From: an uncultured Omnitrophica bacterium
GTDB lineage: Bacteria > Omnitrophota > Gorgyraeia > JACQQV01
Assembly: GCA_947085655.1 (NCBI GenBank)
Contig: CAMTXH010000009.1
Coordinates: 3,738 to 67,737 of the forward strand
Reading direction: 5' to 3'
Length of the DNA stretch: 64,000 nucleotides
Under the pieces are notes generated by a model that worked only from the letters and a program-made list of their open reading frames with translations, had not been told where the DNA came from and searched no databases. This document shows positions 1 through 64,000 of this stretch, one piece after another (position 1 is the first letter of the stretch; each line of letters opens with the position of its first letter). The position numbers and the translations under genes are program-made.

Positions 1-47
1 GGGATTGGGACCTTCCACGGACAGAGGAACTGGAGCGGGTCTTCTGG

Positions 48-1295
48 ATGATTCAAAGCGGCACCGAGATGGCGATTGCACGGTCCAAAGCATATCTCCC
101 CTATGCCGACATCTCCTGGATGGAACAGCACCATCCGAATGTAGAGCAGGTGAAAGAATGGGCAGACGCCCTGATTGAAGAAGCAGAGCGTTTGGGAATC
201 CCTCAGCCCCTTTTGGCGAACAACACCTCGCCTTCCTTTTATTGGCGGGCCAAGCATGATGGGAAGATGTTATCGAATGAGGATCTGAAGATTTTCCTGA
301 AACGGCAGGGTGAGGCCGGGATCCAGTTTAATTTTATCACCTACGGCGGTTCCCAACTAAACCATTATGGGGTCCAGAGGTTCATCTCTCGATTTAGGGA
401 CGATGGGATGCTCGCCTGGGCCGATTTTCAGGATGAGGCGATCCAAGGCGGAGATGCCTTTGTCCAGAAAAGCCAGAAATGGGCCGGCGTCGACTGGAAT
501 GAGGCGAGGGATACTGCAGGCCGCGGAGGTATTCCTGTCGCAAGCCCCACCGGCGAGCGTGATACCATGTTGCAGTTTGACCAGGCCCTTCGACGGGGGG
601 AGGAGAAAGCGAGAGATGGCGGCTCCCGCGACTGGACGTCGCTTCTCTTCAGCCAGACTGAAGAGGGAGGTGTGGTCGCGGATCGCATGACGCCTGAAGT
701 GATGGAGGCGCTTGAGACCATCGCTTTAGTGGATCCGGCCGGTTCACTTCTCTCAGACTCACCGATTTCAATCGATATCCTCGGGAAACGTCCGATGGGA
801 TACCTTGCGCTTGATGCCGCTCTCCTTGAAAACGAGACCGCGCGAAAGGCGTTTGAGATTGTCCTGGCGTTGCTTGAAGAAGTCAATCCTTCCTTCACCC
901 TCTGGCTCGTTCTGACAGAAAATAAGCCCTACACCGCGGAGGTGATAGAGATGGCGGGCCGCTACGATTTTGTCGAGGTGATGCCGCTCGAACGTTTTCA
1001 CCGGAGGGCGGCGGAGATTTCCACGGGACGGGATGCGCTTCCGATCCGCCGGATCGGCTATGAGCATAACGAAATTGAAATGGGACTTTCTGAAAGCGAC
1101 ATCCGGGTGAAGACCTCATCGGAGGGTGAAATTTCCGGCCTTAGTCTGGCGGCCCTTTTGCTCGGAAATGCCCCTTCCTTCCAGCCGCTCGGCGCCGAGG
1201 CAAAGGCGGCGCTTGCCGGGATTCAAAGCAGGCCTTTCGTTCAAATCAACAGGGAGTATCAAGAGGCGATCGATCTGATCCATCGACTCTTGTAA
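48..1295 (+). CDS. hypothetical protein; frame stays open to the window edge, so the true start may lie upstream
   Basis: 415-aa ORF with ATG at 48; same frame has no stop back to position 3; no domain I can assign by eye. Confidence 0.45.
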   Translation: MIQSGTEMAIARSKAYLPYADISWMEQHHPNVEQVKEWADALIEEAERLGIPQPLLANNTSPSFYWRAKHDGKMLSNEDLKIFLKRQGEAGIQFNFITYGGSQLNHYGVQRFISRFRDDGMLAWADFQDEAIQGGDAFVQKSQKWAGVDWNEARDTAGRGGIPVASPTGERDTMLQFDQALRRGEEKARDGGSRDWTSLLFSQTEEGGVVADRMTPEVMEALETIALVDPAGSLLSDSPISIDILGKRPMGYLALDAALLENETARKAFEIVLALLEEVNPSFTLWLVLTENKPYTAEVIEMAGRYDFVEVMPLERFHRRAAEISTGRDALPIRRIGYEHNEIEMGLSESDIRVKTSSEGEISGLSLAALLLGNAPSFQPLGAEAKAALAGIQSRPFVQINREYQEAIDLIHRLL

Positions 1296-1303
1296 TTCAA
1301 AGG

Positions 1304-4144
1304 ATGCGGATTTTCTCGGGAAAAGCCGGGCCGCCCCAACGGGCGCCTGGCTTTTTCTTTCTTGCTTGTTTTCTCCTCAATGCGCTACAGGTTGAGCCGG
1401 TCTGGGCACTTCGCCCCACTTCCTCCGCTTCCCAGGACGGTTCCCGAAGAGCGATCCAAACGGCCCTTCAAGAAAATTCCCTCTCCGCCATTGACTCGTT
1501 TCCTGCAGAGGAGCGCACTTTTTTAGAAACCCTTCAAAGACACCTCGCCACGCGTCCCATCGTTTCACCCATTCCCGGAGAAGAGGAGGCATCCATCAAA
1601 GCCGGATCAGCAATCCTTCTCCGTTTTTACAACGGAGGATGGCAGCTGTTTCTTGTCAAGCGGAAGGCCGAAGCGCGCCGTTATCCAGGGTTTTGGGTTT
1701 TTCCGACGGAGATAAGAGAGCAAAACGGCCCCGGCGCTCAAGAGAAACCTTTGGAAGCGATCCTTCGGGGACTCCAGGAGGAGCTTCATCTTGAATTGAC
1801 ACCGGCTCATGTCATAGGGCGGATCGGAAAATATTTAACCGCTGATAAAAAGGGGGTTGTTTCCCCCATCCTTTTTCTGGTTTCCGAGGAGGAATCTCGA
1901 GAAATAAAGGTGGATCCTTCGGAAAACGAAATGGGCCAATGGGCACCGGTCTCTTTATTTTTAAACGGAAAGGTTCGTCAGGAAAATTTCCTTCCCGAAG
2001 CGGAGTTTGGTTCATCCGCAAGATTCGGTCCGGTAAGTGCTGCGGTCGATTTTTCGAATGTCTTTCGAGAGGCGGGAAAGGAGGCGCTTCAGCCCCGCCT
2101 CGAATCGGTCGGCCGGGAACTTTTTGGACATCTGCGGAGGGATGCTTTTTTGCAAAAAATCAATCACCCGCAAGATGCCTGGCGTGATGCCTTCGTGCAG
2201 GTTGGCATGAAAGAGGGTTTAAGGGATGGCACGCTCGGTTTCCTGGCAGAATATCCGGCCCTTCGGACCCCGGAGCGGCTTGAGGAAGCGCTCGAACGAC
2301 ATTTTCCGAAAAATGAACTTCCCAAGGGATTCGCTTCTGCCTTATGGTTTTTGGGACATATCCCTTCCAGAGCAAGACTCGGCCTTACAGATATACCAGT
2401 CCAGTTTGTTGGACGCCGTTTCATTGCCGGTGAAACCTCTGAAAAAATCCTTCCCCGGCTGAAACGGCTTCGACGTCAGGGTGTCACTTTCACGCTCGAC
2501 CCTGTGGGAGAGGCGGTCAGGGATGAGGCGGATGCCAAAGAAAACTTTGCTGCGAACCTCCTCCTCTTTGATGCGCTGGATCAGGCGACAAAAAACTGGC
2601 GGTGGGATGATTTTAAGGATATTCCTTACATGTCCCATGTGTCCATCAAATTGAGTTCATTGATTCCCACGTTTGACCGGGAGCATAAGGAGGAGTTGAA
2701 ACGCCGCCTCCGACGGCTGATGCGATTTGCGAGGACAAAAGGCATTTTCATTCGTATTGATATGGAGGAATATCAGGTCAAGGATCTGACCCTTGACATT
2801 TTTACGGAACTTCTCGATGAAGAAGAATTTCTCCGCTACGAGGGACTCGGGATTGTGGTGCAGGCGTATCTCAAGGATTCTCCGAAGGATGCGACCTCGC
2901 TCATCGAATTTGCGAGGCGGCGGAAGGAAAGGGGAGGATGGCGCACCCCGATTCGTCTTGTGAAGGGGGCCTATCCGGATCAGGATAGACTTCACCGGTG
3001 GGATGAAAAGTGGGAAACCGATGAACATTACGAGACGCTTTCCCATCTTCTTCTCGAAAACGTCGATGCCATTCTTCCCGCCTTTGGGACCCATAATATC
3101 CGATCCATCTCGGCTGTTTTGGCCTACGCCCGTTTTCTGGGGGTGCCGAAGGAGGCCTTTGAGTTTCAGTTTCTTTACGGAATGGGGGAACCGATCCAGC
3201 ATGCTTTGGTGCGCGCCGGTTACCGCGTCCGTCTCTATACTCCTTTTGGGCACCTCGAAAGGGCGATCCCTTATCTGGTCCGGCGGTTGATCGAGAACAG
3301 TTCCCAAATTTCGTTTGTCCGCCAGACCCAAAGCGCCGAATACGGTTTGGATACCCTGCTCCTTCCACCGCGGGAATTTGCGGAGATTGTCCAAAGCAAC
3401 TCCCGAGACGGCGCGGAGCGGTTTGGAAGGACCGAGCAACATCTGGGCGTTGTGGTAACGCTCACAGACCCGGAGGTGGAATTCGTCCGTACGTTTATTC
3501 TGATCGTGATGGCGCTTTTGGAGCATCTGGAGGAAATGGACCTGACCCATCTTCTCGATAACCCCCAAGCCCTTCCGGCAGGCGTCCATTTCAAATCCTT
3601 GCGGGAAATTGAACTGGTGGGCCCTTCAGACGGATATCTGGAGAATGCCCTCACGGGACTGCTTAAGTCTGCGGAGAAAATCGGGATTCATGGGGCGCGC
3701 ATCCGGGAGACAGAAAAGCAAACAAGGTATCGGCTCCTTCCGAACCCGACCCTTCATCAGGTATTGGAGGGGGCAACGACAGGACGTCTTCCGGAGGGAA
3801 CGGTCGCGGTATCTTATGGGCGGTTACGACCGCCTGTCCGGAGTCAAATAGACAAGATTGCCGATGCTCTTTTTGAGAACTATGAACCATCCCTTGCGCG
3901 GCATCAAGGAGCGCTTTGGCACCCTCTGGTCACACGGGAAATCCTGGCGGAGGTTTCCCGCAGAAATATCGAGAAAACAAAAGGCGCCCGGCTTTTGGAG
4001 GCCTTTCTGGGCATCGACTATCCGGTTGCGGACGCGTATGTCCAAAGCGTTCCGGATGCGCATGCCAGAGACGGCGCCGCCAAGGCCCAGCCCTTTTTTA
4101 GACAAATCCCTTCCCATGCCCTAGAGCCGACGCTCTACCCTTAA
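1304..4144 (+). CDS. NUDIX hydrolase / proline dehydrogenase (PRODH) fusion protein with an uncharacterised ~250-aa C-terminal region
   Basis: Nudix box near aa 100-190 (GFWVFPTE...EKPLEAILRGLQEELHLEL fits GX5EX7REUXEEXGU); PutA-type PRODH motifs at aa ~380-700 (RLVKGAY, LYGMGE, YLVRRLIENSSQ); no P5C-dehydrogenase domain follows. Confidence 0.7.
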   Translation: MRIFSGKAGPPQRAPGFFFLACFLLNALQVEPVWALRPTSSASQDGSRRAIQTALQENSLSAIDSFPAEERTFLETLQRHLATRPIVSPIPGEEEASIKAGSAILLRFYNGGWQLFLVKRKAEARRYPGFWVFPTEIREQNGPGAQEKPLEAILRGLQEELHLELTPAHVIGRIGKYLTADKKGVVSPILFLVSEEESREIKVDPSENEMGQWAPVSLFLNGKVRQENFLPEAEFGSSARFGPVSAAVDFSNVFREAGKEALQPRLESVGRELFGHLRRDAFLQKINHPQDAWRDAFVQVGMKEGLRDGTLGFLAEYPALRTPERLEEALERHFPKNELPKGFASALWFLGHIPSRARLGLTDIPVQFVGRRFIAGETSEKILPRLKRLRRQGVTFTLDPVGEAVRDEADAKENFAANLLLFDALDQATKNWRWDDFKDIPYMSHVSIKLSSLIPTFDREHKEELKRRLRRLMRFARTKGIFIRIDMEEYQVKDLTLDIFTELLDEEEFLRYEGLGIVVQAYLKDSPKDATSLIEFARRRKERGGWRTPIRLVKGAYPDQDRLHRWDEKWETDEHYETLSHLLLENVDAILPAFGTHNIRSISAVLAYARFLGVPKEAFEFQFLYGMGEPIQHALVRAGYRVRLYTPFGHLERAIPYLVRRLIENSSQISFVRQTQSAEYGLDTLLLPPREFAEIVQSNSRDGAERFGRTEQHLGVVVTLTDPEVEFVRTFILIVMALLEHLEEMDLTHLLDNPQALPAGVHFKSLREIELVGPSDGYLENALTGLLKSAEKIGIHGARIRETEKQTRYRLLPNPTLHQVLEGATTGRLPEGTVAVSYGRLRPPVRSQIDKIADALFENYEPSLARHQGALWHPLVTREILAEVSRRNIEKTKGARLLEAFLGIDYPVADAYVQSVPDAHARDGAAKAQPFFRQIPSHALEPTLYP

Positions 4145-4200
4145 TGTTTTTCTTGTGGTACAATAAAACGAAACGGGTCTGTCCCCAAAGGAGGTGAAGG

Positions 4201-4455
4201 ATGGAGGAGAAAGAGATCGGAAAGATCAGCCACTACTACGGGAAGGCGGGCGTCGGAATCATTGAGTTGAGCGATACCCTGAAGGTCGGCGATACCATTC
4301 ACATCAAAGGGCACTCCGAGGACTTCAGCCAGGAAGTTCGTTCCATGCAGGTCGATTACAAAGATGTCCAGGAGGCCGCGGCGGGACAGTCGGTCGGCGT
4401 CAAGATAGATCAGAAAGTTCACGAAAACGACAAAGTCTTCAAGGTCGTCGGATAG
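4201..4455 (+). CDS. small (84 aa) EF-Tu domain-2-like beta-barrel protein, function unknown
   Basis: Strong SD (AAAGGAGGTGAAGG) 6 nt before ATG; G-rich beta-strand pattern (GKAGVGIIEL...GDTIHIKG...GQSVGVKI) resembles translation-factor domain II barrels. Confidence 0.55.
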   Translation: MEEKEIGKISHYYGKAGVGIIELSDTLKVGDTIHIKGHSEDFSQEVRSMQVDYKDVQEAAAGQSVGVKIDQKVHENDKVFKVVG

Positions 4456-4537
4456 CATCCCCGGGAGAGACGAGAAAGCCCGGATCGCCTTCCTGCTCCT
4501 CGTTTTCTCCCTTTACTTTTTCTTTCCGAGGGCCGTC

Positions 4538-6010
4538 ATGGATATCCGGTCCCACAATCCGGACGATGCGGCCACCTACCTTCTTGCGGCAAAATCCTTC
4601 CTTTCGGGAAAAGGGTTCGGCGTTGATTACGCGGACCAATTCGTCCCTAATATTGCACAGGGACCTCTGTTTCCGCTTCTTTTGACCCCTGTGGTTAGTC
4701 TCTTCGGATTCCATTTCCTTTCCCTCAAACTCTATGTCATTTTCCTTTCGCTCGGTGCCTGCCTTGCGGCTTATTTCTTTTTCCGAACGTATCTGAACTC
4801 AAGGGAGGAGGCGCTTTTGGCCCTTTTGCTCTTTGCGGGCTCGCCTATCATCTATAGTCTGAGTCATGAGATCCTCTCGGAGACGCTGTTTATCGCCTTT
4901 TTGCTTTTGACCGTCTGGACGTGGGATCAAGTCTTGTGGGGGAAGGGGTCGAAACACCTAACCTGGGTAGCCCCGTTTTTTGCGGCGGCTGCCTTTTATA
5001 CAAGGCCGATGGGTTTAGCAGTTTTGTTCGGAGGGTGGGCGCTTTTGCTCCATCCTTCCTACCGGAACAAAAAGGTCTTTAAGCGCCTTATTCTTCTGAC
5101 CCTCTTCATGATGATTGTCATCGGACCCTGGTTTTACCGTGCCTATACCGTGGAAAGCATCGGCTGGCTGGGACAGGACCCTTTTCACTTTTTTCGATAC
5201 CGGAAACCTGACCTGACGCTCGGCGCTCCCTTGGGCATTGCCGATCTGTTCATCCGGTTCAGACAGAACCTCACCTGGGGCATTATTCCGAATATCGGTT
5301 CGCTCCTTTTCGCCCCTTTTTACCTGATCGTCGAAAGCCGGGCTTGCCTGATCGGATCCCTTCCGCTTGCCGGATGGGTGTTATGGCGGTGGGCATCCGC
5401 TTTTTACCGAAATCCCACCTTCATGGAAGGGGTGCTGTTGATCTGGGCTGGGGTCCTTCTTTTGTTTACTCAAGGATACGCTCTCCGGTATCTGGTTCCT
5501 GTTTTTCCCTTCCTTATTCTCTATATGATTCGATTCGGCCGGGAATATTTCTCCAGGAATCTTCGGCGTATTCTCGCCACATTCCTTGTGATGGCTTCAA
5601 TCGGGACAATGTTTCTCCATGCACGCGATCTCCAGGCGAACCCTTATGGGACCCCTGTCCAAAAGGCCTATGTGGCGGCAGGAGAGTGGGCGAAGGCGCA
5701 CCTTGGAAAAGAGGCGACCTACTTTGCGGCAATGCCTCACCGGTGGCAGGTCCTTTCTCAGGGGCGGGCCTACGCTCTGACAGCGGAGAATCTGGCGTGG
5801 ATCCTTCAAGGAAAGGGCCCCGAATACCTCCTAACATTCAGGGACCCTGACTCCATTTTTAACTATGACCTAAAAAGTGTCGAGTTTTATCATCCTTCCG
5901 ATACAGCAAAGGTTTCCAAGTACGTTCAATCCCACCCAAGACGCTTCCGTGGGGTCTATCAAAACTCCCTCTTTGCCATCTATCAGCGGAAACCCCCAAA
6001 ATCCCGGTAA
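4538..6010 (+). CDS. GT-C family integral-membrane glycosyltransferase (ArnT/PMT-like, 4-amino-arabinose/mannosyl-transferase fold)
   Basis: 490 aa, ~10 predicted TM helices, N-terminal region (LLAAKSFLSGKGFG...DYADQFV) typical of ArnT/PMT GT-C enzymes; large C-terminal periplasmic domain. Confidence 0.55.
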   Translation: MDIRSHNPDDAATYLLAAKSFLSGKGFGVDYADQFVPNIAQGPLFPLLLTPVVSLFGFHFLSLKLYVIFLSLGACLAAYFFFRTYLNSREEALLALLLFAGSPIIYSLSHEILSETLFIAFLLLTVWTWDQVLWGKGSKHLTWVAPFFAAAAFYTRPMGLAVLFGGWALLLHPSYRNKKVFKRLILLTLFMMIVIGPWFYRAYTVESIGWLGQDPFHFFRYRKPDLTLGAPLGIADLFIRFRQNLTWGIIPNIGSLLFAPFYLIVESRACLIGSLPLAGWVLWRWASAFYRNPTFMEGVLLIWAGVLLLFTQGYALRYLVPVFPFLILYMIRFGREYFSRNLRRILATFLVMASIGTMFLHARDLQANPYGTPVQKAYVAAGEWAKAHLGKEATYFAAMPHRWQVLSQGRAYALTAENLAWILQGKGPEYLLTFRDPDSIFNYDLKSVEFYHPSDTAKVSKYVQSHPRRFRGVYQNSLFAIYQRKPPKSR

Positions 6011-6236
6011 CTGTCCAATAAATTCAACACCTTGTCCCCGGAATACAACGTATTAGACATCGATTCATAGTCAGGGATTGTCCTAGACAATCTTGTACAG
6101 TCCTTTGTTGTCCGAACTTTTACTTTTTAAAAAAGGTTTATTAACAACTTATTTGTTTTTAATAGGTTGTGAACAACTTTTTCAGTAAAGAAACACTTTG
6201 AAAAAAATAACGGCGTTTTCCGGTTGTTGTACAATT

Positions 6237-6252
6237 TGGCACAGAACTTGCG
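6237..6252 (+). promoter_or_regulatory. sigma-54 (RpoN) -24/-12 promoter TGGCAC-N5-TTGC
   Basis: TGGCACagaacTTGCg at 6237-6252 in a 340-bp AT-rich intergenic region; GG/GC spacing identical to consensus; ~100 nt upstream of the MerR-like gene and the EPS super-operon. Confidence 0.5.
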
Positions 6253-6349
6253 TAAAAACAGAAACTATCTCTCTTATTCAAGGAAGGGGTCTTTTTGAGG
6301 ATGGACCTTCGTTTACATCACTGATAAAGGCAAAAGAAGGAGGTAGCAG

Positions 6350-6532
6350 GTGAACGGAAGAATGACCATCACAGAAATGGCGAGAAAGGTCGGGATTACG
6401 CCGAAGACGCTCATGCGATGGGAAAAATTGGGAAAAATCAAAAGATCCAAGCGGGACTGGCGCGGCTGGCGCTTCTATGAAGACAACGACCTGCTTGAGA
6501 TCAAGCGCTTTTACGAGACGATTTACGAATAG
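6350..6532 (+). CDS. MerR-family helix-turn-helix DNA-binding protein (HTH-only, 60 aa)
   Basis: SD AAGGAGG 7 nt upstream; sequence ITEMARKVGITPKTLMRWEKLGKI...RDWRGWRFYEDNDLLEIKRF matches MerR N-terminal HTH pattern (R..GYR.Y...DL..L..I). Confidence 0.55.
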   Translation: MNGRMTITEMARKVGITPKTLMRWEKLGKIKRSKRDWRGWRFYEDNDLLEIKRFYETIYE

Positions 6533-6575
6533 CGCGGCCAAATCCATTTATTTCAGGAAAGGGAGGTTTTAAGAA

Positions 6576-7415
6576 ATGAAGAAGGCAAAAAAATGGATCG
6601 TTATCGGTCTGGCCGGGCTTGCCCTTGCCCTACCGATCGCTGCTCAGGCAGAAGAAGAAGACGCTGAGGCTGCAGACGCTGAAGCCGCACTGGTAGACAA
6701 GCCGACACTTGTCGATATCCCGACCCCTCCAGTTCACTACGTCGAGGGCATTCAGGAGCCGACGTCCTTTCCGACGGTCGGGACGATCGGTATTTCTTCT
6801 ATTGAACCGGTAAGATACACCCTCGGTCCCGAGGATGCCATCGCCATCGAGGTGCGGCGCCATCCTGAATTCAGCGGCGCCTACATGATTAACTCCGAGG
6901 GAAAAATCCAGTACAAGTACGTCGGGGACGTTTACGTAAACGGCCTGACCAAAACCGAGGTCAAAGATAAAATCACCCAAGTCCTCTCTGCGTACTTGGT
7001 TGACCCGTCGGTTGAAGTGACCATCGCCGAATACCGGAGCAAAGTCTTTTATGTCATCGGCGAGGTCGGCCGGCCCGGCAAATATTACATGATGGCGGAT
7101 GAGATTCCGATCCGGGAGGCGGCGATTCAGGCGGGACTTCCCCAACTGAGCGCCTCTGCCAAAAAGGCAAGACTCATTACGCCCGATAAGCACGGAAAAC
7201 CAAAGGCGAAAAAGATCGATTTGGAAAAAATACTTTATGAAGGCGATTTGAGAGAGAACGTGATGATGAGACCGGGCGATGTGCTGTATGTGCCGGCGAC
7301 GCTCATCACCAAGTTTATGCGCAAGATCGCCCCTGTGGCCCAGCCGGTTCAGTCGGCGGTGAGTGCCCAGGATTCGTTCTATCGCATCGGGAATCCCCCC
7401 AACTACAATCGATAA
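6576..7415 (+). CDS. polysaccharide export outer-membrane/periplasmic protein (Wza/EpsE-like; Poly_export + SLBB domains)
   Basis: Signal peptide (LAGLALALPIAAQA); Poly_export/SLBB signature (LGPEDAIAIEV...INSEGKIQYKYVGDVYVNGLTKTEV...YVIGEVGRPGKYYM). Confidence 0.85.
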   Translation: MKKAKKWIVIGLAGLALALPIAAQAEEEDAEAADAEAALVDKPTLVDIPTPPVHYVEGIQEPTSFPTVGTIGISSIEPVRYTLGPEDAIAIEVRRHPEFSGAYMINSEGKIQYKYVGDVYVNGLTKTEVKDKITQVLSAYLVDPSVEVTIAEYRSKVFYVIGEVGRPGKYYMMADEIPIREAAIQAGLPQLSASAKKARLITPDKHGKPKAKKIDLEKILYEGDLRENVMMRPGDVLYVPATLITKFMRKIAPVAQPVQSAVSAQDSFYRIGNPPNYNR

Positions 7416-7441
7416 TTGAGAAAGGATAAAAGGATAACACC

Positions 7442-8755
7442 ATGGAAAGACCGATGGACGCACCGACACGATCCCCCCTTCACTATGTGAAGATTTTCTT
7501 CAAACGGAAACAGATGATTCTGTTGCCGATGCTGGCCGGACTCCTCATCGGAACCATCTCGGGATTTATGCTTCCCAGAACCTATGAGTCTTCCACGGTG
7601 ATCCTGGTGGAAGAGGGGCGGGTCATCAACCCGTTGATTGAGGGACTGGCTGTTTCAACGAGTTTGGCCGACCGGCTTCGGACGCTTCGGGAACAGATCC
7701 TCAGCTGGGACCGGCTGGTCCAGTTGACGAAACGTCTCAACCTCGCCAAGGGAATCAAATCCCAGTATGACTACGAGAAGCTCATCGAAACCCTCCGCGC
7801 CAAAATCGTCGTGGGTCTCCGGGGCCCCAACCTGATCCTCATTTCCTATCAGCACAGCGACCCGGTTCAGACCCAACTCGTGGTCAAAACGGTGACGGAT
7901 ATCTTCGTTGAGGAAAATATCGCCATGCAGAATCGGGAGACCGAGTCGGCCATTGAATTCATCAATGATCAACTGACGGTTTACAAACGGAAGATCAAGG
8001 AATCGGAGCTGGCGGCGCGGGAGGATGAACTGCGTAATCTCCTGATTGACTCCACGGAACTCCATCCCCGTGTCAAGGAACTCCGGATGGAGATTGCAAA
8101 GATCCGGGAGGAACTGGAGTCGGGCGAGTTTGAGGTGAAGACCAAAGAGCAGGTTTCGAGCCCCCTCGTTTCGCAGATCGAGGAGGAGATCAGCCGGATT
8201 CAGTCGGCCCCGGGAGGGGTCGTCGCCACGCCGGGGAAACCGATCCAGGGGCTTCCGGATGAAAAAATCTACAACCTTCTCCTTTTGGACCAGATGAGCA
8301 GCGTCTTTGCGCGGGACATGGCGGTGAACGAGCAGATTTACAACATGCTTCTCCAGCGACTTGAGACGGCAAAGATCACCCGGCGGCTCGAGGCCTCGCA
8401 GGAGGGAACCCGTTACACCGTCTTGGACCCGGCGCGGCTTCCGTTAAGACCGATTAAGCCGAATAAACTCCTCACCGCTTTCCTCGGCCTTTTTGTGGGT
8501 GTCATTGTCGGCATCGGGTTTGTCTTCTCGGTTGAGTTCTTTGATCATTCTTTCCTGAGCGTTGAAGAGGCGAAGGCGTTTCTCCCCGGACCGGTCTTGG
8601 GGGCAATTTCGAAAATCACCACTGAAGATGAACTGGACGAGATGCGCCGCCGGAAGCGGTTCCTCGGCGTTCCGCATATTGTCTCAAACTGCTTTACCTT
8701 CTTCCTCGGCGCCTTCTCGGCATTAAGGGGAAAAGAAAGAAGCGTTAAGGCCTGA
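7442..8755 (+). CDS. polysaccharide chain-length determinant protein (Wzz/GumC family; PEP-CTERM-locus EpsF-like)
   Basis: N-terminal TM (LLPMLAGLLIGTISGFML) + long coiled-coil periplasmic region + C-terminal TM (LLTAFLGLFVGVIVGIGFVF), the Wzz topology. Confidence 0.8.
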   Translation: MERPMDAPTRSPLHYVKIFFKRKQMILLPMLAGLLIGTISGFMLPRTYESSTVILVEEGRVINPLIEGLAVSTSLADRLRTLREQILSWDRLVQLTKRLNLAKGIKSQYDYEKLIETLRAKIVVGLRGPNLILISYQHSDPVQTQLVVKTVTDIFVEENIAMQNRETESAIEFINDQLTVYKRKIKESELAAREDELRNLLIDSTELHPRVKELRMEIAKIREELESGEFEVKTKEQVSSPLVSQIEEEISRIQSAPGGVVATPGKPIQGLPDEKIYNLLLLDQMSSVFARDMAVNEQIYNMLLQRLETAKITRRLEASQEGTRYTVLDPARLPLRPIKPNKLLTAFLGLFVGVIVGIGFVFSVEFFDHSFLSVEEAKAFLPGPVLGAISKITTEDELDEMRRRKRFLGVPHIVSNCFTFFLGAFSALRGKERSVKA

Positions 8756-8757
8756 CC

Positions 8758-9615
8758 ATGTACGAGAAATTTTACGGCTTCAAGGAAAATCCCTTCCGGA
8801 TGACGCCGGATTCGAAGTTTTTCTATCCGAGCGCCAAGCATACGGAGGCCCTCTCGAGTCTTCTCTATACCATTCAGCAGCGGAAAGGGTTTGTGGTAAT
8901 CACGGGAGAGATTGGGGCGGGCAAGACCACCGTCTGTCAGGCCCTGATCCGAAAACTGGACTTAAACACCAGGATCGCGCGGATTTTCAACACCCATCTG
9001 ACCAGTCGGGAGCTTTTGATCGCCATCCTTGAGGACCTGGAAGTGACTTACAAGCCGGGAACCAAGGGACGGCTCCTTTCCCAACTGTATGATTACCTGA
9101 TTCACCAGGCCTTCAGCGGAACCAATGTCGTCATCCTCATCGACGAGGCGCAGAATCTGACCCCCACGGTCCTCGAAGAGGTCCGGATGCTCTCTAATTT
9201 GGAGACGGAAAAGGAGAAACTGATTCAGATTGTGCTGGTAGGACAGCCGCAGCTGAAAACGAAGCTCCAGCTCCCGAAACTGGAACAGCTCCGGCAGCGG
9301 GTTGTCCTCCATTATCATTTGGAACCCTTGAACGTGCAGGAAACGAAGGAGTATGTCCGGCACCGCCTCTCCATCGTGGGCGGGAAACCGGAACTTTTTG
9401 AAGAGGAGGCGCTTGACCGGGTCTATGCCTTTTCAAGAGGAGTCCCCCGGCTCGTCAATTTAATCTGTGACAGCGCACTTCTTTCTGGCTTTCTCTACAA
9501 CGCACTGACCGTGACCCGGAAGATCCTGGATGAAGTGATTCAGGAGGCACCGTTCCAGAGAGGAAAGGCGTCGGAGATGATTGAACAAGGAGGAACGATC
9601 CAGTGGGCAAAATGA
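8758..9615 (+). CDS. ExeA/GspA-like AAA ATPase of PEP-CTERM EPS loci (putative secretion ATPase)
   Basis: Walker A GEIGAGKTT, Walker B ILIDEAQN; N-terminal YGFKENPF motif typical of the ExeA-like family found next to Wzz/BY-kinase genes in exosortase loci. Confidence 0.8.
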   Translation: MYEKFYGFKENPFRMTPDSKFFYPSAKHTEALSSLLYTIQQRKGFVVITGEIGAGKTTVCQALIRKLDLNTRIARIFNTHLTSRELLIAILEDLEVTYKPGTKGRLLSQLYDYLIHQAFSGTNVVILIDEAQNLTPTVLEEVRMLSNLETEKEKLIQIVLVGQPQLKTKLQLPKLEQLRQRVVLHYHLEPLNVQETKEYVRHRLSIVGGKPELFEEEALDRVYAFSRGVPRLVNLICDSALLSGFLYNALTVTRKILDEVIQEAPFQRGKASEMIEQGGTIQWAK

Positions 9616-10427
9616 CGGAAATTCTCAAAAAAATTGCGGAAGAGAGACTTTCGCACATCGAACGGAAGGCGGAGGCGACACCGGGTTACATTCTGACCCA
9701 GCGGGCCGACTCGAAAATCGACCCCCGAATCGTCACCTTTCATGAACCGAATTCGCCGATTGCGGAACAGTATAAGATGCTTCGGACCAATATCCTCACG
9801 ATATCGGCCAAGCGGCATCTCAAGTCATTCGTGGTTTCAAGCACGATTCACGGCGAAGGAAAAACCGTGACTTCCGCCAATTTGGCATTTGTACTGGCGG
9901 AAGATCTGAATGCCAAATCGGTTCTTCTGGTGGATGCGGATATGAGGAAGGGGCGCGTCTCCCGGCTTTTGGGTTTGGGACCGCGAAAGGGGCTTTCAGA
10001 CATCCTATCGAACGGGACCCCTTTTCACGAGGGGTTGGTGGATATCGGCGTGAAGAATCTGACGGTCCTTCCAAGCGGCATGGTTCCCACGAATCCGTCC
10101 GAACTTCTCGGCTCGACCAAGATGAACCGATTCATTCAGGAACTTCGGGGACGCTTTGACATGATCGTGTTCGATACCCCTCCTGTCATGAGCGTGACCG
10201 ATCCCGGCGTGCTGGGTGCGCAGTGCGACGGCGTGTTCATGATCGTTCAGGCGGGACGGACGCAGCGGACGAGCGTCCAGCATGCGGAGCATCTCCTCAC
10301 CCACGCACACGCCAAGATTCTCGGATATATCGTCACCAACGTCGAATACCATCTCCCCGAATACATCTACCGATACGTCGAAAGAGAACCCTATGCGGAA
10401 CCGACCATTGTTCCTGCGGCCTCATAG
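9603..10427 (+). CDS. BY-kinase (Wzc C-terminal-type tyrosine autokinase; EpsG-like)
   Basis: Walker A HGEGKT, A' VLLVDADMRKG, B MIVFDTPP; C-terminal tyrosine cluster EYHLPEYIYRYVEREPYAE. Confidence 0.8.
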   Translation: MGKMTEILKKIAEERLSHIERKAEATPGYILTQRADSKIDPRIVTFHEPNSPIAEQYKMLRTNILTISAKRHLKSFVVSSTIHGEGKTVTSANLAFVLAEDLNAKSVLLVDADMRKGRVSRLLGLGPRKGLSDILSNGTPFHEGLVDIGVKNLTVLPSGMVPTNPSELLGSTKMNRFIQELRGRFDMIVFDTPPVMSVTDPGVLGAQCDGVFMIVQAGRTQRTSVQHAEHLLTHAHAKILGYIVTNVEYHLPEYIYRYVEREPYAEPTIVPAAS

Positions 10428-10454
10428 GGAAAACCTAAAGACAAGGGGAGAGTC

Positions 10455-11945
10455 ATGGCAGCGTTTCCGACGCTTGACGAACCGATTACAGAATTAACAG
10501 AATTAAGAGAGAAGACCCTCTCCGGCATGAAATGGGTTTTTCTCTCCAGTTTCAGCCAGAGGGTTATCGGTCTGGTCACGACCATTTTCCTCGCCCGCCT
10601 CCTCATGCCTTCCGAATTCGGACTCTTTGCCCTCGCTTTTGTCATGATCGACGGGTTCGGGCTTTTCAAGAGTCTCGGTTTTGACACGGCGCTTCTCCGC
10701 TGGCAGGGAAAGGATGCGGAGGAAGCGGCCGACACCGCCTTCCTTCTGGTCCCCTTTTTCGGAATGACGCTCACCCTCACTCTCCATTTCTTCGCCCCTT
10801 ACGGCGCATCCCTTCTCGGAAACCCGGAGGTGACACCGGTCATCCGGATGCTCGCCTTCATTTTTATCTTCAGTTGTCTTGCCCAGGTGCCGGGCGCGCT
10901 CATCCAAAAACGCTTGGATTTCTGGCAAAAGGCGACTCCCGAAATTGCAGCCGGTATCCTTTATTCCGTCTCGGCCGTAACGTTCGCCTTTCGGGGGTTC
11001 GGCGTCTGGAGTCTGGTTTATGCGTATCTTTTGAAAACAATCCTTTACATGTCGATGATCTGGATCTTTGCCGGCTGGAGGCCCCGCTTCCGCTTCCGTC
11101 CGCATTTGGCGGCGGAGATGTTTCAATTCGGGAAATTCATCTTTCTCGGGAGTCTTCTGGGATTTCTGCGGAATAATCTTGATAATTTCGTCGTCGGAAA
11201 AATGATCGGATTGAGCGCACTCGGTTATTACGCAATCGCCTTTAATCTCGCTGCCTTTCTCTCACAGCACCTTATTACCCGGATGCAGGGGGTCTTTTTT
11301 CCCGTTTTTTCCAAAATCCAGGAGGATACGGAGGTTCTGCGGCGCGGTTTTCTGAAGTCGTTCAAAATGACTTCGATCGTTGCAATTCCATTTAGCCTCT
11401 TTCTGCTGATCGCAGGGCCGAATTTCCTGGAGACGGTCTATGGCAGCAAATGGGCCCCTGCCGGACCGGTTCTCCGGATCCTCGCTTTGGCGGGGCTCTT
11501 CCGGGCCCTCGGCGGAATCATGAGCCCCGTCTTTCTGGCGAAGGGAAGATCACGCCTTGATTTTGTGTTGAATATCCTTCAGGCAATTCTTTTCTTCCTC
11601 TTAATGATTCCGGCAGCGCACTTTTTCGGACTGGAGGGGGTGGGGGTATCGGTTTTAGTCTCCTCCCTTGCCGCTTTTGTCCTCGGGGCGGTGCGGCTTC
11701 GGCAGATTATCCAAATTTCCATCAAGCAGATGCTGTTACTGATGAAACCGGCCTTTGTCGGTTCAGGGGTGATGCTGGCCGTCTTTGGCGCTCTTTCGGC
11801 AGGGAGATCTTTGCTTGGGTATCTCACCGCCCCCGCGGCCGTAACCGCCTTCATCGTTGTCTGCGGTTTGTCCGGCATCGTTTACTTTTTATCGGTGTTG
11901 GTGCTTGATCGGGATGTACGGATCGAAGTGAGGAGAATTGTCTGA
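10455..11945 (+). CDS. Wzx-type polysaccharide flippase (MOP/Polysacc_synt family)
   Basis: 496 aa, ~12-14 TM helices, N-terminal motif (KWVFLSSFSQRVIGLVTTIFLARLL) typical of Wzx flippases. Confidence 0.8.
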   Translation: MAAFPTLDEPITELTELREKTLSGMKWVFLSSFSQRVIGLVTTIFLARLLMPSEFGLFALAFVMIDGFGLFKSLGFDTALLRWQGKDAEEAADTAFLLVPFFGMTLTLTLHFFAPYGASLLGNPEVTPVIRMLAFIFIFSCLAQVPGALIQKRLDFWQKATPEIAAGILYSVSAVTFAFRGFGVWSLVYAYLLKTILYMSMIWIFAGWRPRFRFRPHLAAEMFQFGKFIFLGSLLGFLRNNLDNFVVGKMIGLSALGYYAIAFNLAAFLSQHLITRMQGVFFPVFSKIQEDTEVLRRGFLKSFKMTSIVAIPFSLFLLIAGPNFLETVYGSKWAPAGPVLRILALAGLFRALGGIMSPVFLAKGRSRLDFVLNILQAILFFLLMIPAAHFFGLEGVGVSVLVSSLAAFVLGAVRLRQIIQISIKQMLLLMKPAFVGSGVMLAVFGALSAGRSLLGYLTAPAAVTAFIVVCGLSGIVYFLSVLVLDRDVRIEVRRIV

Positions 11946-12373
11946 TGCAGCCGACGGTGAGCGTGATTCTACCCACTTACGACAGACCCCGTTTTTTGAA
12001 GGAAGCGATCCAGAGCGTTAAAGATCAGACGTTTTCCGACTGGGAACTGATTGTGGTGGACAATGCCTCGGGGCCGGAAACGAAAAAGGTCGTTGATTCA
12101 TTTTCACCCGATCCACGGATCTGTTATCTGCGGCGCAACAGACCGGGAACGGCCGCAACGGCCCGCAACCAAGGGATAACCGAAGCCAGAGGACGTTATC
12201 TCGCTTTTTTGGATGACGACGAAGTGTGTTGTGATTCGAAACGGATGTGGGTTCGATACCACTATAGCCGCACCTCACCCAATTTTTCGATTCGGAGACG
12301 TCTGCGTCGCTGGTGGGAGAAGGGCACCTCGCACATCCTGAAAGGAGCAAGGACCTTATGCCGCGCCACCTGA
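11945..12373 (+). pseudogene. GT2 glycosyltransferase N-terminal fragment (142 aa), apparently truncated after the DXD motif
   Basis: VSVILPTYDRPRFL...LIVVDNAS...FLDDDEV is a normal GT2 N-terminus, but the ORF ends ~40 aa later in non-GT2-like sequence and overlaps the next gene; GT2 enzymes are normally 250-330 aa; no alternative frame continues the domain. Confidence 0.45.
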
Positions 12374-14589
12374 ATCATCCGACCGCGGCGATCTTGACCT
12401 TAGGCGCCCCGCAGAGTCTTTGCATCGCTCGGAGTCTCGGTCGTCGGGGAATTCCGGTCATCGGATTGGATGGGAATCCCCGGAGCATGGGGGTTTTTTC
12501 ACGATACTGCCACCCTGTCCTTTTGCCGGCTCTGGGAAAAAATCCGGAAGCATGGCTTGAAACCCTTGTTTCGGAAGGGAAAAAAAGAGAAACGCCCGCT
12601 GTTTTATTTCCCTGCAACGACGCAAGTGTCCTTTGGGTTGCGGAGCACCGGGAGGCCCTTGAGACCTATTACCGTTTCCGAATTTCCCCTCTTGAGGTCG
12701 TTCGGCTCATTTTGAATAAACCCCGGATGACCGCGCATGCCAAATCACTCGGTCTTTCAGTTCCGCGCCATCTCATGCTGGAGCGAAAAGAGGATCTGGA
12801 GAGGGTGGCGGGGGAAATCGGTTTTCCCTGCGGCATCAAGCCGGTTTACAGTCATGAATGGAAACACCATTTCTCAACCGACAAACTGCTCTCCGTTTCC
12901 TCAACAACGGAGTTAGAAAAAGAGTATTCCAAACTGGAGCGGACCGCCCTGAAATTTTTTGTGACGGAGCTGATCCCCGGGGAGGATCGGGACCTCTTTG
13001 GGCTGTATACGCATCTCGATCGGAACGGAAAACCGCTCTATCTTTACACCTGCCGGAAACTCCGGCAATATCCGCCCTATTTCGGAAACGGATCGCTCCG
13101 CGAAGGGATTGACGAACCGGCCGTCTCGGCGCTTGGGTTCTCCCTTCTGGCGAAAATCGGGTGCAGGGGACTTGCGCATGTCGAGTTTAAATGGGACCGG
13201 CGGGACGAAAGTTGGAAACTCATCGAGGTCAATCCCCGTGCCACCATCGCCTTGCCCCTCGTGGCGGGAAGCGGAATCGACGCACCGTATCTCGCATACC
13301 GGGATGCCTTGGATCAACCGGTAGAGCCGCAGGAGGTCAAAACCTATCGGAGGAAACTTTTGTATTTGGTGGAGGACATCGATGCCTTCCGTGCCTACCA
13401 CAGGGAAGGGAAACTCTCCTGGGGCGGATGGCTTCGGTCCCTGTGGGGGGCGAATGTCTTCGGGATTTTCGCCTGGGATGACCCGATGCCGTTTCTCCGA
13501 TTGGTTGCGTATCGAATGGGGCGGGCCGCGCGGAGTCTCCTCAAGAGGTGGAGCCCGGAGAGTATTCACCGCCCCCGACATCTCCTTTTTCGACGGTTCA
13601 TCAAGGTCTGTTTGTCCTACTGCCTCTTCTATAGCGGGATTCTATGGATCCGCCGCTTCCAAAGACAGAAGGAAGGGGAGTTCCGGATTCTTGTGTATCA
13701 CCATATCACGGAAAAAGAAGATCATTCGGGTCTGCCGGCGTCCGTCTTCAAGAAACAGATTGCCTGGATTCAGAAACATTATGCGGTCATATCCCTCAGT
13801 GAACTCCTTCTTCGAAAGAAACAAAGTCTTCCGTTACCCGAGCGGGCGATGGCGATTACCTTTGACGACGGGTACAGTGACTTCGTAACCAGGGCTTATC
13901 CGGTTTTGAAGGAGGCGGGACTTTCGGCGACGCTTTTTGTGGTGATTGACTGCCTGGAACAGAAACCCCTTTGGACCGAGTCTTTAAAAGTCTGGTTTGA
14001 CCTTACTTCCCGCAAACGGCTTGATTTTTCCTTAAACGGCGAGACATACTCCTTGCCGCTTGGAAATGACCGTGAAAAAAGAGAAGCGCGGGAAACACTC
14101 AAGGGCAAACTGAAGCGGGTGAAAAACGGTGAGCGGCTCATTCTGATGGAAAAAATAAAAAAGGAACTTTTGGGCGAAAAAGAAGACGGATTCCCGACCG
14201 GGATGCTGATTTGGGAAGATATCTTGAAACTTTCGGAGGACGGTGTCGAAGTTGGTGCACATACGTTGAGCCATCCGATCCTGACGCAGATTTCGGAAAA
14301 GGAGGCCCGGCACGAGATTACAGAGTCCAAGAAAAGACTCGAGGCGCGTCTTGGGAAACCGGTACAGATTTTTTCTTACCCGAACGGAGAGATCGGCGAT
14401 TTCAACGAGTCGGTGGAGCGGATTGTCAGGGACGCCGGGTTTTTAGGTGCCTGCACCGCCATTGAAGGAAAAAATGATGCTTCGAGCAATCCGTTTACCC
14501 TGAGGCGGCTCGGGACATGGGAGCGGTCGCTCCCTGTGTTTGCCTGCATGCTTGAGGGCTGCTTTGACCTGTTTCAAAGGAGACCATGA
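12358..14589 (+). CDS. ATP-grasp domain / NodB-type polysaccharide deacetylase fusion protein
   Basis: Likely start ATG 12358 (SD AAAGGAG 10 nt upstream; ORF-track start 12313 is GTG). N-terminal ~400 aa is an ATP-grasp fold (IGFPCGIKPVYSH...LIEVNPR); central TM segment; C-terminal NodB motifs (ITFDDGYSDF, HTLSHPIL, IFSYPNGE). Confidence 0.7.
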   Translation: MPRHLNHPTAAILTLGAPQSLCIARSLGRRGIPVIGLDGNPRSMGVFSRYCHPVLLPALGKNPEAWLETLVSEGKKRETPAVLFPCNDASVLWVAEHREALETYYRFRISPLEVVRLILNKPRMTAHAKSLGLSVPRHLMLERKEDLERVAGEIGFPCGIKPVYSHEWKHHFSTDKLLSVSSTTELEKEYSKLERTALKFFVTELIPGEDRDLFGLYTHLDRNGKPLYLYTCRKLRQYPPYFGNGSLREGIDEPAVSALGFSLLAKIGCRGLAHVEFKWDRRDESWKLIEVNPRATIALPLVAGSGIDAPYLAYRDALDQPVEPQEVKTYRRKLLYLVEDIDAFRAYHREGKLSWGGWLRSLWGANVFGIFAWDDPMPFLRLVAYRMGRAARSLLKRWSPESIHRPRHLLFRRFIKVCLSYCLFYSGILWIRRFQRQKEGEFRILVYHHITEKEDHSGLPASVFKKQIAWIQKHYAVISLSELLLRKKQSLPLPERAMAITFDDGYSDFVTRAYPVLKEAGLSATLFVVIDCLEQKPLWTESLKVWFDLTSRKRLDFSLNGETYSLPLGNDREKREARETLKGKLKRVKNGERLILMEKIKKELLGEKEDGFPTGMLIWEDILKLSEDGVEVGAHTLSHPILTQISEKEARHEITESKKRLEARLGKPVQIFSYPNGEIGDFNESVERIVRDAGFLGACTAIEGKNDASSNPFTLRRLGTWERSLPVFACMLEGCFDLFQRRP

Positions 14590-15251
14590 TGGCTACCGAA
14601 CGACTCGTTCAGAAGTTGTCGATTGTCACTTTGGTATTGATCGGCATCCATGTCGTCAATCTGTTAGCGGGAGGCCCGAGTTGGCAGGTGGAGCGACTTT
14701 TTCATCTGGGGTTGGAGGGGAATCTGGTGACATGGTTTTCGAGTCTTCTCTGGGCTTTGGCGGCCCTTGCCGCCTATCAATGTTTCCAGGCATCTGCCGA
14801 ACCGCTCGAGCGTCGACTGTGGCGTTGGATGTCGGCCGGAATGCTCGTGTTGTCCATCGATGAAGTGGCGATGATCCATGAGTCCTTCGGACATGCGTTA
14901 TCCAAACATTTTCTTTCTCCCGTTGTAAAAGAGACCTTTCGGGCAACGGTATGGCCTGTTGTGTTGGGGCCGCTGGTCCTTTTTACCGTTATCGTTTTCA
15001 GTGTTGCAATTTGGTATTGCGTGAGGGAATCTGTCCCCGCAGGACGCCGGATTTTCCTGGGTGTTTTGATGATGCTTCTTGGCGGTTGGTTCCTTGAAAC
15101 AACGACCAACTTTTTAAATCACGGTCCGCTCGAATGGCTCTGGCAGGTCGAAATCATTGCGGAGGAGAGCCTGGAGATGTTCGGCGTCATTGTCCTTTTT
15201 TCAGGACTGTTAATCCATCAAAAATTTTTGAAGCGTCAGCTGGAGGATTGA
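14586..15251 (+). CDS. integral membrane protein (hypothetical, ~6 TM)
   Basis: 221 aa, multiple hydrophobic helices; ATGA overlap with the upstream gene. Confidence 0.55.
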   Translation: MMATERLVQKLSIVTLVLIGIHVVNLLAGGPSWQVERLFHLGLEGNLVTWFSSLLWALAALAAYQCFQASAEPLERRLWRWMSAGMLVLSIDEVAMIHESFGHALSKHFLSPVVKETFRATVWPVVLGPLVLFTVIVFSVAIWYCVRESVPAGRRIFLGVLMMLLGGWFLETTTNFLNHGPLEWLWQVEIIAEESLEMFGVIVLFSGLLIHQKFLKRQLED

Positions 15252-15252
15252 A

Positions 15253-17115
15253 ATGCCCGGTGTGATTGGATATGCAAGCACGGAACCCATAGATCGGCGG
15301 TTGCTTGAGGCGATGGCGCAGCCGATGCGGCACCGTCCCTGCTACCGGATCCATCTCCGTCCAGGAGAGACTTTTTCGATCGGAACGATTGATTTGGAAG
15401 CGGGTCGTCAATCGAGCATCGCCGAGTCGGCGGATGGAACGGCGATCTTGGCTGTCTTCGGCACGCTTTATGAACCGTGGGCCACGGAGGGGAACGGATT
15501 GGCCAAACAACTTCTCGCCAAATGGAAGAGTGGGGGTATGAGGGCCCTTCGGGATTTGAACGGCGAGTATGTCATTGCGATTTGGAACCGCCCCGAGCGA
15601 CGCCTCACCCTTATCAATGACCGGTTGGGGCTCAAGCGTCTTGCCCTCCGGAAGAAGGGAAAGATGTTCGCATGGGCTTCCGAGGTGAAGAGTCTCGCCG
15701 TGATACCTGAGGTGAGCCGTGCAATCGATGAACAGGCCCTTTCGGAACTTCTCACCTTCGGGCATCTTCAGGATGAGCGGACGCTTTTGCGGGATGTGAC
15801 ACTCCTTCCTCCGGCGTCCATCCTTACTTGGCAGGAAGGGAAAGTGTCGATCGAGCGGTATTGGAGATACACTTTCCGGGCCGATCCCCGGCTCGAGGAG
15901 ACCGAGAAAGCCGCTTCGGAATTTGCGGACCGGGTTCTTCTTGCGGTAGACCGGCGGATCCGGAACCGGAAACGGATCGGGCTTCTTTTAAGCGGCGGGT
16001 TGGATTCGCGGACGCTTGCCGGTATGATCCGGGAACTTCGTCCCAAAGATCCTTTTTTCACCTGGACGACTGGTCATAGCCACGCGCACGATGTGCGATT
16101 TGGGGCAGAGATTGCAAGGGTTATCGGAAGCCGCCATACAACGGTTGAGATTCCGGAGACATTTCTTCAGGATTTTGGCCCGCATTACGCTTGGGTGTTG
16201 GACGGTATGGTCACGACACACGGTGCCCACCGGACATGCGTGCTGGAAGCCCTTGCAAGGGAGACCGATGTGGCATTGATCGGGTTTTTGGGGGATATTC
16301 TGAGCGGCGACCGTCCGTTAAATAAGTTGACGCACATCAGTACCCTGGAGCATTTGATCGACGTCGGCTATCGCTATTATGCGGTCGGCTTTGATGATGC
16401 TCTTTTTGAGAAGACGCTTCGTCCGGAAGTTTTTCGCCGGATCCGGGGCTTGGCAAAAGAGACGTTTGCCAAATCAGTCCAAGAAGCACCGGTAGAAAAT
16501 CTCGCCGATCGGGTGGTCTATACGGAATTGATACAACGGCAGCGACTTTGGAATCCCCTCGCCATGATGGATCTCATGGGAATTGACTGTCATGTGGCAA
16601 CCCCCTTTGTGGACCGGGACTTTGTCGATTTTGCCCTCACGTTGCCGCTTGGCCAGCGTTTTGGAAAAAAGGCGTATCTTGGGATGCTCTGCAAGATGTT
16701 TCCGAAACTGGCCCGTGTTCCGAGGTCGGGGGACGGACTTCCCCTGGTTCATTCCCGGCTCCGGGCAGGCCTCCATTGGCGATGGGTTTTGTTTCATCGG
16801 CATGTCCTTCCCAAACTGACAGGGGGGCTTCTCGGAGGACACAATTACGCGACTTATGTCCACTGTGCGGAGTGGTTCCGGAAGGCGAACCGCTCCTTTA
16901 TCGAGAGGACCTTGGTGAACAGCCCTTATTTGGAGACGCATTTCCGGATGGAAACGGTTAACCGGCTGGTGCAGGACTTTTTGGAGGAGCGCGGCGGACG
17001 GGATTTGATGGAACCGATCGCAGCGCTGATGAGTTTTGTCCTCTTCCGACAACAGTTGGAACGGTTGGCCCGTTACGCTCCCCAACCCCAAAAAGAGGAA
17101 ATACTCGTTCGATGA
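15253..17115 (+). CDS. asparagine synthetase (AsnB)-family amidotransferase, copy 1; N-terminal nucleophile Cys replaced (MPGVIG instead of MCGI)
   Basis: PP-loop SGGLDS at aa ~236 and AsnB C-terminal synthetase domain; N-terminus aligns to the class-II glutaminase domain but Cys2 is Pro. Confidence 0.75.
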   Translation: MPGVIGYASTEPIDRRLLEAMAQPMRHRPCYRIHLRPGETFSIGTIDLEAGRQSSIAESADGTAILAVFGTLYEPWATEGNGLAKQLLAKWKSGGMRALRDLNGEYVIAIWNRPERRLTLINDRLGLKRLALRKKGKMFAWASEVKSLAVIPEVSRAIDEQALSELLTFGHLQDERTLLRDVTLLPPASILTWQEGKVSIERYWRYTFRADPRLEETEKAASEFADRVLLAVDRRIRNRKRIGLLLSGGLDSRTLAGMIRELRPKDPFFTWTTGHSHAHDVRFGAEIARVIGSRHTTVEIPETFLQDFGPHYAWVLDGMVTTHGAHRTCVLEALARETDVALIGFLGDILSGDRPLNKLTHISTLEHLIDVGYRYYAVGFDDALFEKTLRPEVFRRIRGLAKETFAKSVQEAPVENLADRVVYTELIQRQRLWNPLAMMDLMGIDCHVATPFVDRDFVDFALTLPLGQRFGKKAYLGMLCKMFPKLARVPRSGDGLPLVHSRLRAGLHWRWVLFHRHVLPKLTGGLLGGHNYATYVHCAEWFRKANRSFIERTLVNSPYLETHFRMETVNRLVQDFLEERGGRDLMEPIAALMSFVLFRQQLERLARYAPQPQKEEILVR

Positions 17116-17813
17116 ACGCCTTGACGCAGTTTGAACGGGGATGGCGCTGTTTCAAAGAGGAGGGGCCGACAGAAACGTTTTACCGGTTGCTTCACCGGCT
17201 CCGTCTGGTTTCCGTGCATCACGCACTCGACATCTACCTGAAAGAGATGGGGGAGGGCCCGGAAAAGCATCTGGCCGATGAAGGATTGCATCTGAACTTT
17301 CGGGAGATATTTCCGGATGAAATTGAGCGTTTCAGATATCCGGAAGAATTCCGATTCTTTGACGGCTCCTCTCCTATCCAGCTCATGCAGAAAGTTTTTA
17401 CCGAGAAGATGCGTTTCTTTGCCGCATTGGATGGGGATCTTTTGATTGCTTTAAACGGTGTGAATACAAAAATTGCGAACCTCTGGTCTTTGAAGAAACA
17501 GTCGTTGCCTCTTCCGGGGGGGACCGTCTATTTGGACAATGCCATGACCGCCCCGCAATACCGGCGCCGGGGAATCGGGAGCGCTCTCCGTTCCTATATG
17601 ATGCATCTCCTTCGCGAGGAAGGGTATCGACGCGTGATTCTTGCCACGCACCCTGACAATAAAGGCGCCGCCCGTTGGCAGGAATCCCAGGGGTTTCAGC
17701 GTTGGGGTAGGATCCGGTATCTGAAATGGCGGGGGAAAGATATATGGAAGTATGAGTGGACGCCGTTGGGACGGCGTGAACCCAATCTGATCCCGAATGG
17801 ACGATTCAAATGA
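17112..17813 (+). CDS. GNAT-family acyltransferase, copy 1 (paired with AsnB-like copy 1)
   Basis: Acetyl-CoA binding motif QYRRRGIGSALRS...; ATGA overlap with upstream gene; paralogous to 19621-20331. Confidence 0.7.
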   Translation: MNALTQFERGWRCFKEEGPTETFYRLLHRLRLVSVHHALDIYLKEMGEGPEKHLADEGLHLNFREIFPDEIERFRYPEEFRFFDGSSPIQLMQKVFTEKMRFFAALDGDLLIALNGVNTKIANLWSLKKQSLPLPGGTVYLDNAMTAPQYRRRGIGSALRSYMMHLLREEGYRRVILATHPDNKGAARWQESQGFQRWGRIRYLKWRGKDIWKYEWTPLGRREPNLIPNGRFK

Positions 17814-19624
17814 ACAGCACAAAAACCATCGAAAAAGTATCCCGGATAACCGCGCAGACACTGACCAGCCGTTTTCTGGCCTATCTGCCGGAACCGGGGA
17901 TTTCCAACGGAAGCCTTACCGCCCGTCTTTCCCGGTATGCTGAGAGTGTCGGTCTGACCATCCGTCGAAGCGATCCTTTTTTCTTCGCATGCGCACTTCC
18001 ACAGTCCATGAATAACCAAGAGAAAGGTATTTCGGAGGACGAAACGGTGCTGGATGTTTTTCCAGGAACAGCCGCTTCCAAGCGTTCCTTCAATGTCCCC
18101 TCGGGGAGATGGGATTGGGAAGCGTGGCACAAGATGGCTTCCCGGGAAGCGCAGTGTTATAACCTTTTCCGGCTGACGGATGAAGGCATGGAGTGGCAGA
18201 GCGACCCGTTAAGTCTCAAACCATTTTATCAGGCGGAAGTTCAAGGGGGCACCCTTTTGGGGTCACGGATTACTGATCTGGTTCATCTTTTTCCGGAACT
18301 CATTAAGCCCCTGGACGAGACCAGTGTCTATGGATTCCTTATTATGAATGCGTTCCCTTCCGACCGGACGCTCCATGCAAAAATCAGGCGCGCACCGACA
18401 GGCGCTGTCTACCGTTGGACGCCTCGTGAGGGGCTTTCCGTGACGCGGGAACGGCGCCTTAAAGCCCCGCCGGTGAATGCGAACGGGGACGTCAAGGAAA
18501 TGGTTATGCAAATCCGGGAGGCGATGGAAAGGAGTCTCTTTGAAAGAATCCAAAATGCCGCTTTGCCCCCTGTTCTTTCCTTATCCGGGGGATTTGATTC
18601 CCGCCTCATCGCAGCGATGGTCTGCCGGAGGGGCCTTCCCCTCAAGGCCTATACGTACGGGAATCCCCACCATCACGAAGTCTGGGTGGCCAAGCAGATT
18701 GCAAAACTCCTCGGGCTCGATCATACGCTTCTTCCTTATCGGGAAAATAACCTCTTGGAGCGCCTCCCGATTCACTTGGATCTTTTGGAAGGCCACGCGG
18801 ATCTGGGTGTCGTGCAGGTTGCGAATACTTTTCAGATAGAAAGCCCTGCAGGGACTCCGCTCCTTCATGGTCTTTTGGGGGAGACCCTTGCGGGAAATGT
18901 CGCATGGCCGGAAGAAAAAGAATATGAAAATCCCGACACTTTTGCGAGGGCAATCATCCGGGAATATTCAAGGAAGGTTGTATTCGAGGGGCTCCCATGG
19001 TTGGAAGAAGAGAGAATGGAAGAGGCCCAGCGCAAGGACATCAAGTCGTATCTTCAGCAGGACCACCCCTCTTATCAGGCGATGATGCTCTGGGACCTTG
19101 AATACCACCAGCGACGGGACGGCGGGGCCTATATTGGGTTGGTTGCAAACCACTTTGATGTCATGGCACCCAATTACGATCTTGAGGTGATGAAGGCATG
19201 GCTTTCCGTGCCGCGCATCGCCCTTGAGAAGAGGTCATTTTTCCGGGAGCTGTTGGCGCGGGAATTTCCGGAACTGGCAAAGATTCCGCATCCGACAGAG
19301 ATGCACCCGATTTTGCCGAATCTGAAACGGCAACTCGCTTTTTATCTGGAGGGGAAATGGTCGCGGCTCCGGATGCGGCTTCTCGGAAAACATCCGAATA
19401 TCGAACTTCTCTGGTGTGTACTGACGCCCGGCCAGAGACAGACGATGCTTTCTGAGATCGGCTCCCTCCGGGAGGTTGCGGAGGATGGACTGGGGTTGAA
19501 AATGCCCGAGGATGTCAAGATGTTGGAAAAAAGCCATCCCCAAATTGTCAGGAACCTTTTTTTGATGACGCGCTATGCGGCATGGATTTTAAACGGGAAC
19601 AAAGCCGAAGAGGTACGCGTATGA
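17810..19624 (+). CDS. asparagine synthetase (AsnB)-family amidotransferase, copy 2 (no glutaminase Cys)
   Basis: PP-loop LSLSGGFDSRL; AsnB-like C-terminal region; N-terminus lacks the MCG glutaminase start. Confidence 0.7.
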   Translation: MNSTKTIEKVSRITAQTLTSRFLAYLPEPGISNGSLTARLSRYAESVGLTIRRSDPFFFACALPQSMNNQEKGISEDETVLDVFPGTAASKRSFNVPSGRWDWEAWHKMASREAQCYNLFRLTDEGMEWQSDPLSLKPFYQAEVQGGTLLGSRITDLVHLFPELIKPLDETSVYGFLIMNAFPSDRTLHAKIRRAPTGAVYRWTPREGLSVTRERRLKAPPVNANGDVKEMVMQIREAMERSLFERIQNAALPPVLSLSGGFDSRLIAAMVCRRGLPLKAYTYGNPHHHEVWVAKQIAKLLGLDHTLLPYRENNLLERLPIHLDLLEGHADLGVVQVANTFQIESPAGTPLLHGLLGETLAGNVAWPEEKEYENPDTFARAIIREYSRKVVFEGLPWLEEERMEEAQRKDIKSYLQQDHPSYQAMMLWDLEYHQRRDGGAYIGLVANHFDVMAPNYDLEVMKAWLSVPRIALEKRSFFRELLAREFPELAKIPHPTEMHPILPNLKRQLAFYLEGKWSRLRMRLLGKHPNIELLWCVLTPGQRQTMLSEIGSLREVAEDGLGLKMPEDVKMLEKSHPQIVRNLFLMTRYAAWILNGNKAEEVRV

Positions 19625-20331
19625 ACGCCGTTTCACGTTTATGGAAATGCTATCGGGATTACGGTCCGGCCGAAACCTTCTGGCGGCTTTTGCACCGTTT
19701 CCGGATTATTTCGATCAATCACTCGCTTGATCTTTTCTTGAGGGAGTTTAAACGGCTGCCGGGGGAGGGGCGGAACGGGATTCCGCGGACTGTGGATGTC
19801 GGAGGGCTTCAGGTGTTGTTGCGGGAGATCAGTCTTGGGGAGGTTGAAACGTTGAAAGTTGCGGACGGCCTTCGCTATACGGAAAGGGAATCAGTGCAAA
19901 AAGCCCTTCAGAGACTTATGAAGGAGGGAGGACGATTTTTCGCGGCATTCGCGGATGATCGGGTCGTGGCGCTGAACGGCATCCACCGCTCTTTTGCCAA
20001 TCTTTCCTTTATTCAGAAGCCGTTGGTCCGGCTGCCGGAAGGGGTAGTTTACTTCAATGCGGCCCTGACAGCACCGGACTACCGGAATCGAGGAATCGGA
20101 ACGGCTCTCCGCCGCCACGTCTTCAGTGTCATGCAGCGGAGCGGCTACCACGGTGTGACGCTCGCCGTTTTCATCGAAAACAAGGGAGCGATCCGGTGGC
20201 AGGAGGCGAACGGTTTCAAGCGGTGGGGAAGGATCCGGTATATCAAGGGGTTTGGACGCGAATTTTGGCGAACCCGGTTGACCGAAATGGGACATCGGTA
20301 TCCGAATCTTCTGGCGGGAGGGACTTCATGA
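19621..20331 (+). CDS. GNAT-family acyltransferase, copy 2
   Basis: Start ATG 19621 overlapping upstream TGA (ATGA); DYRNRGIGTALRR motif; same N-terminal MNA...WKCY...ETF...LLHR pattern as copy 1. Confidence 0.7.
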   Translation: MNAVSRLWKCYRDYGPAETFWRLLHRFRIISINHSLDLFLREFKRLPGEGRNGIPRTVDVGGLQVLLREISLGEVETLKVADGLRYTERESVQKALQRLMKEGGRFFAAFADDRVVALNGIHRSFANLSFIQKPLVRLPEGVVYFNAALTAPDYRNRGIGTALRRHVFSVMQRSGYHGVTLAVFIENKGAIRWQEANGFKRWGRIRYIKGFGREFWRTRLTEMGHRYPNLLAGGTS

Positions 20332-21062
20332 GCATTCGGAGTTTTGCCATGACCTATCCCCAACTGATGAATCAGGCGATGGCGCAGGGATTGAGTAAAG
20401 GCGACATCCAACGTCTCCGGACTGCTTATGATGTGGCGGAGGAATGGTTTAACAGTTTTTACAGGGGACAGGGCGTGCCATTTATTTGCCATGTGGTCCG
20501 GACGGCAAGCATTGTCCTTTCGGAGCGTCAGCCGGTGGAAGTAGTGATGGCTGCGATGCTCCATGCGGTTTATATGCGGGGTCTTTTTTCCGGATACCAC
20601 CGGAATCAGCCGGTTGAGAAACTCCGGAGCGAGATCCGGAAAGCGGTCGGCGAAGAAGTGGAGGCACTGATCTGGGCCTACGAAACATTTCCCTGGTATT
20701 CGCAACCTGCGCTCGACTGTCATTTGAAAGAAATGGAGACGTACGACCCGATGAAACGGCGTGTTCTTGTAATGCGGGTGGCGAATGAACTCGAAGATTA
20801 CCTGGATCTGGGGATGGTATATCGCAAAGGAGACGGTTTCCGGAAACGGATTGAGCTCTATCGCGGGCGGTTTACGGAGATTGCACGACGGCTCGGCCTT
20901 TCCCGGATTGCAGAAGAACTGAATGAGGCCTATGAGACTCACCTGGTTGCCTGCTTGCCGGAGGAGACTACCCGGGAACATGCCAATGCCTACTGGCGCC
21001 AAGATCGCACCAACAGGTTCAAGGCACTTTTCGAGAAAGCGGTCTCTCTGGTGAAAAGATGA
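20328..21062 (+). CDS. HD-domain-like protein (RelA/SpoT-type hydrolase fold) with degenerate HD dyad
   Basis: ATG 20328 overlaps upstream stop; FICHVVRTASIV...VVMAAMLHAVY resembles the H...HD helix of (p)ppGpp-hydrolase HD domains but reads HA instead of HD. Confidence 0.4.
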   Translation: MSIRSFAMTYPQLMNQAMAQGLSKGDIQRLRTAYDVAEEWFNSFYRGQGVPFICHVVRTASIVLSERQPVEVVMAAMLHAVYMRGLFSGYHRNQPVEKLRSEIRKAVGEEVEALIWAYETFPWYSQPALDCHLKEMETYDPMKRRVLVMRVANELEDYLDLGMVYRKGDGFRKRIELYRGRFTEIARRLGLSRIAEELNEAYETHLVACLPEETTREHANAYWRQDRTNRFKALFEKAVSLVKR

Positions 21063-21787
21063 AACTTTCCATAGATTCAGACATCGTCTTTCAGGAACTC
21101 GATTTCCTGAAGGAGGATAAAGAGCTCCTTTCCGCGGCCAAGGCCTGCTTGGATGCGCATAAGACATGGGAAGAGAAACTATTGAAGACAACCTTCAGGC
21201 CGAATCCCCGCGCAGCGGAGGAGGTTTCTGAAGAGGCGCTTCAGGCGATTCTCCGGAAAGGAAAAAAGGTAAACGGCATCTTGACCGACCGATACATTAC
21301 AAACTGCGTTATTTTTGACCTTCCGGGGGTGAAGGATATGGTCAAGGAGGAGGAGATTTCGGAACTGAGGCAGAAACTGGATCGGATTGTCACCCTCCGG
21401 GTCCGGGGACTGTTCGGAATGCCGGAGGGGCTCTGGGTTTACAAAAGCGGCCATTTTCTCTATCCGCCGGGCGGTTTCATGAGTTGGCACACCAATGCCA
21501 ACGGCTACGGCTGGCGGCTTTATATCAACTATGTAGAGGAACCGGGCAAATCCTTTTTCAGATACCGGGATCCGGACACAGGGAAAATCATGACCTTATG
21601 GGATAAGGAATGGAATTTCAGAGTCTTTAAGATCGACCCCAAAAGACTATTCTGGCATGCGGTTTATTCAGAGACAAACCGGTACAGTTTCGGATTCCGG
21701 ATCCATCCGGAACCGAAACTCACCCTTCCGCAGCGTGTGGCAAGAAAGGCCAAAACGCTTCTTGAGAAGGCGGGCGTGACCTCATGA
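21059..21787 (+). CDS. hypothetical protein (possible cupin/dioxygenase-like fold)
   Basis: 242 aa; ATGA overlap both ends; His-containing beta-rich segment WHTNANGYGWRLYINY...LFWHAVY; no firm family assignment. Confidence 0.45.
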   Translation: MKLSIDSDIVFQELDFLKEDKELLSAAKACLDAHKTWEEKLLKTTFRPNPRAAEEVSEEALQAILRKGKKVNGILTDRYITNCVIFDLPGVKDMVKEEEISELRQKLDRIVTLRVRGLFGMPEGLWVYKSGHFLYPPGGFMSWHTNANGYGWRLYINYVEEPGKSFFRYRDPDTGKIMTLWDKEWNFRVFKIDPKRLFWHAVYSETNRYSFGFRIHPEPKLTLPQRVARKAKTLLEKAGVTS

Positions 21788-22758
21788 GCAACGATCCAAA
21801 AATCAGCGTCGTGGTTCCGACCTATAACCGTTCGGAAAGTCTCCGGGATACCCTGGAGGGGCTCAAGATTCAATCGCTTGATGGGGTAGGTCCGGATTTT
21901 GAAGTGATTGTGGTGGATAACCATTCGACCGACCGGACAAGGGAGGTTGTGGAGGAGATCCGAAAAGATTTTGGAAAGCCGCTTCATTATGTTTTTGAGG
22001 GAAGACAGGGAGTCGCATACGCGAGGAATGCAGGGGTTCGGAAAGCCAAGGGAGAAATCATCGCCTTTTCCGATGATGATGTTATCCCGGATCCAAATTG
22101 GCTCCAGTCACTCTGGGGTTGTTTCCTTGAAGAAAGAGCAGACCTTGTGGGAGGAAAGATTGAATTACTTTGGCTTTCGGAGCAACCCTCTTGGCTTTCA
22201 GACCGGTTGATGGTGCCTTTGATCGCGATCGATCATGGCCCAAAGCGCTTTCAGGTTCAAGCCAATGGCATCCGGTTTGTAACGGCAAACCTTGCCTGCC
22301 GCCGTTCACTTTTTAACCGTCTGGGTCCGTTTCGCGAAGATCTGGGCCGTCGGGGCAAAACGTTGATCGGCGGAGAGGACTTTGAGTGGTTTGACCGTGT
22401 CATGAAAGCCGGGAGTCGGATCTTTTACGAACCGGAAGCAAAGGTCCTTCATAAAGTTTGGGGAGAGAAAGTGGCGGAAGATTACATTTTGCGATGGTTC
22501 CTGAATATCGGAAGGACCCACGGCCACATGATGGACTGGAAATGGCACCATGCGATGACGCTTTTGCCGGTCTGGTGCTGGAAAGAGACACTCAACGCCT
22601 TCTTTCGTCAATGGGTCGCGGGGCCTTTTTTGAAAGATAAAACAAAGGCCCTTGAGGCGAAGACGCAGGAACTTTTTTATCGGGGACTTGTGGAAGAGCG
22701 CGGATCGCATTGGTTCAGCCGGCTTTTCCGAAAACCGGTCTCCTGCCATTTTATTTAA
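21784..22758 (+). CDS. GT2 family glycosyltransferase
   Basis: ISVVVPTYNRSESL...VIVVDNHSTD...FSDDDVIPDPNWL: classic GT-A/GT2 motifs. Confidence 0.8.
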   Translation: MSNDPKISVVVPTYNRSESLRDTLEGLKIQSLDGVGPDFEVIVVDNHSTDRTREVVEEIRKDFGKPLHYVFEGRQGVAYARNAGVRKAKGEIIAFSDDDVIPDPNWLQSLWGCFLEERADLVGGKIELLWLSEQPSWLSDRLMVPLIAIDHGPKRFQVQANGIRFVTANLACRRSLFNRLGPFREDLGRRGKTLIGGEDFEWFDRVMKAGSRIFYEPEAKVLHKVWGEKVAEDYILRWFLNIGRTHGHMMDWKWHHAMTLLPVWCWKETLNAFFRQWVAGPFLKDKTKALEAKTQELFYRGLVEERGSHWFSRLFRKPVSCHFI

Positions 22759-22779
22759 GGGGATCAGAAAGGAGACAAG

Positions 22780-23754
22780 ATGCAACAGCCAGAAAAACCG
22801 AAGGTGACGGTGGTGGTGGTCCCGCGGGAGAGTTTCAACTTGTTCCCGGAGGTGATCGAGCGGATTTATCGGGTGACCCCGCCCATTTTCAAGATGCTTG
22901 TGATGGAGGGGCATGCTCCCGAAAGGGTTCGGATGCAACTCCGCCGGATTCAGGAGACCCGGCCCAACTGCCGGGTGATCTGGTCCGACCGGTGGCTCTA
23001 TCCGCATGAAGCGGTGAATCAGGCGATCCCATTGGTGGATACGGAATATGTCGTTTTCATCGATAACGATGTGGAGGCCGCGGAGGGGTGGCTTGAGGCG
23101 CTCGTGGCTTGTGCCGAGGAAGAAAAGGTCGGATGCGTCCATCCGATCTATCTTACCGAGAGACTTTCGAGCCCTATTCAGAAGATTCATGTGGCGGAAG
23201 GAAAACTTGTTAGGAAGAAAATGAACGGCAAGTGGTTCATTGACACCACCATGCCTTATTCCGGGAAGTCCCTTTCCGAATATCCGGACCGGCAGAGGAA
23301 ACCGAGCGACTTTTTCGAATGGCACTGCGTTCTTTTCCGGAAGAGTCTTTTAGAGAAAGTCGGACCGCTGGATGACTTGAACATTGCCGAGCACCTTGAT
23401 TACGTATTCAGGATTCAACGGGCGGAAGATCGTGTGATGCTCGAACCAAAGGCGGTCGTTGCCTATGACTATGAGCGGATCTGGAAGTTACGGGGAGCGG
23501 ACAGAAGCTATATGTTGTACCGATGGGACGTCGAGAAGGCAGCCCGGTCGCTTGAGCGACTCCGGGAGAAATGGGACCTGGCTCCGGAATCAACAGCCCG
23601 GCGGCTTTATTGGGTGAGGGAACATACGGCAAGGGTCCGGAACACGTATCTTATCCCCCGGCTCATCAACCGGCTCCGCCGCCAGGTGGGACTTCAGCCG
23701 ATGTCCCTTTTGAAGGATCCGAGACCGAGGGCGCTCACAGGAACAATGAAATGA
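22780..23754 (+). CDS. GT2-like (GT-A fold) glycosyltransferase
   Basis: SD AAAGGAG; VTVVVVPRESFN...VVFIDNDVEAAEGWL with DXD-like DND; more divergent than neighbouring GT2 genes. Confidence 0.6.
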   Translation: MQQPEKPKVTVVVVPRESFNLFPEVIERIYRVTPPIFKMLVMEGHAPERVRMQLRRIQETRPNCRVIWSDRWLYPHEAVNQAIPLVDTEYVVFIDNDVEAAEGWLEALVACAEEEKVGCVHPIYLTERLSSPIQKIHVAEGKLVRKKMNGKWFIDTTMPYSGKSLSEYPDRQRKPSDFFEWHCVLFRKSLLEKVGPLDDLNIAEHLDYVFRIQRAEDRVMLEPKAVVAYDYERIWKLRGADRSYMLYRWDVEKAARSLERLREKWDLAPESTARRLYWVREHTARVRNTYLIPRLINRLRRQVGLQPMSLLKDPRPRALTGTMK

Positions 23755-24713
23755 ACCCACCGACGGTCAGTGTGATTATTCCGACCTATAACCGCGCGCA
23801 CTTAATCCGGGAAGCGCTGGAGAGTGTCTTTTCCCAGACCTACCGTGATTATGAAGTGATCGTGGTGGATGACGGATCCACCGATAACACGCGGGAGATC
23901 CTCGCTTCTTATCGGGACCGGATCCACATCGTCTGGCAGGAGAATCAGGGCATTTCCGCGGCCCGGAACCGGGGTATTCTCCTCGCCAGGGGAAAGTATC
24001 TTGCATTTCTTGATTCGGACGACCGGTGGCTTCCGGAAAAACTCGAAAGACAGGTTTCCTATTTGGATCAAAATTCCTACATGGGATTGGTCTCTAGCCA
24101 TCTTTGGCGTTATGAAATCGGAAAGGAAAAGGAGCGGGAGCGGGTTCCGCGAAGCATCGGACGGAGCTTCGGGGAACTGGTGACCGGCCCGAATTTCATC
24201 GATACCTCCACTGTGGTCATTCGGAAACGGTGCATCGAGGTCGTCGGCAACTTTGACGAGTCGATGCCGGCGGCGGAAGATTGGGAACTTTGGGTCCGGA
24301 TCGCGAAGCGCTTCGGGATCCACTGCATGGAAGATATCTTGGCGGAACATCGGTGGCATCCGGCAAACACCACCAAAGACATGACCAAGGTCTATGAGGG
24401 GTATTGGAAATTTTACAAAAAGGTCCTCCGGCTTCACCGAACACTTCTCCCGAATATCCGTTATTTTAAAGACCGGAAGGCCTTCTTTCAGTACCTCCTC
24501 GGCACAACCTATTTGAAGCAGAAAAAGATGCACAAGGCCCTTTACCACATTGCCGGCGCATTGAAGGGAGAATGGTCCATCGGGATCTCCTTTGATCAGA
24601 GACATTCCCTCGGGTCGCGGATTCAATATTTTCTGAAACCATATGCCGCGTTCACGGTCAGTATTTTCGGGGCGATGGTGTCCATTGTGATTCCGGCCTG
24701 GAGGTCCCAATGA
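23751..24713 (+). CDS. GT2 family glycosyltransferase
   Basis: Start ATG 23751 (ATGA overlap; ORF-track start 23571 is an upstream extension); VSVIIPTYNRAHLI...VIVVDDGSTDNT...FLDSDDRWLPEKLE. Confidence 0.8.
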   Translation: MNPPTVSVIIPTYNRAHLIREALESVFSQTYRDYEVIVVDDGSTDNTREILASYRDRIHIVWQENQGISAARNRGILLARGKYLAFLDSDDRWLPEKLERQVSYLDQNSYMGLVSSHLWRYEIGKEKERERVPRSIGRSFGELVTGPNFIDTSTVVIRKRCIEVVGNFDESMPAAEDWELWVRIAKRFGIHCMEDILAEHRWHPANTTKDMTKVYEGYWKFYKKVLRLHRTLLPNIRYFKDRKAFFQYLLGTTYLKQKKMHKALYHIAGALKGEWSIGISFDQRHSLGSRIQYFLKPYAAFTVSIFGAMVSIVIPAWRSQ

Positions 24714-27700
24714 ACCGGGAAATCCGTCTCCTCATGATTGTTTCGGGCGACACAAAATTTTTGGAGCCGATGCTTCCGACGAACGCGTGGCTGCAAAAGC
24801 GGCACATCGCCTATGGCCATCGGATCGGCCGCCTTTCGATTCTGGTCAAGACGACCGGAGAAAAGTGGCCCATCCGGAATCTCTCGGAGAAGGTCACCGT
24901 TTATCCGACCAATTCAGCCAATTCCCTTTCGGCGGTCTGGGATCTTTATCGGGAGGGAATCAGGATTGCGAGAAAGGAGCAGCTGAATCTGATTGTAACC
25001 GGCGATATCTTTGGATGCGCCTGGGTGGCGTATGCCCTGAAACGGCGTCTCGGGATTCCGCTTGCTCTTCAGATGCTCGGCGATTTTGTTGATAATCCGT
25101 ACTGGGTGAAGGAGCGGTTGCGATTCCGCCTTTTGAACATCGTCGCCAAATGGCTCATCAAAAGGACGGATGCGGTCAGGGTGCATGGGGAAAGGGTGCG
25201 GGAAAAACTGATTCGACGGTTCGGATTTCCGCCGGAGAAGGTGCGCGCCATTCCGATTCCGATCCAGCGCGAGTCCTTTTTGAAAGTCTCCGAAAAGGAG
25301 GCGGCCGGAAAGACGGTTCTTTGGATCGGCCGGATGGTCCCTCAAAAAGACCTCTCCACTTTTCTACGGACCGCCACGCGGGTTCTTGCCCGTCATCCCG
25401 AGGCCCGGTTCCGGCTGATCGGGGAGGGGTTTGAAGCGGCGGCAGCCAAAGCACTAGCCAAAATCCTGAGAATTGATTCATCGATCGAGTGGGTCGGAAC
25501 CGTGCCATACGAGCAGATTCCGGACTATTTGGCTCAATGCGATCTTCTTGTCCTCAGTTCCCGCTTTGAAGATGCCCCGAGGGTTCTGGTGGAGGCCTCG
25601 CTTGCAGGACGGCCGGTGGTGACGACGGGAGTCGGGGGTGCGGATGAAGTGGTCCAGGACGGAAAGACCGGATTCATCATTCCAGTCGGAGACGATAAGG
25701 CACTTGCTGAGAAAATTTCTCTTCTTTTTTCGGAGCCGGAGCGCGCAAAGGCGCTCGGCCGCACCGGACGGGAATTTGCGAAGACTCTGTGGCATTTCGA
25801 TACGATTTTGGAGGAGTTGACGCATTGGTGGCAGCAGGCCATCAACCGTTCCGGCGGAGACTCGCGGCAACCGGTTGTTCTTGTGGCCGAATCGGGAAGC
25901 GGATTCGGAGGGACTGCCAAGTATCTCTATACCCTTTTGTCCAACGGGAGACAGCAGCCGGGACACCTTCAGATCCTGACTTACCGTAGCGGACCTTTCT
26001 TAAAGAGGGTGGAGGAGTTGGGGTATCGTCTCTTTCGCGCACCGGTCTTACGCTTCCCCTGGTTTGAAAATTTCCTAAAGCCGACGAAAAAAATGAATTC
26101 TCTTCGGTATGGATTCGGTGCTCTTGTCATGGTGATCCAACTTCTTCTTTTGGTTCCCGGAACGGCGCTCTGGCTTTTCTGGAAGCGGGTCCGGCTGGTC
26201 CATTTAAACAATGAAATCCATTCACACCTTGTGCTTCTTTTGGCCGCGCGAGTTGCCGGATGCCGGGTGCTCTGCCACCTCCATGGATGGCGCCCCTGGA
26301 CCCGGCTTGAAAAGATGGCGGCCCGGTTTGTTCATCTTTATATCGGAATTACGCATCGGGGGACTCATTTTTATCGGGACATCTGCCCGAAGGGGCGGTT
26401 TGTCACGGTGGCGAACGGCGTCGCCTTCGAACAGGAAAATGGTTCCGAGAAGCGACAGACTATCCGGAGGGAGTTCGGCCTCGGAGAAAACGACATCTGT
26501 TTGGGGATGCTCGGACGGATGATTCCTGAAAAGGGACAGGAAATTTTCCTGGAGACGTTTCAAAGGATTGCTCAAAAAGGCCTGCCGGTTCATGCGTTTC
26601 TGGTCGGCGGAGCGGAAGGGGACGGCTCTTTCCTTGACCAACTTCACCGCAAGATCGAGGGTTTGGGCATCAAGAAGAAGGTGCACTTTGCAGGGTTTCA
26701 AAAAGAGACGGCGCCTTATCTTGAGGCGATGGATATTGTGGTCAGCCCTTCCTTAATACCGGAATCGTTTGGGCTCGGAATTGCAGAGGCGATGGCGGCG
26801 GGGAAGCCGGTAGTGGCCCATGCGACCGGTGCGGTTCCGGAATTGGTGCAGGACCGGATCACGGGACTTCTTGTTTCTCCCGATCAGCCGGGACGGCTTG
26901 AAGCCGCCATTCTTGAACTGATTCGGGACCGGCTGTTTGCCGAGGAAATGGGGGAACGGGGAAGAGAGTATGTATTGCAGCATTTTGACATCCGCCAAAA
27001 CGTCCGGAAGATCCATCGGATTTATAAGGTCCTATTGAACGAGTCCAGATTTCTTCAACCCTCCGTTTTAACCACCTATCCGATTCCGCAAAGCCCCCTC
27101 TGGAAGAGCCGGACGGTGCTGGCAGCGCCTCGTCAGAGAAAACGCCTTTTCCTCGGCCGTCTGGGCATTCGGGATCTTTCCCTTGTTTTCCGTCTTTTCC
27201 GGATGCGTCGCCATTTTGATTTGATCCTGACCGGTGCCGAACGGGAGGATTGTCTCTTTGCCCTGCTCCAGTCCGTTCTTCCCGGAAAGAAAATTCCCCA
27301 TATCATGGTGGAGTGTCTTTGGAAGCATGAATCGAATTCCCCGAAGCGCTTTTTTAAACGGATGCTCCTTCACAGCGTCAACCGTTCGGTGGATCGGTTT
27401 GTTGTCTGGTCCTCCGAGGAAAAGGAAAGCCACCCGGCTTACTTCGGCCTTCCGCGCAAGAAATTCGTCTTCGTGCCGCATCATGTCACGCTGGGAGGGT
27501 ATGATATCACGCCCAAAAACGGTGACTACATTTTCTCCGGAGGGGATTCCTCCAGGGACTATCGCACCCTTCTTGAGGCGGTCGAACCTCTTTCGGTCCA
27601 GACGGTGATCGTGGCTCGTCAAGCGGCTTCCTGGAACGGAAAACCGCTTCCGTCCCATGTGACGGCGAAGGCGACCGATCCGGTTGAATTCCGGAGACTG

Positions 27701-28030
27701 ATGGCCGGTTCCCGAATGGTGGTGCTTCCCTTTCCCGGCGGGATGCTTCAGAGCGCCGGTCAGCAAACTTACCTGAATGCGATGAGTCTGAGAAAACCGG
27801 TGATTGTGAGCCACGTTCCCGGCGTCCTTGACTATATCATCCCGGATGTGACCGGCATTGTGGTTCCGCCGGAGGATCCGGAAGCGCTCCGGAAGGCCAT
27901 CCTCCGTGTTTTAAAAGGGGGTCCTGAGATTGAGAAGATGGTGGAGGCGGCCCACCGGCGCGTTGAGGCGGAATTTTCGCTGGGGCATTTTGTGGAAAGA
28001 CTCCTGGCATTGACGGAGGAACTTCGATGA
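24710..28030 (+). CDS. triple-module GT-B glycosyltransferase (GT4 + GT4 + third GT-B-like domain), 1106 aa
   Basis: Three successive Rossmann-pair modules, each ending in a GT4-like E-x7-E/G-x-PVV region (SRFEDAPRVLVEASLAGRPVVTT; ESFGLGIAEAMAAGKPVVAH; GMLQSAGQQTYLNAMSLRKPVIVSH). Confidence 0.75.
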   Translation: MNREIRLLMIVSGDTKFLEPMLPTNAWLQKRHIAYGHRIGRLSILVKTTGEKWPIRNLSEKVTVYPTNSANSLSAVWDLYREGIRIARKEQLNLIVTGDIFGCAWVAYALKRRLGIPLALQMLGDFVDNPYWVKERLRFRLLNIVAKWLIKRTDAVRVHGERVREKLIRRFGFPPEKVRAIPIPIQRESFLKVSEKEAAGKTVLWIGRMVPQKDLSTFLRTATRVLARHPEARFRLIGEGFEAAAAKALAKILRIDSSIEWVGTVPYEQIPDYLAQCDLLVLSSRFEDAPRVLVEASLAGRPVVTTGVGGADEVVQDGKTGFIIPVGDDKALAEKISLLFSEPERAKALGRTGREFAKTLWHFDTILEELTHWWQQAINRSGGDSRQPVVLVAESGSGFGGTAKYLYTLLSNGRQQPGHLQILTYRSGPFLKRVEELGYRLFRAPVLRFPWFENFLKPTKKMNSLRYGFGALVMVIQLLLLVPGTALWLFWKRVRLVHLNNEIHSHLVLLLAARVAGCRVLCHLHGWRPWTRLEKMAARFVHLYIGITHRGTHFYRDICPKGRFVTVANGVAFEQENGSEKRQTIRREFGLGENDICLGMLGRMIPEKGQEIFLETFQRIAQKGLPVHAFLVGGAEGDGSFLDQLHRKIEGLGIKKKVHFAGFQKETAPYLEAMDIVVSPSLIPESFGLGIAEAMAAGKPVVAHATGAVPELVQDRITGLLVSPDQPGRLEAAILELIRDRLFAEEMGERGREYVLQHFDIRQNVRKIHRIYKVLLNESRFLQPSVLTTYPIPQSPLWKSRTVLAAPRQRKRLFLGRLGIRDLSLVFRLFRMRRHFDLILTGAEREDCLFALLQSVLPGKKIPHIMVECLWKHESNSPKRFFKRMLLHSVNRSVDRFVVWSSEEKESHPAYFGLPRKKFVFVPHHVTLGGYDITPKNGDYIFSGGDSSRDYRTLLEAVEPLSVQTVIVARQAASWNGKPLPSHVTAKATDPVEFRRLMAGSRMVVLPFPGGMLQSAGQQTYLNAMSLRKPVIVSHVPGVLDYIIPDVTGIVVPPEDPEALRKAILRVLKGGPEIEKMVEAAHRRVEAEFSLGHFVERLLALTEELR

Positions 28031-29634
28031 CAACCCTTGCGGCACCCTCCGAAAAGACATCCTGGAAATTCCTCCTCGGGTTTGTCATTCTCGCCCTCTT
28101 TTTCGCCTTTATCATTGACAAGGAAGTGACGTTCCCGACGCCGGTCCTTGTGGCAGGGGCCGGTCTTGCAGGCCTGGCCCTCTTTTTAAGTGCTTTTATC
28201 CGGCCGGAGATTCCGCTTTATGTTCTTCTTGTTTACATTCCGTTTAACCGGCTTCTCATCGGGGATTTCGGCGGAGCGATGACGGCCCTGAATGTGACAA
28301 ATATCCTTTGCATTATTGCGTTTCTGGCCTGCCTTTCCCCGTCGACGCAGGGAAGAAATTACCCGCCGGCCAGTTCCCTTCACATTCCCATTATCCTTTT
28401 TGCGGTTCTCGGGATGCTCAGCTTTGTCCGGGGAAGCTGGGAGTACGGCTCCTGGTATCTCTGGAACTTTATCAATCCGCTCAAGCGGTGGCTCACCCCC
28501 ATCCTTTTTTATGCCCTAGCGCTCTGTTTGATTCGGGACCGGAAGATTCTGAAGACTTCGGTCATCATCATCATGGTGACCGTGACCCTTGCCGGACTCA
28601 TGGCGATCAAGGACTATATCGACATCGGGCAGGTCGGTTCCATCGAAAAGGCCCGGGTCGGGGGTATTGCGGACCAGCCGAACATGCTTTCCGCCTTTTT
28701 CTGCTACTACATGTTCCTCACAGGCGGATTTTTCCTGATGAATTACCAAAAGCCGAAGTATTGGCTTCTCCTCATCCCGTTCCTCATCTGTTTTCGGGGG
28801 ATTCAGGTGACTTTCTCCCGGGGAGGATACCTCGCCTTTTTTGCGGGGGCCTTTGCCCTCGTTTTTTTCAGGAACAAAATCTTTTGCATCCTCGCGATTT
28901 TTCTCGCCGTCCTCGCTTTTTTAAACCCGGCCATCCTCCCCTCGGGGATTAATTACCGCCTCCTCTCCACCTTCCAGAACGTGGATGCACTGGATGAAGG
29001 GGACCTCACCAATGCCGCCTACGATGTCTATAAGGGAAAGGCCGAGATCCTTGACGGAAGCGCCCGGGGACGCCTTGAGATCTGGAAGGGAGCGGTCAAA
29101 ATGATCAGCGAGAATCCTCTCGGAACAGGATACGGCACCTTCACCGGGCTGATTCCTTATTACGCCCCGAAACTTCAGGGGGCCCGTATGGATGCGCACA
29201 ACAATTATCTCCTGGTGGCTGCGGAGATGGGGATCCCGGCGCTTTTGGTGATGCTTTGGGTCTTTGTGGCGGTGATGTTTAAGATCTACTGGCTTTACCG
29301 TCATGCGCGTGACCCCTTCCACAAGGCGGTGGCCCTCGGCTTTCTGGCCGGGATGTTCGGCCTTTTGATGTCGAATATGTTCGGTTCCCGGTTGGATTCG
29401 CAGGAAGTTTCGGGCTATTTTTGGGTTTTGAGCGCGGTGATTGTCCGGGCAATCGCCTTTGAGCGCTCCGATAAAACGCCTGCGACTGTGAAATCTGTCT
29501 CCGACGGAACCCGGGAAAAAAAAAGGCGCGGAAACGAATCGAACGGATTTGAGGTTTCTCAATCACTGACTCAAACGCTCCGGCGGTTCGACGAGATGAA
29601 ATATGGAGAAAACGAACGTCCTTTATCTGATTGA
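28027..29634 (+). CDS. Wzy/O-antigen-ligase-family membrane protein (EPS polymerase or ligase)
   Basis: ~12 TM helices; Wzy_C motif HNNYLLVAAEMGIPALL in a periplasmic loop. Confidence 0.75.
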   Translation: MTTLAAPSEKTSWKFLLGFVILALFFAFIIDKEVTFPTPVLVAGAGLAGLALFLSAFIRPEIPLYVLLVYIPFNRLLIGDFGGAMTALNVTNILCIIAFLACLSPSTQGRNYPPASSLHIPIILFAVLGMLSFVRGSWEYGSWYLWNFINPLKRWLTPILFYALALCLIRDRKILKTSVIIIMVTVTLAGLMAIKDYIDIGQVGSIEKARVGGIADQPNMLSAFFCYYMFLTGGFFLMNYQKPKYWLLLIPFLICFRGIQVTFSRGGYLAFFAGAFALVFFRNKIFCILAIFLAVLAFLNPAILPSGINYRLLSTFQNVDALDEGDLTNAAYDVYKGKAEILDGSARGRLEIWKGAVKMISENPLGTGYGTFTGLIPYYAPKLQGARMDAHNNYLLVAAEMGIPALLVMLWVFVAVMFKIYWLYRHARDPFHKAVALGFLAGMFGLLMSNMFGSRLDSQEVSGYFWVLSAVIVRAIAFERSDKTPATVKSVSDGTREKKRRGNESNGFEVSQSLTQTLRRFDEMKYGENERPLSD

Positions 29635-31927
29635 TAAACTTGAGGTGGCAGGTGCCCAGCGGCACCTTGCGGCACTCCTGAAGCGGATAGACCGCGGGCG
29701 CTTTTCGCCGCGGTTGGTCTGTCTCTCCCGGGAAGGGCACTTGACCGAGGAAATCCGTTCCCTGGATGTCCCGGTTACGGTTCTGGACGTGAAGCGAATT
29801 TACGACCTGACAGGAATTCGGGGTCTATTCCGGCTTGTCCGGATTTTGAAACGGGAGCGGATCGATGTCCTTCATGCGTACCTTTTCAGCGAAAACATTC
29901 TGGGTGCCCTTGCAGCGCGCCTGGCCGGAACCCGGATCGTCCTGACCAGCCGGAGGGACACGGGGAGACTCCGGGAAGGAAAACGGAGACACTTTCTCGC
30001 GTATCGACTCACGAATCGATGGGTTGACCGGGTTGTCTGCGTGAGCGACGCCGTGAAGAGGGTGGTTTTGGAAAAAGAGAAAGCCGCTCCGGAGAAAGTA
30101 ACGACCATTCCGAATGGCGCGGAAGGTGAACGGTCATTGGCGGAGTGCGAGAAATACCTTCAAAGGGACGCGTACGGTCTTTCGGAGAAAAACTTTCTTG
30201 TGACCCTCGTAGCCAACTTAAGCTGGATCAAAGGCCACCGCGTCTTTCTGGATGCGGCAAGCAGGGTGAAGGCACAAATGCCGGAAGCACGGTTTTGGGT
30301 CATCGGGGAAGGACCGCTCCGGAAAGCGTTGGAAGAAAGGGCTTCGGAACTCGGGTTGTCAAAGCATGTCCGGTTTTTCGGGCGGGTGGCCGATTCAAAG
30401 TCACTTCTCCGGCTTTCCGATGTTTCCGTCAACACTTCTTTTTCGGAAGGGATGTCCAATACCCTTTTGGAATCGATGGCGCTCGGGATTCCGGTTGTGG
30501 CGACCGGCGTGGATGGCAATCTGGAGACGGTGATAGATGAGGAAAGCGGGCTTCTTGTTCCGCCCGGCGATCCGGAGGCACTGGCAGAGACCATTCACCG
30601 TCTTGGAAACGATAAGAAACTGAGACAAAGAATCGGAGAGGCGGGCCGGGTCCGAATTAAGACCGTCTTGAGTCTCGACCGAATGATCCGCTCGGTGGAG
30701 CAATTGTACGGCACGCTCCTTTCACCGAAAGTGCAGTTTATCTTTTCAAAATTCCCCTGCTATGACGAAACGTTTATTCTACGGGAGATGAGGGAATTGA
30801 AAAAGCAGGGGCTTGGTCTTTCCATCCTTTCCCTTAAAAGGGGGAAAGACCCTGTTGTTCACGGCGATGCGACCTTCCTCGTGGAGGAGACTTTTTATCT
30901 TCCGTTTCTCTCATGGGGGACTATGGCGGCGACAGTTGGGATGTTTTTCACGAAGCCCCTCCGGTTTGTTTCAACACTCGGTCTTTTGATTGCGAAACAG
31001 TGGCGGGATCCCGAGTTTCTCATCAAAAGTATCGCCATTTTTCCGAAGTCGGTCGCCCTGGCCGGGAGTCTTCGAAAAAGGAATATCCGCCATCTTCACG
31101 CGGAATGGGCGACACACCCGGCCACGAGTGCCTGGGTCGCCTCCCGGTTTTCCGGGATCCCCTACAGTTTCACGGGGCATGCTCATGATATCTATCTGAA
31201 AAAGACCTTTCTTCCGGAGAAATTAGAGGCGGCCTCCTTTGTGACGACCTGTACCCGGGATAACAAGCGTTATCTGGCCGCTTTGAAGCCGGAGATCTCT
31301 CCCTCCAAAATACATGTCTGTTACCATGGAGTGGATCTGGAGCGTTTCAGACGGAACGGGAACGCCGTGAACGGAAAAATCCTCCTTCTTTCGGTCGGCT
31401 CGCTTCTGGCATGCAAGGGATTTGAGGATTTGATCGAGGCCTGTTTGTATCTGAAAAGGGAAGGGTTCTCTTTTGAATGTCTGGTGATCGGCGGCGGTCC
31501 TCAGGAAGCGGCCCTCCGGAGAAAAGTGGCCCGGCTTGACCTGACCGATTCGGTCCGGCTACTCGGATATATGAAGCAAGAAGAGCTGGTCCCTTATTAC
31601 AAGCGGGCAGACCTTTTTGCCCTGCCGGCCCGGCTGGACCGGCACTGGGGAATTCCGAATGTCCTTTTGGAAGCAATGGCGGCAGAAGTGCCGGTCCTGT
31701 GCACCCCCCTTCCTTCCATTCCGGAGTTGATTCAAGATCAGGTGAACGGTCTTTTGGTTCCGGAAAGGGATCCGAAGAAACTCAGCGAGGCGATAAGCCG
31801 ACTGATCCGGAATGAGTCCCTCCGGAGAAAAATGGGGGAGGCGGCCTTCCGGACCGTCTCGGAGCATTTTGACGCCGTCAAGAACGGCTCAACTCTTCTT
31901 CGGCTCTTTGAGGAAAAAATCCGATGA
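29603..31927 (+). CDS. tandem GT4-GT4 fusion glycosyltransferase (second module resembles PEP-CTERM/EpsH-system 'stp' sugar transferases)
   Basis: Module 1 ends ...EGMSNTLLESMALGIPVVATGVDG; module 2 starts VQFIFSKFPCYDETFILREM and ends ...LLEAMAAEVPVLCTPLPSIPEL. Confidence 0.75.
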   Translation: MEKTNVLYLIDKLEVAGAQRHLAALLKRIDRGRFSPRLVCLSREGHLTEEIRSLDVPVTVLDVKRIYDLTGIRGLFRLVRILKRERIDVLHAYLFSENILGALAARLAGTRIVLTSRRDTGRLREGKRRHFLAYRLTNRWVDRVVCVSDAVKRVVLEKEKAAPEKVTTIPNGAEGERSLAECEKYLQRDAYGLSEKNFLVTLVANLSWIKGHRVFLDAASRVKAQMPEARFWVIGEGPLRKALEERASELGLSKHVRFFGRVADSKSLLRLSDVSVNTSFSEGMSNTLLESMALGIPVVATGVDGNLETVIDEESGLLVPPGDPEALAETIHRLGNDKKLRQRIGEAGRVRIKTVLSLDRMIRSVEQLYGTLLSPKVQFIFSKFPCYDETFILREMRELKKQGLGLSILSLKRGKDPVVHGDATFLVEETFYLPFLSWGTMAATVGMFFTKPLRFVSTLGLLIAKQWRDPEFLIKSIAIFPKSVALAGSLRKRNIRHLHAEWATHPATSAWVASRFSGIPYSFTGHAHDIYLKKTFLPEKLEAASFVTTCTRDNKRYLAALKPEISPSKIHVCYHGVDLERFRRNGNAVNGKILLLSVGSLLACKGFEDLIEACLYLKREGFSFECLVIGGGPQEAALRRKVARLDLTDSVRLLGYMKQEELVPYYKRADLFALPARLDRHWGIPNVLLEAMAAEVPVLCTPLPSIPELIQDQVNGLLVPERDPKKLSEAISRLIRNESLRRKMGEAAFRTVSEHFDAVKNGSTLLRLFEEKIR

Positions 31928-33822
31928 GACGATTTTTGAGGGAACTGATCAGCACCGGACTTTATCTTTTCCTTCGGGAAGATCGGGAAGGAGAACTCCG
32001 CGTCTTGACCTATCATCGAGTCAACCGGACTTCACCCAAGGACCGTCTCTCAGTCCATACAGATTCTTTCCGGAAACAGATGCTGTATCTGGCAAGGAAG
32101 GGCTACCACACACTGACGGCGGAGGATCTTTCGGAGATTCTCCGGCAAAAAAGACCGATCCCCCGAAGATCTATTCTCATTACCTTTGACGACGGCTATC
32201 GCGACAATTTTACGGATGCCTATCCGGTCCTCCGTGAGTTCGGCTTCAAGGCGACGGTTTTTGTGGCGACGGAGCTGGTCGGAAAAACACACGACGGACA
32301 TCCGATGCTCCGCTGGAATGAAATTCAGGAAATGACCACAGGCGGAATCTCCCTCGGGAGTCATACCGCCCGTCATGTTTATCTGAACGAGGTTTCCCCG
32401 GAAACCGGACGCCGGGAACTTGAAGATTCCAAACGACTCCTCGAGACAAAGCTCGGGCAAAACGTTCGCTCCTTCTGTTATCCCTTCGGGGATCTGGATG
32501 GGGAGTCGGTCGCTTGGGTGAAGGGGGCAGGATATGATATTGCATTTACAACGCGGCCGGGTCCGGTCCAACAAAGCACGGATCCTTTTTGGGTGAGCCG
32601 GACGGAGGTGAGCGGTTTCGACACCCTTTTTGATTTCAGGAAAAAACTGGCCGGCGCCTTTGACTGGCTTCACCGGTTTGTCCAAAGGAAAAAAAAGAGG
32701 GAACGGAAAATAGGACCGATCCCGGTTCTTTACGTCATCTGGTCTCTCGGCCTTGGAGGAGCGGAACAGGTGGTGTTGACACTCGCCAAGGGGCTGGACC
32801 GGAGGCGCTTCAAGCCGCTCGTCGCCTGTTTAAACGAACCGGGACGCTATGCCGGGGTCCTCGAACGGGAAGGGATTCGCGTTATTTCCCTTCACAAAAA
32901 GGGAAAGTTCGATTTTTCGATTATTCCGAAACTCATCCGGCTGATCCGGGAAGAAAAAATTCAGATTGTGCATACGCATCTTTGGGGAGGGAACGTCTGG
33001 GGAAGGATCGCGGCCTTCATCGCCCGGGTCCCGGTTTCGATTGCAACCGAACATGGGATTCAGGAATGGCGGGGGGCTCTTCACCGGTTGATCGACCGGG
33101 TCCTTGCGAAAGTCTCCAACCGGGTTCTTTTTGTGGCAGAGTCGGTCAAAGAAGATTTTTGCCGGATGACCGGGGTGAGTCCGCAGAAGTGCTTTGTGAT
33201 TCCAAACGGCGTCGACCTTGAGCGCTTTTCGCCTGCCCAAGATCCAAAAGCCCTCCGAAAAAGACTCGGACTCCCGGCGGAGGGGAAAATCGCCTTGAGC
33301 ATCGGGAGACTTTCACCGGAGAAGAAATTTGACCTTCTGATTTCTGCCCTTCGGAGCCGTCTTCTTGAGGGCGAGTTGCATCTTGTCATTATCGGAAGCG
33401 GCCGGGAAGAGAAAAACCTTTTGGCCTTAAAGGAGAGATTCGGTTTGGATGGGAGAGTACAACTGTTTAGCGAACAGGGGGAGCTCGAGCCGTTTTACGG
33501 CGCGGCCGACTGCTTTATCCAATTTTCCTCTCGGGAAGCATTGTCCCTCGCGCTCCTTGAGGCGATGGCATCAGGACTTCCGGTGATTGCTTCGGCGGTG
33601 GGAGACCACCCGAAGGTGATCCGGGACGGGGTAGACGGTTTTCTGGTTCCCGCAGGCGATACAGGGGAATTGCTTCGGAAACTACGGATTCTTTTTGAGG
33701 ACTCTAAAGCGGGAGTCTGGATCGGGCAGAAAGCGCGGGAGACGGTTCGCTTGCGTTATTCGAAAGAGCGGATGATCCGGGAGACGGAAAATCTTTATGA
33801 GGAATTGATGCGACATGATTAA
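31924..33822 (+). CDS. NodB polysaccharide deacetylase / GT4 glycosyltransferase fusion
   Basis: N-terminal NodB motifs (LTYHRV, ITFDDGYRDNF, GSHTARH); C-terminal GT4 (VLYVIWSLGLGGAEQVV...ALSLALLEAMASGLPVIAS). Confidence 0.75.
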   Translation: MRRFLRELISTGLYLFLREDREGELRVLTYHRVNRTSPKDRLSVHTDSFRKQMLYLARKGYHTLTAEDLSEILRQKRPIPRRSILITFDDGYRDNFTDAYPVLREFGFKATVFVATELVGKTHDGHPMLRWNEIQEMTTGGISLGSHTARHVYLNEVSPETGRRELEDSKRLLETKLGQNVRSFCYPFGDLDGESVAWVKGAGYDIAFTTRPGPVQQSTDPFWVSRTEVSGFDTLFDFRKKLAGAFDWLHRFVQRKKKRERKIGPIPVLYVIWSLGLGGAEQVVLTLAKGLDRRRFKPLVACLNEPGRYAGVLEREGIRVISLHKKGKFDFSIIPKLIRLIREEKIQIVHTHLWGGNVWGRIAAFIARVPVSIATEHGIQEWRGALHRLIDRVLAKVSNRVLFVAESVKEDFCRMTGVSPQKCFVIPNGVDLERFSPAQDPKALRKRLGLPAEGKIALSIGRLSPEKKFDLLISALRSRLLEGELHLVIIGSGREEKNLLALKERFGLDGRVQLFSEQGELEPFYGAADCFIQFSSREALSLALLEAMASGLPVIASAVGDHPKVIRDGVDGFLVPAGDTGELLRKLRILFEDSKAGVWIGQKARETVRLRYSKERMIRETENLYEELMRHD

Positions 33823-35236
33823 GAAAATTTTGATTTTTATTCTGCTTGCGGCGGTCCTTGCAGGGGGTGCGATCGGATGGAAAGTCTATGAAACGCGCCC
33901 CTGGCTTCCCGCGCTTCTCCTTCACCAGCTCTTTCAAAAAGAGCCGGCGGGCGAGGCAAAGGGCCCCGTGGACATCATCTTTGTTTTTGCGGACCATTAT
34001 GAACCGCATCATATCGCGGCGGCCGAGCGGTGGGAGAAGATATACCGCCGGCTGGCAAGCCGTCACCGGGATGCGGACGGGAAGATGCCCCAGCACACCT
34101 TTTTCTGGTACTGGTCGGATGAGGGGGACCAGAAGGGCATCGAGTATCTCAAACGGCTTGCGCATCTTTCGTACGACGGCTATGGAGAGGTAGAGCTCCA
34201 CCTCCATCATGACGATGATACCGAAGAGACGGTGAGAGTGGATTTGGAGCGGCGGATACAACTTTCCCAGAAGACCGGCGCGTTTCTCACGGCAGAGGAA
34301 GAGCCAAAGACCGCCTATGCTTTTATTCATGGCATGTGGGCGCTCGACAACTCCCGGGACGGACGTTACTGCGGAGTGAACAAAGAACTGGAGGTCCTTC
34401 GGGAAAGCGGTTGTTACGCCGATTTTACCCATTCCTCCTGGGGAACCATGAACCCGAGAATAGCGAATTCCCTCTATTATGCCAAGGATGACTCAAATCC
34501 GAAGTCCTATGATAGGGGACGAAAAGTGGAAGTGGGCGGAGAGCCGTGGGGAGATCTTTTGATTTTCATGGGGCCCAGTGTCCTTTCTTTTGAGAACGGC
34601 CGATTCTATTACGACCATGGGGATGTGACCCTGGAGGAACTTCCGACTCCCGACCGGATCCGCCGCTGGGTCCGCACAGCCATTCATGTTCAGGGGAGGC
34701 CCGAATGGGTTTTTGTGAAGGTCTTCACCCACGGAACCATCGCCCGGGATCATGAAGCGCTTCTCGGGAAGTGGGCAGAGCGGATGTATCAAACCCTCGA
34801 GACCCATTATAACGACGGAAAGCGGTACCGGCTCCACTATGCCTCCTCACGGGAGGCCTACAATATCCTGAAGGCGGCGGAGGCGGGACATTCCGGAAAT
34901 CCGAATGACTTCCGGGATTTTGTGATTGTTCCCTACGCGAACCAGAAAATTCTCGCCTCGATCCCCTATCAGCTTGTGACCTATTCTCCGGAGCGTGTGG
35001 AACTGATTCCGGCGGGCGGGGAGGGAAACTTCCGGTTTAAAGAAGGTTCGGTGGAGGAGGTTCAGGGGGACTTCTCGCGAATCGTGATTGTGAATCCCTT
35101 TGAGGCGGAGCCGGACCTCCGGTTCGAGGGAGGAGGAACCGCGTGGGTCAAACTCCGGGACCGGACAGAGCCGTTTCAGGTGGTACTGGAAGAAGGAGCG
35201 GAAAAGACGGTAAGAGTTGAGGGGAGCCAGCCGTGA
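33815..35236 (+). CDS. membrane-anchored hypothetical protein, His-rich, possibly a metal-dependent carbohydrate-active domain
   Basis: N-terminal TM (ILIFILLAAVLAGGAIGW) then soluble domain with FADHYEPHH / LHLHHDDD clusters; family not assignable by eye. Confidence 0.45.
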   Translation: MIKKILIFILLAAVLAGGAIGWKVYETRPWLPALLLHQLFQKEPAGEAKGPVDIIFVFADHYEPHHIAAAERWEKIYRRLASRHRDADGKMPQHTFFWYWSDEGDQKGIEYLKRLAHLSYDGYGEVELHLHHDDDTEETVRVDLERRIQLSQKTGAFLTAEEEPKTAYAFIHGMWALDNSRDGRYCGVNKELEVLRESGCYADFTHSSWGTMNPRIANSLYYAKDDSNPKSYDRGRKVEVGGEPWGDLLIFMGPSVLSFENGRFYYDHGDVTLEELPTPDRIRRWVRTAIHVQGRPEWVFVKVFTHGTIARDHEALLGKWAERMYQTLETHYNDGKRYRLHYASSREAYNILKAAEAGHSGNPNDFRDFVIVPYANQKILASIPYQLVTYSPERVELIPAGGEGNFRFKEGSVEEVQGDFSRIVIVNPFEAEPDLRFEGGGTAWVKLRDRTEPFQVVLEEGAEKTVRVEGSQP

Positions 35237-38200
35237 AGAAGTGGTTTGGGCTTGTCATTCTTGTTGTGCTTTTGATCGGGTTGGGACTCCGCAGCCCTTT
35301 TTTCAAAAAGGGAAAAGAGTTGCCGGAATTCGGGAGGACCGCCGGTGAATTTGTTCTGGGAGACTTTGAGTCTGAAGAGGCGCTGAAGAATTGGGAGGCG
35401 AAAGGGGTCTTGGTTTTTCTCACCGAACAATATGCGGTCCGGGGGAGACACTCGGCGAGTCTTAACTATTCGGACGATGGAAATCCGGTCTTTGCCCTGG
35501 AACAGTATTTCCGGACGCATGAACAGGCGCGGGACTGGCGGCCGTATGAGGAGCTTCTTTTTACCGTTTTCAATCCCGGCCAGACAAAGGAGCGGATCGG
35601 GCTCCAGGTCAAGGACGGCTCATCCCGCCGGTATAAGGAAGATATTGTCATTCCGGCCAATAGCGCCCTCTCCCACCGTCTTCCGATGAAAAAGATCGCC
35701 CCCTTTGTCGATTTGAGGGATATCGCCCAGTTGAATTTTTTCCGTTGGGATCCGAAAAAGACGGCCGTCTTTTTCCTGGACGACGTCCGGCTGATCCCGC
35801 AACCGCAAGAAGCACCGAAGAAGGAAGGAAAAACGACGGAGGCATTTTCCTTTGACGGCTCCATCCGTCCCACCTCTCCGAATGCGGTGAGCGGACAGCT
35901 CTTTCACCGCTATGCGGAAAAATGGGAGGTGACCGAGAACGGAGAAACATTTCTCCGCATTCCCCTCCGCGTGGCGCAGGATCAGTCTTTTCTCTTTGAG
36001 GGGACGCCGGTTTCGGGAGGGATCCCTTTTCCTTACGGTCTTCTGAAAGCCACCACGTCCTTTAAATTACGGACTGCGGGGGGGACGGAACTTCCGATTC
36101 AAATCCGTCCCCTTGCTTTTTGGGAGGACGGCTCCGTCAAATGGCTCCACGTGAATACCGAAGGGACCGCCAGGGCGGCCGATCAGGGACTTTTTTTCGA
36201 GATTCACAAATCCCCGCCGTCAAAGCCCAACGAGACGCCCCTAAAGGTGACGCAGGATTCCGGTCAAATGACCGTCGTGACCGGTCCCCTGAAATTTTCC
36301 GTGAATAAGGCGAAGTTTACGCTCCTGGAGGAAGTCTTTCTCGACCGGAACGGCGACGGACAATTTTCGCCGGAGGAAAAGGTTGCCCAGGGAGGGGACC
36401 TTTTTATCCGCCATCGGGATGAAATGTTCCGCTCTTCCCTCAGCCGTCATTACACATTGGCGGTGGAGGAGATCGGCCCCCTCCGGGTGACGCTCAAGGC
36501 AAGCGGCTGGTTCACCAACGAATCCGGAAGACCCTTTTGCCAGTACGAGGTGCGGATCCAGGCCTTTTCCGGGAAAAGCGACATTCGCCTTTTCCATACA
36601 TTGATTTACACCGGTTATCCGGCAAACCGCTATCACCACGAATACGAGAATGTCAAACTGCCGGAGAATGAAACGATTGAGGAAATCGGGATCGAACAGT
36701 TTATTTCCGAAAAGGGAATCGGACGCTATCAAGTGGGACTCCCGGAGAAGGCATTGACCGGAACATTCCAGAAACCATTGGTTCTTTCGCAACTCAAGGC
36801 CGACGGCTTTCAGTTGAATCAGGGTGAAAAGACCCTTCATCAGGGGGAGAAGGCACTCGGGTGGTTGCATGCCGCTTCAGAGTCGTTTGGGGTGACGGTG
36901 AACGTCCGCGATTTCTGGCAGCAGTACCCGAAGGAAATTCATCTGGATCCGGCAGGGAAACTCACCGTTTCCCTTTGGCCCCGTTCCGCAGGGGTCTTGA
37001 ATCTTGAAACAGGGCCGGCCGCCGAGGGTCCTGATGCGGTGGCGCGCGGTTCTGCGTTCGGGCTGGCCAAAACCCATGAATTGACCTTTTCCTACCATCC
37101 CGGATGGGTGGATCCGCAGACTCTCCATCCGAAACTTTCGCTTTGGCAGCACCCTCCCCTCCTTCACTCCAGTCCGGAGTGGGTCTATGCCACCTACGCC
37201 CTTGGCTCTATCGGTCCCTACTCCCCTTTATTAGAGGAAGAGGAATTGTTGAAACGCCTTTTTGACTGGGCGGCGCGGCAGCCGGAGCGGTTCGGCTGGT
37301 ATGGGATGCTCGATTACGGAGACACCCTTTTCTGGTACCGGAAAGAGGGCTATGACAAATCTTATCCGGACTGGGGATGGCATCCGGAGGGGCGCTGGGG
37401 CTGGTTTAACTGTGAAGGGGTCGGGACCCATACCGGAGCTCTTTTTCAATTCATCCGGACCGGAGATTACCGGTATTTTGCATTCGGCGAGGCCTCCGCC
37501 CGGCACATCATGGATGTGGATACGATTCACTATGATACGGTGGCGAACGACCCGCGGCTTCGGGAAAAAATCATCGGGGATCACAGCCGCGTGGGGGCGA
37601 TGCACCGTCATAATGCCAATCACTGGGGAGGGCGTGCGGACGAGGCCTCCCACACCCATCCTTTCGGATTCCTTCTCTATTATTATCTGACCGGCAACGA
37701 ACGGGCGCTCGAGGTGGCAAAAGAGGTCGGGAGCTACTTTTTGGGACGGCCGATTACCTATACCCGTCATCCGGACATCGCTCCGCAGCGGGCCATCGCC
37801 AATGTCCTTTGGGGGGATGTTCTTCTCTATGAAGCGACGCGAAAGGAACGTTTTAAAAAGGAGGCGGACCATTGGGCGGCTCTCTTTGTGAACGGCCAGA
37901 GGGAGGACGGCGGTTGGGGGGAGAATTACAATCCGCAGCTCGGGACGTGGGATCACGAGGCGGGGATGCGTTTCATGATATTTCATACACTGCCTGCGTT
38001 GATTGCCTATCACCGTCTGACCGGAAGTCCCGAGGTGGAACAAGCGATCATCAAGGGGACGGAACACCTCATGGCACACGAAGACTATCTCCCTTTTTTT
38101 GATTCATTGGCGTACGCCTATGAATTGACCGGAGAGGTTCGGTATCTCGATGAGGCCCGCCGGCGCCTCTCCGAACAGGTTGCCGCGCAGGATAGAAGCG

Positions 38201-39912
38201 GCGATCCGATGAAGGACGGAATGCTCTTTGAAAAATTCACGTACGATCGTGTCCCTCCTCTTTTGTACAACACCCCTTACCTCTTCGGAGTCAGAAATCC
38301 AAAACTCCTTGAGGCGTACCGGAAGGCGATGGCAGAGGAACCGGAAGTTCACCCAAAGACAGGTTACACCCTCTTTTTTGCCTCCCCGTTGGAGCGGGTT
38401 TTCCGAGACACACCCGTTTCAAAACTCCAAAGGGCGAATCCGATTCAAATCGCCTTGGCGGTCAACGAATCCGAATCGTATCAAATTGTCCTTGCGGCAG
38501 GCGGGGAAGATCTGAAAGGCGTTCGACTTGACGCCGGTCCCCTTATTCATCAAGACGGCATCTCTGTCATCGGACAGAATCAGATCCGTCTTCACCCTGT
38601 CGGCTATGTCCCGGTGAAGAAATCGGATCATCTCAAAGAACTGGAAGGGCTGGTGCCGGATCCGCTTTTACCGATGGAGCCCTTTGAGGTCAAGAAGGGA
38701 ACCCTTCAACCGGTTTGGGTCACTGTCACCGCCCCTCCCGGAACGCTTCCCGGTGAATACGAAGGTTCGCTGACGCTCTCTTCCGAAAATGCTCCCTTCC
38801 AAAAGATCGCCCTGCGGGTGCGGGTGTGGGCCTTTGAGCTGCCGAAACAGCCGCATCTTAAGACCGCTTTCGATTTTTACCGGAGCCGGCTCGTTCAGGC
38901 ATACGAGAGTTTTTTTCCGGAGTGGTGGGAGAAGTGGAAAGGAACTGTCGGGAAACTCGAGGAGCGGTATTTTGAGGCGATGCTCCGATACCGGATTTCA
39001 CCCGTTCTCAATATTGATCCCGCGCGCCGGGAGGATATCCGGAAGGTCCTTCGCCTCCGGATGCAGGGACTCAATGCGTTCGCCATCGGTCCTTACAGCG
39101 GCAGTCACGGAAACAACTGGCCGGATGACCTGACCCAGGTTATTCCACGCTACCGCGAATACGGACGGTTTCTCCGGGATTACGGCCTTTTGGAGGACGC
39201 GTATCTTTATACCTATGACGAGCCGAAGGCGGGGACGGAAAAGGTGGCCACCGTCTCCCGGGCCGTCCACGAAGCGGACCCCGGATTAAAGAATCTTGTG
39301 GCATTCCATCAGCCCTTCCGTTTCGAGGAGGAGCAGGAATGGTTTCGGGATATCGATATTGTTTGCATCCGGAATGTGATTTTTGACCCGAAAGAGGCGG
39401 AGAAGATTCGAAAAGCAGGGAAGGAACTTTGGATTTACTGCTCCGGCCCCTCTTTTCCGTATCCGACCTTTGTGATTGATTATCCGACGATGGCATACCG
39501 GATTCTCCCCTGGATGTGCTGGAAATACAATGTCTCCGGCCTTCTCTACTGGTGTGTCAATTTCTGGACGAAGAATCCGTATCTTGACCCGGTGAATACC
39601 CAGTGGGAGCAGAACGGAAACGGGTCCCTTTTTTACCCCGGACCGGAAGGGCCGGTCGGCTCGATTCGGCTTGAGATTATCCGGGACGGGATTGAGGATT
39701 ATGACATGCTGGCGATTCTCTCCGAGCGGCTGAAGGGAGCGAGGTCGGACGGGAGCGTCCTCCCAGCGGTCCTCCGGCAGGCGGAGGATGTCCTGCTTCA
39801 GGCGGAGCACCTCACCCCCTCGATGGAGAAATACCCCCAAGATCCGGAAACTCTTCTTTCTTTGCGGGAGAAAATCGCCGAAGCGATTCAATCCCTCGGA
39901 GGGAACCGATGA
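35233..39912 (+). CDS. very large (1559 aa) secreted/anchored multi-domain protein; C-terminal region resembles DUF4091/GH123-like glycoside-hydrolase-associated domain
   Basis: N-terminal signal/anchor (WFGLVILVVLLIGLGL); central Trp/Gly-rich region (WGWHPEGRWGWFNCEG) resembling heparinase-II/III-type (alpha/alpha)-toroid proteins; C-terminal PYPTFVIDY...LLYWCVNFW motif like DUF4091. Confidence 0.55.
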   Translation: MKKWFGLVILVVLLIGLGLRSPFFKKGKELPEFGRTAGEFVLGDFESEEALKNWEAKGVLVFLTEQYAVRGRHSASLNYSDDGNPVFALEQYFRTHEQARDWRPYEELLFTVFNPGQTKERIGLQVKDGSSRRYKEDIVIPANSALSHRLPMKKIAPFVDLRDIAQLNFFRWDPKKTAVFFLDDVRLIPQPQEAPKKEGKTTEAFSFDGSIRPTSPNAVSGQLFHRYAEKWEVTENGETFLRIPLRVAQDQSFLFEGTPVSGGIPFPYGLLKATTSFKLRTAGGTELPIQIRPLAFWEDGSVKWLHVNTEGTARAADQGLFFEIHKSPPSKPNETPLKVTQDSGQMTVVTGPLKFSVNKAKFTLLEEVFLDRNGDGQFSPEEKVAQGGDLFIRHRDEMFRSSLSRHYTLAVEEIGPLRVTLKASGWFTNESGRPFCQYEVRIQAFSGKSDIRLFHTLIYTGYPANRYHHEYENVKLPENETIEEIGIEQFISEKGIGRYQVGLPEKALTGTFQKPLVLSQLKADGFQLNQGEKTLHQGEKALGWLHAASESFGVTVNVRDFWQQYPKEIHLDPAGKLTVSLWPRSAGVLNLETGPAAEGPDAVARGSAFGLAKTHELTFSYHPGWVDPQTLHPKLSLWQHPPLLHSSPEWVYATYALGSIGPYSPLLEEEELLKRLFDWAARQPERFGWYGMLDYGDTLFWYRKEGYDKSYPDWGWHPEGRWGWFNCEGVGTHTGALFQFIRTGDYRYFAFGEASARHIMDVDTIHYDTVANDPRLREKIIGDHSRVGAMHRHNANHWGGRADEASHTHPFGFLLYYYLTGNERALEVAKEVGSYFLGRPITYTRHPDIAPQRAIANVLWGDVLLYEATRKERFKKEADHWAALFVNGQREDGGWGENYNPQLGTWDHEAGMRFMIFHTLPALIAYHRLTGSPEVEQAIIKGTEHLMAHEDYLPFFDSLAYAYELTGEVRYLDEARRRLSEQVAAQDRSGDPMKDGMLFEKFTYDRVPPLLYNTPYLFGVRNPKLLEAYRKAMAEEPEVHPKTGYTLFFASPLERVFRDTPVSKLQRANPIQIALAVNESESYQIVLAAGGEDLKGVRLDAGPLIHQDGISVIGQNQIRLHPVGYVPVKKSDHLKELEGLVPDPLLPMEPFEVKKGTLQPVWVTVTAPPGTLPGEYEGSLTLSSENAPFQKIALRVRVWAFELPKQPHLKTAFDFYRSRLVQAYESFFPEWWEKWKGTVGKLEERYFEAMLRYRISPVLNIDPARREDIRKVLRLRMQGLNAFAIGPYSGSHGNNWPDDLTQVIPRYREYGRFLRDYGLLEDAYLYTYDEPKAGTEKVATVSRAVHEADPGLKNLVAFHQPFRFEEEQEWFRDIDIVCIRNVIFDPKEAEKIRKAGKELWIYCSGPSFPYPTFVIDYPTMAYRILPWMCWKYNVSGLLYWCVNFWTKNPYLDPVNTQWEQNGNGSLFYPGPEGPVGSIRLEIIRDGIEDYDMLAILSERLKGARSDGSVLPAVLRQAEDVLLQAEHLTPSMEKYPQDPETLLSLREKIAEAIQSLGGNR

Positions 39913-40700
39913 AAAAGGGAAATGTCTTCCTTCCCATTTTGAATTATCATGCGCTGACCGACGGCGGATTTTCTCCCGACGGGATTTACACCCTTTCGAA
40001 GGAGGTTTTCCAAAGACAGCTTGACATTCTTGCAAGAAACCGGATGCAGAGCGTTTCACTTGAAGAGGTGTGGCAGTGGCTTCCGGGGAAAAGGGATCTG
40101 CCGGAGCGGGCGGTGGTTTTGACTTTTGACGACGGGTGGATAAGCGATTTTTCCGTGGCAGTCCCTCTTTTGAGGCAATACGGATTCCGCGCCGCCTTCT
40201 TCGTCAATCCCGGAACACTGGACACCGAAGGTTATCTCACAACAGATGCCCTCAAGGAAATGGGACGTTCCGGCATGGAAATCGGTTCCCACGGATTTGA
40301 CCATCTCTTCCTGACGACCCTTGCCGATGCGGACCTTGCGGTGCAGGTGGAAACCTCAAAGATTGAACTTGAGATTCTTCTCGGAAAAGAGATCCACTTT
40401 TTTTCGATTCCAAGGGGCCGCTACGACGAACGGGTTTTGAAGGCGATCCGGGATGCCGGTTATCGGCTGGCATGCAGTTCCGATGTCGGTTTGAACCGGC
40501 AAGACACAGATCCCTTTCGTCTCCGCAGGTGGGCCCTGAAGCGTTCCACCCGCGAGGACGATTTTATCTCCATTGTGGAGGGAAGACCGAAAAAACATCT
40601 TTTCGCGGAATATTTTTTCAAAGATGCGGCTTACCGGCTCTTAGGCCATACGGCGTATGAATGGGTTCGGAATAGGCTTCTCAAGGAAAGCATGACATGA
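39909..40700 (+). CDS. NodB-type polysaccharide deacetylase (PEP-CTERM-locus type)
   Basis: LNYHAL...LTFDDGWISDF...GSHGFDHLFL: NodB motifs 1-3. Confidence 0.8.
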   Translation: MKKGNVFLPILNYHALTDGGFSPDGIYTLSKEVFQRQLDILARNRMQSVSLEEVWQWLPGKRDLPERAVVLTFDDGWISDFSVAVPLLRQYGFRAAFFVNPGTLDTEGYLTTDALKEMGRSGMEIGSHGFDHLFLTTLADADLAVQVETSKIELEILLGKEIHFFSIPRGRYDERVLKAIRDAGYRLACSSDVGLNRQDTDPFRLRRWALKRSTREDDFISIVEGRPKKHLFAEYFFKDAAYRLLGHTAYEWVRNRLLKESMT

Positions 40701-41830
40701 CCACTCTTTTCTGGTTTTCGGTTTTTATTCTGATTTACATCTACATCGGATATCCGGCTCTTTTGGGCGTTGGGTCCCGGTTTTTCCGGAAGCCGGTCCG
40801 GAAGGGGGCCGTTTTCCCGACCGTCTCGGTCCTCCTTTCCGCTTATAACGAGGAAAAGGTTATCCAGCGAAAGATGGAAAATCTCCTCTCCCTCGATTAT
40901 CCGGATGAAAAGATTGAAATTCTGGCCGGCTCCGACGGCTCGACGGACGAAACACCCTCGATCCTCCGGTCCTACGCGGGGGAACATGTTCATCTGGTCA
41001 TCCAAACCGAAAGAAAAGGGAAGGCCAAGATGCTGAACGCCCTTTTTCAAAAGGCAAAAGGGGAGATTCTGGTGTTGACGGACGCCCGCCAGCGGATCGA
41101 CCGGCAGGCGATCCGGAGACTTGTCCGGAATTTCAACGACCCGAAAGTCGGCTGCGCAAGCGGCGAACTGGTCCTCAAAGAAAACGGCAATTCCGTCGGG
41201 AAAGGGATCGGCCTTTACTGGAACTACGAGAAATTCATCCGAAAGACCGAGAGCGAAATCGACTCCGTCATCGGGGCGACGGGTGCTTTGTACGCGATCC
41301 GGAGGTCCGTCTGGCGTCCGATTCCGGAGGAGACGATTTTGGACGATCTCTATCTTCCGATGCAGGCGGTCTCCCAGGGATTCCGGACCGTCTTCGACGG
41401 CGAGGCGCGGGTGTATGACGTGACTTCTCTCACCCCCAGGCAGGAATACGAACGGAAGGTGCGGACGTTGGCGGGGAATTACCAAAGTTTCGTCCAGTTT
41501 GCATCTCTTTTTAACCCTTTTCGGAGCCGCGTCGCGCTTCAATTCATCTCGCATAAACTTCTCCGAATCCTGGCGCCCTTTTTCCTGGCGACTCTTTTGG
41601 CGGCAAACGGGTTTCTATGGGAGGACCTTTTCTACCGAATTTTCTTCTTCATGCAGTCGGCCTTTTATGCGATGGCGGCAGTTGGGGCGTTTGCGCCGGT
41701 GAAGCGGATTCGCTTTTTTGCCGCACCGTATGTCTTTTGCCTGCTGAATTTCTCCGCGCTGGCCGGACTGGTCCGGTATCTTTCGGGAAGACAGCATGTC
41801 ACCTGGCAGAAAGGGGGTCTTTTGTCGTGA
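40697..41830 (+). CDS. membrane-bound GT2 glycosyltransferase
   Basis: N-terminal TM, VSVLLSAYNEEKVI...ILAGSDGSTDET...LTDARQ, C-terminal TM helices. Confidence 0.8.
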   Translation: MTTLFWFSVFILIYIYIGYPALLGVGSRFFRKPVRKGAVFPTVSVLLSAYNEEKVIQRKMENLLSLDYPDEKIEILAGSDGSTDETPSILRSYAGEHVHLVIQTERKGKAKMLNALFQKAKGEILVLTDARQRIDRQAIRRLVRNFNDPKVGCASGELVLKENGNSVGKGIGLYWNYEKFIRKTESEIDSVIGATGALYAIRRSVWRPIPEETILDDLYLPMQAVSQGFRTVFDGEARVYDVTSLTPRQEYERKVRTLAGNYQSFVQFASLFNPFRSRVALQFISHKLLRILAPFFLATLLAANGFLWEDLFYRIFFFMQSAFYAMAAVGAFAPVKRIRFFAAPYVFCLLNFSALAGLVRYLSGRQHVTWQKGGLLS

Positions 41831-42621
41831 AACTCGCTGCGATCGGAATTCTTTTCCTCTTTGCCTATTTTCCGACGCTCGTTTGGATGGCGGACCGTTG
41901 GATGGCGGCCGATTCCTATTACGGGCACGGTTTTCTGATTCCGCTTGTGAGCGCCTACCTTGTTTGGCGCAAGCGGAAGGAAATTGCGCAACTTCCGAAG
42001 GAATCTTCAAGCTGGGGGCTTGTTCTCCTTGTCGTCGGGCTTCTCATTCATCTGGCGAGCGCTATGGTCAAGGTCTATTTCACCTCCGGTTTCTCGATCC
42101 TGATTTCCGTTTCGGGGCTGGTTCTCTATCTGGGGGGAAAACGGCTGCTCCGGGCGGTCGGGTTTCCGATTTTCATGCTCTTTTTCATGATTCCCTTTCC
42201 GCTCGTTGTCATCGGAACGGCGGTCCTCCGGTTGAAACTGTTTGCGGCGATGTGCGCCACCGTGATTCTTCATCTGATCGGGATGCCGGCAGTCCAGCAG
42301 GGAAGCACCATCTTTATGCGGAACGCCACCGTTCTGGTGGATGATCCGTGCAGCGGACTCCGTTCGCTCCTTTCGCTTCTGACACTCGGGGTTTTGTTTG
42401 CCTATCTGAAGCAGGCCCGACTTTCAAGACGGGTCCTCTTTTTCCTTTCTTCCATCCCGATCGCGATTTTTGCAAATGTCATCCGGATTGTGATGCTGGC
42501 CGGGATCGCCGACATTTACGGGGTGGATGTGGCATTGAAATTCTTCCATGACTTCTCCGGTTTTGTGGTATTCGGGCTTGCCCTCGGGGGATTGTCACTC
42601 GTCGGGAGAGTTCTTCAATGA
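41827..42621 (+). CDS. epsH: exosortase (EpsH/Xrt family transpeptidase)
   Basis: Likely GTG start at 41827 overlapping upstream TGA (ORF-track start 41617 is an upstream extension); 8 TM helices; invariant exosortase motifs DDPCSGLRSL (Cys) and FANVIRIVML (Asn/Arg). Confidence 0.8.
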   Translation: MKLAAIGILFLFAYFPTLVWMADRWMAADSYYGHGFLIPLVSAYLVWRKRKEIAQLPKESSSWGLVLLVVGLLIHLASAMVKVYFTSGFSILISVSGLVLYLGGKRLLRAVGFPIFMLFFMIPFPLVVIGTAVLRLKLFAAMCATVILHLIGMPAVQQGSTIFMRNATVLVDDPCSGLRSLLSLLTLGVLFAYLKQARLSRRVLFFLSSIPIAIFANVIRIVMLAGIADIYGVDVALKFFHDFSGFVVFGLALGGLSLVGRVLQ

Positions 42622-43250
42622 AAAAAAACTGGGTTGTGAGCACCATTTTATTCATCATCGTCGGAGCGATCTCTCTCCACTTTTATCAGATTCAACGCGC
42701 CACCCACGATACAAGGGATATCCGGAAGATTCCGATGGAACTGGGCGGGTGGCAGGCAAGGAATATCCAAGTGACGGATCGGGAGTATGAGGTGCTTGAG
42801 ACGCGAAATCTGATTTCCCGCGAATACCGGAATGGAAAGGGAGAGTCGATGAGTCTTTTTGTCATCTATTCCGAGACAAACCGCCGCGTCTGCCATCCGC
42901 CGGTCGTCTGCCTGATCGGAAGCGGCGCTACCGTCAACCAAAGCGGCCGCTCATTTCTTTCGTTCCCGGAAAAGGAAATTCCGGTCAACACCCTGATGGT
43001 TCAATCCGGAAATCAAAAAAATCTGGTTCTCTATTGGTATATGCTGGATGAATCCTTCACGGAGGATTACTTCACCCAGCAGTTTCGATGGGTCATCCGC
43101 CAAGCGATGGGTCACCGGGGAGGAGGTGCGCTCATCCGCGTCGTGACGCCCCTCCATGGAACGGAAGAAGAGACGCTCGAACGGGTAAAGGAATTTATCC
43201 AAGAACTCCTTCCGCATCTGACAGAAGAAAAGAAGGTCCGCTCGACCTAA
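42618..43250 (+). CDS. epsI: EpsI-family exosortase-associated protein
   Basis: 210 aa, N-terminal TM anchor then periplasmic domain, immediately downstream of and overlapping the exosortase gene (ATGA), as in EpsH/EpsI pairs. Confidence 0.7.
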   Translation: MKKNWVVSTILFIIVGAISLHFYQIQRATHDTRDIRKIPMELGGWQARNIQVTDREYEVLETRNLISREYRNGKGESMSLFVIYSETNRRVCHPPVVCLIGSGATVNQSGRSFLSFPEKEIPVNTLMVQSGNQKNLVLYWYMLDESFTEDYFTQQFRWVIRQAMGHRGGGALIRVVTPLHGTEEETLERVKEFIQELLPHLTEEKKVRST

Positions 43251-43436
43251 TCTTCCGTGTTGTATTTAGGGTCAACATGTCGAATTGCTTAAACAGATTA
43301 AATCTGGACTGTCCTGGATAACCCTGGACAAACCCGGACAGTCTCTGAATAGAGGGAAAATTAATGCATAACTTATTTCATTATAAAGAGTTACAGACAT
43401 GACAAATAGAAAAATATTAATTCCTTTACGGGAGGT

Positions 43437-43452
43437 TGGCATGGAGATTGCG
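43437..43452 (+). promoter_or_regulatory. sigma-54 (RpoN) -24/-12 promoter TGGCAT-N5-TTGC
   Basis: TGGCATggagaTTGCg at 43437-43452; consensus spacing; ~60 nt upstream of ATG 43514; preceded at 43304-43343 by four CTGGAC-like repeats with 10-11-bp phasing. Confidence 0.55.
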
Positions 43453-43513
43453 TATATTCAATAGATGCGGCAGACTTTCTATGCCTTGTTTGGACCAAGA
43501 TTAAACAAATAAA

Positions 43514-44332
43514 ATGAAGCCATTCAGGAAAACCCAAAGCGCTAGAGGAAGAATTCAACTTACCGTGACTCTCGGAGTAGCACTTCTTGTGCTCGTGGGT
43601 CTTGCAACGGTTTGGTGCGTCAACTCCTTTTCAGACACCGGTGCATTCGGAGCACAACACAAGATGCCGGTTCCTGAACCGAGCAGTGCTATTCTTCTTG
43701 GCGGAGGCGGCATTTTGGGCGCCATCGTGCGGTTTGCCCGGCGCCGTTTTCAGGAGTTCAAACGGGCTTTCGATCTCTTCTTTGCATCCCTGGGTCTTTT
43801 GGTCTCCCTTCCGATTCTGGCGCTCATCGGCCTCTGGATTAAGTGTATCTCAGCCGGGAGCGTTTTCTTCACACAGGAACGGGTCGGAAAGGATGGCGCG
43901 CTTTTTACGATTTATAAACTCCGGACGATGCATAACGGTGCGGAGGCCGAAACCGGGCCGGTTTGGGCCCGGGAGAACGACCCGCGCCTGATTCCTTTCG
44001 GGAAGTGGATTCGGAGACTTCACCTGGATGAGATTCCGCAGCTTTGGAATGTTCTCCAGGGAGAGATGAGTCTGATCGGACCCAGACCCGAGCGCCCCGA
44101 ATTTGTCCAAGAGCTCCAAAGAGCCATCCCGGATTACGAAAAGCGTTTAAAGGTGAAGCCGGGGATCACGGGACTCGCGCAGGTCTGGCACAAATATGAC
44201 GAAACCCTTCAGGATGTCCGGAAGAAGATTAAATACGACCTTCTCTACATCCGAAAGATGTGCCTCTGGGTGGACTTGCGGATTCTGGCGAATACGGTCC
44301 TTGTGGTGTTGACCGGAAGGGGGGCACGCTAA
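43514..44332 (+). CDS. priming polyprenyl-phosphate sugar-phosphotransferase (Bac_transf/WbaP-C-terminal type) carrying an N-terminal signal-peptide + PEP-CTERM-like module
   Basis: aa 83-272: KRAFDLFFASLGLLVSLPILALIG...FTQERVG...KLRTM...PGITGLAQV = Bac_transf catalytic domain. aa 1-80: hydrophobic signal-like helix then VPEPSSAILLGGGGILGAIVRFARRRF, same pattern as the three PEP-CTERM tails downstream. Confidence 0.75.
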   Translation: MKPFRKTQSARGRIQLTVTLGVALLVLVGLATVWCVNSFSDTGAFGAQHKMPVPEPSSAILLGGGGILGAIVRFARRRFQEFKRAFDLFFASLGLLVSLPILALIGLWIKCISAGSVFFTQERVGKDGALFTIYKLRTMHNGAEAETGPVWARENDPRLIPFGKWIRRLHLDEIPQLWNVLQGEMSLIGPRPERPEFVQELQRAIPDYEKRLKVKPGITGLAQVWHKYDETLQDVRKKIKYDLLYIRKMCLWVDLRILANTVLVVLTGRGAR

Positions 44333-44845
44333 ATGTCCCGGTACCGTGGCCTGGGGAGTCTGAGTTCAACCGCTTTTAAGGCGCTCATCATTAATACACT
44401 CTTTCTCGGCATTGCCCTTGCGGCGGGAAGCGGCCTTTTTTACGTTTATCACGATAAAAATTCGCCGGAGAGTTTTTACAAGAATGAAGGATACACCCTT
44501 CTCACGGGCGAAATGACCAAGAAAGACAAAGCCGTTTGGGAGGGGCAGGAAAATATCTTCGGCGCCACAACGTATCTTGCAACCGGTGACAATTTGCGGA
44601 ACCCGAATTTTGACAATGCGGAGACAAGGGAATTCATCCAACGCCAGGATACCCGGCATGCAACGCAGGTCCCGATTAAGGCGATTCAATTTTTCGGATC
44701 CTCAATGACGGTCACCTTCGAAAACGGTTGCGAGGTGACCCGGACATGGGATATCGCCCGGAGCCCCGGGAAGATCTATCCAACTCGTAAAATCACGGAG
44801 GAGTGCGATGATGCAAAACGACAGGAACTTCCGCCTTATTCATAA
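44333..44845 (+). CDS. membrane-anchored hypothetical protein
   Basis: 170 aa; TAAATG overlap with upstream gene; single N-terminal TM (ALIINTLFLGIALAAGSGLFYVY). Confidence 0.5.
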   Translation: MSRYRGLGSLSSTAFKALIINTLFLGIALAAGSGLFYVYHDKNSPESFYKNEGYTLLTGEMTKKDKAVWEGQENIFGATTYLATGDNLRNPNFDNAETREFIQRQDTRHATQVPIKAIQFFGSSMTVTFENGCEVTRTWDIARSPGKIYPTRKITEECDDAKRQELPPYS

Positions 44846-45590
44846 TCCATACGTCATTCTGATTGCCGTTACGGCACTCATGTTTGGATGGGCCGTTCAG
44901 GCGGAGGCGTCCATCTTTCACCAGATTCCGTTTGAATTCATCTCCTTCTCAGAAGGAGACCTTGATTATTCGGATTCGGCCGATGACAACAACACCGGCT
45001 CGACACCTCTCGGGTTTTCCGTCACGCTGGGAGGAGCGACCTACAGCTACTTTGACATGGATTCAAACGGCTATATTCAACTGTTAACCGGGGCGGCACA
45101 TTCTCCCACCGAATACGGTTACGGCGGAATTGATGATTTGATCGATGAAGATCCGACATCCACCTATCTTCTTTCGGCCTACGATGACCTCTCTTCTTAT
45201 GATTACGGCTTTTACGGATATAAAGTCTATGGGGACATGGTCATTTTTTACTATGATACCGAGACCTATGACGATGGGGGCTACGAGCTTTTGAATAATT
45301 TTGAAGTCATTCTTTACGATGACGGTCGTGTCCAGTGGAACTTCAACTACGCCGATTACGACATTTATGGTTATGATCTCTACTCGGGCCTCTATTTCGG
45401 GAACACGGAAACGCGCCATGAGTTATACCGGGAGACGATTCCTCAAAGGGAGTCGTGGATCTACGGACCGCATTCACACGAGGTGATTCCGGAACCGAGC
45501 TCTCTGGGACTTTTGGGAATGGGCCTTTTGGGCCTGTGGAAGTATCGTAAGAAGACAGGAAGCAATGAACACCTTGCAAATCTGTCATGA
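44808..45590 (+). CDS. PEP-CTERM sorting-domain protein, Asp/Tyr-rich
   Basis: SD GGAGGAG; signal peptide (VILIAVTALMFGWAVQA); Asp/Tyr-rich mature region; C-terminal VIPEPSSLGLLGMGLLGLWKYRKK followed by an 11-aa tail. Confidence 0.75.
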   Translation: MMQNDRNFRLIHNPYVILIAVTALMFGWAVQAEASIFHQIPFEFISFSEGDLDYSDSADDNNTGSTPLGFSVTLGGATYSYFDMDSNGYIQLLTGAAHSPTEYGYGGIDDLIDEDPTSTYLLSAYDDLSSYDYGFYGYKVYGDMVIFYYDTETYDDGGYELLNNFEVILYDDGRVQWNFNYADYDIYGYDLYSGLYFGNTETRHELYRETIPQRESWIYGPHSHEVIPEPSSLGLLGMGLLGLWKYRKKTGSNEHLANLS

Positions 45591-45613
45591 AAAACAAGGA
45601 GGAGGTAAGTAGC

Positions 45614-46297
45614 ATGAGTAAACCGAAGTTAGTAGTTTTAGCAGCGGCAGTCCTTCTGCTCTTGAGCGGAGGGAATGCCCTTGCTGTCCCGAGCATCGAC
45701 GGAACGATCGGTCCCGGGGAATGGAGCGCAGGCCTGATCATCAATTCGTTCGATCCGAACGAAGGCGGGATCCCGGATGATTATGACATCTTCCGGGTCG
45801 CGATGATTCAGGAGAATTCCGGCGGGTCGGATGACGGGCTCTATATCCTCATCGACCTTTACGGATCGCCGACTTTCACCTCACTGGATGAGACGTCGCC
45901 ACCGGCGCCTGTCTCCTACAGGACGGCAATTGATGTCAACCGGGACGGAGATTTCAATGATGCGGTGGATCGCATCTTCGATTTCCGCGCCACCGGATTC
46001 ACCGTCTTTGACGGAACCGGGACAGCGATTGCCGACACCGGCACAGAGTTCATTTTGGGTCCGGATGTGGTGGAGTTCTTTATTCCGGAAGATATGCTCG
46101 GAGGACCTTTCTCGTCCTTCGACACCTTCACGCGTCTGGATAACGGCGGTGAGCCTGCAGACGACCGGGTGCCGGATAGAGGGTTCGACACTACGATTCC
46201 GGAGCCGGCCACCATGGCCCTTTTTGGTTCAGGGCTTTTGGGGGCTTTGGGATACGCCAGAAGGAAATCTGCAATGAAGCCGTACCACAAACCTTAA
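45614..46297 (+). CDS. PEP-CTERM sorting-domain protein
   Basis: SD AAGGAGGAGG then ATG 45614 (ORF-track start 45587 would place the SD inside the ORF); signal peptide LVVLAAAVLLLLSGGNALA; C-terminus TIPEPATMALFGSGLLGALGYARRKS. Confidence 0.75.
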   Translation: MSKPKLVVLAAAVLLLLSGGNALAVPSIDGTIGPGEWSAGLIINSFDPNEGGIPDDYDIFRVAMIQENSGGSDDGLYILIDLYGSPTFTSLDETSPPAPVSYRTAIDVNRDGDFNDAVDRIFDFRATGFTVFDGTGTAIADTGTEFILGPDVVEFFIPEDMLGGPFSSFDTFTRLDNGGEPADDRVPDRGFDTTIPEPATMALFGSGLLGALGYARRKSAMKPYHKP

Positions 46298-46314
46298 GCA
46301 GACGGTTTGTGAGA

Positions 46315-46342
46315 CCCGCCTTTCGTGCATCGAAAGGCGGGG
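46315..46342 (+). other. perfect 11-bp stem / 5-nt loop hairpin without U-tract between PEP-CTERM genes
   Basis: CCCGCCTTTCG tgcat CGAAAGGCGGG; no poly-U on either strand. Confidence 0.4.
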
Positions 46343-46361
46343 AAAGGACAAATCTGCAGAG

Positions 46362-46703
46362 ATGAAAAATGTAACGCTTCTTCTAATCCCTCTTCTCATA
46401 CTGTTTCTCTCCGGATGCGAAGGGGCAACAACGGCTGCCTTGACCCTCTTGGGCGCCAGCTCCACTATCGTCGAAGACCTGACCAAGGATGACGGCGGGG
46501 TCGGTGGCGGTGGAGGTTCAGGCGATACCGGTGATACCGGAGGCGGCGGCGGAGGGGGAGGCGGCGGGGATGTTCCCCCGACGCTGGCCCACTCGCCGGA
46601 GCCGGGCTCTATGCTCCTTTTTGGGAGCGGCCTTTTGGGAGCGGCCCTTTCCCGTTCACGATTCCGAGGGATCCTTAGGAGAAGACGTAAGACAATATCA
46701 TAA
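46362..46703 (+). CDS. small PEP-CTERM sorting-domain protein with lipoprotein-like signal and poly-Gly spacer
   Basis: 113 aa; LLILFLSGC lipobox-like signal; GGVGGGGGSGDTGDTGGGGGGGGGGD; C-terminus SPEPGSMLLFGSGLLGAALSRSRFRG. Confidence 0.7.
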   Translation: MKNVTLLLIPLLILFLSGCEGATTAALTLLGASSTIVEDLTKDDGGVGGGGGSGDTGDTGGGGGGGGGGDVPPTLAHSPEPGSMLLFGSGLLGAALSRSRFRGILRRRRKTIS

Positions 46704-46879
46704 GGTAGATAAAATCTACCTCCTCCTTGTGGCTTGTGTTCCAGAACCCATGGCGCAACTCATCTCGGCTCTGGAAAAAGGATAGAGTGGGAGTAGGAAA
46801 TAACCTATTCAAAATAAAAGAGTTATAGAAGTGAGGTAGGTGAGTTGCGTTAATGGGGGAACGCAGGAATGGTTTGACA

Positions 46880-46910
46880 GGGGTAGAGAAATCTACCCCT
46901 GTATTTTTTT
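46880..46910 (+). terminator. rho-independent terminator ending the sigma-54 PEP-CTERM operon
   Basis: GGGGTAGA gaaa TCTACCCC followed by TGTATTTTTTTC. Confidence 0.65.
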
Positions 46911-46946
46911 CTTGACATCTGATGCCCACATCTATAAACTAAACCC

Positions 46947-47807
46947 ATGTCTAAAAAATTAAACACATTAATTGATATCTGGTATGATACAGCAGGACTC
47001 ATCAAAAAATATCCCCACCTCCTTTTTCCCCTCACCATTGTTGCCTTCCTAGAAGCGCTTTGGCTTGAATTTCTCTATTTCGCCCCTTATACCTTTCTCG
47101 GTACCCTTATCCTCCCTCCGATCCGGCGTTTCCTGGGGGAATTGGCCCTCCACTATCCGGTCTATCTTCTGATCCTTCCGAGAATTTTCAATCTGGGACA
47201 GATCTTCCTTTATATTCTGATTGGAGGGATTTTGACCGGGGTGACGGTGGTTCTGGCGGAGGGGGCGAATGAGGGGAAGACCCTCTCCTTGCAAGCGGCG
47301 TGGAAAAAGATAAGGGGCCGCTGGTTTGCACTGATCCTGGCCGCCCTCTTTCTAACCCTTCTCATCCGTCTGGTCGGCACCCTGCCGATTGCGGCCCTCC
47401 GGGCCGGTTTTGCCTTCGCCGGGAGAGGGTGGTTACGGCAGGCGCTCGAATTCCTTACAGGGGCCCTTCCTTATATTCATTTCCTCCTTGGAGTTCTGGC
47501 ACAGACTTTTATCCTCTTTCTTATTCCCCTTATCGTTCTTGACAACCGGAAGTTTTTCCCGGCGATCGGAAAGGGACTCGTTCTCAGCGGGCAACATCTT
47601 CTCCGGGTGTACGCCCTTCTTTTACTTCCCCTCATCTGCTACAGTCCCATCTGGTATCTCAAGGGGAACGTGAATTTTTTGGTCCGGAAGACCCTCTATC
47701 CGGAGTCGATCCTCATTCTTTTGGCGATCGGAATTCTGGCGACCATTGTGCTCGACACCTATATTGCGGTCAGCGCCACACTCTTTTTCCTAAGGCATAA
47801 GAAATGA
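46947..47807 (+). CDS. integral membrane protein (hypothetical, ~7 TM)
   Basis: 286 aa, mostly hydrophobic helices; possible sigma-70-like -35 TTGACA (46912-46917) / -10 TATAAA (46933-46938) upstream. Confidence 0.5.
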   Translation: MSKKLNTLIDIWYDTAGLIKKYPHLLFPLTIVAFLEALWLEFLYFAPYTFLGTLILPPIRRFLGELALHYPVYLLILPRIFNLGQIFLYILIGGILTGVTVVLAEGANEGKTLSLQAAWKKIRGRWFALILAALFLTLLIRLVGTLPIAALRAGFAFAGRGWLRQALEFLTGALPYIHFLLGVLAQTFILFLIPLIVLDNRKFFPAIGKGLVLSGQHLLRVYALLLLPLICYSPIWYLKGNVNFLVRKTLYPESILILLAIGILATIVLDTYIAVSATLFFLRHKK

Positions 47808-48655
47808 AAAAGACCCTTATCTTTTTCGGGGCAATCCTGATTGTTCTCTTCGGGGTTTTGAGTCTCATCAAAACTAAAAATCCCTATGCGGCGGAGAAGC
47901 GGTTCTGGAAAGCCCGGAACGCCACCCGGAAAATCCTTTCTAATCCCGAAACAACTCCCCCCGCCCTTTTCCGGGAAAACCGGGAGGAGTACGAGGCGAT
48001 TATCCGGCAGCATCCTCCCCTGGCAAAGGAATCCCTCTTGGCTATTGCAGGGCTTTTGATTCATGAGAAGGAGTATGACGAGGCCCGGGACCTCCTCGCA
48101 GAATCGAAACAAAAGTACGCTGAGGATGCCGAGTTCGGAGCCCGTGCGCAATTTTTAGCCGGCTATTCTTATGAAAAAGAGGGGAATTGGAGAGAAGCGG
48201 TACAGGCGTATGAGGCCTTAATGGAAGCCCACATCGGGAACCGGATGGCGTTTCAGATACCGCTCTATATTGCCCGGCAGGATTTGAAGAAGGATACCCA
48301 AAGGGGCGCTGAAAGTTATGAAAAGGCGATTGCTTATTACCGACGCTTGAGCCAGGGTCCGAAGGAAAATCCGACAGCGTTCAATGCGTTGAATTACCTC
48401 TATTTGGCCTACCATGAACAACAAAAATGGGAGGAGGCGTTGGGGGTGACGGAGGAAATTGTAGTGACCTATCCGAGGGCAATGAGCGATTATGCGCTGG
48501 TGATCGAGGGACTCGGCCGAAAACTCAATCAGCCGGAGAAAGCGATTGCGGTGTTTGAATCGTTCATTCAATCCCACCCGGACCACCCGATCGTTCCCCG
48601 TTTAAAAGAGCGAATCCAAAAACTTGGAGGGAAGCGCCAAAATGTTCCTTCGTAG
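47804..48655 (+). CDS. membrane-anchored TPR-repeat protein
   Basis: N-terminal TM (LIFFGAILIVLFGVLSL) then several 34-aa TPR-like repeats (e.g. AQFLAGYSYEKEGNWREAVQAYEALMEAH). Confidence 0.6.
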   Translation: MKKTLIFFGAILIVLFGVLSLIKTKNPYAAEKRFWKARNATRKILSNPETTPPALFRENREEYEAIIRQHPPLAKESLLAIAGLLIHEKEYDEARDLLAESKQKYAEDAEFGARAQFLAGYSYEKEGNWREAVQAYEALMEAHIGNRMAFQIPLYIARQDLKKDTQRGAESYEKAIAYYRRLSQGPKENPTAFNALNYLYLAYHEQQKWEEALGVTEEIVVTYPRAMSDYALVIEGLGRKLNQPEKAIAVFESFIQSHPDHPIVPRLKERIQKLGGKRQNVPS

Positions 48656-49865
48656 ATTCCGAAAACCCCCTTCAGCCACCCCGATTCTTCAGTTTCACGC
48701 CGCCCTTGAAAAGATGAACAGAGCAGAGTCGATGGAGGCCCTTTGGGACGCGGCTTTCCAGGAAGCGATGCTTTTGACGGACGCCGAGGCGGCGTCCCTT
48801 TTTTTGTGGGATGAGGAAAAAGAAGAACTGGTCCTCAAAAGGGGATCCGGCGGCTCCCTCCCCCCTTTACCGGAAATCCGGCGGCGGATGAACGAGGGGA
48901 TTTTCACCCCTTCCTTGATGGTGATTCCGATTCTTCTTAAAGGGGAACTCAAAGGGCTTTTGAGTCTGACCGACAAAAAATCAGGAAAGCCCTTTACCCG
49001 GAGAGACCTGGAATGGACGGCCCTCCTCGGTCACTGTCTGGCATTGACCATGGAAAAAAATAGTCTCGCCGCGGAACTCAAAGGACACCGGGATGCGCTG
49101 GAGGAGAGCCGGAAAGGCGCAACACACCTTGAGGAGAAGAAACGGAAACTCGAATCGGAACTCAAAGTGTCCCAGAAGATGGCCTCCATCGGGAAACTGG
49201 CGGCCGGCATTGCCCATGAATTGAACAATCCCCTGGACGGAACCCTCCGTTATCTTCATCTTTCTCTGAGTCATTTGAGAGAGGGGGACACGGTTCGGGA
49301 GTATCTCCTGGAGGTCAAGCAGGGGCTGGACCGGATGGTGAATATCGTGAAGAACCTCCTTGCCTTTTCCCGGCGTCAGAGCATTCGGGAAAAGCGAGTT
49401 GACCTCCATGAGGCATTGAACAATGTCCTTTCAAATCTCATCGACACCTTTTTGCCATTCCGGGTCGATGTCATCAAAGCCTACCATCCCAACCTCCCTC
49501 TTCTGGTCGACAAAGGGGTCGATCAGATTTTTACAAATATCATCAAAAACGCCCTGGAAGCGATGCCGAACGGCGGTATTCTGAGGATTGCCACGATGAT
49601 GAACGAAGATGGAATTACCGTCCGGATTTCGGATACGGGAAGCGGCATTCCGAAAGAACAGAAGCGGTTTATCTTCGAACCTTTCTTCACCACAAAAGAG
49701 ATTGACAAGGGGTGCGGTTTGGGGCTGTCGATTTGTTACGAACTGATGCAGGCCTACGAAGGGCGGATTGAATTCGAAAGCGAGGAAAAGCGGGGAACGA
49801 CGTTCCTTCTCCATTTCCCGTTGAAGGTTGTTGCAAGGGAGTCCCAACTGGCCTATGCGCGGTAA
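48624..49865 (+). CDS. GAF-domain sensor histidine kinase (soluble PrsK-like partner of the sigma-54 regulator)
   Basis: GAF-like N-terminus; H-box IAHELNNPL; HATPase motifs (NALEAM, ISDTGSGIP, GCGLGLSI); true start may be ATG 48642 (GGAGGG 11 nt upstream). Confidence 0.75.
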   Translation: MEGSAKMFLRRFRKPPSATPILQFHAALEKMNRAESMEALWDAAFQEAMLLTDAEAASLFLWDEEKEELVLKRGSGGSLPPLPEIRRRMNEGIFTPSLMVIPILLKGELKGLLSLTDKKSGKPFTRRDLEWTALLGHCLALTMEKNSLAAELKGHRDALEESRKGATHLEEKKRKLESELKVSQKMASIGKLAAGIAHELNNPLDGTLRYLHLSLSHLREGDTVREYLLEVKQGLDRMVNIVKNLLAFSRRQSIREKRVDLHEALNNVLSNLIDTFLPFRVDVIKAYHPNLPLLVDKGVDQIFTNIIKNALEAMPNGGILRIATMMNEDGITVRISDTGSGIPKEQKRFIFEPFFTTKEIDKGCGLGLSICYELMQAYEGRIEFESEEKRGTTFLLHFPLKVVARESQLAYAR

Positions 49866-51252
49866 CGGTCGGATTCTGATTGCCGATGATGAGCCGTTGA
49901 TCCGGAAATCGCTGTACGAGTCCCTCCGGATGGAGGGGTACGAGGCCGAGATGGCCTCGGACGGGGAAGAGGCGCTTCAGAAAATGGCGCGGATTCCCAT
50001 CGACCTGGTGATTGCCGACATCAAAATGCCGAAACTGTCCGGGATCGATCTTCTGAAGGAAATCAAGGCAAAATATCCGGACATTCCCGTTCTTTTGATT
50101 ACGGGGTACGGGACCATCGATCAGGCGGTGGAGGCGATGCGGCTCGGCGCGGCCGATTACATCACCAAGCCGGTCACAGACGGCGAAATTCAAATCGTCA
50201 TCAAAAAACTTTTCGAACAGAAAAGTCTCATGGATGAAAATATCGCCCTCCGCCACGAGCTTGCCCAGACGGTGCGGGACCGGTTCCACGGCCTCATCGG
50301 AAAAGACGAAAAGATGCAGAAGGTCTACCGGCTGATTGAGAACATCTCCCAGACCAAGGCAACGGTTCTCATCCGGGGGGAAAGCGGCACCGGCAAGCGG
50401 CTGATCTCCCTTGCCATTCATGCCAATGACCCGGTTCGGAGGGAGAAGCCCTTTGTGGAGGTAAGTTGTGCCGCACTCCCCGAAACCCTGCTGGAAAGCG
50501 AACTGTTCGGGCATGTGAAAGGGGCTTTCACCGGGGCGATCCGGGACCGGGTGGGACGGTTTGAACTGGCGCAAGGAGGAACGATCCTCTTGGATGAAAT
50601 TGACGCCTTCTCACCGGCGCTTCAGGTGAAACTTTTGCGGGTGCTCCAGGAGGGATCCTTTGAGCGGGTCGGGGATACGAAGACCTTGCAGGTGGATGTG
50701 CGGGTGATTGCGGCAACCAATCAGGACCTCCATGAACTGATTCTGGAGGGGAGCTTCCGCGAGGATCTTTACTACCGCTTGAATGTCATTGCGATTGACC
50801 TTCCGCCCTTGCGGGAGCGGAAGGGGGACATCTCTCTTCTCGTGGACCATTTTCTTGACAAATTTTCCAAGAAAAGCAAGAAACACTTTACCGGCGTTTC
50901 GGAGAGATTTCTGAACATCCTTGAAGCGTATCACTGGCCGGGAAATGTTCGGGAACTGGAGAACGTCATTGAACGGGCCACCATTGTGGCGCAGGGAAAT
51001 GTTCTGATGGAACAGGACCTGCCGGTTCTCTTCCATCGGACACCCGCGCCCCTCCAGAATAATGCTTCCAGACCTTTGAAAGAGATGCTGGGGGAGCCGG
51101 AGAAGGACCTCATCCTGCAGACGCTTCGCGGGTGTCATTGGAACCGGAAGCGCGCGGCGGAACGGCTCGGCGTGAACCGAACCACGCTATACAACAAAAT
51201 GAAGAAATATCATCTCTTCGGAGAAAAGGGCGAACCGGTAACGCACATCTAA
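49855..51252 (+). CDS. sigma-54-dependent Fis-family response regulator (NtrC-type; PrsR-like)
   Basis: REC domain (ILIADDEP...D at ADIKMP); AAA+ sigma-54 activator ([22 protein letters not shown]); C-terminal Fis HTH ([19 protein letters not shown]); ORF-track start 49828, ATG 49855 more likely. Confidence 0.85.
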
Positions 51253-51266
51253 CGTTTGACGAATGG

Positions 51267-52238
51267 ATGGGGGTTGGAATGGCCGAGCGCGAGTTTGAAG
51301 CGGAGAGCGACAAATTGAGCAATTATATTGATCTCGAACAATGGGCCTTTATCCTGAACCGGTTTTCCGAGGTTTTGGGAGTGGATATCTACACGGTTGA
51401 CCTGAAGGGAAAAATCATGACCCGGCCCCAGCATGCGCCGAAGGGTTCGAAATTGATTGAGACCCCTTTCCAGCTGGTCCAGCGTCTCCTTCGGAAAAGC
51501 GCCGCCGCCAATACGCTTCAAGAAGAAACAGGATCTCTAGGCATTACCCATAGCTTGATTCCGATTCTGGGAGAGGGAACAGAGCCGCTCGCTTACCTGG
51601 TGGTGGGGCCGCTTGTGTTAGGGTCCAGGGCCCCCCGGGCGGAATTAGAGCGCTTTGCCAGGAAAGAGGGATGGGATCTTCTTGAATTGGAAGGGGCTTA
51701 TCAGCAACTGAAACTCTTTTCCTTTGTAGGGATGAAATCGATGCTGGACCTTTTGTCGGAAGTGTGCAACTATCTTGTTCAGCCGTCCCCCTTAAAAGAG
51801 AAGGTCGAAGAGGCGTTTTCGCAACTGGACAACTTCTTTGCCACGCTTCTGGATCTTGCCCTTCGGACCACCAAGGCCGATTCCGGATCCGTCATGATTC
51901 TTGATCCCCAATCCAAGACGCTTCGGATCCGTGCCGCTCACGGTTTGGATAAAGAAGTGGTTCGAAAGACGGAGATCAAGCTCGGGGAAGGGATTGCCGG
52001 TTGGGTGGCCAAAAAGAACCGGTCTCTGCTTCTGGGGCCCGACACAACAGTGGAGCCGGATCTCCAGCAATGTCTGAAACGGCCGAATATAGACTCTTCC
52101 ATTATCATGCCTCTCTCCCGGCAGGATCAGGTGCTGGGAGTTTTAAATATCAATAGCTATAGCGAAGACAACCGTCTCAGGGCCCAAAGTCTTGATCTTT
52201 TGACCCAATTGGCAAAATTGACGATGGTCATGGTTTGA
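51267..52238 (+). CDS. GAF-domain sensory protein (no output domain)
   Basis: C-terminal GAF fold (SGSVMILDPQSKTLRIRAAHGL...GEGIAGWV...VLGVLNINS); ORF-track start 51132 overlaps the regulator, so internal ATG 51267/51279 chosen. Confidence 0.55.
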   Translation: MGVGMAEREFEAESDKLSNYIDLEQWAFILNRFSEVLGVDIYTVDLKGKIMTRPQHAPKGSKLIETPFQLVQRLLRKSAAANTLQEETGSLGITHSLIPILGEGTEPLAYLVVGPLVLGSRAPRAELERFARKEGWDLLELEGAYQQLKLFSFVGMKSMLDLLSEVCNYLVQPSPLKEKVEEAFSQLDNFFATLLDLALRTTKADSGSVMILDPQSKTLRIRAAHGLDKEVVRKTEIKLGEGIAGWVAKKNRSLLLGPDTTVEPDLQQCLKRPNIDSSIIMPLSRQDQVLGVLNINSYSEDNRLRAQSLDLLTQLAKLTMVMV

Positions 52239-52783
52239 AAATCATCACGGTTTTCGGAAGTTACAGACCGAAACCCGGAACACGGGATTACCGGCTCGCG
52301 CAGGAAGTAGGACAACGATTGGCGCGTGCCGGTTTTGTTTTGTGTAACGGCGGTTTTTCCGGGACGATGGAGGCCTCTGCCAAAGGAGCGCGCGAGGCGG
52401 GAGGGCGGACGATTGGCATCCTCTTCAAAAAGCCGGGACTTTCCGCCAATCCCTACATTCAGCGGGTTGAAAAGAAGAAAACGCTCCTCGGACGTCTTGA
52501 GCGGCTCATTAAGATCGCGGACGGCTACCTGGTCTTAAAAGGGGGGACCGGGACCCTTTTGGAGATCAGTCTCGTTCTTGAATACACCCACAAACAGTTC
52601 CTTCCCCCTAAGCCGATGGTCTTTCTCGGCACTGACTGGAAACGGGTTATTGAAACGGTCCGGAGGGAATCGGGCCCTGACCCCCGTTTTCGTTTTACCG
52701 CTCCGGCGGTCCGGATGCGGCGGCTGATCCGGTTTGCAAGGACTCCCAAGGAAGCGGTGCGTTTCCTCAAAAATATGGTATAA
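52235..52783 (+). CDS. LOG-family (TIGR00725/YvdD-like) Rossmann-fold nucleotide-binding protein
   Basis: VFGSY...CNGGFSGTMEA...GGTGTLLE motifs of the LOG/lysine-decarboxylase-like family. Confidence 0.65.
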   Translation: MKIITVFGSYRPKPGTRDYRLAQEVGQRLARAGFVLCNGGFSGTMEASAKGAREAGGRTIGILFKKPGLSANPYIQRVEKKKTLLGRLERLIKIADGYLVLKGGTGTLLEISLVLEYTHKQFLPPKPMVFLGTDWKRVIETVRRESGPDPRFRFTAPAVRMRRLIRFARTPKEAVRFLKNMV

Positions 52784-52792
52784 TAATCCCCA

Positions 52793-53173
52793 ATGGGAAA
52801 GAAAATCTTTATCGCAGATGACGATACGAACTTTGTCAAGCTCATCACCGTCCTTTTGAAATCGAGGGGCTTTGAGGTGGTGAGCGCCTCGGACGGGGAA
52901 GAGAGTCTCCGCCGGATTCCGGAGGAGAAACCGTCCCTGGCCATCGTCGACTTGAGACTTCCGAAAGTGGACGGATGGCACCTTTGCCAGCGGCTCAAGT
53001 CCAATCAGGAGACGAAACATATCCCCCTCATCGTCTTAAGCGGACTGGTGGACCGGGAGGGGGAAAAAGATAGGATGGACCAGGGGGATTTCTATTTCTC
53101 CAAACCCTTTGAAGCGGAGGAGCTGGTCAACAAGATCCGGGAACTGTTGGGGGAGAAAAAGCCGGATGCGTAG
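52793..53173 (+). CDS. CheY-like single-domain response regulator (receiver only)
   Basis: KIFIADDD...D at VDLRLPKVDGW...K; 126 aa. Confidence 0.75.
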   Translation: MGKKIFIADDDTNFVKLITVLLKSRGFEVVSASDGEESLRRIPEEKPSLAIVDLRLPKVDGWHLCQRLKSNQETKHIPLIVLSGLVDREGEKDRMDQGDFYFSKPFEAEELVNKIRELLGEKKPDA

Positions 53174-53281
53174 ACGCTTTTATCTCCAAACGTATGGTTG
53201 CTCCCTCGACTCGCTCTGCGGCCTTCGGCCTCGAGCTCGCTCGGGATCAACCAAAAGCTGCGAAGTAAGGAGTAATTTTTG

Positions 53282-54598
53282 ATGAATAAGAAATTTTATC
53301 TTCGCACTTTTGGTTGTCAAATGAATGATTTCGATTCCGAAATTATCGAAGGGATGCTCCGGGAACGCGGGTACGCCCCGACCGAAAAAATGACTTCTGC
53401 GGACATCGTTTTTTTTAACACCTGTTCGGTCCGGCAGCATGCAGAGGATCGTGTATTTGGAAAGGTTGGGGACCTCAAACGGATGAAGCGGGAGCGGCCC
53501 GACCTTATTATTGGAATTGTGGGATGCATGGCCCAAAATTACAGGGAGGCGATCTTTGACAAACTCCCGCACATCGACTTCATCTCCGGACCCCGGAATA
53601 TCTATGACATCCCGGAACTGATCGAACGGGTGCAGGGGGAAGGGAGCCGCCTGGCCGCCGTGGACAAAGAGGAACGGCCGCAACTGATGTACCGCCCTGT
53701 GGCAAGGGAAGGGAAGATCAAGGCGTGGGTCACCGTGATGGAAGGATGTCACCACAACTGCACCTTTTGCATTGTCCCGACAGTACGGGGGAGTGCTCAG
53801 AGCCGCCCCATGGAGATGATTCTTGAAGAGGTGAAGTCATTGGAGGCACAGGGTTGCAAAGAGATTATCTTGATCGGCCAGATTGTGGATGCCTATGGGC
53901 GCGATCTTGACCCTCCCACCGATCTCGCTACCCTCCTTGAAAAGGTGCATGAGGTTTCCGGGAGAATCGAGCGGATCCGCTTCACGACCAGCCACCCGGT
54001 CTATGCCAATGAAAGACTGTATGACACCATGAAGCGCTTCCCGAAACTCTGCGAGCACCTTCATCTTCCGGTCCAGTCCGGTTCAGACCGGATTCTTTCA
54101 CACATGCGCCGGGGCTACACGGTAGCGAACTATCTCTCCCGGATCAGGGCATTCCGGGACCGTTTTCCGGCGGGAGCTGTCACGACCGACATTATTGTCG
54201 GTTATCCGGGGGAGACGGAGGAGGATTTTGAAAAGACCTTCCGGCTTATGGAAGAGACCGCCTTTGACGACGCCTATGTTTTTAAATTCTCACCCCGACC
54301 CGGCACCGATGCAGCCGGATATCCGGATGATGTTCCAAAAGAACGGAAGGAAGCCCGAAATCTCGCTCTTCTCCGGCTTCAGGAGGGAATCAGTCGCGAA
54401 AAATGCCGGCGCTTGATCGGCTCCACGGTTGAGGTTCTCGTGGAAGGGACCAGCAAGAAGAACCGCTCTGAATATAAAGGAAGGACCCGGACCGGACGGG
54501 AAGCGGTCTTCCGCGCTCCGGAGGCGGAGCCGGGTGATCTGCTTTCGGTCCGGATCCGCGATTTCTTCGGAAAAACCCTCCTCGGCTCCTCCGAATGA
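53282..54598 (+). CDS. miaB: tRNA i6A37 methylthiotransferase MiaB (radical SAM MTTase)
   Basis: SD AAGGAG 10 nt before ATG 53282; N-terminal GCQMNDFDSE MTTase motif; radical-SAM CHHNCTFC; C-terminal TRAM domain. Confidence 0.8.
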   Translation: MNKKFYLRTFGCQMNDFDSEIIEGMLRERGYAPTEKMTSADIVFFNTCSVRQHAEDRVFGKVGDLKRMKRERPDLIIGIVGCMAQNYREAIFDKLPHIDFISGPRNIYDIPELIERVQGEGSRLAAVDKEERPQLMYRPVAREGKIKAWVTVMEGCHHNCTFCIVPTVRGSAQSRPMEMILEEVKSLEAQGCKEIILIGQIVDAYGRDLDPPTDLATLLEKVHEVSGRIERIRFTTSHPVYANERLYDTMKRFPKLCEHLHLPVQSGSDRILSHMRRGYTVANYLSRIRAFRDRFPAGAVTTDIIVGYPGETEEDFEKTFRLMEETAFDDAYVFKFSPRPGTDAAGYPDDVPKERKEARNLALLRLQEGISREKCRRLIGSTVEVLVEGTSKKNRSEYKGRTRTGREAVFRAPEAEPGDLLSVRIRDFFGKTLLGSSE

Positions 54599-55713
54599 TT
54601 CCCCTCTACTTTGCCGCTTTTTTTCAAAACACCGGCATGACGGTGGTTCTGGTGGGGGTGATTTTCTATGTCACTCACCGCTTCCATGCGAGCTACTTTG
54701 AGCTCGGGGCTCTGGCCGGGATCGGGGCGTTTGTCTTTTTTGCCGGAGCCGCCTTAAGCCGGTACTGGAGCCGGCGGTTTTCACCGAAAAGATTGACCCT
54801 GATCGGTACGGCCCTTTTTATCCTGGTCGCCTTCAGTTATCCCTTCCTTCCGAATCTTTTTTCCTTTTTTTGGGTCTATCCGCTCGGAAGTGTGGGGCTT
54901 TCCCTTTTTTGGCCTTCTCTGGAAAACTGGATTTCGCTCGGGAGCACCCCGTTCGATTTAAAACGACACGTGGGAAACTTTAATCTCTCCTGGAGTCCCG
55001 GGCAGATTCTGGCTCCTTTTCTGGCGGGGGTCCTTTTTGAATGGAATCCCTTTTTTCCCTTCTGGTTCGGGGTCCTTTTTTTCATCCCGGTTTTTTTCTT
55101 TTTGAGTGTTTCCGCCGTTTCATTGCCTCAAGACAGGAAAGAGGCAACGACCTCTCCCTCGAGAGTGCCGCCGAGCTCTTTTTTGATTGTCTGCTGGCTC
55201 TCCAATTTCACTGGATGGTTTATCTCCGCCATCTTCAGAAGTTTTTTTCCAAAATATGGGAGTACGCTCGGCCTGACCCCCACTCATATCGGCAGTCTCC
55301 TTTTGATGATCGGGGTAGGGCAGGTTCTTTTTTTCTATCTCCTCAGCCGTCTCGAGGGATGGGAGGAGTCAAGCCGGTTTCTTTTCTTCTGGGAGGGGGT
55401 GGCAATCCTTTCGCTCTTGTCGATTGCGTGGATTCGTCTCCCTCTTTTGTGGGTTTTCTCTTTTTTCCTCTTCGGCTGCTTTTCAGGAGTGGCTTATGCG
55501 GCGAGTCTTTTGGTCAGTCTAAAGGAAAGAGGGCTCCAAGGCGGGGGGACGAGTTCTCATGAAGCGCTGGTCGGACTCGGGATCTGTCTCGGGCCGATCC
55601 TCGGAGGAATTTCCGGGGAGTTTTTCGGCATCCAGGCCCCCTATGTCACCGGAGCGGCTATTTTGACGCTGGTGACGTACTTCCAGGGACGACTGCTTCG
55701 ACGGGTCGTATGA
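54595..55713 (+). CDS. MFS-type transporter
   Basis: 372 aa, 10-12 TM helices in two repeated halves. Confidence 0.6.
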   Translation: MIPLYFAAFFQNTGMTVVLVGVIFYVTHRFHASYFELGALAGIGAFVFFAGAALSRYWSRRFSPKRLTLIGTALFILVAFSYPFLPNLFSFFWVYPLGSVGLSLFWPSLENWISLGSTPFDLKRHVGNFNLSWSPGQILAPFLAGVLFEWNPFFPFWFGVLFFIPVFFFLSVSAVSLPQDRKEATTSPSRVPPSSFLIVCWLSNFTGWFISAIFRSFFPKYGSTLGLTPTHIGSLLLMIGVGQVLFFYLLSRLEGWEESSRFLFFWEGVAILSLLSIAWIRLPLLWVFSFFLFGCFSGVAYAASLLVSLKERGLQGGGTSSHEALVGLGICLGPILGGISGEFFGIQAPYVTGAAILTLVTYFQGRLLRRVV

Positions 55714-55716
55714 AAG

Positions 55717-56619
55717 ATGAGATCTTCGGGAAAACCGGCCCTTTGGGTTATCCTCGGCCCGACTTCAAGCGGGAAGAGCGCATTTGCCATCCGGCTTGCC
55801 AGGCGGATTGGGGGAGAGATTATCTCTTTTGACGCGATGCAGGTGTATCAAGGCCTTCCCCGTTTGACCCACCAGCCGACCTGCAAGGCCCGAGAGGGCA
55901 TCCCTCACCACCTGATGGGGTTCCTTCCGGCCAGCCGCTCCTTTACCGCTGCCCAGTTTTCGAAGGAGGCAAAATCGGTCATTCAGACAATTTTGCAAAG
56001 GAAAAAAATACCGATTCTGGTCGGGGGGAGCGGATTCTATCTGAAAGCGCTTCTGGAGGGGTATCATGCGCCGGTCAAGGGGAACCTTTCCCTGCGCAAC
56101 AAATACCGGTCACTCCTTTCGCAGAAGGGAAGCGGCCATCTTTACGAGAGATTACGGATGATTGATCCGCAAAGGGCGAAAGCGATTCATCCGAATGATG
56201 CCTACCGGATCATCCGGGCTTTGGAGATTTTTGAACTGACCGGCATCAAACCCTCCGCCTTTAGCGGGGGAGGGGGTCTTTCACAGGCATTTCGCGTCAA
56301 GAAAATCGGGCTTCGGTTGCCGCGGGAACGCCTGATTGAGAAAATCAATCGTCGGGTTGAATCGATGATCCGGCAGGGGGCGATCGCAGAAGTCCGGCGG
56401 ATTCAGGGAAGAAGAATCAGTCCAACTGCAAGGAGAATCATCGGACTTGGGGAACTTTCCAATTATGTGAAGGGGAAACGGACCCTTGAAGAGGCCCTTC
56501 TTGAAGTAAAGAAAGCGACGCGCCGGTATGCGAAACGGCAGGAGACATGGTTTCGGAAGGAGAAAAAAGTTCGCTGGCTAGGACCGGATGCCGCCCGCCG
56601 ATTCTTCCGGTTAACATAA
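55717..56619 (+). CDS. miaA: tRNA dimethylallyltransferase MiaA
   Basis: P-loop GPTSSGKS, DAMQVY, VGGSGFY, C-terminal RQETWFR: canonical MiaA. Confidence 0.85.
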   Translation: MRSSGKPALWVILGPTSSGKSAFAIRLARRIGGEIISFDAMQVYQGLPRLTHQPTCKAREGIPHHLMGFLPASRSFTAAQFSKEAKSVIQTILQRKKIPILVGGSGFYLKALLEGYHAPVKGNLSLRNKYRSLLSQKGSGHLYERLRMIDPQRAKAIHPNDAYRIIRALEIFELTGIKPSAFSGGGGLSQAFRVKKIGLRLPRERLIEKINRRVESMIRQGAIAEVRRIQGRRISPTARRIIGLGELSNYVKGKRTLEEALLEVKKATRRYAKRQETWFRKEKKVRWLGPDAARRFFRLT

Positions 56620-58267
56620 AGAAAGGGTGAAGAAGGCGAAAGAGCCAGACGCCCCTTTTTCGGTTGAGGCGATATCGGAAAAGGAGCCATTCGCGACTCG
56701 GGAAGAGGATTTTCCAGAGGACGCGGAGATGATCCAGGGGATGGTCCAGTGGGGGCCAAGCCCGAAACATGAAAGAGGGCCGTTTGAGCGGGAGGGACGG
56801 GAGGGGAGTGTGGAAACGCGCTTCCGTTTCCCGGAGGATCTCACAGACGACCCGCAACACACCCCACGATCTGGCGGTCCGGAAGAGGGACTCCCAGGAA
56901 AGGGTGTTTCCGAATGTGAAAATCATCCGGTCAATGTCCGCAAACCACCGGTCTCCCTCAAACCGGTGGACAAATCCCAAGTGGATGCAGAGGGCAATCA
57001 GGTGATGTTCCGGAGAAAGGGCCCGGAAGGACTTGCCGCAAATCGTGTAAAGCGAAGACGACTCCCATAACGCCTCCTCCTCGATCCGAAGAATTCCCTT
57101 CAATCGCTCGAACTGTTCCAGGGACCAGTGAAGCTCCACCGGCGGGTTACCCGGACGGAGAAAAATCCGTTCTCCCCCGAACGCCATTCTTTCCTTGCGG
57201 AATTCAGGGTAAAGCTCTTGGTAGCCGAGCTGGGCAAGAACCGAAGCGGCCGGCTCAATATCTTCCTTCCTTAAATAAAGGTCGATATCCCCCATCGGCC
57301 GAAGAGCCGGGTCAGGGTAAACCTGGTAAGCAAGAGCCATTCCCTTCAGCACAAGAAAGGGAAGCTTCTTTTCCCAAAAGGCCTCCCGGATTTCAAGCAG
57401 CGTCTGTTCAAAGAGCATCTGTCTTGCAACACGGAATTCCAAGTCAGGGAGTCTTTTTTCGTAAACGGTCGCCTTGTGGGGAGAAGCGCGGAAGCCGAAA
57501 GTCCTTAAAAGAGCGCTTCCAGCGCGGTTTGTAAAAGGGATGGAAACAGTCAATCCGACGCTTTCTTCTTCCCGGAGGAGGCGAAGGGCATGGGTGAGGA
57601 GTTTTGTGGCCACGCCGCATCCCCGGTAACGGGCCCTCACGAATAAACGGGTCATCTCCCACTCGCGGGACGCATCCTCTTTGGGATTCATTTCGAGAAA
57701 GCCCACAACCGCTTCGTCAACCCTGGCAAGGAGCCGGACTTTTCGACCCTTTTCAGCAGTTTCGATGGTGGCATCCGGACGGAGAAGAAACCGGTAGATT
57801 TTCCGGAAGGGTGCAAAAGACTGAAGAAGAATGAGAAAAGGACGGCCTTTTGCTTTGAAGCGGTCCCAGAGTTTTCTTTTCAAAAAAAGGAAACTCTTTT
57901 GCCGGAGGGTGAGTTTCGGAGGTGTTTTTTCCGGTATCCAGGACCGGCCTTTCCGTTCAATCCGGACAATTTTTCCGATGACCTGAGAGAGGGGAGTGGG
58001 AGGATCTTCTTGAAGGATGGCATCCCCTTTCGTCCGGATCCAGACCGCCCCGTCCCTTTCCTCAAGGGCGATCAGCCGGTGACAGGCGGCATCATCCTTC
58101 TGGTAAAAAGCGATTAACTCACCGCAGGAGAGTGTTTCTCCGGTTTCCGGATCGACCGTCACACGGTCTCCGCTCCGGAGGACAGGGTACATACTAAACC
58201 CTTTAATGGCGAGAGAAATCTCCTTGCCCATTGACTCCATCCTATCGCGGCCTTCCGTTTGGGGCAA
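56438..58267 (-). CDS. three-domain protein: S24/S26-like peptidase N-terminus + GNAT acetyltransferase + uncharacterised nucleotidyltransferase (NTP_transf_5-like)
   Basis: GFSMYPVLRSGDRV (S24/S26 Ser region); GNAT motif RARYRGCGVATKLL; C-terminal PMGDIDLYL nucleotidyltransferase-like; 3' end overlaps miaA by 182 bp on the opposite strand. Confidence 0.55.
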   Translation of the reverse strand: MPQTEGRDRMESMGKEISLAIKGFSMYPVLRSGDRVTVDPETGETLSCGELIAFYQKDDAACHRLIALEERDGAVWIRTKGDAILQEDPPTPLSQVIGKIVRIERKGRSWIPEKTPPKLTLRQKSFLFLKRKLWDRFKAKGRPFLILLQSFAPFRKIYRFLLRPDATIETAEKGRKVRLLARVDEAVVGFLEMNPKEDASREWEMTRLFVRARYRGCGVATKLLTHALRLLREEESVGLTVSIPFTNRAGSALLRTFGFRASPHKATVYEKRLPDLEFRVARQMLFEQTLLEIREAFWEKKLPFLVLKGMALAYQVYPDPALRPMGDIDLYLRKEDIEPAASVLAQLGYQELYPEFRKERMAFGGERIFLRPGNPPVELHWSLEQFERLKGILRIEEEALWESSSLYTICGKSFRALSPEHHLIALCIHLGFVHRFEGDRWFADIDRMIFTFGNTLSWESLFRTARSWGVLRVVCEILRETEARFHTPLPSLPLKRPSFMFRAWPPLDHPLDHLRVLWKILFPSREWLLFRYRLNRKRGVWLFRLLHPFFMLTGRIGGRHPVLASELFSPSETMSPAVSHTGASLSLLQEGPLQGSVSPSHNWKVPQVR

Positions 58268-58273
58268 GGGAAA

Positions 58274-58528
58274 TCAGTAGCGCTCGGTCCGGGACCTTTT
58301 GGATTTTTTCTCCTTGTCTGTATCCCCTTGTCGGTCTTTGACGACTTGGGTCTTTTTGTCATCCTTGAAAGCATTGGATCCCTTGAGCGCGCACGTTGTC
58401 AGCGTGACGGTCTTAGATCGTTTCAGCGCTTTTAGCTTCTTACTGGATCCTGCCCATCCCTTTTCAGGAGCGATGAGAAGACCTAGAAGGAAAAGACAAG
58501 AAAGAAAAACGGTTAAACGAGACTTCAT
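58274..58528 (-). CDS. small secreted Lys-rich protein (hypothetical)
   Basis: 84 aa; signal peptide LTVFLSCLFLLGLLIAPEKGWA; basic low-complexity mature part. Confidence 0.4.
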   Translation of the reverse strand: MKSRLTVFLSCLFLLGLLIAPEKGWAGSSKKLKALKRSKTVTLTTCALKGSNAFKDDKKTQVVKDRQGDTDKEKKSKRSRTERY

Positions 58529-58546
58529 CCCTAGACCCCCCGATGG

Positions 58547-58801
58547 TTATTGTTCCAAAACCTCAGACTGACTCCCCTCTGTGGCCGCCTCGGTCAGCTT
58601 CGGTGTTTTGAAGTGGGATGGCGGCAGCACGATGCGGGAAGCATTTTCCACTCGACCGAGCAGGCGAATCCGCTCCGCCTGCAACTCACTTTCCGGACGA
58701 GAAGAAGGGAGCATGGTGCTCCTCTCCAAAAGAGCCGACATGCCCGCAAGCATTACAATCAGTCCAAGAGTAATTAAAAACCAAAGTCCTTTTGATTTCA
58801 T
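58547..58801 (-). CDS. small single-TM protein, last gene of the prepilin-type operon
   Basis: 84 aa; TM LWFLITLGLIVMLAGMSALL; 4-nt overlap with upstream gene. Confidence 0.45.
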   Translation of the reverse strand: MKSKGLWFLITLGLIVMLAGMSALLERSTMLPSSRPESELQAERIRLLGRVENASRIVLPPSHFKTPKLTEAATEGSQSEVLEQ

Positions 58802-60570
58802 CTTGTCGTCGCTACTGGTCCAATGGGTTCTAATCTTGAATCATTTTCAAGGATTTGGTCCAGATTGCTCCCTTTGATTTGATCCCATGCCGGGAGGTTA
58901 TTGACGCCGTTATTGGTCGACGTGAATGATGTAATCGTCGGGAAGTAAGGAGGAGACTGTCCTTCGAGCATCCGCCTGTCATGAATGAAATTCCTTCCGT
59001 AGCCGCTCACCTGGCCGTCCGAATTAAAAGTACCGAAGGCCCCGTACCGCTGCGTAATCACACCGCCCAAGATATTGGCGGTTCCCCGGGGGCTCCCCCT
59101 GTTATAATCGTCCACGGTGAAGACCCCTTCCGGCGCCATCACCGTTGCGTGGACATGAATATCATCCGGCGCCTCTCTCCGGATCCGGACATTCCCCCGC
59201 CAGGAGAGCATCCCGAGGATATTGTTCGCCCCTGCCGCATTCAACCGGGGGGTTGTGGAATAATTTTCGTAGCGCACATGATCGCGGATCTGGAGGTCGT
59301 TGGTGCTCGCAACCGTGACCTGGGTTCTGTCCGCTACGGTTCCTTGTAAATTCTGGATTTCTCCGTCCACATACAGAATGCCTCTCGGCGTGCCGGTATA
59401 AGTCGTGGCGCTGTTCCCATTGTCAACCTGGGTGGTATCGGTATCGCGGTTCACCGTGATTTCGGTGGTCCTCGTTCCCTGTCGGATACTGTATCTTTGA
59501 TGGCCGCCCACCACCGAAAGCGAAATATTTCTTGCATCTCCCTGGACGTAAATCCCTCCCTTCAGGACGCCGTCCTGCTGGGGAAGGTAGACACCGCTTG
59601 TAAGAGCAGGGATGACTGCCAGATCCGAAAGGCCCAGGGCGGCACGCTGCTGGGTTTGCTGGTCCACGGTGCTCGGAAGGGGAATCTCGGCCGATCCGCG
59701 GGAGAAACCGGCGTTAAAGGTCGGGACGTCCAAATCGGCGTTTCTGTCGGCATCCAGGTAAGCGTAGGAGCCGCCGCGGTTATAGAAGCGGGCCGTCTGT
59801 TCTAGTTGACTGACCTTGTCTGTAAAGGAGCCGCTGGGGTTATTCGCAAAACTGAACCGGTCGTTGGAATGGACCGGTCCGTAAAAGTTGGTCCGGTTGG
59901 TAAACCAGACGATGGAGCCGCTCGGGGCAAGGTGAGTGTCCGTAAAGAGGGCGTACCGGGCAAAGTTATCCCGCCGGACAACAATGTTGAAGGTCCCTGA
60001 CGCCTGGACGTACTGGTCCGTATCGCTCAGATTGGCATTCCCCGCCGAGGAGATTTGAAAACGGTAGGGAAACGTCATGACCTCTGGCGGATCTTCAGCC
60101 GGAACTCCATTTGAGAAAATCTCAATCAATGCGGTGTAGCTTCCAGTTCCTGCATCCGGCCGCTGGATGACAAGCGTAGCCCGCTCCTCGCCGAGGGTCT
60201 CAACAGTGAAGCGGGTATCCGCATTCCCCTGATAGGCGAAGTCGCGCATCAATTCCAACGACCCCCTTGGAGTGAGATAGGCGCGGAGGGTGTTGATATT
60301 GACGACCGCCTGTAAATTGTCACTGATATTTCCGATGGTCCTTTCGCGCAGCTCCGCAAGCGCCGTATTTTTTCCGCCTTCGGCCAGATAAAAGGCCTGG
60401 TTTCTGGCAAGGTCAATCTCGGCAAGCTTTCTTTCGGTCAGGATACGGGTAAAGAGGGCCTGACCGGCGGTGAAAAGGATCGCAAAGGTCATGAAGGAAA
60501 GAATCAGAACCGATCCCCGCTCCCTTTTGCGTGGTTTTCGTTTTTGAAAGTGACTCATTTTCGATTTCAT
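58798..60570 (-). CDS. large PilX-N-like minor pilin / pilus-associated protein (590 aa)
   Basis: Basic N-terminus then hydrophobic helix GSVLILSFMTFAILFTAGQALF (PilX_N-like); long Gly/Asn/Thr-rich beta-type extracellular region. Confidence 0.5.
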   Translation of the reverse strand: MKSKMSHFQKRKPRKRERGSVLILSFMTFAILFTAGQALFTRILTERKLAEIDLARNQAFYLAEGGKNTALAELRERTIGNISDNLQAVVNINTLRAYLTPRGSLELMRDFAYQGNADTRFTVETLGEERATLVIQRPDAGTGSYTALIEIFSNGVPAEDPPEVMTFPYRFQISSAGNANLSDTDQYVQASGTFNIVVRRDNFARYALFTDTHLAPSGSIVWFTNRTNFYGPVHSNDRFSFANNPSGSFTDKVSQLEQTARFYNRGGSYAYLDADRNADLDVPTFNAGFSRGSAEIPLPSTVDQQTQQRAALGLSDLAVIPALTSGVYLPQQDGVLKGGIYVQGDARNISLSVVGGHQRYSIRQGTRTTEITVNRDTDTTQVDNGNSATTYTGTPRGILYVDGEIQNLQGTVADRTQVTVASTNDLQIRDHVRYENYSTTPRLNAAGANNILGMLSWRGNVRIRREAPDDIHVHATVMAPEGVFTVDDYNRGSPRGTANILGGVITQRYGAFGTFNSDGQVSGYGRNFIHDRRMLEGQSPPYFPTITSFTSTNNGVNNLPAWDQIKGSNLDQILENDSRLEPIGPVATTR

Positions 60571-61112
60571 CAGTTTCTCACCGTAATATTGGTCTGTAGC
60601 ACGTTCTGCGCCTGCCGCGTCGAAAGAGACGTTTTTCGGGCCGTAATGGAGACGGTAATCACATTCGCATTCGAAGGAAGCGTTCCAAAAACGATGCTGT
60701 TGATGTCATTGGCGATGATCCGGGTTTCACCCGTCGTGATATTCAACCGGGTGAGCTGCCCGTTTTCGTTCACACGATAGACGATCCGGTCTCCCCACGT
60801 GATATTGTTTCCGACGATGTTCTGCGGAATTTGAAACCGGATCTCCGTTCCTTCGTTCAGAATCTCGATGGGATCGGGCGGTCCCCCGTCCGCAGGATCT
60901 CTCCAACTGGACCGGCTGACATCATAAGCGATTTGGTTCAACGCCTTCCTGGCATCTTGAAGAGTGGCGATGTTTGCCTCGGTATCCTGCCAGACACTCC
61001 GACCCAACGACAGAAGTCCCATGACCGATCCAATCAAAAGGAGCCCTAGGGTCGAAGTCACCAACATCTCAACCAGTGTCATTCCTCTGATCCGTTTCAG
61101 TCTTCCTCTCAT
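60570..61112 (-). CDS. prepilin-type (type IV pilin / T2SS pseudopilin-like) protein
   Basis: Class-III signal MRGRLKRIRG|MTLVEMLV (Gly-1, Glu+5); ATGA overlap with upstream gene; SD GGAGAG; ORF-track start 61247 rejected. Confidence 0.65.
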   Translation of the reverse strand: MRGRLKRIRGMTLVEMLVTSTLGLLLIGSVMGLLSLGRSVWQDTEANIATLQDARKALNQIAYDVSRSSWRDPADGGPPDPIEILNEGTEIRFQIPQNIVGNNITWGDRIVYRVNENGQLTRLNITTGETRIIANDINSIVFGTLPSNANVITVSITARKTSLSTRQAQNVLQTNITVRN

Positions 61113-61690
61113 GAACTCTCCTGCGTCAAATAGGTGACAATTTGAACGGCGCCCGTTAGAAGATTGTCCCCATCCAAATCCTCTCCGGTATCGAGGACGC
61201 CGTCTCGGTCCGCATCTTCCCCGAAAAGCCGTCCCCTCTCCAGCCATGAGACATCGATCCGGACACCCACCGCCGCGGCATTCGAAGTGTCAAATGTAAT
61301 CACACCCATTCCGGTCAGCCCGGTGGGGGTGAAGGTGTTTCCCTGAACGCCTCCCGCTCCATAATCAAGGGTTAGGGTTGCATAGTTACTCTCCCGCATC
61401 TCTTCCAGTTTGGCCTGGGCGCTCTGGAGCGCCAGAGTATGCCCAAGACTGTACTGGCTCAAGACAAGGGAGTTGTGATAGACCAAAAGGGCTCCCAAGA
61501 TGGAGATCAACAGGATCCCCGATGCGATGACAAATTCAAGAAGGGTAAAACCGCGCTCTCCCTTTCTGGTTAGATCCTTTTTTGGACCCATAAATTTGAC
61601 CCAATAAAAAAACTGTTTTACCAGACTGCCTGGTAAAACAGTTTTTCTGATTTCGGCGGTCTGGCGACCCTGTCTTTTACCAGGGTCCAT
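61109..61690 (-). CDS. prepilin-type protein (pilin/pseudopilin-like), first gene of operon; start ambiguous (61690 with SD, or 61591)
   Basis: Class-III motif KGERG|FTLLEFVIASGILL. ATG 61690 has SD (GGGGA) but gives a 47-aa leader; ATG 61591 gives a 14-aa leader but no SD and sits 15 nt after a terminator-like hairpin. Confidence 0.55.
   Translation of the reverse strand: MDPGKRQGRQTAEIRKTVLPGSLVKQFFYWVKFMGPKKDLTRKGERGFTLLEFVIASGILLISILGALLVYHNSLVLSQYSLGHTLALQSAQAKLEEMRESNYATLTLDYGAGGVQGNTFTPTGLTGMGVITFDTSNAAAVGVRIDVSWLERGRLFGEDADRDGVLDTGEDLDGDNLLTGAVQIVTYLTQESS
61608..61646 (-). promoter_or_regulatory. terminator-like 17-bp hairpin + U-tract in the leader / 5' coding region of the pilin operon (putative attenuator)
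   Basis: On minus-strand RNA: AAAACUGUUUUACCAG gcagu CUGGUAAAACAGUUUU then UUAUU; upstream CCUGGUAAAAGACAGG (61666-61687) can pair with the 5' arm. Confidence 0.5.
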
Positions 61691-61903
61691 GACTTTGCGT
61701 CCCCGGATTACTCCGGGTTTGCCCCCCTCGAAAACTCTTCGAAGGGCCCTATTTAGGGTTTATCGAATCCACACTTAAAGTATACCATAGAAAGGGGAGA
61801 CCTGTCTGAATTCTTTAATTTATAATTAGTTGAAAATAAAAGAGTTATGAAAAATATCATTTTTTCCCTGACCCACCGGGAAATCGGTTAAAATAGAAGG
61901 GAC

Positions 61904-63154
61904 ATGGAGAAAGCCCTTCTCGTCACCTGTAAGATCGGCAAAGGGGGTTGGGAACTCGAGGATACGGCCCAGGAACTCCGGTCCCTGGCCACCTCCACCG
62001 ACGCCCTGGTTTCCGATGAGGTCCTCTGTACCCGCCCCGTACCGACACCCGATTTTTTTATCGGGAAGGGGAAGGTGGAGGAGATTGCAAACCAGTGCCG
62101 GGAAAAAGGGGCGGAGGTGGTGATTTTCGGAAACGATTTAACCGCGACCCAACAGCGGAATCTGGAAGAGCAGTTATCGCGAAAGGTCATCGATCGGACC
62201 CAGTTGATTCTTGATATTTTTGCGAAGCGTGCCAAGTCAACCGAAGGGAAGGTTCAGGTAGAACTGGCCCAACTCCTCTATCTTCTCCCGCGCCTTTCAG
62301 GGAAAGGAACACTCCTTTCCCGGCTCGGAGGCGGAATCGGGACCCGAGGTCCCGGGGAACAAAAACTCGAAGTGGACCGGCGACGGATTCGTCAGCGGAT
62401 CGCGAGACTCAGGGAAGAGCTGGAATCACTCCGGTACCGGCGCACCACCGTCCGGAAAAAACGGTTGGACCTTCCGGTTTCCACCATCGCGATTATCGGC
62501 TACACCAACGTCGGGAAAAGCTCCCTATTTAACCGGCTGACCCAATCCCATGAAATTTCGGAGGAACGTCTTTTCAGCACCCTGGATCCGGTAGCCCGGA
62601 AATGTGTCCTCGCGAATCACCAGCGGGTCATTTTTCTCGATACGGTCGGTTTTCTGCACGATCTGCCGCACCATCTGATTGAAAGTTTTCAGGCGACCCT
62701 GGAGGAGGTGACCGAAGCGGAGATTTTACTTCATCTGTTGGATGTCACTCACCCCCGAGTGAAGGAGCAGGCGGAGGCGGTCTATCAGGTCTTGCATGAC
62801 TTGGGTGTCCGGGATAAACCGGTTCTCACCTGTTTGAATAAAATCGACGGCAGGGTGGCCCCCTATCGGCTGAAACGTCTTCAGAGGGATTATCCCGATA
62901 GCATCCCCCTTTCCGCCCGGACAGGCGAGGGGGTGGAGCTCCTCTTGGAGCGGATTATGAAAACGCTTCAGGGGCATTTGACAAAAATCCTTGTTTTTCT
63001 TCCCCATGACAAAATGGGATATTTGGAACTTATTTATTCACAAGGGATTGTGACGAAGAGAGAAGACAGGGCGGAGGGGGTCTATCTCGAGGCAGAGATT
63101 CCGACCAAGATCCGGGATATGCTTAAGGAAGTCAAGGTGACGATTTCTACTTGA
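61904..63154 (+). CDS. hflX: GTPase HflX
   Basis: HflX N-terminal domain; G1 GYTNVGKSSLFN, G3 DTVGF, G4 NKID. Confidence 0.85.
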   Translation: MEKALLVTCKIGKGGWELEDTAQELRSLATSTDALVSDEVLCTRPVPTPDFFIGKGKVEEIANQCREKGAEVVIFGNDLTATQQRNLEEQLSRKVIDRTQLILDIFAKRAKSTEGKVQVELAQLLYLLPRLSGKGTLLSRLGGGIGTRGPGEQKLEVDRRRIRQRIARLREELESLRYRRTTVRKKRLDLPVSTIAIIGYTNVGKSSLFNRLTQSHEISEERLFSTLDPVARKCVLANHQRVIFLDTVGFLHDLPHHLIESFQATLEEVTEAEILLHLLDVTHPRVKEQAEAVYQVLHDLGVRDKPVLTCLNKIDGRVAPYRLKRLQRDYPDSIPLSARTGEGVELLLERIMKTLQGHLTKILVFLPHDKMGYLELIYSQGIVTKREDRAEGVYLEAEIPTKIRDMLKEVKVTIST

Positions 63155-63185
63155 CAAAGGAGCACTTCCCCGTTACACTTAAGTT

Positions 63186-63212
63186 TTAGCACTCTATTCA
63201 TACGAGTGCTAA
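63186..63212 (+). promoter_or_regulatory. CIRCE operator (HrcA binding site)
   Basis: TTAGCACTC-tattcatac-GAGTGCTAA: perfect 9-N9-9 inverted repeat matching the CIRCE consensus, directly upstream of hrcA. Confidence 0.85.
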
Positions 63213-63238
63213 AAATGAAGGAGTTGTTGGAGGAAGAA

Positions 63239-64000
63239 ATGCATTCCCATTCCGATGATTATGAAATAAGGCGGAGACAGGTTCTTTTGACCGTCATCGA
63301 GACATTCATCGAGACCGCCCTTCCGGTTGGGTCAAGGGCGGTCACCCAAATGACCGGCTTGAGACTCAGTCCGGCCACGATCCGGAATGTCATGGCGGAG
63401 CTGGAGCAGGAAGGGTATCTGACCCACCCACACACCTCTGCCGGTCGGATTCCGACGGCAAAAGGGTACCGGTTTTATGTGGATGAACTGGTCACCTCCG
63501 AACGCTTGACCGAGTTACAAGAACAGCAAATCGAAGAGGCCTTCCGGCAGAGTGAGATGGTGGAGAAGGCATTGGGACGGGTAGCCAGGGTTCTTGGGGA
63601 GATCACACGACAGGTCGGCGTGGTCCTCTGCCCTCAAACGGGAAGGAGTCTTTTAAAGCGGATTGAACTGATCCCGATGAGAGGAAAAGAGGTCCTGGTG
63701 GTTTTGGTGACCGACGCCGGTGCGGTTGAAAATGCGATTGTGCTGTTGGAAGAAGAGGCGGGGAAAGGAGAACTGGCCCGAATCGCCCATTTTTTGAACA
63801 CGGAACTGATTGATCAGAGTCTTTCGGAGATTCATGAAAACCTTTATCGCCGACTCCTCGACGAAAGAAGCTCGTTCTTCTATGTTTGCAAGCGGGCGAG
63901 GGAAATTCTTGAAAAAAGCGCACTGATGGCGGATGAGGGGGAGCTTCTCCTGGACGGGACCCGGAACATCCTGGAGCATCCGGAATTTCAGCGCTTTGAC
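63239..64000 (+). CDS. hrcA: heat-inducible transcription repressor HrcA (3'-partial, runs off window)
   Basis: SD GGAGG 6 nt before ATG 63239 (alternative in-frame ATG 63215); RRRQVLLTVIETFIETALPVGSRAV...LSPATIRNVMAELEQEGYL...SAGRIPTAKGYRFYVD matches HrcA N-terminal winged-helix region; no stop before 64000. Confidence 0.8.
   Translation, partial: MHSHSDDYEIRRRQVLLTVIETFIETALPVGSRAVTQMTGLRLSPATIRNVMAELEQEGYLTHPHTSAGRIPTAKGYRFYVDELVTSERLTELQEQQIEEAFRQSEMVEKALGRVARVLGEITRQVGVVLCPQTGRSLLKRIELIPMRGKEVLVVLVTDAGAVENAIVLLEEEAGKGELARIAHFLNTELIDQSLSEIHENLYRRLLDERSSFFYVCKRAREILEKSALMADEGELLLDGTRNILEHPEFQRFD

Follow-up and report, generated by a model that had tools for sequence, protein, structure and literature searches.

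The leader at 61769-61603 on the minus strand of the window (the whole 64-kb stretch of DNA analysed here) is most likely a transcriptional c-di-GMP-I riboswitch that acts as an OFF switch of the minor-pilin/DUF4900 operon. It is predicted from its sequence to be a complete c-di-GMP class I (GEMM-I) riboswitch, an aptamer that directly abuts a conserved intrinsic terminator, with a third, covarying helix that is incompatible with both. This finding puts a minor-pilin/DUF4900 operon of uncultured, partly host-dependent Omnitrophota under predicted c-di-GMP control and corrects the deposited start of the pilin gene, as the 193-aa call begins within the riboswitch. A well-known riboswitch class is joined here to a standard type of expression platform, making it an ordinary element in an unusual host, and no new regulatory principle is revealed by it. 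Its unusual points are the host phylum, the terminator loop that serves as an antiterminator strand, and double hairpins beside ligand-contacting nucleotides. No description of riboswitches in Omnitrophota was found in the literature searched.

The aptamer, its class and its inserted hairpins

The best Rfam match of the leader is RF03167, with 62.3 bits against a cut-off of 59 (E = 5.8e-14), and this match to the full model delimits a c-di-GMP-I (GEMM-I) aptamer core at 61732-61651 on the minus strand. A second family of the same clan (c-di-GMP-I clan CL00126) also passes its own cut-off and is hidden by clan competition. The riboswitch alone accounts for the Rfam matches in the 64-kb window. 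In the Rfam alignment, P1a lies at 61722-61697 (CCCGGA-GUAA-UCCGGG, minus strand), capped by a GUAA tetraloop of the GNRA type, and P1b at 61693-61659 (minus strand), the latter also outlined by pair counts. These counts come from an alignment of eight leaders, namely those of the window, L082, L083, L084, L092, L086, L087, and L093, all of which have the specific terminator of the window; within the aligned region, one base separates L084 from L092, and a further locus, L088, is identical to L087. P1b is 97% paired across the eight leaders with three compensated pairs, and the C22-G45 pair of P1a has become U-A in many relatives. Thus, the leader combines a score above the curated gathering threshold with covarying P1a and P1b hairpins, as expected of a c-di-GMP-I member.

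In Vc2 of Vibrio cholerae, the nucleotides contacting c-di-GMP are G20, A47, and C92 (PMC4744006), and the CAAAG core corresponds to C46-A47-A48-A49-G50 (PMC7288161). Mapped through the Rfam alignment, the contact positions fall at 61723, 61696, and 61656 on the minus strand, where the window has G, A, and C, respectively, and we infer from sequence that the aptamer binds c-di-GMP. Vc2 (RF01051) shares with the leader the three-helix junction, the GNRA tetraloop on P1a, the GGCAAAC...GACGCAAAG core, and G20/A47/C92, and it likewise sits in the 5' leader ahead of a surface- or motility-type operon. The Omnitrophota element differs from it in its host, in two hairpins of junction J1/2 beside G20, and in scoring highest to the sister model RF03167.

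That top model is the c-di-GMP-I-GGC family, which, together with a double hairpin of about 36 nt inserted directly 5' of G20 and a further insertion between G45 and C46 in relatives, could be taken to mean that the aptamer is a specificity variant (GGC, cGAMP-type GEMM-Ib, or a new class made by the inserts) that uses the same terminator logic for another ligand. We consider this very unlikely. The name of the "GGC" variant of Weinberg et al. 2017 (PNAS) reportedly refers to the A47-equivalent position. There, the RF03167 consensus has G (GACGCGAAG), but the window reads GACGCAAAG with A, the one core mismatch to that consensus, and A is also present in all relatives inspected. Position 61723 is G and not the A of cGAMP-type aptamers, in which G20A confers cGAMP binding (PMC7288161). 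Moreover, relatives match RF01051 at 37-76 bits (cut-off 35), and their best model alternates between RF01051 and RF03167; the RF03167 label therefore reflects competition between models. Sisters that have no insertion at G20 (L083 and L086) also have the same expression platform. With A at the A47-equivalent, G at the G20-equivalent, and models that alternate among relatives, the aptamer is thus read as a canonical c-di-GMP-type aptamer, neither GGC nor cGAMP-type.

Relatives and folding extend the canonical c-di-GMP-type aptamer beyond the Rfam core to 61769-61649 (minus strand) through a revised P1. The 5' strand of this helix, GAUUCG at 61769-61764 on the minus strand, pairs with CGAAAUC at 61655-61649, while the local Rfam alignment had taken as P1 a look-alike UUCGA inside one of the inserted hairpins (hairpin B). 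The revised P1 puts the aptamer state 2-3 kcal/mol above the unconstrained minimum free energy (MFE), compared to about 15 kcal/mol with the Rfam P1. Covariation of P1 is visible by eye (AUU-CG/CG-A-AAU in the window, ACU-CG/CG-A-AGU in L082, and GAAU-CG/CG-A-AUUC in L093), and an automated duplex test weakly supports the revised pairing. An "anti-P1" hairpin, read from the 15 kcal/mol penalty, was dropped since the relatives show an insertion with the true P1 strand upstream of it.

The insertion in the window consists of hairpin A (CCCUAAAUAGGG, 61758-61747) and hairpin B (CCCUUCGAAGAGUUUUCGAGGGG, 61746-61724), both on the minus strand in J1/2 directly 5' of the G20-equivalent. L082, L084/L092, L087, and L093 carry inserts of unrelated sequence at the same point, directly 5' of G20, and L083 and L086 have no J1/2 hairpins (...CCGAAAA|GGCAAACC). 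Each J1/2 insert, folded alone, forms two adjacent hairpins. A second double-hairpin insertion is found between G45 and C46 in L082, L084/L092, L086, and L093. With a double hairpin immediately 5' of G20, binding of the ligand may be changed. It is also conceivable, if rather unlikely, that the inserts mark out a structurally separate GEMM-I subclass, built around a 5- to 7-way junction, that has changed affinity or specificity or takes a second input from a protein or RNA; if that were true, the hairpins would not be neutral decorations.

The inserts occur at three points of the aptamer within the clade, always as GC-closed pairs of adjacent hairpins of 36-62 nt with unrelated sequences. The P1b interior of four distant relatives (L037, L038, L046, and L074) also carries inserted hairpins. 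A mobile-repeat origin of the inserts was rejected, as no other copies were found.

The terminator and the conserved alternative helix

A reading of the sequence alone had pointed to a perfect stem followed by a U-run ahead of the ATG at 61591, and this hairpin is present. Folding and the eight leaders define an intrinsic terminator at 61648-61603 on the minus strand, composed of an A-tract, a 12-bp core stem with a 5-nt loop, and U7AUU. Its 5' arm is CUGUUUUACCAG (61641-61630), its loop GCAGU (61629-61625), its 3' arm CUGGUAAAACAG (61624-61613), and its U-tract UUUUUUUAUU (61612-61603), all on the minus strand. Pairing of the A-tract (61648-61642) into the U-tract extends the core to an uninterrupted stem of 19 bp (dG -23.9 kcal/mol), and the stem-loop with its immediate U-tract has the structure of an intrinsic (Rho-independent) terminator. 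A consensus terminator scan did not call the hairpin, presumably since part of the U-tract belongs to the stem, leaving too few T behind it. Among the eight leaders, the terminator stem is 93% paired with one compensated pair (AU to GC), and the 216-nt leader of the window folds far better than its shuffles (z = -5.7; none of 200 as good). The last nucleotide of the P1 3' strand (61649) is directly followed by the first of the terminator stem (61648), so that aptamer and terminator abut with zero overlap, and a bound aptamer is therefore compatible with the terminator.

The antiterminator is another matter. The same reading had noticed an upstream copy of the terminator 3' arm within 61687-61666 and assigned it the antiterminator role. 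The copy exists (CCUGGUAAAAGACAGG, 61684-61669), and the 9 consecutive nucleotides it shares with the arm (CUGGUAAAA, 61684-61676) are rare, since at least 9 nt are shared with the aptamer in only 3 of 2,000 shuffles of the 3' half. The segment is, however, the apical part of P1b, and its pairing with the terminator 5' arm is never the MFE structure at any transcript length in the folding run, lying about 10 kcal/mol above the competing fold. In the eight leaders this pairing holds at 72%, a level that 98 of 500 shuffles attain as well, with its centre pairs broken in four to six leaders. Thus, the conservation check that had been proposed for the hairpin upholds the terminator, while the covariation falls on a different helix than the antiterminator first noted. 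The 9-nt repeat may simply arise because the terminator 3' half imitates the 5' strand of P1b, and an auxiliary role specific to the window is conceivable.

The covarying alternative helix pairs GCCAGACCGCC (61665-61655, minus strand) with GGCAGUCUGGU (61630-61620, minus strand). The former strand begins with the interhelical G83-equivalent (61665) and continues through the lower 3' strand of P1b and the C92-equivalent into the P1 3' strand by one nucleotide; the latter spans the entire terminator loop together with one base of the 5' arm before it and 5 nt of the 3' arm after it. Its 11 column pairs are 97.6% paired in the eight leaders, with three changed on both sides and one G.G mismatch in L083. 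The observed value is reached by 0 of 500 shuffles, and slid controls give 11-43%, although both controls are optimistic: the eight leaders are not independent of one another, they are the very sequences from which the helix was identified, and a 1-nt loop indel was bridged in the alignment with an N placeholder. At column pair 58/97, CG has become UA with G retained at the aptamer partner of column 58, a pattern suggesting that the alternative helix is itself under selection. This helix can coexist neither with the ligand-competent aptamer nor with the top of the terminator, and the element offers a clean, covariation-supported example of an expression platform whose terminator loop serves, unusually, as the antiterminator strand. 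A pseudoknot in which the lower terminator stem persists beside the alternative helix was rejected as sterically implausible, as a connecting loop of 0 nt would have to cross 11 bp.

In folds of growing transcripts, the alternative fold is the MFE structure at lengths of 148-160 nt, and at 156-160 nt without ligand, about the length exposed when the polymerase is on the U-tract, it represents nearly the whole ensemble (-66.6 versus -66.7 kcal/mol). The aptamer state then lies 5-8 kcal/mol higher, a gap that we judge, by our own estimate, to be within reach of the binding energy of c-di-GMP. From 164 nt on, aptamer plus terminator are favored over the alternative fold. Since the terminator is thermodynamically favored in the full-length transcript without ligand, antitermination must be kinetic.

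Direction of the switch

Because the conserved alternative helix excludes both the aptamer and the terminator, we regard it as likely that c-di-GMP turns the operon off. Without ligand, the aptamer 3' strand at 61665-61655 would pair with the terminator loop and the top of the 3' arm at 61630-61620, and a weaker pairing between GAAA of the P1 3' strand and UUUU of the 5' arm would also form. Both pairings would prevent the terminator from closing during the passage of RNA polymerase over the U-tract, and the pilin genes would be transcribed. The GAAR:UUUU pairs, on which this pre-sequestration of the 5' arm is based, are weak and non-covarying. With c-di-GMP bound, P1 and lower P1b would be locked and the alternative helix blocked, allowing the terminator hairpin to form and transcription to stop near 61606.

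The same riboswitch could instead be an ON switch, in which c-di-GMP prevents the terminator and induces the pilin operon. Type IV pili are commonly promoted, not repressed, by c-di-GMP elsewhere, and in Clostridioides difficile they are induced at high c-di-GMP through a class II riboswitch (Cdi-2-4) upstream of pilA1 that is ON with the ligand (PMC6366702). The equilibrium structure at full length without ligand is also the terminator, as an ON switch would have it. However, no aptamer strand stabilized by the ligand overlaps the terminator (61649 versus 61648), and the sole conserved competitor of the terminator needs the C92-equivalent and the lower P1b strand. These are nucleotides that the bound aptamer needs, and the competitor therefore forms only without ligand. 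An ON switch thus seems improbable.

The OFF direction has a counterpart in Cd1 (Cdi-1-3) of C. difficile, a class I riboswitch upstream of flgB in which c-di-GMP increases termination (PMC6366702). Both elements place a class I aptamer before an intrinsic terminator, with the OFF logic proposed here on sequence grounds. Cd1 is experimentally validated and controls flagellar genes, whereas the Omnitrophota element is predicted and precedes pilin-like genes, and it differs from Cd1 in that the 3' strand of its antiterminator is the terminator loop with the top of the 3' arm. Cdi-2-4, which also couples c-di-GMP sensing and a terminator to type IV pilin genes (PMC6366702), has an unrelated class II aptamer fold and the opposite direction. 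A motif scan of the long open reading frames (ORFs) of the window found no GGDEF or HD-GYP motif.

Gene start, operon and relatives in Omnitrophota

A consensus scan identifies a promoter-like site at 61808-61779 on the minus strand, with a -35 element CAGACA (61808-61803), an 18-nt spacer, and an extended -10 element UGGUAUACU (61787-61779). Transcription would start near 61772, a few nucleotides before P1. The extended -10 box TGGTATACT is conserved in related leaders, including that of L002, which lacks a riboswitch, and has the variant form GGGTATACT in L085. The leader lies between the divergent hflX gene and the operon, which encodes a prepilin-type protein of 160 aa (MGPKKDLTRKGERG|FTLLEF..., 61591-61109), a second prepilin-type protein with an N_methyl motif (61112-60570), and a DUF4900 protein of 590 aa (60570-58798), all on the minus strand, followed by two small ORFs. 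The first protein has the G|FTLxE signature of prepilins (...GERG|FTLLEF), passes the thresholds of Pfam PF07963 (24.7 bits versus 21.2) and TIGR02532 (17.3 versus 16.3), and is weakly PilV-like in NCBIfam. Among DUF4900 homologues, some have PF14341 as well, and JGI gives one the name PilX. The synteny of hflX with the divergent pilin1-pilin2-DUF4900 genes is kept in relatives.

A 609-aa ORF downstream of the operon (58267-56438, minus strand) has GNAT and NTP_transf_5 domains and a weak Peptidase_S24-like match below the cut-off. In close relatives, its place after the small ORFs is taken by two AAA_22 ATPase genes.

In the deposited annotation (GCA_964374045.1), the pilin starts at 61690, inside the aptamer, and is 193 aa long (61690-61109, minus strand). 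An exact look-up of the 160-aa protein gave no match, as the database version is the 193-aa call. The ATG at 61690 is present, in frame, and open to 61591, and the sequence-only reading proposed that a ribosome starting there melts the terminator by translating through it (translation-coupled attenuation) or produces a 47-aa prepilin leader, with the apical P1b segment as antiterminator. The deposited start, a G-rich stretch upstream of the ATG, and the rarity of the 9-nt identity (3 of 2,000 shuffles) are in line with such a model. However, the ATG belongs to the conserved YAUGG of the lower P1b stem, and the supposed Shine-Dalgarno (SD) sequence GGGGACGCAAAG with this ATG consists of nucleotides of the conserved aptamer core and the P1b stem. 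The frame is open to the pilin in only two of the eight leaders; in the other six, the equivalent AUG is out of frame or stopped within 7-32 codons. Relatives instead have an SD sequence (AAGGAGG, GGAGG) and short prepilin leaders of 4-13 aa (MKKG|FTLIEL) downstream of the terminator, and the pairing that the model needs is the one disfavored by about 10 kcal/mol, 72% paired and reached by 98 of 500 shuffles. With the ATG inside the aptamer core and the frame kept in two of eight leaders, neither translation-coupled attenuation nor a 47-aa leader is supported, and we give this model almost no credence.

What holds of the attenuator idea is a regulatory terminator in the 5' leader with mutually exclusive alternatives; the details differ, and the sensor is an aptamer rather than a translating ribosome. 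The leader-peptide attenuators of trp and his operons have the same terminator and antiterminator alternatives in the 5' leader, but no conserved leader ORF is translated through the terminator here, and sensing belongs to an aptamer that binds a ligand instead of to a ribosome. We prefer the start at 61591 to the deposited one at 61690, and the 193-aa call is best explained as a gene-caller artefact. A 77-aa ORF called across the riboswitch of L084 also looks like such an artefact.

Beyond the window, we surveyed 80 genome loci with DUF4900 homologues, most of them labelled Omnitrophota and a few carrying other metagenome-assembled genome (MAG) labels. In at least 22 of the 80, a GEMM-I-like aptamer lies 1.3-2.7 kb upstream on the same strand, and among close relatives a GEMM-I aptamer is found upstream in seven of nine loci. 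Two close relatives, L002 and L085, kept the promoter and are without the riboswitch. The L002 region (2800-2950, plus strand) has neither aptamer nor terminator. The L085 leader (1880-2016, plus strand) has no Rfam match and carries a 10-bp GC-rich hairpin with U5 just before SD and ATG (fold z = -3.8).

In the more distant riboswitches ahead of the same operon, a hairpin with a U-run follows 36-93 nt after the aptamer in 20 of 22 cases, the other 2 having failed the motif filter, and these terminators do not overlap with the aptamer. In most folds of truncated transcripts, the terminator 5' arm of these versions pairs back into aptamer helices. This arm, ACCUAUUCC, is conserved among them (L015, L018, L042, L048, L057, L058, L060, L069, L079, and others) and is by eye complementary to the 3' half of the tetraloop and the P1a 3' strand (AAGGAUGGG), a match suggesting that distant relatives may use another antiterminator strand while following the same logic.

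Further c-di-GMP-I aptamers (RF01051, 57 and 76 bits) are found on related contigs, at 6720-6803 of L082 and 8702-8786 of L093 (both plus strand), one of them just upstream of a 1305-aa Peptidase_C25 gene; the lineage therefore appears to use several c-di-GMP riboswitches.
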